Source: a virus | Lineage: Duplodnaviria > Heunggongvirae > Uroviricota > Caudoviricetes | Direction: 5' to 3' (one strand) | Length of the DNA: 5,124 nt | Virus record (IMG/VR): IMGVR_UViG_2695420708_000002 | In this document: positions 1 to 5,124 of the stretch, piece by piece | Position numbering within the stretch: the stretch's first letter is position 1 | How the letters are laid out: every line of letters begins with the position of its first letter | Translations under genes and position numbers: made by a program | The notes under the pieces: model-generated | Databases searched by the model: none | What the model saw: only the letters and a program-made list of their open reading frames with translations | What the model was told of the DNA's origin: nothing

Positions 1-34
1 CCTCAAAAACACCATCATACACTAAATCAGTAAG

Positions 35-63
35 TTGGCAGCATCACCAAAATTGGTTATGCT
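35..63 (+). promoter_or_regulatory. Candidate sigma70 promoter, possibly a late (pR'-like) promoter
   Basis: TTGGCA at 35-40, 17-nt spacer, TATGCT at 58-63, upstream of a terminator hairpin and the lysis cassette. Read by eye only; no scoring matrix applied. Confidence 0.25.
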
Positions 64-93
64 GTTAAGAGTGGTTACTTCGTCACACAGCTT

Positions 94-126
94 AAACCCG
101 CCGTCGAGCGGGTTTTTCCATTTTTT
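94..126 (+). terminator. Rho-independent terminator (tR'-like) upstream of the holin gene
   Basis: Stem AAACCCGC (94-101) / GCGGGTTT (108-115) with 6-nt loop, followed by TTTTT-CCA-TTTTTT. The position before S matches lambdoid late-operon organisation where Q antitermination acts. Confidence 0.5.
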
Positions 127-238
127 GAGTCTCGATATTAGCTGATAACCCAATACCTGAGTTATTCACTGACTCCGAGTCTGTTACGTTTCGTAGTATT
201 CCCTCAATTTACACCCGCTTTGTCTGCGAGGTGGGGTT

Positions 239-454
239 ATGAAATCCATGGATAAGTTAACAACGGGTGTCGCCTATGGCACCTCAGCAGGTAGTGCCGG
301 GTACTGGTTTTTACAGCTGCTAGATAAAGTCACGCCCTCACAGTGGGCGGCAATTGGAGTGCTGGGTAGCCTGGTATTTGGCCTGCTGACGTACCTGACA
401 AACCTTTATTTCAAGATTAAAGAAGATAAGCGCAAGGCTGCGAGAGGTGGATAA
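239..454 (+). CDS. S: Class II holin, phage 21 S-type pinholin/antiholin (71 aa; internal start at 248 gives the 68-aa form)
   Basis: 71-aa ORF beginning MKSMDK (dual-start motif, Met1 and Met4), two hydrophobic segments, charged C-terminal tail; SD GAGGTG at 228-233. Strong resemblance to remembered phage 21 S21 / E. coli essD. Stop TAA overlaps the endolysin ATG (TAATG at 452-456). Confidence 0.9.
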
Positions 455-951
455 TGCCTCCATCATTACGAAAAGCTGTTGCTGCTGCTATTGGTGGCGG
501 GGCTATTGCTATAGCATCTGTGTTAATCACTGGCCCAGGTGGTAACGATGGTCTGGAAGGTGTGAGACATAATCCTTACAAAGACATAGTTGGTGTATGG
601 ACTGTATGTTACGGGCATACAGGAAAAGACATCATTCCCGGTAAAACGTATACCGAAGCAGAGTGCAAAGCCCTCCTGAATAAAGACCTTGCCACTGTCG
701 CCAGACAAATTAACCCGTACATCAAAGTCGATATACCGGAAACAACGCGCTGCGCTCTTTACTCGTTCGTCTACAACGTGGGTGCTGGCAATTTCAGAAC
801 ATCGACGCTTCTTCGCAAAATAAACCAGGGTGATATTAAAGGCGCATGTGATCAGCTACGGCGCTGGACATACGCTGGCGGTAATCAATGGAAAGGACTG
901 ATGACTCGCCGTGAGATTGAGCGTGAAGTCTGTTTGTGGGGGAAACAATGA
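454..951 (+). CDS. R: SAR endolysin (lysozyme, T4 lysozyme-like glycoside hydrolase family 24), phage 21 R-type
   Basis: 165 aa; N-terminal Gly/Ala-rich signal-anchor-release segment [20 protein letters not shown]; catalytic E35/D44/T50 in GLEGV...YKDIVGVWT; near-identical to remembered R21 / rrrD. Stop TGA overlaps the Rz ATG (ATGA at 948-951). Confidence 0.92.
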
Positions 952-1406
952 GCAGAGTAACCGCGATTATCTCCGCTCTGGTTATCTGCATCATCGTCTG
1001 CCTGTCATTGGCTGTTAATCATTACCGTGATAACGCAATCGCCTACAAAGAGCAGCGCGATAACAAGGCCAGTGAACTGGAGAAGGCGAACGCCACCATC
1101 GCTGACATGCGGAAGCGTCAACGTGATGTAGCAGAACTCGACGCAAGATACATAAAGGAGCTTGCTGATGCTAACGCGACTATCGAAAGTCTCCGTGCTG
1201 ATGTTTCTGCTGGGCGTAAGCGCCTGCAAGTCGCCGCCACCTGTGCAAAGTCAACGACCGGAGCCAGCGGCATGGGCGATGGAGAAAGCCCAGGACTTAC
1301 AGCAGATGCTGAACTCAATTATTACCGTCTCCGAAGTGGAATCGACAAGATAACCGCGCAGGTTAACTACCTGCAGGAATACATCAGGACGCAATGCCTG
1401 AAATAA
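948..1406 (+). CDS. Rz: Rz inner-membrane spanin (i-spanin)
   Basis: ATG at 948 preceded by GGGGGA; N-terminal TMD ([20 protein letters not shown]) then a coiled-coil-like charged periplasmic domain; sits directly after the endolysin. The track ORF begins at an upstream in-frame GTG (936); ATG 948 is preferred. Confidence 0.85.
1168..1353 (+). CDS. Rz1: Rz1 outer-membrane lipoprotein spanin (o-spanin), embedded in the +1 frame of Rz
   Basis: ATG at 1168 with SD AAGGAG (1155-1160) and 7-nt spacer inside Rz coding sequence; signal peptide [20 protein letters not shown] with lipobox-like VSAC; Pro-rich mature part ([16 protein letters not shown]). The track ORF starts 6 nt earlier at TTG 1162. 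Confidence 0.8.
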
Positions 1407-1438
1407 TTTTTTTGCAAATCACAAAGTCCATTTAATGA

Positions 1439-1460
1439 GCCTCGCGATGCGGGGCTTTTT
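1439..1460 (+). terminator. Rho-independent terminator after the lysis cassette
   Basis: GCCTCGC (1439-1445) / GCGGGGC (1449-1455), one G-U pair, 3-nt loop, then TTTTT (1456-1460). Confidence 0.45.
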
Positions 1461-1607
1461 GCAATAAATGCGTACCGCAACGCATGTTTTTTACACCGAA
1501 CCTGCCCCTTTGGAATGGGCCTTTGAGGATACCAGTTAGTGCTGGCGAGCCTCGGTGGGCTGGTTTCCTGTGCGGCAAAGGTTCATTTCAAAGAGTAGGT
1601 ACACGCT

Positions 1608-2105
1608 ATGAAATCATTAACCCTCTTCAATCAACCAATTCGTATCGGTGAAGATGGCATGATCTGCCTCACTGATATGTGGAAAGCCAGTGGTAAAAGT
1701 GAATCTGAATCGCCTTACCACTACCTGCGAAACAAGCAGACCAAAGAGTTCTTAGCCGAGCTGGAGAAAAACCACGAATCTGTGGTTTTTACTGAGCGCG
1801 GTGTACACGGTGGAACATATGGCGGGAAGTTTGTTGCTTACGATTATGCGGCTTGGTTAAACCCCGGGTTCAAGTACGCGGCCTATAAAGTCCTCGATGA
1901 CTACTTCACCGGAGAACTTCAGCATCGCAACAGCTTAAGTGCGCAGCTCAACATGAAATGTCATGAATTTGACCAGAAGAAAGACATGGCGAGCTTCTGC
2001 GGACAAGGGCTGGCAGCATGGCGCTATACGAAGCCAGTGTTGGTCGCTGAGATTAACTCCCTGGCTAACCAGCTGCAGATTACGATCCCCGGGCTTCCGG
2101 GATGA
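1608..2105 (+). CDS. KilA-N domain-containing phage protein (putative DNA-binding / antirepressor-like), 165 aa
   Basis: The N-terminal ~100 aa follow the remembered KilA-N pattern (IRIGEDGMICLTDMWKASGK ... LRNKQTKEFLAELE ... GGTYGG ... AYDYAAWLNPGFKYAAYKVL). Family assignment is from memory, not a profile search. Stop TGA overlaps the next ATG (ATGA at 2102-2105). Confidence 0.6.
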   Translation: MKSLTLFNQPIRIGEDGMICLTDMWKASGKSESESPYHYLRNKQTKEFLAELEKNHESVVFTERGVHGGTYGGKFVAYDYAAWLNPGFKYAAYKVLDDYFTGELQHRNSLSAQLNMKCHEFDQKKDMASFCGQGLAAWRYTKPVLVAEINSLANQLQITIPGLPG

Positions 2106-2359
2106 GTGATCATGTTATTGAATGCGCCTCCAGAGCGGGGCGCGACTTCTCAGAGTTCATGAAAGGCGAGAAGGGCATGATGGAAGCATTGGCCTCGGTG
2201 GATGAGTTTGGCGAGCAGCTGCGCCTCAACGGCTGTGTCAATCATCACTTTGTTAGCTACATGATGCGGAACTCGATCATGCAGGCATTCATGGACATGG
2301 CAAAAGCCGAGAGGAAAGAAGAGCGCCGGCGTAAGCGAGCGGAAGCAAAAGCGAAGTAG
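2102..2359 (+). CDS. Hypothetical small protein (85 aa), Met-rich with a basic Lys/Arg C-terminal tail; translationally coupled to the KilA-N gene
   Basis: ATGA start/stop overlap with the upstream gene; C8, C45, H48, H49 could form a metal site; C-terminus KAERKEERRRKRAEAKAK. No recognisable family. Confidence 0.5.
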   Translation: MSDHVIECASRAGRDFSEFMKGEKGMMEALASVDEFGEQLRLNGCVNHHFVSYMMRNSIMQAFMDMAKAERKEERRRKRAEAKAK

Positions 2360-2367
2360 CCATTACA

Positions 2368-2389
2368 AAGCCCATTTACGGGTGGGCTT
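2368..2389. other. Hairpin just downstream of the 85-aa gene (possible terminator or RNA structure)
   Basis: AAGCCCA (2368-2374) / TGGGCTT (2383-2389) with 8-nt loop, preceded by CATTACAAAG; no strong T-run follows, so terminator function is uncertain. Confidence 0.3.
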
Positions 2390-2656
2390 GATAATGAAAC
2401 CGGAATTTATTCTGGGCCACCAGTTAACGGCAGTACCACGAAACAACCCAAGCCAGTAAGTGGGGAAATAACACCGGCAGCCACTGAAAGATGAACCTCC
2501 TGCCTTATGGCAAAAAAGATTCTTTGTGGTGGCGGACTGATGGAAAGACATCCCAATTTCAGCCAAACATTGAAGGAGTTGTTATGTCAGCAGAAGGTTT
2601 CAATAACCCATCAAAATTCCGGGATGAGTGGGATAGCAGCGTAAAGAGTAAGTGAT

Positions 2657-2784
2657 GCCATCACAAAAGCCATTCCCTACAGAGTGGCTTTGATAATGGC
2701 TTATACCCTACACGGGATAACTTAACTGATATCCCTTTTAAAGGATAAAGGTATTCAAGCCTGACACATCATGCGCTGTATCGT
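2657..2784 (+). repeat. Copy 1 of a 128-bp direct repeat; ends exactly at the IS2 left terminus
   Basis: Matches 3621-3748 with about 4 mismatches by eye. Contains an imperfect hairpin (AAAGCCA...TGGCTTT, 2665-2695) and the sequence GATAATGGCTTATACCCTACACGGGATAACTTAACTGATATCCC. Confidence 0.8.
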
Positions 2785-3057
2785 TAGACTGGCCCCCTGA
2801 ATCTCCAGACAACCAGTATCACTTAAATAAGTGATAGTCTTAATACTAGTTTTTAGACTAGTCATTGGAGTACAGATGATTGATGTCTTAGGGCCGGAGA
2901 AACGCAGACGGCGTACCACACAGGAAAAGATCGCAATTGTTCAGCAGAGCTTTGAACCGGGGATGACGGTCTCCCTCGTTGCCCGGCAACATGGTGTAGC
3001 AGCCAGCCAGTTATTTCTCTGGCGTAAGCAATACCAGGAAGGAAGTCTTACTGCTGT
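2785..3057 (+). mobile_element. IS2 (IS3 family) remnant: left terminal inverted repeat plus the 5' part of orfA; the rest of the element is deleted
   Basis: Starts TAGACTGGCCCCCTGAATCTCCAGACAACC..., matching the remembered IS2 left end; continues into insC coding sequence; similarity stops abruptly after CTGCTGT at 3057 (IS2 is about 1.3 kb when complete). Confidence 0.85.
2876..3057 (+). pseudogene. insC: Truncated IS2 transposase orfA (InsC), N-terminal ~60 codons only
   Basis: [61 protein letters not shown] matches the remembered InsC N-terminus (HTH region). After 3057 the reading runs into unrelated Rz-derived sequence and stops at 3085. Confidence 0.8.
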
Positions 3058-3420
3058 AAGCGCGACAAAAACGCAAGAGAACTGAAGCTGGCGAACGCAA
3101 CCATTACTGACATGCAGCAGCGCCAGCGTGATGCTGATGCACTCGATGCTAAATACACGAAGGAGTTAGCTGATGCGAAAGCTGAAAATGATGCTCTTCG
3201 GCGCAAGCTTGATAATGGTGGTCGGGTGCTCGTCAAAGGAAAATGCCCTGTGCCATCCTCAGCCGAAACCTCCAGCGCCTCCGGCATGGGCAATGATGCC
3301 ACCGTCGAACTCTCTCCAGTTGCTGGACGAAACGTTCTCGGTATCCGGGACGGAATTATCCGCGACCAAACAGCACTGAGAACGCTTCAGGAATACATCA
3401 GGACGCAATGCCTTCGATGA
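3058..3420 (+). pseudogene. Rz: Second Rz (lambda-type i-spanin), 5'-truncated at the IS2 junction; N-terminal TMD missing
   Basis: In-frame translation from 3058 gives [51 protein letters not shown]..., close to remembered lambda Rz from about residue 37 on; C-terminus [11 protein letters not shown] parallels the first Rz ([11 protein letters not shown]). No start codon or TMD remains. Confidence 0.8.
3173..3379 (+). CDS. Rz1: Second Rz1 (lambda-type o-spanin lipoprotein), apparently intact, embedded in the truncated Rz
   Basis: ATG 3173 with SD AAGGAG (3160-3165) and 7-nt spacer; [21 protein letters not shown]... with lipobox VVGC; Pro-rich [11 protein letters not shown]; resembles remembered lambda Rz1. 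Likely non-functional in lysis without its Rz partner. Confidence 0.7.
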
Positions 3421-3594
3421 TAGCGATAATTTTACTCATCATCCTTCACATCTGGCTCTGTAGACAGGGTGGTGCTCACTTCTGGAGTGAATCCAGATTA
3501 AACATCTCATTGCTGATGCTTGATATTGAGCATTTTGCGCGCGGTAAGGGGCTGCGTTGAGATAAGAGCCAGTCATTACAAATACCAGGATTTA

Positions 3595-3617
3595 GCCTCG
3601 CATTCGCGGGGCTTTTT
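3595..3617 (+). terminator. Rho-independent terminator downstream of the second Rz/Rz1
   Basis: GCCTCGC (3595-3601) / GCGGGGC (3606-3612), loop ATTC, then TTTTT (3613-3617); same stem sequence as the terminator at 1439-1460. Confidence 0.45.
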
Positions 3618-3620
3618 ATT

Positions 3621-3748
3621 GCCATTACAAAAGCCACTTCCTACAGAGTGGCTTTGATAATGGCTTATACCCTACACGGGATAACTTAACTGATATCCCT
3701 TTTAACGGATAAAGGTATTCAAGCCTGACACATCATGCGCTGTATCGT
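3621..3748 (+). repeat. Copy 2 of the 128-bp direct repeat; uninterrupted, continues into unique sequence
   Basis: Matches 2657-2784 with about 4 mismatches by eye; begins right after the terminator T-tract. Confidence 0.8.
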
Positions 3749-4017
3749 CGCCGTATTCCCGTATTAACCATGACCGTAGCCCGACGGGGAACTCCTTCTG
3801 CGCGAGTGTGCGGGAATAATCAAAAACGATGCACACCGGGTTTTTACCGCGTTTATGGTTCGCGGGTTTGTCCCTCATGCTCGCCAGTCCTGTGCGGGGG
3901 TGGAAGAAACAGGACACTTACACTGATTCTTGTGGGTACGATGCTATTCCTTTCTGGATTATCCCGATGTCATTCATGCAGGGCGCTGTATCAGACGTTC
4001 GTCATGGCTGTCAGGCT

Positions 4018-4132
4018 GACGGGTCCTCCCGGTGGGGTGGCCTGCCACGGGGCGGGAGCGGCGCGGAAAAAGGCTAGTTTTTGAAATTTCATTCGTCATC
4101 ACCACTACTGTAATGGATTGATATTACAGTGG
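4018..4132 (+). promoter_or_regulatory. Candidate cos site: cosQ/cosN-like segment (cosN about 4050-4061) and start of cosB with an IHF-like site
   Basis: GACGGGTCCTCCCGGTG...CCACG GGGCGGGAGCGG CGCGG resembles the remembered lambda right-end/cosN junction, lying 186 bp before the small terminase ATG (about 190 bp in lambda). IHF-like TAATGGATTGATA (4111-4123) sits inside a 10-bp inverted repeat (4105-4114 / 4123-4132); AT-rich tract 4131-4180. Confidence 0.4.
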
Positions 4133-4235
4133 TTTTATTTTTATGGTGTCGATTTTGATTGTTTTTTGTTCATCACTAACACCGTTTGCCTAAAGTTGTT
4201 CGCAAGATGCATGTTTAAAACATTCTGGAGCGGGT

Positions 4236-4730
4236 ATGGATCGAGAGTTAAAAAATCTGACGCTGAATATCAGTCAACTGGCGGCACTGTCAGGTGTACA
4301 TCGCCAGACTGCTGCGGCAAGGCTGCAAAATCTACCCGTTGCAGGGGGGCATGAAAGCAACCTCAAGCTTTATCGGGTGGTTGATATTGTGTCGGCATTT
4401 CTGGCATTACCACCGCCGGTTGCAGAAGGCGAAATGGACGCGCATGAGCGCAAAGCCTGGTATCAGTCTGAACGTGAGCGTCTTAAGTTCGAACAGGAAA
4501 CGGCACAACTCATTCCGGCCAGTGATGTCAGACGGGAGTTTGCCATCTGGGCAAAAGCGGTCGTGCAGGTGCTGGAGACATTACCGGATATTCTTGAACG
4601 TGACTGCGGTCTGCAGCCTGCCGCTGTGAGCCGTGTTCAGTCCATTATTGATGATCTGCGCGATCAGATAGCCCTGCGGGTGACTGAAGCAGGTGCGGAT
4701 GATGAGGAGGAATTACAGCAGGAGGAGTAA
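4236..4730 (+). CDS. Terminase small subunit (Nu1-like, putative), 164 aa
   Basis: First gene after the cos-like site; SD GGAG at 4227-4230; N-terminal HTH-like NISQLAALSGVHRQTAAARL; acidic tail DDEEELQQEE; stop overlaps the next ATG (TAATG at 4728-4732). Function inferred from position and architecture, not from recognised sequence identity. Confidence 0.55.
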   Translation: MDRELKNLTLNISQLAALSGVHRQTAAARLQNLPVAGGHESNLKLYRVVDIVSAFLALPPPVAEGEMDAHERKAWYQSERERLKFEQETAQLIPASDVRREFAIWAKAVVQVLETLPDILERDCGLQPAAVSRVQSIIDDLRDQIALRVTEAGADDEEELQQEE

Positions 4731-5095
4731 TGCTGAATCAGGAAACCGCAAAGGCAGCACGAACCGATTCAGGTTATATCCTTCGCGCACCGAGACGAAT
4801 GCGGGTTGCTGATGCCGTTGCTCAGTATATGCGGGTGCCCATGGGGGCAGGGAACTCAGTCCCGTGGGATCCGCTGGTGGCACCGTATGTTATTGAGCCG
4901 ATGAACTGCCTGGCCTCGCGTGAATACGACGCAGTGATATTTGTTGGCCCGGCACGAACCGGCAAGACTATCGGCCTGATTGACGGCTGGGTGATTTACA
5001 ACGTGATTTGCGATCCTGCTGATATGCTGATTATTCAGATGACGGAGGAAAAAGCCCGCGAACACTCCAAAAAACGACTCGCCAGAATGAGGTAG
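4730..5095 (+). CDS. Terminase large subunit (GpA-like ATPase), N-terminal 121 codons ending at an in-frame TAG; possible pseudogene
   Basis: Walker A P-loop VGPARTGKT at the position expected for GpA-family terminases; translationally coupled to the small subunit. The ORF stops at TAG 5093-5095, far short of the ~640 aa expected; the same frame stays open to the window end. Confidence 0.55.
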   Translation: MLNQETAKAARTDSGYILRAPRRMRVADAVAQYMRVPMGAGNSVPWDPLVAPYVIEPMNCLASREYDAVIFVGPARTGKTIGLIDGWVIYNVICDPADMLIIQMTEEKAREHSKKRLARMR

Positions 5096-5124
5096 CCTGA
5101 GTTTAACGGACACTCCTTCCTGAA

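Follow-up and report, generated by a model that had tools for sequence, protein, structure and literature searches.

What two small coupled genes are doing between the lysis genes and the packaging region of a temperate phage, and whether they are expressed from the prophage or in lytic growth, is the question raised by this locus. We approached it in a 5,124-nucleotide stretch of Caudoviricetes DNA (IMG/VR record IMGVR_UViG_2695420708_000002; hereafter the window), for which an initial annotation had proposed a moron made up of a KilA-N protein and a small basic protein, noting that genes for lysogenic conversion, for anti-defence or for superinfection exclusion are often carried at such positions. 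The features that matter for the argument are the following, with positions counted from the first letter of the window.

239-454, 454-951 and 936-1406: the lysis genes S, R and Rz, upstream of the KilA-N cassette.
1437-1460, plus strand: Rho-independent terminator ending the lysis cassette, with a 9-bp GC stem and a U-run in the fold; the left border of the insertion.
1468-1485, plus strand: small GC hairpin, ATGCGT-N6-ACGCAT, the first element of the leader architecture.
1494-1499, plus strand: helix X, CACCGA, which pairs with X' (TCGGTG, 1552-1557) in an alternative fold or pseudoknot competing with the long hairpin.
1500-1600, plus strand: long imperfect leader hairpin, whose 3' arm holds the Shine-Dalgarno sequence (SD) of the KilA-N gene, AGAGUAGG, at 1592-1599.
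1608-2105, plus strand: gene for a KilA-N + ORF11CD3 protein of 165 residues, of the HK620 hkbK type (Pfam, phrog_129, AF2).
2102-2359, plus strand: gene for an 85-residue protein of the HK620 hkbL type (phrog_875, function not assigned), with three helices and a basic C-terminal tail.
2361-2396, plus strand: hairpin right after the stop codon of the 85-residue gene (-17 kcal/mol, z -3.0), the 3' border of the cassette.
2401-2655, no strand assigned: extra insert of about 255 bp outside the two-gene cassette, lacking in PhiR49_1 and present in part in HK620.
2656-2784, no strand assigned: first copy of a 128-bp element, conserved and non-coding with two hairpins, at the lysis/packaging junction.
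3594-3613: terminator of the cassette-free second context of the window, counterpart of 1437-1460 (terminator scan).
3620-3748: second copy of the 128-bp element.

Both open reading frames were recovered, overlapping in the four letters ATGA, in keeping with the translationally coupled pair that had been described. They belong to a cassette that runs, in order, through terminator, small hairpin, a leader of about 100 nucleotides, KilA-N + ORF11CD3 gene, 85-residue gene and closing hairpin. The last of these, which had also been noticed before, is stable, has no U-run behind it (fold and terminator scan) and shares homology with the first of the two hairpins in the 128-bp element; a GC hairpin lies 3' of the 85-residue gene in most contexts where that gene closes the cassette. 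The 128-bp element itself was correctly placed in both contexts: its copies are a true repeat of 129 nucleotides, 97% identical, and in the second context the terminator directly adjoins it. It folds with a z of -3.9 (-7.0 for its first hairpin together with the terminator), and occurs in cos-type phages and, partly, in pac-type phages. The roughly 1.2 kb that were thought to be interposed in the first context are indeed present, though they are composite. In PhiR49_1 the stop codon of the 85-residue gene leads straight into the 128-bp element, so the cassette proper is taken to span about 1461-2358, and 2401-2655 is a separate insert, flanked by two copies of one hairpin (2359-2400 and 2657-2700) and holding a 54-residue reading frame (2491-2655) with no family match in profile searches. 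The window copy of the pair sits in an IS-disrupted prophage, and the IS2/Rz junction at 3057/3058, which had no match in IMG/VR or in complete E. coli genomes, may be either a real deletion or an assembly chimera.

Of 5,426 complete E. coli genomes, 389 have the pair intact, whereas the flanking sequences are near-universal, and the empty site is seen in E. coli TF5, which has an intact cassette-free version of the second context, and in many others. The two genes were adjacent in all 82 of the loci first examined. A Klebsiella phage and an Enterobacter prophage carry them as insertions in their tail-gene clusters, the positions being between the major tail and chaperone genes and between the tape-measure and Dit genes, and there too a terminator is found 5' of the leader. 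Altogether the pair is sporadic, lying between conserved genes at three unrelated late-operon positions, and in every context the cassette points the same way as the late genes. Empty sites in related prophages, together with the presence of the pair within tail-gene clusters, thus make it a variable insertion, and comparative genomics bears out the earlier view of an accessory module as opposed to core late genes.

The genes correspond to hkbK/hkbL of phage HK620, deposited in AF335538, with further annotated copies in Stx, P22-like and HK97-like phages (as 'KilA-N-ORF11CD3' in PhiR49_1). HK620, Stx phages 1717 and 2851, PhiR49_1, ECP1 and Salmonella P22-like phages carry the same two genes at 92-100% nucleotide identity, and share with the window the gene order, the ATGA overlap and the slot after Rz; nothing essential differs, the window adding its 255-bp insert and its disrupted prophage. 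All of these copies are annotated as 'unknown' or 'hypothetical', with no function recorded, and a literature search found no functional study of an hkbK/hkbL-type pair. To call the locus an uncharacterised system is therefore apt as far as function goes, but the gene pair had already been recognised; it is an ordinary, already catalogued accessory cassette of lambda- and P22-like phages.

The KilA-N assignment is secure, since PF04383 matches residues 9-101 of the 165-residue protein with 57.6 bits (gathering cut-off 23.8). ORF11CD3 (PF10549) matches residues 109-161 with 50.5 bits (cut-off 25), placing the protein in this family as well, and there is a match to phrog_129, 'transcriptional regulator'. 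Structure prediction, as the initial annotation had advised, was run for both proteins. The AF2 model of the first (pLDDT 84.5) starts with a beta/alpha domain and continues as a long helical hairpin at residues 86-156, this being how the ORF11CD3 region is modelled; Foldseek returned only non-significant matches, to DdrC, Mbp1/APSES and winged-helix regulators. The eponym of ORF11CD3, orf11 of Pseudomonas phage D3, has the same two domains in about 166 residues and lies among late-operon head-tail connector genes, but is 27% identical to the window protein and has neither an 85-residue gene nor a detectable copy of the leader. Genes of this architecture lacking the 85-residue gene occur likewise in phiEt88 and in a Vibrio phage. 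Both members of the pair are real coding genes under strong purifying selection, with dN/dS values of 0.00-0.18 for the KilA-N gene (dS up to 0.48) and 0.09-0.21 for the 85-residue gene; the low values for the former argue that protein function is kept, though selfish genes can show likewise.

The 85-residue protein had been called basic, which fits its overall pI of 8.7; however, strong basicity (pI 10.5) is confined to the last 25 residues, and the first 60 are acidic (pI 5.4). A confident structure model (pLDDT 93.2) gave no informative match in a fold search. Its family is tiny, with only 21 representative clusters among 1.84 billion proteins, is limited to Enterobacterales and has no Pfam model. 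Members are free-standing, stand behind KilA-N or Rha genes, or are fused to T5orf172, and in P22-immI-like mnt/arc/ant operons a gene of this family comes last, behind Rha+ANT or Rha genes. The family adds one more, very narrow, member to the Bro domain network. We considered a zinc-binding site made up of C8, C45, H48 and H49, which are invariant in close relatives, and dropped the idea because the cysteines are missing from distant ones. A role as a specific partner of ORF11CD3 was ruled out, as the gene also follows KilA-N+P63C and Rha(+ANT) genes; behind pRha+ORF11CD3 genes it was found in none of 19 sampled. We infer a complex of the KilA-N and 85-residue proteins from the ATGA coupling only, and it is made less plausible by the finding that the 85-residue protein stays 94-95% identical even where the upstream partner is a KilA-N+P63C protein with 23% identity to that of the window.

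What appears to be a new part is the leader in front of the pair, which is conserved and switch-like and hides the ribosome-binding site. The long hairpin (-48.7 kcal/mol; z -2.8 for the 150-nucleotide leader) is the minimum free energy fold in nearly all of 21 leader variants, and a covariance model (R1) matches window positions 1496-1610 with 53.5 bits (E 7.5e-11). RNAalifold on an unfitted MAFFT alignment recovered 11 pairs, and 8 of these show compensatory changes. When 34 sequences are aligned to the model, 94.2% of cells are paired and 27 of the 30 pairs have changed on both sides, counts that are inflated by the fitting; compensatory cells number 167 against 46.9 +/- 5.5 in shuffles, the observed values were reached by none of 500 shuffles, and slid controls pair at 38-53%. 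In helix 1, which is 97% paired and always contains the SD, CCUUU pairs with the AAAGG of the SD. The frequent G-U pairs and the much lower score of the reverse strand (26 bits compared to 134) indicate that the structure belongs to the sense RNA. The small GC hairpin is present in all leader versions with a 4-6 bp stem and a loop of 5-7 nucleotides, its sequence differing between them (for instance GCGCA-TCTCA-CGCGC). The leaders of the window, HK620, P22, RAH1, phiEt88 and L096 have no match in Rfam 15 at E <= 1.

Helices X and X' occur in 11 distinct complementary versions across the leader variants. Since their register varies between versions in the model alignment, column-wise counting was given up in favour of a test that permutes partners, in which the mean best pairing is 6.44 bp for true partners compared to 4.79 +/- 0.16 for permuted ones. 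The X-X' helix and the long hairpin are mutually exclusive, unless a pseudoknot forms. In 8 of 10 variants, nascent RNA reaching through X' folds as the X-X' domain, the full-length hairpin being 6-20 kcal/mol more stable; not all of the predicted alternative folds leave the SD clearly free. A consensus scan, which atypical promoters may escape, found no sigma-70-like promoter on the plus strand of 1407-1607. A promoter inside the leader was also considered, but the scan passes none, and the sequence TTCACA-N16-TATTAA, picked by eye in the HK620 version, is not conserved elsewhere.

The same leader stands in front of other optional phage genes. That of P22 rha matches the covariance model with 55.3 bits and is about 95% identical to the window leader over 117 nucleotides, and further examples precede pRha, pRha+ORF11CD3, KilA-N, ANT, T5orf172, HNH_3+AP2 and P22_AR_N+ORF11CD3 genes, as well as one gene with a homing endonuclease annotation. 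Different reading frames are found behind identical leader versions, with the break close to the SD. It is possible, though we would put it somewhat below even odds, that the leader represents an unrecognised class of bistable riboregulator that defines promoter-less late-operon cassettes of temperate enterobacterial phages, with Bro-network (KilA-N, Rha, Ant-like) or homing-type nuclease (HNH, T5orf172) cargoes of which the present pair is one; translation would be opened transiently via X-X' and otherwise shut by the hairpin that sequesters the SD, and the IHF-dependent rha phenotype of P22 and phi80 could act through it. Among the genes of temperate phages that await an explanation, those for Bro, Rha, KilA and Ant proteins are some of the most frequent, and harm to phage or host is reported for a number of them. 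A common leader that covaries and masks the ribosome-binding site suggests one shared way of dosing them, and offers a simple experimental handle on these proteins, including the relationship between IHF and rha in P22 and phi80.

We favour, with a probability of roughly 0.55, the reading that the pair is an hkbK/hkbL-type accessory cassette of temperate enterobacterial phages, one cargo in a larger set of promoter-less late-operon cassettes, and that it acts as a DNA-binding module of the Bro/Rha/KilA network, expressed late and gated at translation. The lack of a recognisable promoter, the late-operon orientation behind terminators, the SD held in a conserved hairpin and a PADLOC match at the level of a domain only make expression in the lysogen unlikely, and transcripts of the cassette would arise only through antiterminated late transcription in lytic growth. 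For the first gene, translation is probably gated, with the X-X' fold forming first on the nascent RNA and perhaps leaving the SD accessible until the more stable long hairpin closes it, which would keep a potentially harmful protein at low dose. Bro/KilA proteins have been noted as lethal or toxic to host cells (PMC2701414), and the Rha proteins of P22 and phi80, encoded in the same genomic slot, are reported as detrimental to lytic growth without IHF (PMC4936722). More speculatively, the KilA-N protein may bind DNA in a sequence- or structure-specific manner and oligomerise via its helical-hairpin ORF11CD3 domain (we infer DNA binding by the window domain from its family only), and the two proteins might act jointly, late in infection, as a regulatory, antirepressor-like factor of the network; the pair would then not be a lysogenic-conversion factor.

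A moron, in the sense of Juhala and Hendrix, is an extra gene unit in a late operon that has its own promoter and its own terminator and lies between genes adjacent in relatives. The pair does lie between genes adjacent in relatives, as a variable insertion at a lambdoid cargo position, but the consensus scan gives it no promoter of its own, two terminators and the SD-sequestering hairpin stand 5' of the gene, and it is co-oriented with the late genes even within tail operons; the strict term thus does not fit. Expression of the pair from the repressed prophage to the benefit of the lysogen, by superinfection exclusion, BstA-like abortive infection or anti-defence, accordingly seems improbable to us. 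BstA, a prophage defence protein, is itself expressed in lysogens and comes with a cognate DNA element for self-immunity. It also has an N-terminal KilA-N-type domain and comes from a temperate enterobacterial phage, as does the window protein, but BstA of phage BTP1 has 307 residues with a distinct second domain (about 156-307) that its authors infer from homology and covariance (PMC8585504), whereas the window protein, with 165 residues ending in ORF11CD3, promoter-less and embedded in a late operon, is set apart by this described architecture. PADLOC-DB 2.0 gave no defence-system match: a weak similarity at the level of the KilA-N domain to PDC-S22, an unvalidated candidate (E 1.2e-8), speaks, as does the KilA-N-like domain of BstA, for such a role, and the 85-residue protein has no meaningful match (QatB, E 0.022). 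Nothing in these results points to the lysogenic functions suggested at the outset. Nor do we give much credence to a toxin-antidote-like pair, in which the co-translated 85-residue protein would neutralise or titrate a KilA-N protein that is toxic in the way reported for P1 KilA. Two small overlapping genes and tight translational control of the first would suit a toxic product, Bro/KilA proteins are noted as lethal to host cells, and repressor/antirepressor pairs came up in a comparative-genomic screen for toxin-antitoxin-like gene pairs (PMC2701414). However, the 85-residue protein is nearly invariant while its partner switches between KilA-N+ORF11CD3, KilA-N+P63C and Rha+ANT, which is unexpected for a specific antidote. 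Some KilA-N+ORF11CD3 genes lack the 85-residue gene, and searches of Pfam, NCBIfam and PADLOC found no known toxin or antitoxin domain in either protein.

A selfish cassette, in which leader and reading frame spread as a unit by recombination or homing-like processes and are no more than tolerated, the leader serving to minimise the cost to the phage as in free-standing homing endonuclease genes and the proteins bringing the phage no benefit, is unlikely but not far-fetched. It would account for the sporadic placement between conserved genes and for the same leader being found before HNH+AP2 and T5orf172/MUG113 (GIY-YIG-like) genes, and relatives of the 85-residue domain are fused to T5orf172. 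T4-type homing endonuclease genes (I-TevI, segB, mobE) are likewise optional operon genes with the SD in a stable hairpin (PMC2988022). The pair shares with them a hairpin-sequestered ribosome-binding site and sporadic presence, but has no nuclease domain in either protein, and its purifying selection also speaks against the idea, with the reservation on selfish genes given above. The T4 hairpins are released by a late promoter inside them (PMC2988022), whereas no conserved internal promoter is seen in the window leader, and the covarying X-X' suggests an RNA conformational switch, unlike the T4 hairpins. Compared to those of T4-type phages, leaders of the window type have a terminator upstream, reside in temperate lambdoid or P22-like phages and carry mostly Bro-network DNA-binding cargoes rather than nucleases. 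Finally, the leader might work as DNA, being a recombination linker or protein-binding site (for IHF, for example) that aids module exchange or blocks transcription with no RNA switch. Its near-identity to the P22 rha leader and the joining of identical versions to different genes near the SD would fit, and rha is reported to be regulated by the DNA-binding protein IHF (PMC4936722). Against this, compensatory changes keep the pairing over at least five sequence versions, the G-U pairs and strand-asymmetric model scores point to sense RNA and the SD always falls within helix 1, making an action at the DNA level improbable.

The late-expressed, translation-gated module that we prefer can be set beside Rha of P22 (orf201) and phi80, which occupies the same late-operon slot between lysis genes and terminase and belongs to the same Bro domain network, with relatives that carry ORF11CD3. 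It differs in that the N-terminal DNA-binding domain of Rha is Phage_pRha, not KilA-N, and in that P22 rha has no 85-residue gene behind it; the Rha family (PF09669) has no match in either window protein in Pfam. The reported phenotype of Rha, as cited in PMC4936722, is an inhibition of phage growth in IHF-deficient hosts. The pair is not a P22-type Ant/immI module either: neither protein has a P22_AR_N, Bro-N or ANT domain, and the window has no arc/mnt genes. The leader also corrects existing annotation: P22 rha (orf201) and the mEp235 and HK022 KilA-N genes have annotated starts that fall within the leader hairpin.

The window is the late region of a lambdoid prophage interrupted by insertion sequences, and the best supported reading of the segment between its lysis and packaging genes is a cassette that would be transcribed late and gated at translation by its leader (the roughly 150 nt 5′ of the KilA-N start), and that encodes a KilA-N DNA-binding protein and a small helical partner from the Bro/Rha/KilA network.

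Features of the window, in order
1-48: what we take to be an IS1 end (reverse complement of GGTGATGCTGCCAACTTACTGATTTAGTGTATGATGGTGTTTTTGAGG)
239-454: holin S
454-951: lysozyme R
936-1406: Rz, with embedded Rz1 frame
3′ of Rz: two terminator-like hairpins (terminator scan and folding)
1608-2105: KilA-N gene (165 aa)
2102-2359: 85-aa gene
2401-2655: 255-bp extra segment
2656-2784: 129-nt element, copy 1
2785-3057: left end of IS2 (first 272 bp), directly 3′ of the element
from 3058: second context, opening midway through another Rz gene, then a 50-aa ORF and a terminator
3620-3748: 129-nt element, copy 2, followed by cos
4236-4730: DUF1441 small terminase, 3′ of the cos region
3′ of the small terminase: large terminase, start only
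5088-5124: within the large-terminase gene, presumably another IS end (IS600-like)

Both open reading frames of the pair are present, as the initial annotation described, and overlap by ATGA, with a predicted hairpin 3′ of the second stop codon. The 165-aa product matches KilA-N at 57.6 bits and ORF11CD3 at 50.5 bits, both above the curated Pfam cut-offs, which bears out the KilA-N call. The 85-aa product has phrog_875 (unknown function) as its sole match, with no Pfam or NCBIfam family; its earlier description as a small basic protein is right as to the pI (8.7) and the strongly basic tail, but the protein is only mildly basic overall and its body is acidic. The pair is hkbK/hkbL of HK620, is annotated in PhiR49_1 as ‘KilA-N-ORF11CD3’ plus a hypothetical protein and in Stx phage 2851 as kilA, and is thus already catalogued, with no characterised function. 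The proposed 1.2-kb insertion does exist as an interposed segment, but it is composite: in PhiR49_1 the 85-aa stop codon abuts the 129-nt element directly, so the cassette spans approximately 1461-2358, and 2401-2655 is a separate insert flanked by two copies of the same hairpin.

The KilA-N protein has tblastn matches in 45 phage records and its 85-aa companion in 57, and the intact pair is found in 389 of 5,426 complete E. coli genomes, the flanks in almost all. In E. coli TF5 the arrangement without the cassette is intact, running S, R and Rz, then a small ORF, the terminator, the element, cos and terminase, which confirms the suggested order in which the element directly follows the terminator. 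The two genes are adjacent in all 82 loci first collected, with diverse Rz alleles 5′ and diverse packaging modules of both cos and pac type 3′, and they also occur in tail clusters, between the major tail gene and the tail chaperones in Klebsiella phage RAH1 and between the tape-measure and Dit genes in an Enterobacter prophage. Purifying selection on both genes is strong (dN/dS 0.00-0.18 with dS up to 0.48 for the KilA-N gene; 0.09-0.21 for the 85-aa gene). The pair is therefore a mobile, functional accessory module, as had been proposed, and a variable insertion as opposed to a conserved core late gene. Divergence among these 82 cassette copies (L001-L082) is uneven: the KilA-N gene, especially codons 51-165, averages 3-3.5% differing sites, with pairwise dS reaching 0.48, and the non-coding leader and 85-aa gene vary at merely ~0.5-0.7% of sites, a mosaic that points to within-cassette recombination or to strong constraint on the leader.

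The leader was the unexpected result, and is the part most worth further study. Terminator and spacer are followed by a small GC hairpin and an imperfect hairpin of ~100 nt that carries the Shine-Dalgarno sequence (SD) in its 3′ arm and ends in AAAGG, and then by the ATG; a like architecture in other sequence lies 5′ of the gene in HK620, RAH1, phiEt88, mEp235 and the Enterobacter prophage. Of 21 variants folded one at a time, nearly all are predicted to adopt the long hairpin, and RNAalifold, run on an ordinary MAFFT alignment, returns 11 pairs, of which 8 show compensatory changes. A covariance model trained on HK620-type leaders only finds the window leader (53.5 bits) and all other versions. 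In a 34-sequence alignment, whose pairing figures are somewhat inflated because it was fitted to the model, paired cells make up 94.2% and both sides change in 27 of 30 pairs; compensatory cells number 167, against 46.9 ± 5.5 when shuffled (the observed value being reached in 0 of 500), and sliding the partners lowers pairing to 38-53%. Helix 1 pairs CCUUU with the SD, and frequent G-U pairs together with much lower reverse-strand scores identify the structure as one of the sense RNA.

A second covarying helix joins X, the 6-8 nt immediately 5′ of the long hairpin (1494-1499), to X′, the 3′ part of its apical loop (1552-1557). The two are complementary in essentially every variant, across 11 sequence versions, with a mean of 6.44 bp compared to 4.79 ± 0.16 for permuted partners, and since X-X′ crosses the long hairpin it would form as an alternative fold or a pseudoknot. 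When the RNA ends after X′, the X-X′ domain is predicted in 8 of 10 variants; the full-length hairpin is predicted to be more stable by 6-20 kcal/mol. Judging from these folds the leader may be a kinetic or factor-dependent translational switch, for which the assignment of the ON state and of a balance-shifting factor is one we infer.

Elsewhere in the same late regions the model also matches 5′ of P22_AR_N+ORF11CD3 genes and of one HNH_3+AP2 gene. Further matches lie 5′ of T5orf172 genes in a low-GC phage and at P22 rha (55.3 bits). The annotated start lies inside the leader hairpin for both P22 rha/orf201 (position 2076; leader 2033-2147 of locus L308, NC_002371) and mEp235 KilA-N (GTG at 2207; leader 2154-2272 of locus L084); the model places the start codons downstream, at ATG 2145 (69 nt) and ATG 2270 (63 nt), meaning that the annotated proteins are probably too long by 23 and 21 residues. 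A pattern scan of IMG/VR gave at least 120 loci, and among the matches listed the genes behind the leaders encode Rha, Rha+ORF11CD3, KilA-N, ANT and T5orf172 proteins. The window's own version is found in 75 phage records, preceding KilA-N genes, rha genes and one gene annotated as a homing endonuclease. The leader is absent from immI-type contexts, where genes are under Arc/Mnt control, and has no family match in Rfam 15.

Two collected loci carry further items. One (L169) has a second, shorter leader copy at 3382-3477 (59.4 bits), ~1.9 kb downstream of the KilA-N gene, and the ORF behind it is cut by the locus end. In a low-GC phage (L096, ENA contig k141_1548615) a HicAB toxin-antitoxin pair at 3018-3652 on the opposite strand shares the lysis-to-terminase slot with an adjoining leader-driven T5orf172 gene, which marks the slot as a general cargo hotspot.

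The initial annotation had proposed a moron, possibly with a lysogenic-conversion, anti-defence or superinfection-exclusion role. A classic moron does not agree with what we find: a promoter scan of the + strand from Rz to the KilA-N start gave no sigma-70-like promoter, in all contexts the pair runs in the direction of the late operon, and terminators lie 5′ of it. Nothing supports expression in the lysogen, and expression would be late only. Nor does anything support lysogenic conversion or defence, PADLOC returning no more than a domain-level match to an unvalidated candidate; the sole characterised KilA-N-like defence protein found, BstA (307 residues in phage BTP1), is inferred to have a second domain (PMC8585504).

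Functionally, the leader is comparable to hairpins of T4-type phages that sequester the RBS of homing endonuclease genes and so hold them in check (PMC2988022). There, however, release comes from a late promoter within the hairpin, whereas here no conserved internal promoter is seen and a covarying alternative helix is present. The closest characterised neighbour is P22/phi80 Rha, with which the cassette shares its slot, a near-identical leader and a common domain network. Over-production of P22 Ant in arc mutants blocks phage growth. According to work cited in PMC4936722, Rha harms lytic growth when IHF, a regulator of rha, is missing. By analogy, these effects suggest that Bro-network proteins must stay at low dose, a need that a gating leader would fit.

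The AF2 model of the 165-aa protein (pLDDT 84.5) has an N-terminal beta/alpha domain, then a long helical hairpin spanning ORF11CD3; fold searches gave non-significant matches only, including winged-helix regulators and the Mbp1 APSES domain, the expected KilA-N relative. In the alignment of homologues one ORF11CD3 is joined to differing KilA-N versions and one KilA-N to other C-termini, domain swapping of the kind typical of the ‘Bro network’ (PMC10111431). The 85-aa model (pLDDT 93.2) has three helices, the last of 37 residues, with no informative match in fold searches. Clustering of 1.84 billion proteins at 50% identity leaves just 21 representative clusters for this very small family, every named source being Enterobacterales.

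The 85-aa gene keeps varied company. It lies 3′ of hkbK-type KilA-N+ORF11CD3 genes, of a KilA-N+P63C gene in mEp235, and of Rha or Rha+ANT genes, where it ends P22-immI-like mnt/arc/ant operons; HK022 has the same gene, unannotated in its record. This neighbourhood hints, faintly, at an antirepressor-like function. The N-terminal part of the 85-aa protein has distant relatives in fusions with T5orf172/MUG113 domains, and one relative stands alone behind a leader. The KilA-N+ORF11CD3 genes of phiEt88, D3 and a Vibrio phage, by contrast, have no 85-aa gene after them, and it follows 0 of 52 sampled other leader-associated genes. Between the window and mEp235 the 85-aa proteins are 94-95% identical and the upstream KilA-N proteins just 23%, which disfavours a partner-specific antidote and suggests a conserved target, perhaps something in the host or a common feature of these DNA-binding proteins.

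The repeat reported as a 128-bp element is confirmed, as 129 nt in copies 97% identical. It is a conserved non-coding unit where lysis meets packaging genes, present in cos-type phages and, in part, in pac-type ones (HK620, for example); phiEt88 has a related hairpin 5′ of terS. Its first hairpin is strong (GCCATTACAAAAGCC...GGCTTTGATAATGGC; z -7.0 folded with the preceding terminator) and recurs at 2359-2400, and its second is AT-rich; neither strand has a U-run after the hairpin, and Rfam gives no match. A 14-nt string, TTCCGGGATGAGTG, at 2095-2108 (KilA-N stop and 85-aa start) recurs exactly at 2617-2630, inside the extra insert, against a chance expectation of ~0.05 such repeats per 5 kb; it may have been left behind by another cassette junction, or be coincidental.

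At 3057/3058 the IS2 sequence gives way abruptly to an HK620-like Rz gene, entered in its middle. This junction was not found in IMG/VR or complete E. coli genomes, and reflects either a deletion or recombination particular to the strain or a chimeric assembly. In sister contigs L009 and L010 the IS2 site carries the complete element, with the cos region after it. A partial KilA-N protein with 100% identity is named from Shigella sonnei, and with the IS ends suggests an IS-rich Shigella-type genome.

Follow-up and report, generated by a model that had tools for sequence, protein, structure and literature searches.

HkbL-type small genes paired with Bro-network regulator genes in temperate phages of the Enterobacterales

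A small gene in the late region of a lambdoid prophage was analyzed together with its upstream neighbor. The best explanation is that it comes second in a mobile accessory ("moron") cassette, which consists of two genes and is carried by temperate phages of the Enterobacterales; the first gene encodes a member of the Bro network, a domain-swapping protein network (PMC10111431). The pairing was surveyed in 171 loci of the small gene, collected from IMG/VR, GTDB genomes, GenBank phages and assemblies. In all complete loci of this heavily redundant set, in which about 150 loci share one arrangement and about four partner types and three insertion-site classes are represented, the upstream gene was a Bro-network regulator without exception, and the small gene started -8 to +2 nt from the stop codon of this same-strand gene. 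The small gene is already known as a long-catalogued, uncharacterised phage accessory gene. The literature search found no paper on the small protein or its function.

The small gene and its place in the window

The window, by which the whole 5124-bp stretch of analyzed DNA is meant, corresponds to the late region of a lambdoid E. coli prophage in a degraded state. Its first positions (1-48) are the terminus of an element, presumably IS1, which has a median of 10 repeats per E. coli genome and lies just 5′ of the late leader. Genes for a P21-type holin (239-454), lysozyme (454-951) and Rz (948-1406) follow, and a +1-frame ORF embedded in Rz (1162-1353) was read as Rz1 on position alone. Between Rz and the cassette lie two tandem intrinsic-terminator-like hairpins (1437..1492, + strand), the first at 1437-1457 with a U run and the second at 1468-1485 with U6; the region 1430-1495 has a dG of -21.5 kcal/mol. 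At the equivalent site of mEp235, a rho-independent terminator is annotated. These hairpins divide the two-gene cassette from the lysis genes. The first cassette gene (1608..2105, + strand) encodes a 165 aa homologue of hkbK with a KilA-N domain (residues 9-101, Pfam E 1.3e-15) and an ORF11CD3 domain (residues 109-161, Pfam E 2.4e-13). It matched phrog_129 and phrog_10441, was 96-100% identical to hkbK-type genes of HK620, ECP1 and Stx phages, and gave a weak domain-level match to the PADLOC candidate PDC-S22 (E 1.2e-8). The small gene (2102..2359, + strand) comes next. Right after its stop codon there is a stem-loop (2361..2396, + strand; dG -17 kcal/mol, z -2.95), which lacks a U run and is one of a hairpin family repeated in the window; it is a possible 3′-end or terminator structure. 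Further downstream are an IS2 fragment (2786-3058), a truncated second copy of Rz (3112-3420), a DUF1441 gene (4236-4730) and the first 121 codons of a gpA-type large terminase gene (4730-5095). Because the element terminus lies upstream of the late leader, the cassette of this window may be silent. Since IS elements have degraded the prophage, and its small gene is one among hundreds of near-identical copies, the window itself has small biological weight.

As the initial annotation described, the small ORF starts with ATG and encodes 85 aa, and the 4-nt ATGA start/stop overlap with the upstream gene (2102..2105, + strand) is true, with the upstream TGA at 2103-2105. C8, C45, H48 and H49 are all present, together with H4, a position that is occupied by R in most family members. 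The eight Met residues counted before are the internal ones; nine are found with the initiator (positions 1, 20, 26, 27, 54, 55, 60, 64 and 66). Such a Met content is unusual by chance (P = 6e-4 for at least 9 of 85 at 2.8%), and the whole family shares it, 102 full-length members averaging 9.6% Met. The tail AKAERKEERRRKRAEAKAK (residues 67-85; codons 2300..2356, + strand) had been called poly-basic. It is basic, with 5 K, 5 R and a net charge of +6, but 4 E are interspersed, so that it is a mixed-charge rather than a purely polybasic segment. Among 103 family members, the mean net charge was +5.9 for the tail and -1.7 for the core. At the very C-terminus, family members differ in length by (AK)n, and the basic character is kept.

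Comparison with homologues of 56-91% identity gave dN/dS values of 0.05-0.2 with synonymous sites near saturation. By this substitution pattern, purifying selection acts on the small ORF, which is a real gene and much more than a chance ORF. Conservation of the ORF across related prophages, on which the initial annotation had made its reading depend, was likewise found, the frame being held across genera down to 56% identity. The lack of a recognisable Shine-Dalgarno sequence and of a Pfam family would fit a chance ORF within a conserved non-coding or RNA region, a reading of negligible probability. It is refuted by the substitution pattern, and the maintained frame, a full-length PHROG match and a confidently predicted fold argue against it as well, as does Rfam, which gave no RNA family in or around the small ORF.

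No family had been recognised for the small protein from its sequence. This held for Pfam, NCBIfam and PADLOC, where no credible match was found (YqzE at E 0.063, in the tail only; QatB at E 0.022), but not for PHROG, where residues 1-85 matched positions 1-85 of the 85-position profile of PHROG 875 (function unknown) with an E of 1.3e-53. A weak link to phrog_4284 (E 3.8e-6) was also seen. Apart from this link, the remote homology search that the initial annotation had called for, run with Pfam, PDB profiles, phmmer and PHROG, identified nothing outside the protein's own family. The profile search of PDB sequences returned 0 matches at E <= 10. Exhaustive phmmer against 1.84 billion representative proteins returned 21 matches, which, save for two low-complexity artefacts, were family members or fragments, with no remote homologues among them. 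A profile search of 5.8 billion proteins recovered the same family alone, in 137-155 protein clusters. All organisms named by the sources of these clusters are Enterobacterales, including Escherichia, Shigella, Salmonella, Enterobacter, Klebsiella, Citrobacter, Leclercia and Rouxiella, and the family is restricted to temperate phages of this order.

Named members of the family are HkbL, the product of HK620 hkbL, HK97 gene 61 (HK97p61) and mEp235 gp60. They differ in nothing material from the copy of the window and share its position too, directly behind hkbK-type or other KilA-N genes. Residues 1-66 of the small protein were 98.5% identical to HkbL by tblastn, in which the low-complexity filter masked the tail; the same identity over these residues was found in phage ECP1, many Stx1- and Stx2-converting phages, Shigella phage Ss-VASD and several Salmonella phages. 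Copies of 94-96% identity were found by tblastn in mEp234, mEp235, mEpX1/X2 and HK446, a copy of 83% in HK022, and copies of about 67% in Klebsiella phages. In the deposited HK97 copy, an additional G (+1) shifts the frame after codon 54; if this frameshifted sequence is correct, the small gene is dispensable for lytic growth of HK97. In bacterial genomes, the small ORF was carried by 427 of 5426 complete E. coli genomes, with 1-3 copies each, and its annotation was always "hypothetical protein". Database "fusions" involving the small protein were inspected and rejected, P0001 being a frameshift, P0136 a deletion and P0004 a chimera with Rz; there was no Rosetta-stone evidence among these three.

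Gene pairing and partner exchange

The initial annotation had taken the ATGA overlap to imply co-expression with the upstream gene and had left it to be seen whether the pairing recurs in homologues. The pairing was kept in every complete locus of the 171, and the -8 to +2 nt spacing supports the proposed coupling. The ATGA overlap itself was present in about 150 of the 171 loci; the HK97-type junction reads TGAtcATG. A few loci had gaps of 45-51 nt, and here the upstream gene was visibly frameshifted. No convincing Shine-Dalgarno sequence precedes the small-gene ATG (ccgggATG), which fits reinitiation coupling. The + strand scan found no sigma-70-like promoter upstream of the cassette and so lends no support to expression of the cassette on its own in the lysogen. 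From the hairpins before the cassette and the missing promoter, the simplest inference is that both cassette genes are late genes transcribed by antiterminated polymerase, or from an immI promoter in P22-like contexts.

The domains of the upstream partner varied at both ends. KilA-N+ORF11CD3 proteins (165-188 aa) were encoded upstream in 152 loci, KilA-N+P63C proteins (242-268 aa) in 12 loci, and pRha+ANT proteins, or pRha with an unassigned C-terminus, in 4 loci; P0158 is a pRha+ORF11CD3 swap. No C-terminal segment was common to these partner classes. The two genes travel together, and the cassette occupied three kinds of site. In lambdoid and HK620-type phages, it lies between Rz and the packaging genes, and in Klebsiella and Enterobacter prophages between the gene for the major tail protein and the tail chaperone/tape-measure genes; both of these sites are in late operons. 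The third site is in P22-like immI regions by the tailspike, with Mnt/Arc-type genes and P22_AR or Bro-N antirepressors. The resulting synteny rule is that the small gene stands behind a Bro-network gene whatever the domains of the latter or the insertion site, and the reverse fails.

Partner exchange was seen at both the protein and the DNA level. Small proteins of 94-96% identity are encoded in HK97 and mEp235 behind an unrelated KilA-N+P63C protein, small proteins of lower similarity behind pRha+ANT or pRha proteins, and both subfamilies of the small protein were found with both KilA-N partner classes. When the window was compared with HK97 DNA, Rz and the terminator (948-1460) were homologous at 91% and the stretch 2117-2552 at 96% (94-96% with mEp235 included), and the Bro gene between the homologous blocks was unrelated to that of HK97 and mEp235. 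The second block is a mosaic segment (2117..2552, + strand) made up of the small gene from codon 6 on and about 190 nt 3′ of it, which puts the recombination junction at about codon 6 of the small gene. The sharing of this segment with HK97 and mEp235 next to an unrelated Bro gene shows that the small gene and the Bro gene are separate recombination modules.

KilA-N+ORF11CD3 proteins of 51-88% identity to the upstream protein also occur without the small gene, in a Pantoea prophage (88%), in Erwinia phage phiEt88 (51%), in Cronobacter and Yersinia, and in Pseudomonas phage D3, whose orf11 we take to be the source of the ORF11CD3 domain name. The ORFs found 3′ of KilA-N in Yersinia, Pantoea and Cronobacter were considered as distant relatives of the small protein and rejected (hmmsearch E > 0.5, other PHROGs). 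Co-inheritance of the small protein with a KilA-N+ORF11CD3 partner was not found, as the KilA-N+P63C swaps demonstrate, and KilA-N+ORF11CD3 proteins did not need the small gene, as seen in Pantoea, Cronobacter, Yersinia, phiEt88 and D3. With partner swaps and lone KilA-N homologues, the two genes also do not form the obligate co-evolving pair of type II toxin-antitoxin systems. Because the partner is swapped freely and KilA-N homologues occur alone, the small protein would be a companion of the upstream proteins at class level and not a co-evolved partner; it is unlikely that the small protein has co-evolved as the heterodimer partner of the KilA-N protein of the window, or that the two are a toxin and its antidote. 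A functional tie to Bro-type proteins in general is the simplest reading of the exceptionless rule. The suggestion that the small protein is a partner or regulator of the KilA-N protein thus survives in part: a Bro-network gene is always upstream, but the relationship is not specific to this KilA-N protein.

Predicted fold and the Cys/His positions

AlphaFold2, run with a 36-sequence alignment, gave a model with a pLDDT of 92.8 and a pTM of 0.73. Helices were predicted at residues 3-20, 26-42 and 48-84, the last one running on into the charged tail. The small protein is thus confidently predicted to be an antiparallel three-helix bundle, the third helix of which has an Arg/Lys/Glu-rich extension. 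The BFVD structure search returned nothing at E <= 0.001. The structural neighbors of the bundle were generic and uninformative, being three-helix-bundle interaction modules (e.g., MIT domains) and four-helix-bundle sensor segments. For helix-turn-helix proteins, no Pfam family matched the small protein at E <= 1, and such an identity was rejected on the model, in which the helices are 17-37 residues long with 5-residue loops and there are no short recognition helices or tight turn.

The most conserved stretch of the family is residues 7-24 (ECASRxGRDFSEFxxGEK; ECASRAGRDFSEFMKGEK in the window, codons 2120..2173, + strand), which covers helix 1 and loop 1. Within it A9, S10, G13, R14, D15, F16, S17, F19, G22 and K24 are invariant. 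F36, Q39, L40, G44 and C45 are the next most conserved, followed by M54 and R75, the latter invariant within the C-terminal helix. The presence of many invariant polar residues on one helix suggests that helix 1 and loop 1 are a candidate interaction surface. For the basic tail helix, contact with nucleic acid, which had been proposed from its composition, would be a candidate role only. In composition, ERRRKRAEAKAK resembles arginine-rich-motif RNA-binding peptides of the lambda N type. No conserved RNA partner for the Arg-rich helix was identified, and the leader sequences differ between contexts.

The initial annotation had also pointed to a possible Cys/His site. G44 and C45 are invariant in the family and lie in the GCVNHH segment (residues 44-49; codons 2231..2248, + strand), which makes up the second loop and the beginning of helix 3; C8, H48 and H49 are each replaced in some members. 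C8 is changed to S in the most divergent lineage (P0122, P0142), together with H49 to G, and to Y or R in single clusters. H48 is replaced by Q in six clusters and by Y in one, and H49 by N, G, Y or Q in other clusters. The Cys and His positions are no better kept than their non-ligand neighbors. For a Cys2His2 site, C45 was the only invariant one of the four ligand positions, the spacing of C-x36-C-x2-H-H gave neither CxxC/HxxxH knuckles nor a zinc-finger profile, and no Pfam zinc finger matched the small protein at E <= 1. A canonical Zn site is hence unlikely, and the zinc-finger idea was dropped as a working hypothesis.

Metal binding in a broader sense, with structural Zn(II) held by C8, C45 and H48/H49 or Cu(I) held by Cys, His and Met, is compatible with any of the functional readings discussed below and we consider it quite improbable. 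The CCHH combination is found in 109 of about 125 full-length members, and from the predicted topology C8 at the helix 1 N-terminus, C45 in the loop before helix 3 and H48/H49 where helix 3 begins should all lie at one pole of the bundle. The joint change of C8 to S and H49 to G in one lineage and the unusually high Met content would also fit. Yet C8, H48 and H49 are replaced in otherwise intact members, non-ligand neighbors are conserved equally or better, CxxC/HxxH knuckles are absent, and adjacent His residues on a helix rarely bind one metal together. Moreover, Pfam gave no metal-site match, and AlphaFold2 folded the helical bundle confidently without metal. The Met residues match the hydrophobic periodicity of helices 2 and 3, and Met richness is most simply explained by a Met-rich bundle core.

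Possible functions of the pair

Several known phage systems resemble the cassette in part. Arc of P22 is a ribbon-helix-helix repressor encoded upstream of ant. In the P22 immI region (mnt/arc/ant), as in the cassette, a small protein is co-transcribed with a protein of the Bro-network/antirepressor type, and several relatives have their cassettes inside an immI-like region with Arc/Arc/P22_AR_N or Bro-N genes, by tailspike or tail genes. The small protein differs from Arc in being a predicted three-helix bundle that is encoded downstream and has no Arc or ribbon-helix-helix match. In P1 icd-ant, a small ORF overlaps the antirepressor gene and is translationally coupled to it, with icd preceding ant. 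Here the order is reversed, the small gene being second, and no sequence similarity was detectable; the family of the small protein has no remote homologues among 1.84 billion representatives. BstA, a prophage protein of 307 aa that acts in abortive infection, contains a KilA-N-like domain; the element that confers immunity, aba, is DNA (PMC8585504). Both loci are prophage accessory loci built on a KilA-N-type DNA-binding protein with a second element beside or within; they differ in that BstA has another C-terminal domain and aba is a DNA sequence and not a protein. No sequence relationship of the small protein with BstA was found.

We tentatively propose that the small protein acts as a cofactor or modulator of Bro-network DNA-binding regulators, to which it is translationally coupled, a reading that may well hold but is far from assured. 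The first gene would supply the Bro-network DNA-binding regulator, here a KilA-N+ORF11CD3 protein of the HK620 hkbK type, and the small protein would probably be made by termination-reinitiation coupling at a fixed ratio to it. The invariant polar face of helix 1 and loop 1 (S10, R11, R14, D15, S17, E18, E23 and K24) could make protein contacts, and the basic helix could contact nucleic acid. The small protein may then act as a generic cofactor on a target or process shared by Bro regulators, such as DNA, a repressor or a host complex, and would bind no single Bro domain. Because both the N- and C-terminal domains of the partner vary, direct binding to the upstream protein is not favored, and the linkage could be purely regulatory. 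Counting against the cofactor reading, close KilA-N+ORF11CD3 homologues work without the small gene, the HK97 copy is frameshifted, the loci are redundant and the fold neighbors are generic.

Two other readings were weighed against the cofactor reading. The small protein could be an accessory effector with its own target in the host or a competing phage, riding on the transcription and translation signals of the Bro gene, so that the pairing reflects how the cassette is built and moves and no shared function. This reading is somewhat unlikely. In its favor, the Bro gene was exchanged while the small gene was kept at 94-96% identity, with a junction at about codon 6; both subfamilies occur with both partner classes; and Bro proteins of 88% identity function without the small gene, the small ORFs behind them being unrelated and belonging to other PHROGs. 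If the small gene were a mere hitch-hiker, it should also appear behind other late genes, whereas none of the complete loci among the 171 had the small gene behind a non-Bro gene, across four partner architectures and several sites. Alternatively, the small protein might be an antidote, immunity factor or negative regulator that restrains a toxic Bro protein, or one active in abortive infection or defence, at a ratio fixed by the tight coupling. P1 KilA is reported to be toxic, and the KilA-N protein of the window weakly matches PDC-S22. A precedent is BstA, a KilA-N-like protein by which prophages exert defence and which has a cognate element for self-immunity (PMC8585504), but that element is DNA and not a protein. 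In addition, a toxin binder should co-evolve with its toxin, yet near-identical small proteins accompany unrelated Bro proteins and close KilA-N+ORF11CD3 homologues occur alone; the small protein itself had no credible PADLOC match, QatB included. On balance, we consider a restraining role improbable.

A bolder proposal, to which we give little credence, is that HkbL-type proteins are universal, domain-independent adaptors or immunity factors for Bro effectors and that the cassette is an inter-phage conflict module acting in anti-repression, exclusion or abortive infection. Specificity for the target would come from the exchangeable Bro protein, and the small protein, which stays constant, would add a shared activity such as tethering to nucleic acid by the Arg-rich helix or self-protection of the carrier phage. 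If true, this would give the first functional handle on the large, poorly understood Bro/KilA-N/Rha network. Few accessory genes of temperate phages are as common, and as little understood, as those of the Bro network (KilA-N, Rha, Ant, Bro-N and related), and Stx-converting phages, too, carry the cassette. The hkbK/hkbL genes of HK620, or the pair of an Stx phage, are a tractable two-gene system for a late-expressed Bro function.

Composite structure and end regions of the window

An IS2 left-end fragment was found at 2786-3058, being 100% identical to annotated IS2 and carrying HTH_Tnp_1 in the N-terminus of orfA. The fragment breaks off at ~3058 and directly adjoins a second Rz segment (3059-3420), a 5′-truncated gene with 97% identity to the HK620 Rz and its downstream region. 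Therefore, the window combines the late regions of two prophages, connected via an IS.

At the left end, positions 1-48 form the terminus of a high-copy element; these 48 bases occur with 100% identity at 72,276 places (median 10 per E. coli genome), and we take them to be an IS1 inverted repeat. This terminus adjoins the late-operon leader (49-238), which contains a terminator hairpin at ~104-127, indicating that the lysis genes and the cassette (the KilA-N+ORF11CD3 gene and the overlapping small gene) have probably been severed from their Q-dependent promoter. A weak, sub-threshold Rfam match to Trp_leader at 30-121 probably corresponds to the same terminator hairpin. At the other end, the gpA-type large terminase gene (4730-5095) ends after 121 codons, covering only the beginning of the ATPase domain, and the sequence from the break to the end of the window looks foreign. 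The broken terminase gene is therefore a further sign of a defective prophage.

Repeats and palindromes around the cassette

An imperfect long palindrome family, of the form GCCATTACAAA(A)GCC..loop..GGCTTTGATAATGGC, is present in three copies in the window (2361-2396, 2657-2700, and 3621-3664). When folded as RNA, the copies gave -17, -22, and -25 kcal/mol, with z down to -7.3, and no U run was found at any of the three. They could act in lambdoid late regions as 3′-end/terminator structures or as palindromes that bind a protein. Two of the three are held by a direct repeat of 129 nt, 2656-2784 and 3620-3748, whose copies are 97% identical. A 23-codon ORF, MSAEGFNNPSKFRDEWDSSVKSK, lies downstream of the cassette at 2584-2655, with a good Shine-Dalgarno sequence, GAAGGAGttgttATG, ahead of it; in pairwise comparison, the segment around it (~2553-2681) was missing from HK97, mEp235, and HK620. 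The exact 14-mer TTCCGGGATGAGTG occurs twice, at 2095-2108, where it spans the junction of the KilA-N and small genes, and 522 nt downstream at 2617-2630. We roughly estimate that chance would produce ~0.05 repeats of this kind in 5 kb. The repeated 14-mer may be microhomology from illegitimate recombination, or a coincidence.

Small-gene variants and recombinant proteins

The deposited HK97 copy of the small gene (HK97p61, 77 aa; 2501-2760 of the HK97 locus L002) carries one additional G after codon 54 (TACATGGATGCGG versus TACATGATGCGG), and the +1 frame retains the intact normal C-terminus of the small protein, MRNSIMQAFMDMAKAERKEERRRKRAEAKAK. Either HK97 is a viable phage with a genuine frameshift here, or the additional G is an error from early sequencing. 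The extreme C-terminus differs by (AK)n units among the collected small-gene loci (L022, L031, L075, and others; equivalent to window 2339-2356), with variants ending in AEAKAK, AKAKVK, AKAKAKVK, and AKAKAKAKVK. Many database variants carry frameshifts in the purine-rich tail-coding stretch, which is therefore a slippage-prone tract.

Recombinant proteins were also found among the database clusters. In P0004, the C-terminal part of Rz is joined to residues 1-79 of the small protein at RRRKR|LQVAAT. In P0136 (22 member sequences), a deletion has fused the whole small protein in frame behind residues 1-81 of a KilA-N+P63C protein. P0158 carries the ORF11CD3 C-terminus under a pRha N-terminus and, over 77% of its length, shows 97% identity to the window's protein. 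Together, these three recombinants illustrate the recombinogenic nature of the cassette region and of the Bro network of domain-swapping phage regulators.

Follow-up and report, generated by a model that had tools for sequence, protein, structure and literature searches.

Layout of the locus and extent of the repeat

The window (the whole 5,124-nt stretch of DNA analysed here) carries two copies of a non-coding repeat, each lying behind lysis genes of a different phage lineage. The first copy belongs to a lineage with the gene order S-R-Rz_A-hkbK-hkbL, whose relatives add a lambda-type cos and Nu1; the second belongs to an Ayreon/mEp460/TF5-like lineage with a DUF1441 terminase. The features referred to below are the following.

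2359-2398, + strand: partial third copy, an H1-type hairpin of the Stx-phage variant (H1 covariance model R1, 52.7 bits; fold, -18.3 kcal/mol)
2397-2655, + strand: small cassette with a 54-aa ORF (2491-2655), between two H1 hairpins
2656-2784, + strand: repeat copy 1 (repeat search, alignment, fold; R1, 58.8 bits), with H1 at 2657-2700, core at 2695-2749, H2 at 2714-2735 and TTTT at 2736-2739; the last 35 nt belong to the downstream block, which IS2 interrupts
2785-3057, + strand: IS2 left-end fragment, nt 1-273, internally truncated; it leaves the IS2 of contig L143 exactly after 3057
3058-3059, no strand: illegitimate joint of IS2 nt 273, an extra A, and Rz_B from about nt 107 (three-way comparison)
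3059-3420, + strand: 3' two-thirds of Rz_B (Pfam Phage_lysis, E=1.3e-22; repeat family D2); an Rz1-like ORF is embedded at 3173-3379
3408-3560, + strand: 50-aa ORF; Sf6 (gene 65), TF5 and Ayreon have a short CDS annotated behind Rz in the equivalent DNA
3594-3617, + strand: canonical intrinsic terminator T1, an 8-bp G+C stem followed by TTTTTATT (terminator scan, fold)
3620-3748, + strand: repeat copy 2, intact (repeat search, alignment, fold, covariation; R1, 60.0 bits), with H1 at 3621-3664, core at 3659-3713, H2 (GGGATA/TATCCC) at 3678-3699, TTTT at 3700-3703 and GGATAAA at 3707-3713; its 3' part, after the core, is the beginning of the downstream block
3714-3915, no strand: conserved non-coding block beyond the repeat, common to 4A7, Stx phages and others
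4019-4061, + strand: cosQ/cosN-like sequence (ACGGGTCCT ... ACGGGGCGGGAGCGG), identified by eye against L143 upstream of its Nu1-like gene
4236-4730, + strand: DUF1441 small terminase gene of the B-type packaging module (Pfam PF07278, E=2.7e-41)

Positions 3059-3260 are 100% identical to the Rz gene of E. coli CFSAN029787, and T1 sits immediately 5' of copy 2. The homologue of the DUF1441 gene in 569R4 is annotated as terminase small subunit, and the Ayreon record, which carries the B module, terminates at the position equivalent to about 4210 of the window. The region upstream of the Nu1-like gene of L143, against which the cos-like sequence was recognised, is one that we take to be cos from its likeness to lambda cosQ/cosN.

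The longest repeat found in the window by the repeat search is a single 129-nt family (2656-2784 and 3620-3748, 97% identity), the runner-up being the similarity of the two Rz genes (124 nt, 77%). Pairwise alignment gave four mismatches between the copies and 16 dissimilar nucleotides on either side, in agreement with the initial annotation, which had described a near-identical direct repeat of 128 bp with about four mismatches. The copies are spaced 964 bp apart. Copy 1 ends in ...GCTGTATCGT and is followed from 2785 by TAGACTGGCCCCC, the IS2 left end; since positions 2860-3057 are 99.5% identical to sequence annotated as "insertion sequence:IS2" or InsC, the claim that this copy stops at an IS2 terminus stands. 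So does the claim that copy 2 runs on toward cos, through a non-coding stretch to the cos-like sequence at about 4019-4061 (by eye). What does not hold is the treatment of the 128/129-bp stretch as a natural unit, because its 3' end merely marks the point of IS2 insertion and conservation reaches to about 3915 in other phages. The repeat unit is evidently a composite, made up of a variable hairpin (H1), an invariant 55-nt core and a part of another block, and it serves as a caution that a repeat ending "precisely at an IS terminus" may be no natural unit at all.

The hairpin of copy 1 has a further relative just upstream. The hairpin at 2359-2398, a member of repeat families D3-D5, lies directly 3' of the stop codon of an 85-aa hkbL-like ORF and is not followed by the core. 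Between it and copy 1 is the cassette at 2397-2655, which is missing in Stx2a_F349, where hkbL runs straight into H1 and the core; positions 2301-2552 are 93.7% identical to HK97, and parts also match Sf6. With the covariance model, small cassettes flanked by H1-type hairpins were found in the window, Sf6, HK620 and HK97. The cassette therefore agrees with the moron concept (Juhala et al. 2000, as quoted in PMC4104026) in being extra DNA that separates features which adjoin each other in a related phage, and it has H1 downstream; the promoter scan reported no promoter-like site in 2397-2500, and the cassette may thus fall short of the full definition of a moron.

Structure, constraint and distribution of the element

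H1 had been described as an imperfect hairpin but is a helix of 17-18 bp with covariation. Taken alone it is 92% paired in the alignment, and six of its pairs show changes on both sides. For the structure formed by H1 and H2 together, 94% of cells can pair compared to 38-53% with a slid partner, and the covariation score is 0.292 compared to 0.055-0.113 when slid. G.U combinations far exceed A.C combinations (59 vs 5 cells), and this excess, together with the compensatory pairs, shows that H1 folds in the RNA transcribed from the late strand. A compensatory helix with a strand-specific G.U bias is what is expected of a structured cis-acting RNA, and the covariation analysis that had been proposed as a check on RNA structure thus supports the H1 helix. 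RNAalifold recovered H1 and H2 independently, and fold z-scores were -5 to -7. H2 has 6 bp including three G-C pairs (-8.3 kcal/mol, z = -5.1) and is followed by UUUU; it is invariant except for one variant in which a G-C pair becomes G.U on the + strand. An outer helix UUAU-CC/GG-AUAA around H2 is a possibility only, as its positions are likewise invariant and the core alone folds otherwise.

The core is constrained in its primary sequence. At 73 loci chosen via the neighbouring hkbM protein, a set of limited divergence in which all proteins are 99-100% identical to the query, nucleotide diversity (pi) of the core was 0.012, compared to 0.069 at third codon positions of hkbM and 0.006 at positions 1+2; the core is thus 5-6 times less variable than the third positions of its neighbour. 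Identity of the core is 97.5-99% where that of the adjacent block is 82% and that of H1 72-89%, with the proviso that most copies were collected by means of an exact 24-nt pattern, and conservation therefore looks higher than it is. The comparison with hkbM shows the 55-nt core to be under purifying selection.

The initial annotation had supposed that the element might be conserved among lambdoid phages or else be confined to this genome as a segmental duplication. The former is the case: the element is present in 114 phage records, and it is widespread at the same position between lysis and packaging genes. Of 5426 complete E. coli genomes, 2858 carry it, in up to six places per genome, and its multiple occurrence in many genomes evidently reflects multiple prophages. 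In O157 genomes it shows 99% identity. In all annotated contexts examined it follows Rz or accessory genes and precedes hkbM, HNH, terminase or cos. H1 and the core are absent from DLP12 and Qin (K-12) and from lambda, with which only the block at 3736-3843 is common; this block corresponds to lambda 46869-46975 and lies in DLP12 between borD and ybcV.

The flanks of 132 copies fall into 16 families on the left and 11 on the right, in 31 combinations. The element is thus a short conserved stretch with alternative, unrelated modules on either side, which is how a boundary sequence is defined, and it may be regarded as a well-defined conserved junction where late-operon modules swap. Being the same in phages that have little else in common, the core also serves as a homology patch for the exchange of lysis-side and packaging-side modules. 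Of the three options that had been offered for the element, module boundary is upheld by these flank families and a regulatory or RNA element by structure and constraint, as far as these reach, while a free-standing small RNA is conjectural. Overall, the element, which looks like an undescribed functional RNA structure, is compact and very widespread at the lysis/packaging border, with clear RNA covariation and purifying selection and with no entry in Rfam.

A possible role in the late transcript

Our comparisons suggest that the element is most likely an intra-operon terminator or a pair of processing hairpins, as well as a module junction. In the late operon it closes the lysis/accessory part and immediately precedes the packaging genes. 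In the late mRNA, H1 and H2 would act as an intra-operon terminator or as a 3'-end/processing hairpin pair. RNA polymerase modified by Q would read through them, whereas transcripts that began without antitermination, such as those from accessory Rha/KilA-N cassettes, would be stopped or trimmed before the terminase and head genes. The hairpins may also set differential mRNA stability.

The likeness to the intra-operon and moron terminators of lambdoid phages lies in the position of the stem-loop right behind accessory ORFs inside the late operon, and in the cassette at 2397-2655, which like those of morons is bounded by hairpins and absent from a related phage. As with Q-overridden terminators, the element would be read through by antiterminated polymerase, and the depositors of Ayreon labelled H1 as "terminator". 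Both H1 and H2 form the G+C-rich stem-loop of a Rho-independent terminator; however, neither has the U-run (at least five of eight directly after the stem) in a scan that does report T1. The sequence after H1 is UUUGAUAA, its U-run being UUUGAU, which pairs with the A-run, and that after H2 is UUUUAACG. Three of 134 copies have AACA or CACA in place of TTTT but retain GGATAAA, which speaks against the U-run as the conserved feature. The element thus differs from intra-operon terminators in its sub-canonical U-tracts, in conserving 55 nt of primary sequence, far beyond what a terminator needs, and in often lying directly behind another, canonical one: T1 is found directly 5' of H1 in many copies, and a further terminator therefore looks redundant.

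Processing is the other function that a hairpin at this place may have. Polycistronic phage mRNAs carry intercistronic processing or stabiliser hairpins, among them the RNase III sites of T7 and the sib site of lambda. H1, a candidate of this kind, resembles these in its intercistronic position on a long phage transcript, in its conservation as RNA and in its stacked helices of 7 bp and 10 bp with a small internal loop, but at 17-18 bp it is at the short end for RNase III. A stronger form of this reading, which we advance tentatively, is that H1 and the core constitute an undescribed functional cis- or trans-acting RNA of lambdoid late transcripts, such as an RNase III/E site or a 3'-derived sRNA, that would couple packaging expression to, or insulate it from, lysis and accessory expression. 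If true, this would be an RNA whose primary sequence is conserved in more than 100 phages and half of E. coli genomes.

The more specific proposal that the element encodes a small regulatory RNA, made as the processed 3' end of an accessory mRNA or excised from the late transcript, we consider doubtful. Its layout would be H1 as the 5' hairpin, the invariant single strand GAUAAUGGCUUAUACCCUACAC as the seed and H2 with UUUU as the terminator, and this succession of hairpin, single strand and hairpin-plus-U fits such an RNA, as do the selection on H1 as + strand RNA and the strong constraint on the primary sequence of the core, which exceeds the needs of a simple terminator. Lambdoid prophages carry many sRNAs (PMC4104026, PMC8550237), and the element shares with those of EHEC/EPEC prophages (AgvB, AsxR, PasA-D, Esr41, STnc100) its short, structured, conserved and non-coding character and its fixed lambdoid position. 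However, AgvB, AsxR and PasA/C/D lie downstream of pR' and upstream of the holin gene, while the element comes after Rz, so it is none of these, and the PasB probe has no match in the window. Neither scanning nor inspection of the two strands found a sigma-70-like promoter within the element or immediately ahead of it, the sole match of the scan (2761-2790) spanning the IS2 junction. The U-tail has only four U. A search of the whole window with Rfam 15 in E-value mode gave only chance-level matches (mir-458, 24.7 bits against a threshold of 59; STnc560, 19.9 against 55), and the Rfam models of AgvB, AsxR, STnc100 and Esr41 likewise gave nothing in the window at the gathering threshold. A full-text literature search for the element's sequence strings found no paper that contains them.

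It is rather improbable that the core is functionless, a neutral linker or boundary patch of common sequence that frequent recombination of co-infecting lambdoid phages would keep uniform, with hairpins that are incidental. Lambdoid genomes are mosaics. The many unrelated flank families would suit such a patch, and part of the conservation is owed to the exact 24-nt retrieval pattern. Boundary sequences are indeed annotated in phages of the HK620/Sf6 type (bsq2-bsq7, AF547987), and like the element they are short conserved stretches at gene borders between varying modules; bsq4 and bsq6 overlap annotated terminators, as the element may also do. Yet the element is not among them: nothing is annotated at its site in Sf6 (38498-38600), bsq2-bsq7 of that record all lie elsewhere, and the HK620 record has no annotated feature at the element. 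The deletions obtained by experimental evolution of Sf6, which map to the nin region (PMC5630979), are not at the element either. In addition, the bsq sequences are explained by homology for recombination, whereas the element gives direct evidence of selection at the RNA level; the low variability of the core in the protein-chosen set also argues against neutrality, and neutral DNA would not maintain the H1 helix through six double changes with a strong preference of G.U over A.C.

Coding does not explain the conservation. A minus-strand ORF of 58-71 aa (3878/3917 to 3702) exists, and it is annotated as "hypothetical protein" by some depositors and, in one genome, by RefSeq; that the 3' part of the repeat is conserved as the end of such a gene is nevertheless very improbable. 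The three codon positions have nearly equal numbers of variable columns (31, 29 and 27 of 59), about 10 of 32 distinct homologues have a broken or restarted frame, there is no Pfam or NCBIfam match, RefSeq has no gene there in TF5, and the ORF would take in no more of the repeat than its final 47 nt. We therefore rejected the 58-aa ORF (3878 to 3702) as coding. A 9-codon mini-ORF in the core was also rejected: it has no SD, its start codon is buried in H1 and it shows no synonymous bias. By the codon-position test, then, none of the ORFs behaves as coding, in keeping with the earlier view that the element holds no convincing one. Comparison with consensus sequences of DnaA and IHF sites gave no convincing match.

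IS2 insertion and the joining of two prophage lineages

How the two copies came to lie so near to each other can be read from contigs L143 and L144, which match positions 1-3057 of the window at 99.97% identity. In both, the sequence continues as a complete 1331-bp IS2; behind it come ATCGT and the rest of the element, and then a right end like that of lambda, with a cos-like sequence and a Nu1-like gene. The junctions read ...GCTGTATCGT then TAGACTGG... at the left end of the 1331 bp and ...GGGGCAAATCCA then ATCGTCGCCG at the right, giving a 5-bp duplication of ATCGT. A complete element, terminal inverted repeats and a 5-bp target duplication are the features of simple IS2 transposition, and all are present in these contigs. 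IS2 thus transposed into copy 1, in agreement with the initial annotation, which had IS2 insert into, or recombine at, a conserved non-coding element situated in both contexts between lysis genes and packaging site.

The window retains only nt 1-273 of IS2. Comparison of the window with the IS2 of L143 and with the intact Rz_B of L153 revealed no useful microhomology at the joint between IS2 and Rz_B, and the joint itself had no match in IMG/VR, complete E. coli genomes or phage records. The closeness of the two copies stems from a second event, in which IS2 was truncated and joined without homology to another Rz gene; the copies are 964 bp apart because IS2 was cut after nt 273 and joined to about nt 107 of Rz_B. 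Two prophage lineages are evidently fused in the window, and intact B-type contexts without IS2 are found in TF5, 569R4 and Ayreon. The adjacency of the A and B sequences could be due to a deletion between tandem or nearby prophages, or to recombination between distant ones, and a later deletion after IS2 insertion, as in ordinary prophage decay, could be the route to a spacing of less than 1 kb. Origin of the repeat by simple segmental (tandem) duplication within this genome, with IS2 as a possible agent, would account for the short distance and the IS2 fragment between the copies but is scarcely credible and was rejected, since the copies have unrelated sequence on either side, Rz_A and Rz_B differ by 23% (77% identity over 124 nt) and the copies by 3% (97% identity), the context of copy 1 is found elsewhere with a different packaging module, that of copy 2 is intact in many genomes, and many genomes hold several copies in multiple prophages.

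In our view the repeats are probably orthologous copies of a widespread non-coding lambdoid element, one of them interrupted by IS2 and the two brought together by the fusion of their lineages, with H1 and H2 having a putative role in termination or processing. The repeat itself is routine: an insertion of IS2 followed by an illegitimate deletion stitches the remnants of different prophages together. The possible role of the element is of wider interest. Intra-operon terminators without an assigned role are reported for P22-like late operons, among them predicted ones in phage L (PMC8022706), and if the element insulates the terminase genes from unscheduled transcription it would give such terminators a concrete role, as terminase expressed in a lysogen would cut the cos site of the prophage.

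A direct repeat in the lysis-to-packaging region

The window contains one long direct repeat, identified by repeat search and pairwise alignment, whose copies at 2656-2784 (copy 1) and 3620-3748 (copy 2) span 129 nt and differ by 4 mismatches, much as the near-identical 128-bp pair described in the initial annotation. Similarity between the two copies begins and ends abruptly. The left end of IS2 (TAGACTGGCCCCC...) lies directly 3′ of copy 1, from 2785, exactly at the terminus where that annotation had copy 1 ending, and copy 2 continues into different sequence. The second-longest repeat in the window is that between its two different Rz genes (1054-1177 and 3059-3182, 124 nt, 77%).

Features of the window
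1-48: multi-copy IS end
239-454: holin
454-951: endolysin
936-1406: Rz_A, the Rz gene near copy 1, with embedded Rz1
1608-2105: KilA-N/ORF11CD3 gene, homologue of hkbK
2102-2359: hkbL homologue, 85 aa
2359-2398: hairpin
2397-2655: small cassette with a 54-aa ORF
2656-2784: copy 1
2785-3057: IS2 piece, 273 bp
3059-3420: Rz_B, the Rz gene near copy 2, 3′ two-thirds only
3408-3560: 50-aa ORF
3594-3617: T1, canonical terminator
3620-3748: copy 2
copy 2 to ~4235: non-coding DNA, with a cos-like sequence at ~4019-4061
4236-4730: DUF1441 small terminase
4730-~5090: large terminase, start only, cut by another multi-copy IS end

This arrangement as a whole was found in none of the complete E. coli genomes searched. 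A strong intrinsic terminator (AAACCCGCCGTCGAGCGGGTTTTTCCATTTTTT) lies at 92-125, just upstream of the holin gene; in Rfam it scores 28.8 bits with Trp_leader, below the threshold of 41, and a terminator is annotated in the corresponding methylase-holin spacer of Ayreon. The terminators after Rz_A (1418-1466) and after the 50-aa ORF (3573-3617) are homologous to each other (TCA(T)TACAAA ... GCCTCGC-loop-GCGGGGCTTTTT). The motif CATTACAAA, found 5′ of both canonical terminators, is also the 5′ arm of H1, the first hairpin of the repeated element (short repeat families D3 and D4), and may be a marker of old recombination joints.

IS2 insertion and the joining of two prophage lineages

The junction of copy 1 with IS2 is common to five IMG/VR contigs, two of which (L143 and L144) are 99.97% identical to window 1-3057. 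Beyond 3057 these two carry the remainder of the 1331-bp IS2 and the 5-bp duplication ATCGT, after which the element resumes with sequence homologous to window 3744-3843 (96%), followed by a lambda-like right end, a cos-like sequence and a Nu1-like gene. The complete IS2, its duplication and the rest of the element bear out the earlier proposal that IS2 had inserted into a conserved non-coding element. Copy 1 is thus an ordinary copy of that element hit by a simple IS2 insertion, and for this reason alone does it stop precisely at the IS2 terminus.

The context of copy 2 consists of methylase, S, R, Rz, a short ORF, T1, the element and the DUF1441 terminase, and occurs intact, without IS2, in E. 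coli TF5, phage 569R4, Ayreon and mEp460. In the window, IS2 ends after nt 273 and is followed by one extra A and then by Rz_B from nt ~107, a joint that has no useful microhomology and was not found in IMG/VR, in 5426 complete E. coli genomes or in phage records. Local duplication is excluded as the source of the repeat, since the IS2-interrupted and the intact contexts occur separately. The copies were instead brought together by a second, illegitimate deletion or recombination, which fused remnants of two different prophage lineages. Ordinary events explain the repeat, namely IS2 transposition and then illegitimate deletion between prophage remnants. The joint may lie at a recombination-prone mosaic boundary, because it falls inside the stretch annotated as bsq7 in the Sf6 record (37312-37359, locus L152; Rz nt 70-117) and the TF5 Rz is A-like upstream of the joint point and B-like downstream.

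Several further observations concern insertion sequences. In IMG/VR contig 2693429508_000001 (L142), the locus sequence ends exactly at the equivalent of window 3057, the IS2 truncation point, although the contig is listed as 4887 bp; this may be coincidence or an artefact of contig storage. E. coli S115 (L008, 2770-4098) carries an independent complete IS2 at the equivalent of window ~3489-3497. The insertion point is ~255 bp upstream of where IS2 sits in the window and falls in the same spacer, between lysis genes and cos, of a B-type prophage (one with the DUF1441 terminase); one short non-essential region has therefore received two separate IS2 insertions in different strains. Both ends of the window (1-48 and 5088-5124) are insertion sequence ends and are multi-copy in E. 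coli genomes, the first with as many as 68 places in one genome and the second with as many as 43. The left one is IS1, and the right one, which we take to be IS600, truncates the large terminase gene after ~120 codons. Counting the IS2 fragment, there are three IS elements in 5 kb, as is typical of a prophage in decay within an IS-rich (Shigella-like) genome.

Anatomy and RNA structure of the element

Matches in other phages split the 129 nt into three pieces. Positions 1-44 are H1, with a 7-bp lower helix, a 10-bp upper helix and a loop of 6-8 nt. There are at least three divergent sequence types of this hairpin, with 72-89% identity to the one in the window. Positions 40-94 are a near-invariant core that holds a second hairpin, H2 (GGGAUA, 10-nt loop, UAUCCC), then UUUU and GGAUAAA. 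Positions 95-129 begin a separate non-coding block which in other phages runs on to window ~3915, so the repeat's 3′ limit is no natural boundary. Part of this block (3736-3843, ~108 nt) is 83-84% identical to lambda 46869-46975 (L011 1701-1807) and to DLP12 (L150 3510-3617), where the homologue lies upstream of bor/borD on the side away from Rz, in DLP12 between borD and ybcV; the window has no bor gene. About 500 phage records contain homologues of the block or of adjoining segments of the 370-nt query.

The element has no convincing ORF, as first thought: a minus-strand ORF ending in the third piece was rejected as coding, its variable columns being even over codon positions (31, 29 and 27 of 59) and its frame broken in many homologues. 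The core also contains a 9-codon mini-ORF at 3660-3689 and 2696-2725 (ATG GCT TAT ACC CTA CAC GGG ATA ACT TAA, MAYTLHGIT), with its start buried in the H1 lower stem and its stop in the H2 loop, no Shine-Dalgarno and no synonymous bias in its variation. An attenuator-like arrangement is possible.

Across 31 distinct sequences, 94% of cells pair in the H1 plus H2 structure, against 38-53% with the partner slid. H1 alone is 92% paired, with 6 pairs altered on both sides, so that the covariation analysis suggested in the initial annotation favours an RNA structure, and RNAalifold recovered both hairpins independently. Wobble is strongly one-sided (59 G.U cells against 5 A.C cells), so the helix is selected in + strand RNA, the late-transcript sense; selection in RNA of the other strand, or for a cruciform in DNA, does not fit. 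H2 is near-invariant, its sole natural variant changing G-C to G.U on the + strand.

The primary sequence of the core is constrained as well. Among 73 loci picked via the neighbouring hkbM protein and not via the core, the core has a nucleotide diversity of 0.012, compared with 0.069 for third codon positions of hkbM and 0.006 for its positions 1+2. The core is 97.5-99% identical in copies whose adjacent block is only 82% and H1 72-89% identical, a core figure biased upward because these loci were pattern-selected. RNAalifold also proposes a possible outer helix, UUAU-CC/GG-AUAA, around H2 (3664-3670 with 3707-3712; columns 53-63 with 99-104 of alignment A2), the ends of which roughly coincide with those of the invariant core (3659-3713). 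Its positions are all invariant and the core alone folds otherwise; if it forms, it would explain why GGATAAA is retained despite replacement of TTTT.

A module junction and its possible role

The wider lambdoid conservation anticipated earlier was found: the 129 nt match 114 phage records (among them HK97, HK620, Sf6, mEp phages, epsilon34, many Stx phages and one Klebsiella phage) and 2858 of 5426 complete E. coli genomes, where as many as six sites occur in one genome. In a species-representative scan with 10 hits, exact matches to part of the core turned up in E. albertii and Shimwellia, and no other hit was to a named genome outside E. coli. The element is absent from lambda, DLP12 and Qin. 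Its proposed position between lysis and packaging genes holds in every annotated context examined, with Rz or post-Rz accessory genes (hkbK/hkbL, Rha-family genes, Sf6 gene 66) on the left and hkbM/hkbN plus terminase, an HNH gene plus terminase, or cos on the right.

When the 240 nt on each side of 132 copies are grouped, there are 16 unrelated families on the left and 11 on the right, in 31 combinations, which upholds the suggestion of a module boundary. An H1-only covariance model detects a second, upstream H1-type hairpin in Sf6, HK620 and HK97, and three such hairpins in the window (2359, 2657 and 3621); H1 copies thus bracket small cassettes. Window 2397-2655 is such a cassette, absent in Stx2a_F349, where hkbL directly joins H1 and the core. 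H1 begins 0-5 nt past a stop codon in several contexts, and an ORF begins 10-13 nt past the core in roughly half of the distinct right flanks.

The element is of known kinds: it falls with the moron or intra-operon terminators and with the "boundary sequences" of the Sf6 annotation, of which bsq4 and bsq6 overlap annotated terminators. It is itself annotated in neither the Sf6 nor the HK620 record, no Rfam family fits it, and its sequence strings were not found in a literature string search. Identity with AgvB, AsxR or PasA/C/D was rejected since all lie before the holin, and with PasB since the probe had no match. A promoter scan found no promoter-like sites in or beside the element on either strand.

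The evidence best supports an intra-operon hairpin pair placed where the lysis/accessory part of the late operon meets the packaging part. Such a pair could act as a weak terminator or as a 3′-end/processing structure, which Q-modified polymerase would read through and which would affect transcripts begun without antitermination. H1 was annotated as a terminator by the depositors of Ayreon. Intra-operon terminators of unknown role have been described in phage L and relatives, with attenuation or blocking of spurious transcription suggested (PMC8022706). The U-tracts of H1 and H2 are sub-canonical, UUUU is replaced in a few copies that retain GGAUAAA, a canonical terminator often lies immediately upstream, and constraint at the sequence level exceeds what a terminator needs; a processing site or a 3′-derived small RNA, rather than a plain terminator, is therefore possible. 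For the intra-operon hairpin pair, we infer that a plausible benefit would be to keep the terminase silent in lysogens. The repeat has brought to light a conserved RNA element.

Follow-up and report, generated by a model that had tools for sequence, protein, structure and literature searches.

A lambda-type cos upstream of the terminase genes

The 5,124-nucleotide stretch of viral DNA analysed here (the window; IMG/VR record IMGVR_UViG_2695420708_000002) holds at positions 4018-4235 letters that recall the cohesive-end site of phage lambda around a core that departs from it, which raises the question of whether a phage genome ends here and whether that phage can still be packaged. We consider it very likely that this segment is the cos of an mEp460/Ayreon-type lambdoid phage, situated directly upstream of its terminase genes with nicks at 4049/4050 and 4061/4062, and that it is now a relic. 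All elements of a lambda-type cos can be read directly in it, namely cosQ, cosN, an A/T-tract spacer and cosB. The observation is confirmed and had been correctly read, and it is an ordinary one, a site of an already-known kind.

The letters quoted in the sequence-only reading were found where it placed them: GACGGGTCCTCCCGGTG at 4018-4034, CCACG at 4045-4049, GGGCGGGAGCGG at 4050-4061 and CGCGG at 4062-4066. The conserved 7-bp element expected 5′ of cosN in lambda-like cos phages, cosQ (GGGTCCT), lies at 4021-4027 on the plus strand and has the same letters as lambda block 48473-48479, which we take to be the exact coordinates of cosQ in that phage. Its name and its role in packaging termination follow earlier work (PMC4669245). 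Downstream is cosN (4048-4063, plus strand), in which the 12-mer GGGCGGGAGCGG (4050-4061), the predicted 5′ cohesive end, sits between two CG dinucleotides; by homology, the nicks would fall at 4049/4050 on the top strand and at 4061/4062 on the bottom strand. Compared with the lambda junction (NC_001416), the block ACGGGTCCT is identical, as are ACG and GGGCGG on the two sides of the left nick and CGCGG beyond the right one, and the 12-mer departs from lambda at positions 7, 8, 9, 11 and 12 only. GGGCGG on the left and the CG on either side are kept, and all variation falls within bp 7-12 (CG, GGGCGG, GAGCGG and CG in order along 4048-4063), as described for cosN (PMC4669245).

The cosQ heptamer is also present in cdtI, Tritos, mEp460, phi458, PhiR40_1 and VT1-Sakai, all found by BLAST, and in the Gifsy-1 record, which was fetched by accession. 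For phi458, similarity to the window starts right at cosQ and the DNA 5′ of that point is unrelated. The constancy of cosQ among IMG/VR loci is circular, because those loci were chosen with the cosQ motif.

One might ask whether the resemblance is fortuitous and no packaging site exists here. Alignment to the lambda cos, proposed as a check by the sequence-only reading, gave a divided answer: generic local alignment of a 410-bp window segment to the lambda junction stayed at chance level (score 22, against 20.1 ± 2.5 for 2000 dinucleotide shuffles), whereas the structured pattern that we used in its place, GGGTCCT-N20-25-CGGGGCGG-N6-CG, has a single match in the window (4021-4063) and none in any of 200 shuffles. 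The site also stands where it should with respect to the terminase genes, viable phages have the identical sequence, and two phage records have their ends precisely at this point, so that a fortuitous origin is exceedingly improbable.

Those two records, cdtI (AB285204) and Tritos (OV696610), are linearised exactly at the equivalent of 4049/4050, starting at the base that corresponds to 4050 and ending at that of 4049. Like the window, they have cosQ, the left flank CCTGCCACG (the rest of the spacer being 1-5 bases off) and CGCGGAAAAAGGCTAGTTTTT on the right, and their small terminase, 42% identical to that of the window, is of one family with it. Unlike the window, they carry T rather than G at position 12 of the 12-mer (GGGCGGGAGCGT), and both the cosB past about +40 and the N-terminal domain of the small terminase are of another type. 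Lambda may have served as the model for where such records start, which is explicit for the mEp460_4F5 assembly. A break in that assembly 5 bp from the predicted nick was considered as evidence of a physical end and rejected, since nucleotide 1 was set by its authors relative to reference genomes. Phage mEp460 (NC_019716) has identical cosQ, spacer, GGGCGGGAGCGG and R3, with 129/135 bases shared over cosN-cosB. The records of mEp460 and Ayreon (MF807953) are opened at the small terminase gene and leave cos unannotated. The record ends of cdtI and Tritos, the identity with mEp460 from cosQ to cosN and the lambda-like layout together support the reading of a lambda-like cos with matching flanks and first six bases and a divergent second half.

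Natural variation of the cohesive end

Among lambda-like phages, conservation extends to cosQ, to positions 1-6 of cosN and to the CG dinucleotides at its edges, and positions 7-12 vary naturally and withstand mutation (Feiss et al. 2015, PMC4669245). The 12-mers of lambda (GGGCGGCGACCT), Gifsy-1 (GGGCGGCAGCGT), cdtI (GGGCGGGAGCGT) and the window (GGGCGGGAGCGG) form a stepwise series, with Gifsy-1 two steps from the window. N15, whose sticky ends are annotated, has GGGCGGCGTCCG with G at position 12 like the window. Both the Salmonella phage Gifsy-1 and N15, natural cosN variants that the Feiss laboratory has studied or cited, show the same right-half variation beside a conserved cosQ, left half and flanking CG; unlike the window, they have Nu1-type small terminases, and the cosB of N15 consists of a single R without an IHF site. 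In the IMG/VR sample we counted at least 22 right-half variants, the window's exact 12-mer at least 5 times and the form with T at position 12 at least 14 times.

The right half differs from lambda because it is under little sequence constraint, the enzyme being placed there by cosB and not by the bases that it cuts. The window offers a clear natural example of the rule of Feiss et al. that the cosB-side half of cosN is free to drift. The variant 12-mer is ordinary natural variation and not remarkable. The divergence of the cohesive end noted from the letters is real, and such right-half variation is documented and tolerated (PMC4669245).

Spacer, IHF site and repeats of cosB

Between cosN and cosB lies an I2-like spacer (4067-4094, plus strand, bp 18-45) with phased A5/T5 tracts (AAAAAGGCTAGTTTTTGAAATTTCATTC), corresponding in position to lambda I2, a poly-dA/poly-dT segment at bp 18-50 (PMC4856287). 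Its first ~15 bp (AAAAAGGCTAGTTTT) are near-constant in all DUF1441-type phages, including cdtI and Tritos with their different cosB, and the remainder is variable.

A blind search for the best direct/inverted/direct triplet of repeats proposed three candidate R sites. The R3 candidate TCATCACCA (4096-4104, plus strand, +47 to +55) has the same position as R3 of lambda (bp 50-65) and N15 (bp 48-60) and is unchanged in 17/18 distinct window-type cosB sequences. The R2 candidate TGGTGTCGA (reverse complement TCGACACCA; 4144-4152, minus strand, +95 to +103) is inverted relative to R3 and R1, and inverted copies occur at like positions in Fels-1 (+93), in Gifsy-2 (+97) and in the relatives L088 and L076 (both +97). 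The R1 candidate TCATCACTA (4170-4178, plus strand, +121 to +129) has counterparts at +120 in Fels-1, +123 in Gifsy-2 and +122 in L088 and L076. By itself the window's triplet scores 21/27, a value equalled or exceeded in 21% of shuffles (p about 0.21). The same search recovers the true R3/R2/R1 of lambda (p 0.003), the triplets of Fels-1, Gifsy-2, L088 and L076 fall within a few bases of the window positions (p 0.01-0.02), and the three candidates are conserved across 18 close relatives.

Between R3 and R2, where a complex cosB has its IHF site (I1), there is a consensus match: the core TATCAATCCATTA (4111-4123, minus strand, +62 to +74) fits WATCAANNNNTTR perfectly and is its sole match in the window on either strand. 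A perfect core is found in 15/33 distinct cosB sequences of the family, always on the minus strand and at +61 to +64, and in the 18 close relatives nearly all variation lies within its four N positions.

Flanking the IHF core is an inverted repeat, ACTACTGTAAT / ATTACAGTGGT (4104-4133), with 11-nt arms at 4104-4114 and 4123-4133 that are 91% complementary; it was also scored as a weak terminator-like hairpin, and at this locus Rfam returned no family at gathering score. In close relatives the changes in the arms are uncompensated, leaving 5-11 of 11 positions complementary, and more distant family members do not have the repeat at all. It is probably not a selected hairpin. Roles as a terminase binding site or a terminator were rejected, as the repeat is not kept among relatives. 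The inverted repeat, the IHF-like site and the AT-rich tract that had been pointed out downstream are all present, the AT content being 72% from 4107 to 4180 and 51% in the window overall; what is conserved as cosB is the IHF core and the three candidate 9-bp repeats, and not the inverted repeat.

The overall design is that of lambda, which has the same cosQ, the same frame of CG, GGGCGG, six free positions and CG, an A/T-tract spacer, an IHF site, a small terminase start ~190 bp from cosN and an adjoining gpA-family large terminase gene; the candidate repeats follow its order of direct R3, inverted R2 and direct R1, with the IHF site between the first two. The candidate R motif differs, being TCRWCACYA-like in the window and CGTTTCC-like in lambda, and the spacings are shorter, with R3, R2 and R1 centred at about +51, +99 and +125 in the window versus roughly +57, +116 and +158 in lambda. 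The Salmonella phages Fels-1 and Gifsy-2 and the Stx1 phage VT1-Sakai have small terminases of the window's family, with 40-56% identity, and in their cosB the direct/inverted/direct repeats stand at matching positions. Their R motifs are CATCATC (Fels-1 and VT1-Sakai) and CGACACTG (Gifsy-2). The 12-mer of Fels-1 is GGGCGGCAGCGG, and Fels-1 and Gifsy-2 have GGTACTCC at the place expected for cosQ.

In two natural swaps, cosB travels with the N-terminal domain of the small terminase. Compared with the window, one relative (L112) has an N-terminus at 100%, a C-terminus at 68% and a cosB at 99% identity, and another (L082) has 68%, 99% and 80%, respectively. Values of 0.00 in the pairwise identity table are alignment artefacts, and only these two clear swaps were used.

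Open reading frames across cosN

Two open reading frames on the plus strand, 3770-4084 and 3829-4077, span the 12-mer at 4050-4061. Were either of them a gene, the region would be protein-coding and its resemblance to cos secondary. Hypothetical proteins are indeed annotated here in mEp460 (across cosN), Ayreon and PhiR40_1, and ORF 3829-4077 matches PHROG 17397 (E 1.5e-50), a match that reflects repeated ORF calls over conserved cos DNA. Against coding, a Pfam scan of the two frames gave no match, and substitutions are scattered over codon positions with no third-position excess. Frame-breaking indels lie over the ORFs in five relatives (L119, L113, L072, Tritos and cdtI), where stop-free stretches drop to 31-49 codons. 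The NCBI pipeline annotates nothing here in E. coli TF5 or in the 12 genomes among the matches listed, and in virion DNA such an ORF would be split. We regard a coding origin as very improbable. The earlier suspicion that these ORFs are unlikely to be genes is borne out by the missing annotation, the frame-breaking indels and the substitution pattern. They should not be called as genes, and the corresponding entries in mEp460, Ayreon and PhiR40_1, labelled 'hypothetical protein' or 'late gene regulator', likewise deserve no trust. The late-gene module of the phage has its true left boundary at cos.

Terminase genes and their truncation

The first gene after cos is an intact small terminase subunit gene of 164 aa (4236-4730, plus strand), which matches Pfam DUF1441 (PF07278; E 2.7e-41) and PHROG 141 'terminase small subunit' (E 7e-74). 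It starts at +187 from cosN, against +191 in lambda, and its product is 100% identical to that of Ayreon, 569R4 and 813R6 and 99.4% identical to that of mEp460. In lambda the corresponding protein is Nu1. A Pfam scan of the window's protein found DUF1441 only and no Nu1-family model (PF07471), and BLASTP against Nu1-type proteins gave E of 2 or more. Profile-to-profile comparison, made with shallow alignments, gave 70-73% probability (E about 4e-5) for a match in register with the Nu1 winged helix-turn-helix, and a profile search of solved structures did not find Nu1 and returned a weak helix-turn-helix match only (E 0.068). A single-sequence AlphaFold model was set aside, its pLDDT being 44-67 in the N-terminal 40 residues. 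From these profiles the DUF1441 small terminase is probably a remote relative of Nu1. A small terminase outside the Nu1 family lowers the case that this is a Nu1-type system, not the case that it works like one.

Next is a large terminase gene of which only the N-terminal ~119 codons remain (4730-5087, plus strand). The fragment matches positions 2-80 of 247 of the Pfam GpA_ATPase profile, so that the gpA-family large terminase that stands just 3′ of a lambda-like cos is represented here by its N-terminal part. In E. coli TF5 the intact version is 700 aa long and combines a GpA_ATPase with a GpA_nuclease domain, and mEp460 and Ayreon, isolated viable phages, have full-length large terminase genes, in contrast to the window. 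The gene is truncated by the left end of an IS3-family insertion sequence (5088-5124, plus strand). Every E. coli match to the large terminase region ends at 5087, and a 39-base query covering 5086-5124 has matches in 3,148 E. coli genomes, one of them lying 28 bp ahead of a gene annotated as 'IS3 family transposase'. Further upstream, the lysis region is rearranged around IS fragments and contains a 129-nt duplication as well as a second Rz, which is incomplete and fused to part of a transposase.

As the large terminase gene stops after ~119 codons at the insertion sequence, the prophage cannot cut or package its own DNA. The locus does not combine the intact large terminase gene and intact late operon expected of an inducible, self-packaging prophage, and its cos is a relic. 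Of the proposal that this is the genome terminus of a packaged phage, the reading as cos stands; 'packaged phage' must be dropped for this locus because of the truncation. The junction of large terminase and insertion sequence, and also the cosN core, had no match in a one-genome-per-species collection in which Shigella is merged into E. coli. The full arrangement of the window was found in no complete E. coli genome, the best reaching 66%.

The gene order also bears on whether this could be the cos of a phage-inducible chromosomal island (PICI) that hijacks the terminase of a helper phage, and not the phage's own. PICIs do have lambda-like cosQ and cosN with a cosB of their own (PMC9026076), and among the viral contigs surveyed some contain additional cos sites that no terminase gene follows. 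In a PICI, however, an rpp gene comes after cos at about +100 and terminase genes are absent (PMC9026076), whereas the window has the small terminase at +187 and then a gpA-family large terminase, in the order of an intact phage. We give a PICI origin almost no weight.

A related question is where such a terminase would cut. With a terminase only distantly related to that of lambda, the site could be a real cos whose nicks or overhang length differ from the lambda-derived prediction. In favour of this are the DUF1441 rather than Nu1 small terminase, a two-fold symmetry of cosN lower than in lambda (8/16 versus 10/16 positions), a distance from the end of cosQ to cosN of 22 bp instead of 23, and the visibly different sequence of the family member Gifsy-2 at the cosN position; the accessible literature holds no end-mapping for the 12-mer or for this terminase family. 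On the other side, selection in lambda acts on GGGCGG and on the CG at either edge, and the window conserves all of these; two independent records begin at precisely the predicted position, and the TF5 counterpart of the large terminase has a gpA nuclease domain. Moreover, the distance from cosN to R3, which sets the nick position in lambda (PMC4669245), is within about 3 bp of that in lambda and N15. A shifted cut thus appears quite improbable, and we retain the nicks at 4049/4050 and 4061/4062 as the prediction.

Proposed mechanism in an intact relative

The sequence anatomy, the homology, the ends of the records and the truncation of the large terminase gene are seen directly; for an intact relative, we infer the nick positions, the protein-DNA contacts and the role of IHF from lambda. 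The DUF1441 small terminase would bind R3, the inverted R2 and R1 through its N-terminal helix-turn-helix, and IHF would bend the DNA at 4111-4123, between R3 and R2. The bound cosB complex would then anchor the gpA-family large subunit over cosN, where it would introduce nicks 12 bases apart, at 4049/4050 on the top strand and 4061/4062 on the bottom strand. This would give virion molecules whose 5′ cohesive end is GGGCGGGAGCGG, packaged rightward from the cosB end, and termination of packaging would require the cosQ (4021-4027) of the next cos.

Distribution and possible use in trans

The cos of the window is of the mEp460/Ayreon type, found in a widespread group of E. coli phages. Of 5,426 complete E. 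coli genomes, 1,428 contain the cos region, a single genome having as many as 5 copies. Such abundance allows a further possibility, that the orphan cos and the intact small terminase are used in trans, a co-resident or superinfecting phage of the same specificity cutting here and packaging chromosomal DNA rightward. Consistent with this, the window retains an intact cosQ, cosN and cosB that hardly differ from their counterparts in viable phages, and the small terminase reading frame is intact and identical to that of Ayreon. Termination would, however, need another cos, pointing the same way and lying roughly a genome length further downstream, and the idea is speculation from sequence alone. 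We judge it unlikely for this locus. In its broader form, the relic cos with its intact small terminase would be a chromosomal packaging-initiation site usable in trans by mEp460-type phages (roughly one in four complete E. coli genomes has their cos region), mobilising host DNA to the right; separately, DUF1441-type small terminases with TCRWCACYA-like R sites would define a packaging specificity distinct from those of lambda, 21 and N15. We offer this broader form as a conjecture with a small chance of being correct; the relic cos of an mEp460/Ayreon-type phage remains our reading of the locus.

The cos of DUF1441-type terminases appears to have no experimental characterisation in the literature reached. 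A full-text search for the 12-mer returned G-quadruplex and primer papers only, with no phage context, and papers that mention DUF1441 (on Ahp2 and Chi-like phages) contain no end-mapping data. This type of cos is very common in prophages of E. coli, Shigella and Salmonella, including VT1-Sakai, some Stx2a-converting phages and the cdtI phage.

The cos site and its cohesive end

Judged from its sequence organization, the segment 4018-4235 is very probably a real lambda-type cos site, correctly recognized in the sequence-only reading, and the sequence quoted there was confirmed at its coordinates. It comprises cosQ (GGGTCCT, 4021-4027), a cosN 12-mer (4050-4061), a spacer and cosB. The junction reads GACGGGTCCTCCCGGTGGGGTGGCCTGCCACG (left flank), GGGCGGGAGCGG (12-mer) and CGCGGAAAAAGGC (right flank) in the window, against ACGGGTCCTTTCCGGTGATCCGACAGGTTACG, GGGCGGCGACCT and CGCGGGTTTTCGC in lambda. 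As had been noticed by eye, the flanks and the 12-mer's left half are as in lambda, the common elements being ACGGGTCCT, CCGGTG, ACG|GGGCGG and |CGCGG, and the second half departs from lambda at positions 7, 8, 9, 11 and 12. The proposed alignment with lambda holds in a structured sense only, because a generic local alignment of a 410-bp window segment with the lambda junction scored 22, at chance level (20.1 ± 2.5 in 2000 dinucleotide shuffles). The pattern GGGTCCT-N20-25-CGGGGCGG-N6-CG, on the other hand, occurs once in the window (4021-4063) and in none of 200 shuffles, with a chance expectation of ~1e-5 (17 specified bases, six spacings and ~10,000 positions, equal base frequencies assumed). 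The residual uncertainty sits in the nicks, predicted by homology at 4049|4050 on the top strand and 4061|4062 on the bottom strand.

The variant cohesive end is not unusual. Lambda-like phages are defined by 12-base 5′ ends resembling those of lambda, often with departures at bp 7-12 (positions 9 and 12 in N15; 8, 9 and 11 in Gifsy-1). Mutations at bp 7-12 matter little, since small terminase bound at cosB places the bottom-strand nick, and it is cosQ, bp 1-6 and the CG dinucleotides beside the nicks that are conserved (Feiss et al. 2015, PMC4669245). The window cosN fits this rule exactly. The N15 12-mer GGGCGGCGTCCG is annotated in the N15 record as the single-stranded end, the Gifsy-1 12-mer GGGCGGCAGCGT was confirmed from sequence, and lambda, Gifsy-1, cdtI and the window, in that order, give a stepwise gradation of 12-mers. 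A structured-pattern scan gave at least 22 different right halves among the viral contigs listed, with the lambda 12-mer found at least 66 times, GGGCGGGAGCGT at least 14 times, and the exact 12-mer of the window and that of Gifsy-1 at least five times each. Neither the type nor the sequence of the window cos is new. Of 5,426 complete E. coli genomes, 1,428 contain the 218-bp region at a coverage of at least 80% (793 records at 95% identity or more), and the 12 matches listed show no gene annotation there.

Predicted cut site in relatives

The proposal that this cos is the genome terminus of the packaged phage is supported for intact relatives. The GenBank record of cdtI begins GGGCGGGAGCGTCGCGGAAAAAGGCTAGTTTTT and finishes ...GGGTCCTTCCGGTGGGGTGGCCTGCCACG, and the Tritos record starts and ends in the same way, so the opening point of both corresponds precisely to window 4049|4050; position 12 is the sole difference between their 12-mer and that of the window. 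The isolated phage mEp460 is identical to the window in cosQ, the 22-bp interval and GGGCGGGAGCGG, and its small terminase is 99.4% identical to that of the window (100% in Ayreon). The mEp460_4F5 assembly is broken 5 bp away from the predicted nick, nucleotide 1 having been set by its authors from known genomes. A full-text literature search, limited to searchable texts, returned no phage-related occurrence of the 12-mer.

At cohesive-end position 12 (window 4061) the window and mEp460 have G, and the closest relatives of mEp460, the otherwise near-identical 569R4, phi458 and prophage of E. coli TF5, have T. Given this G/T difference, mixed infections or recombinants would give a cohesive-end mismatch as studied for lambda and N15 (PMC4669245). 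The similarity of phi458 to the window starts exactly at cosQ, the DNA upstream being unrelated, which marks cosQ as the left edge of a shared module.

cosB and the small terminase

The features described downstream of cosN are present, namely an inverted repeat (4104-4114 and 4123-4133), an IHF-like site (4111-4123, minus strand) and an AT-rich tract (72% AT over 4107-4180). Counted from 4050, the spacer from +13 to ~+45 is CGCGGAAAAAGGCTAGTTTTTGAAATTTCATT, which by its location and its A/T tracts corresponds to I2, the lambda spacer between cosN and cosB. The first ~20 bp of the window spacer (to ~+33) are nearly constant in all phages with a small terminase of Pfam family DUF1441, that of the window, even where cosB is of another kind; the remainder varies, and sequence beyond ~+40 diverges between phage groups. 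A blind search for the best direct/inverted/direct triplet of 9-mers, scored against shuffles, recovers lambda R3, R2 and R1 at 51, 114 and 153 (0.3% of shuffles as good). In the window it returns TCATCACCA (+47), TCGACACCA (inverted, +95) and TCATCACTA (+121) as candidate R3, R2 and R1, a triplet that is non-significant alone, with 21% of shuffles scoring as well. Triplets in matching places, each with its own motif and p ~0.01-0.02, are found in Fels-1 (+45, +93, +120), Gifsy-2 (+52, +97, +123) and the family loci L088 and L076 (+45, +97, +122); of 18 distinct window-type cosB sequences, 17 keep the candidate R3 unaltered, and the candidate R2 and R1 hardly vary. The candidate R3 of the window lies in a position equivalent to R3 of lambda (bp 50-65) and N15 (bp 48-60), and in lambda the distance from cosN to R3 sets the position of nuclease cutting. 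The IHF core is perfect and falls between the candidate R3 and R2; such a core is present in 15 of 33 distinct family cosB sequences, in every case on the minus strand at +61 to +64, and in close relatives its variation is almost all in the four unspecified positions. No upkeep of the inverted repeat is seen, as changes in its arms are uncompensated (5-11 of 11 positions complementary) and the repeat is absent from more distant relatives.

The window small subunit belongs to Pfam DUF1441 and PHROG 141 rather than Pfam Nu1, and BLASTP gave no link to Nu1. Profile-profile comparison of DUF1441 with the Nu1 family, from shallow alignments, gave 70-73% probability (E ~4e-5) over nearly the full length, with the Nu1 recognition helix (residues 17-24) aligned to window residues 24-31 and the Nu1 wing (31-39) to AGGHESNLK. 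A sequence search of solved structures returned a weak HTH match and nothing better, and a single-sequence structure model was unusable. For these three reasons a Nu1-like winged HTH is rated only as likely. Two loci are natural domain swaps that favour this functional picture: L112 is 100% identical to the window over the N-terminal 60 residues, 68% over the C-terminal part and 99% in cosB, and L082 is 68% and 99% identical over the same parts, with a diverged cosB (80%). cosB is therefore co-inherited with the protein's presumed DNA-binding end, which is also the case in lambda. DUF1441 small terminases are also found in mEp460, Ayreon, VT1-Sakai and other Stx phages, mEp043, mEp213, Gifsy-2, Fels-1, cdtI and Tritos; Gifsy-1, cited in the Feiss papers, has a Nu1/21-type small subunit and lies outside this family. 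The Salmonella members Gifsy-2 (L130) and Fels-1 (L131) carry GGTACTCC in place of cosQ GGGTCCT, which is at odds with the published view that cosQ does not vary naturally, and Gifsy-2 is visibly different at the cosN position (CCACG GGTGGCTTCGGG CTCGCGG).

ORFs crossing cosN

ORFs 3770-4084 and 3829-4077 both span the 12-mer and, as the sequence-only reading anticipated, are unlikely to be genes. Neither has a Pfam domain, the NCBI pipeline annotates nothing over them in TF5 or in the 12 genome matches listed, and substitutions in 11 relatives are scattered across codon positions. Frame-breaking indels (1, 2 or 8 bp) occur in five relatives and shorten the stop-free stretch across cosN to 31-49 codons in the most divergent. 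ORF 3829-4077 matches PHROG 17397, which indicates no more than repeated calling of the ORF on conserved cos DNA. CDSs labelled 'hypothetical protein' or 'putative late gene regulator' and placed over the cos region in the records of mEp460 (NC_019716, 44129-44377), Ayreon (MF807953, 44298-44582) and PhiR40_1 (PV340560, 18169-18474) are probably over-calls; those of mEp460 and PhiR40_1 cross cosN by coordinates.

A degraded prophage late region

The window is part of a degraded lambdoid prophage late region. It opens with the end of a multi-copy element (1-52; 4,958 of 5,426 E. coli genomes match it at 100%, with a median of 10 copies each), probably an IS1 terminal repeat. There follow a phage-21-type holin (239-454), a lysozyme (454-951), a full Rz (936-1406), a KilA-N/ORF11CD3 gene (1608-2105) and an HTH_Tnp_1 transposase HTH fragment (2876-3085), presumably IS66-family orfA. 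Directly after it come the 3′ two-thirds of a second Rz (3112-3420; PHROG 13 positions 54-154), a 50-aa ORF (3408-3560), ~675 bp in which no credible gene was found, the small terminase gene (4236-4730), the first ~119 codons only of a gpA-family large terminase gene (4730-5087) and the left end of an IS3-family element (5088-5124). The intact order in TF5 is holin, lysozyme, Rz, 50-aa ORF, 675 bp without an annotated gene, DUF1441 protein, 700-aa large terminase, a small gene and portal, which is the lambda gene order. Window matches in E. coli genomes all end at 5087, and the 37 bases beyond are the IS3-family element end. The remnant of the gpA ATPase domain covers profile positions 2-80 of 247, and no part of the nuclease domain is left. 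This prophage is unable to cut its own cos, so the description as genome terminus of a packaged phage fits the intact relatives, not the window locus. Since cos and the small terminase gene are both intact, use of the site in trans by a related phage is conceivable, if quite improbable.

The window holds one and two-thirds lysis cassettes, with the complete Rz at 936-1406 and the partial one at 3112-3420. A 129-nt direct repeat (2656-2784 and 3620-3748; 97% identical, 964 bp apart) flanks the transposase fragment and partial Rz, and resembles a scar left by two prophage lysis modules after a recombination or duplication between them. Between Rz and cos, a block of ~215 bp (3700-3915) recurs at 86-98% identity in some 270 phage records, lambda-like and many Stx-converting phages among them; those records mostly carry no feature annotation over it, and no Rfam match was found.

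Other cos arrangements in viral contigs

Five IMG/VR contigs (L010, L023, L028, L085 and L060) carry lambda-type cos patterns in facing pairs, 535-880 bp apart. In L085 capsid-like genes precede one cos, and after the other come repeated CCGGACAT motifs, no small terminase gene being recognisable there, an arrangement that could be the cos of a chromosomal island beside that of a prophage. Two further viral contigs carry several cos sites of the GGGCGGGAGCG[G/T] type on one strand within 2.4-8 kb, three in L035 (96, 8231 and 10767) and two in L111 (11171 and 13611), which suggests tandem or nested prophage remnants.

Follow-up and report, generated by a model that had tools for sequence, protein, structure and literature searches.

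Does the large terminase gene (terL) at the right-hand end of this phage record stop at a nonsense mutation, or has terminase sequence already given way to other DNA before the stop codon is reached? The window, that is, the whole stretch of 5,124 nucleotides analysed here, carries on its plus strand an open reading frame (ORF; 4730-5095) that starts with ATG, encodes 121 amino acids with the Walker A motif GPARTGKT at residues 73-80, and ends with TAG at 5093-5095, after which the same frame reads PEFNGHSFL up to base 5124. The first-pass annotation had correctly described the Walker A motif, the TAG after 121 codons and the open frame behind it for the interval 4730-5124, and it proposed an amber mutation in a defective prophage as the cause of the early stop, with a sequencing error or a naturally shorter protein family as alternatives. 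The collective evidence presented below supports another cause, to which we assign a probability of about 0.92: a copy of the insertion sequence IS600, together with loss of flanking DNA, cut the terL of a Shigella sonnei lambdoid prophage remnant after nt 358. Coordinates are collected in Table 1.

Table 1. Features of the window and of the corresponding S. sonnei 53G locus (L003, HE616528.1)
Feature	Coordinates	Strand	Description
Left 273 bp of IS2 (TAGACTGGCCCCCTGA...)	2785-3057		InsC/orfA start at 2876; downstream of the 85-aa gene
Rz/Rz1 lysis gene 3' part and small ORFs	3059-4235	+	S. sonnei prophage remnant, 100% identity to 53G
DUF1441 gene, 164 aa, intact	4236-4730	+	Pfam PF07278, E = 2.7e-41
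terL 5' remnant	4730-5087	+	nt 1-358 of 2103-nt gene, aa 1-119 of 700
IS600 (IS3 family) left end, first 37 bases with terminal repeat and leader	5088-5124	+	Identity to IS600 starts
TAG stop of the truncated ORF	5093-5095	+	IS600 positions 6-8; direct reading
S. sonnei 53G IS600 at terL	L003 10359-11622		1264 bp, TGAGGT...ACCTCA
orfA (HTH_Tnp_1) of that IS600	L003 10423-10725
orfB (rve) of that IS600	L003 10761-11579

Results

The reading frame is a terminase gene fragment

The ORF is a true gene fragment and not a chance reading frame. Its product matches the Pfam profile GpA_ATPase at E = 4.5e-22, above the gathering score, with coverage restricted to profile positions 2-80 of 247. Aligned with an intact E. 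coli terL (L001; 2103 nt, 700 aa), the remnant is identical in 358 of 358 nucleotides, with nt 359 as the first mismatch, and in 119 of 119 amino acids at the N-terminus. The DUF1441 gene directly upstream holds the position of a small terminase gene and overlaps the terL start, and it likewise precedes the intact 700-aa terL genes of E. coli prophages. The length of these homologues, 700 aa, speaks against a family that naturally ends after 121 residues.

In the intact protein, GpA_ATPase occupies residues 41-304 (profile 2-247) and GpA_nuclease (PF20454) residues 326-644. The Pfam search of the 121-aa product detects neither a complete ATPase domain (PF05876; Walker B and catalytic segment) nor the C-terminal endonuclease domain PF20454. 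Because Walker A is all that is kept, with Walker B, the catalytic part of the ATPase and the nuclease missing, packaging would be abolished, and the product is predicted to be unable to package DNA.

Homology ends six bases before the stop codon

Used as megablast query against 5,426 complete E. coli genomes, the segment 4600-5124 finds matches in 1,359 of them, with identities of up to 100%, and every match listed ends at window base 5087 (query position 488). The pairwise alignment places the break at the same base: the intact gene continues as ...CTCGCCAGAA CGTTTCGCGTCAGCCCGG... and the window as ...CTCGCCAGAA TGAGGTAGCCTGAGTTTAACGG... Written as triplets, with a slash marking the junction, the intact sequence is ...CGC CAG AAC GTT TCG... 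and that of the window ...CGC CAG AA/T GAG GTA GCC TGA G... The match to intact terL is 100% as far as 5087, a point six bases ahead of the TAG, and is lost altogether from there on. The protein ends differ correspondingly, with ...RLAR-TFRVSPEV in the intact terminase and ...RLAR-MR followed by the stop in the window; codons 120-121 (ATG AGG, Met-Arg) are junction- or IS-encoded.

These observations bear directly on the proposal of an amber point mutation, or of a sequencing error, in an otherwise intact terL. The in-frame TAG downstream of Walker A and the frame staying open to the window end make the proposal understandable, but the departure from terL is an abrupt switch at 5087, upstream of the TAG, rather than a single-base difference, the homology does not resume, and the 37 bases that follow are the end of a multicopy insertion sequence. 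The same frame had been expected to stay open and homologous to GpA farther downstream; in S. sonnei 53G it closes 10 codons after the TAG as PEFNGHSFLK and a stop, one codon past the window end, and terL is missing from the next 10 kb. A random sequencing error is ruled out since the junction recurs in 203 assembly blocks, independently finished chromosomes among them. We consider that this explanation has practically no chance of being correct. The part of the earlier proposal that holds is the defective prophage with a truncated terL; the amber mutation as its cause does not, given that homology is already lost at 5087. Programmed recoding at the TAG was also considered and is rejected, for the sequence identity switches before the stop codon.

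The stop codon is contributed by the left end of IS600

The segment 5088-5124 starts with TGAGGTAGCCTGAG..., identical to the left end of IS600 (TGAGGTAGCCTGAGTTTAACGG...), and it equals the first 37 bases both of the annotated IS600 in E. coli O121 (locus L002) and of the S. sonnei 53G copy. In E. coli O121:H19 the match is located directly before a coding sequence annotated as 'IS3-like element IS600 family transposase', and the alignment of the window to this copy proceeds base for base from TGAGGTAGCC on. The characteristic 5'-TG terminus of IS600 is present in the window. When 5080-5124 is searched alone, it is found at 6,204 places in E. coli genomes, at most 43 per genome, on chromosomes and plasmids, and the matches coincide with genes that have nothing in common, among them an exonuclease gene, pdeB and traI. 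The right end of the element reads ...CCAGTACACCTCA; the ends were defined by alignment to another copy, and the IS600 terminal repeats, which are short and imperfect, are not reported by an inverted-repeat finder.

Each of the three forward frames meets a stop codon (TGA, TAG, TGA) inside the first 13 bases of the left IS600 terminus, TGAGGTAGCCTGA, so that any gene entered in that orientation ends within about 4 codons. In the terL frame the junction reads AGA A/TG AGG TAG.

The target sequences of two copies show a resemblance. The terL target CTCGCCAGAA (window 5079-5087) and the exonuclease gene target of E. coli O121, ATCGCCAGAG (L002 2500-2508), have TCGCCAGA in common immediately before IS600, and this motif is loosely similar to the IS600 right-end sequence TTGCCAGTA. 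It was not found at two other IS600 flanks examined. Its presence before two copies may be a coincidence or a weak target preference.

The locus beyond the window

Window 3059-5124 (2066 bp) matches S. sonnei 53G at L003 8330-10395 without a single difference. In the assembly collection, 203 blocks contain a protein identical to the 121-aa product, seven of them with contigs >1 Mb, S. sonnei 53G being one of the seven, and the junction of terL nt 358 with IS600 is identical in two complete chromosomes (L003 and a second one, L004) and in many independent drafts. The 38-base terL-IS600 junction has no exact match in a species-representative genome collection, and no complete E. coli genome of the 5,426 spans it, the best coverage being 93% and ending at 5087. 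The junction appears to be confined to the Shigella lineage, of which the two collections contain a poor sample.

In 53G the order of elements is terL nt 1-358, IS600, 342 bp of tail-fibre DNA, IS1, DUF4376 and sitDCBA-uspF-ompN-nifJ. The 342 bp after IS600 correspond, at 99% identity, to an internal stretch (~nt 599-940) of a prophage tail-fibre gene 1269 nt long, and GCCGTCTGGCGATACC is the tail-fibre sequence adjoining the IS600 right end. Three draft assemblies (L005-L007) have different DNA after IS600. These are given no weight, because the adjacency in L006 is a scaffold join (N directly after IS600) and the others are without a full-length IS at the expected spacing.

Further IS600 copies lie no more than a few kb upstream of the prophage remnant (L003 7365-7401; L004 3964-4000 and 7830-7867), one of them inverted and immediately ahead of the holin gene. 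Between its lysis genes and DUF1441, L004 also carries an IS21-type element (IstA/IstB) and another IS600. The prophage remnant is an IS hotspot, variable between S. sonnei strains.

The window is a scaffold of two unrelated pieces

The window represents an entire draft record (CXAP01000203.1, assembly GCA_001260795.1; 5124 bp), and the sole difference between the two is position 3058, which is A in the window and N in the record. This position separates the IS2 fragment (2785-3057) from the 3' part of the Rz gene (3059 onward). The window is therefore a short-read scaffold of two unrelated pieces joined at the N and bounded by repeats. It follows from the scaffold join that the ORFs crossing 3058 (2831-3085 on the plus strand, 3048-3302 on the minus strand) are artefacts, as is the apparent second, truncated Rz after IS2; the chimeric ORF 2831-3085, 84 aa with a GTG start, gave no match on protein look-up. 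A search via the KilA-N protein described below retrieved no complete genome with the whole arrangement of the window, as is to be expected for two unrelated pieces.

At the left edge, bases 1-48 match the end of IS1 (GGTGATGCTGCCAACTTACTGATTTAGTGTATGATGGTGTTTTTGAGG in reverse complement) at every position, and in L003 and L004 this terminus lies beside IS1 insA/insB. At the right edge, the window stops 37 bases into IS600 because the short-read contig broke at a multicopy repeat. The left piece (1-3057) is 99.97% identical to CP049175.1 8394-11450 (L018); there the sequence runs on into a full IS2-type transposase gene, and the surrounding lambda-like prophage has intact Nu1/gpA.

Window 239-2359 belongs to a prophage different from that of terL and comprises a P21-type holin, lysozyme and Rz/Rz1; a KilA-N/ORF11CD3 protein (1608-2105) and then an 85-aa protein without Pfam match come after that lysis set. 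The KilA-N protein is very widely distributed, being present in 16,610 collection blocks, and is located between the lysis and terminase modules of packaging types that are not related to one another (Nu1/gpA, DUF1441/700-aa TerL and Terminase_3), thus behaving like a moron.

The composite nature of the record raises the question of an assembly chimera, with an IS600 end misjoined to a terL that is really intact. Short-read scaffolding is documented here by the N at 3058, and IS ends are typical places of misjoining. The same junction is nonetheless present in both complete chromosomes and in the independent drafts, and the join falls on the exact first base of the element, as transposition predicts. 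A misjoin is thus very improbable, if slightly less so than the amber mutation.

The junction lacks a target-site duplication

In L003 and L004 the IS600 at terL is flanked as GAA-IS600-GCC, without a 3-bp target-site duplication. Three other IS600 copies do have such duplications, namely GAG/GAG in the O121 exonuclease gene and, in L004, CCA/CCA and CAC/CAC. The lack of a duplication at terL implies an IS600-associated deletion or recombination, not simple insertion.

Had IS600 simply been inserted, the window strain would still carry the terL 3' part, along with the morphogenesis genes, just beyond the element. The IS600 right end would then be followed by GAA and CGTTTCGCG..., that is, a join to GAACGTTTCGCG, with terL nt 356/359 onward (GAACGTTTCGCGTCAGCC) as the right flank. 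This scenario draws on the fact that the contig ends 37 bases into IS600, leaving the right flank of the window strain outside, and on the copies with 3-bp duplications elsewhere in the same genomes. Against it, the window agrees with 53G at each of its last 2066 positions, and the right flank in 53G and L004 consists of tail-fibre DNA, with no duplication. Moreover, in blast searches with the intact terL against ten loci, nt 1-358 alone matched at the junction, the 10 kb that follow it in the two complete chromosomes contain no further terL, and no retrieved locus has IS600 followed by terL nt 359 onward. Simple insertion is the least improbable of the alternatives, yet still improbable.

Discussion

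Truncation of terL by IS600 with loss of flanking DNA can be set out as a sequence of steps. The element would have entered terL after nt 358; its first base is window 5088. Bases 1-2 of IS600 complete codon 120 (A/TG) and bases 3-8 provide AGG TAG, hence the stop. A deletion adjacent to IS600, or recombination between two IS600 copies, most probably then removed the terL 3' end of 1745 nt, which encodes the nuclease domain in full and the greater part of the ATPase domain; the head and tail genes as far as the tail-fibre gene were presumably lost as well. The breakpoint, the identity of the element and the source of the stop codon are seen directly, and the missing downstream terL and the missing duplication are observed in 53G. 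The window strain, which does not differ from 53G before the contig stops, probably has the same downstream structure, and we infer that insertion came first and deletion or recombination second.

What is left is a dead prophage remnant with its lysis cassette kept. Retention of the DUF1441 gene and the 121-aa TerL fragment as a decoy that poisons the packaging of superinfecting lambdoid phages seems highly doubtful. The N-terminus of lambda gpA is the Nu1-binding region, and a decoy might bind the small terminase or TerL partners of superinfecting phages. The fragment sequence is exactly conserved across many S. sonnei genomes; its persistence is explained equally well by clonal descent as by usefulness.

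IS600 belongs to a set of five insertion sequences that have expanded in every Shigella species, and in S. sonnei about 50% of the pseudogenes result directly from IS insertion (PMC7373316). The case described here is IS-driven prophage decay of a known, ordinary kind, and the junction is already contained in the published S. sonnei 53G genome. Its biological weight is small, as it adds one more IS-made pseudogene, present in hundreds of assemblies, in a decayed Shigella prophage. Its practical importance is one of caution: where a gene stops early within a few bases of a contig end and its frame then stays open for a short distance, the first check should be for the end of an insertion sequence. 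In short-read Shigella drafts, windows frequently begin and finish in such elements, as this one does with IS1 at its left edge and IS600 at its right.

Among known systems, the closest relative of the remnant is the GpA-family large terminase (lambda gpA-like) represented by the 700-aa WP_000934127.1, of which residues 1-119, GPARTGKT included, are 100% identical in the remnant, and with which it has the upstream DUF1441 partner and the overlapping start in common. Compared to that protein, the remnant lacks 581 of 700 residues, a loss that takes in the entire nuclease domain and, of the ATPase profile, positions 81-247. Judged from these features, it is a GpA-family large terminase by descent and a pseudogene, not a functional member of the family. 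The junction, for its part, resembles gene truncations by IS600 in Shigella, enteroinvasive E. coli (EIEC) and Shiga toxin-producing E. coli (STEC): the left end is the same, the stop lies within the terminal repeat, and in 53G the full 1264-bp IS600 with orfA and orfB stands at the terL junction. Unlike plain IS600 insertions, the terL copy is without the 3-bp duplication and represents a deletion or recombination junction.

Cryptic or defective lambdoid prophages of E. coli K-12, such as Rac, DLP12 and Qin, have kept lysis and partial packaging genes after IS-mediated deletions. In the S. sonnei remnant, as in these prophages, a holin-lysozyme-Rz cassette is kept, the packaging module is truncated, morphogenesis genes are lost, and insertion sequences are found at the deletion borders. 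The prophage, the host lineage and the insertion sequence are different, and the likeness drawn here is one of gene layout.
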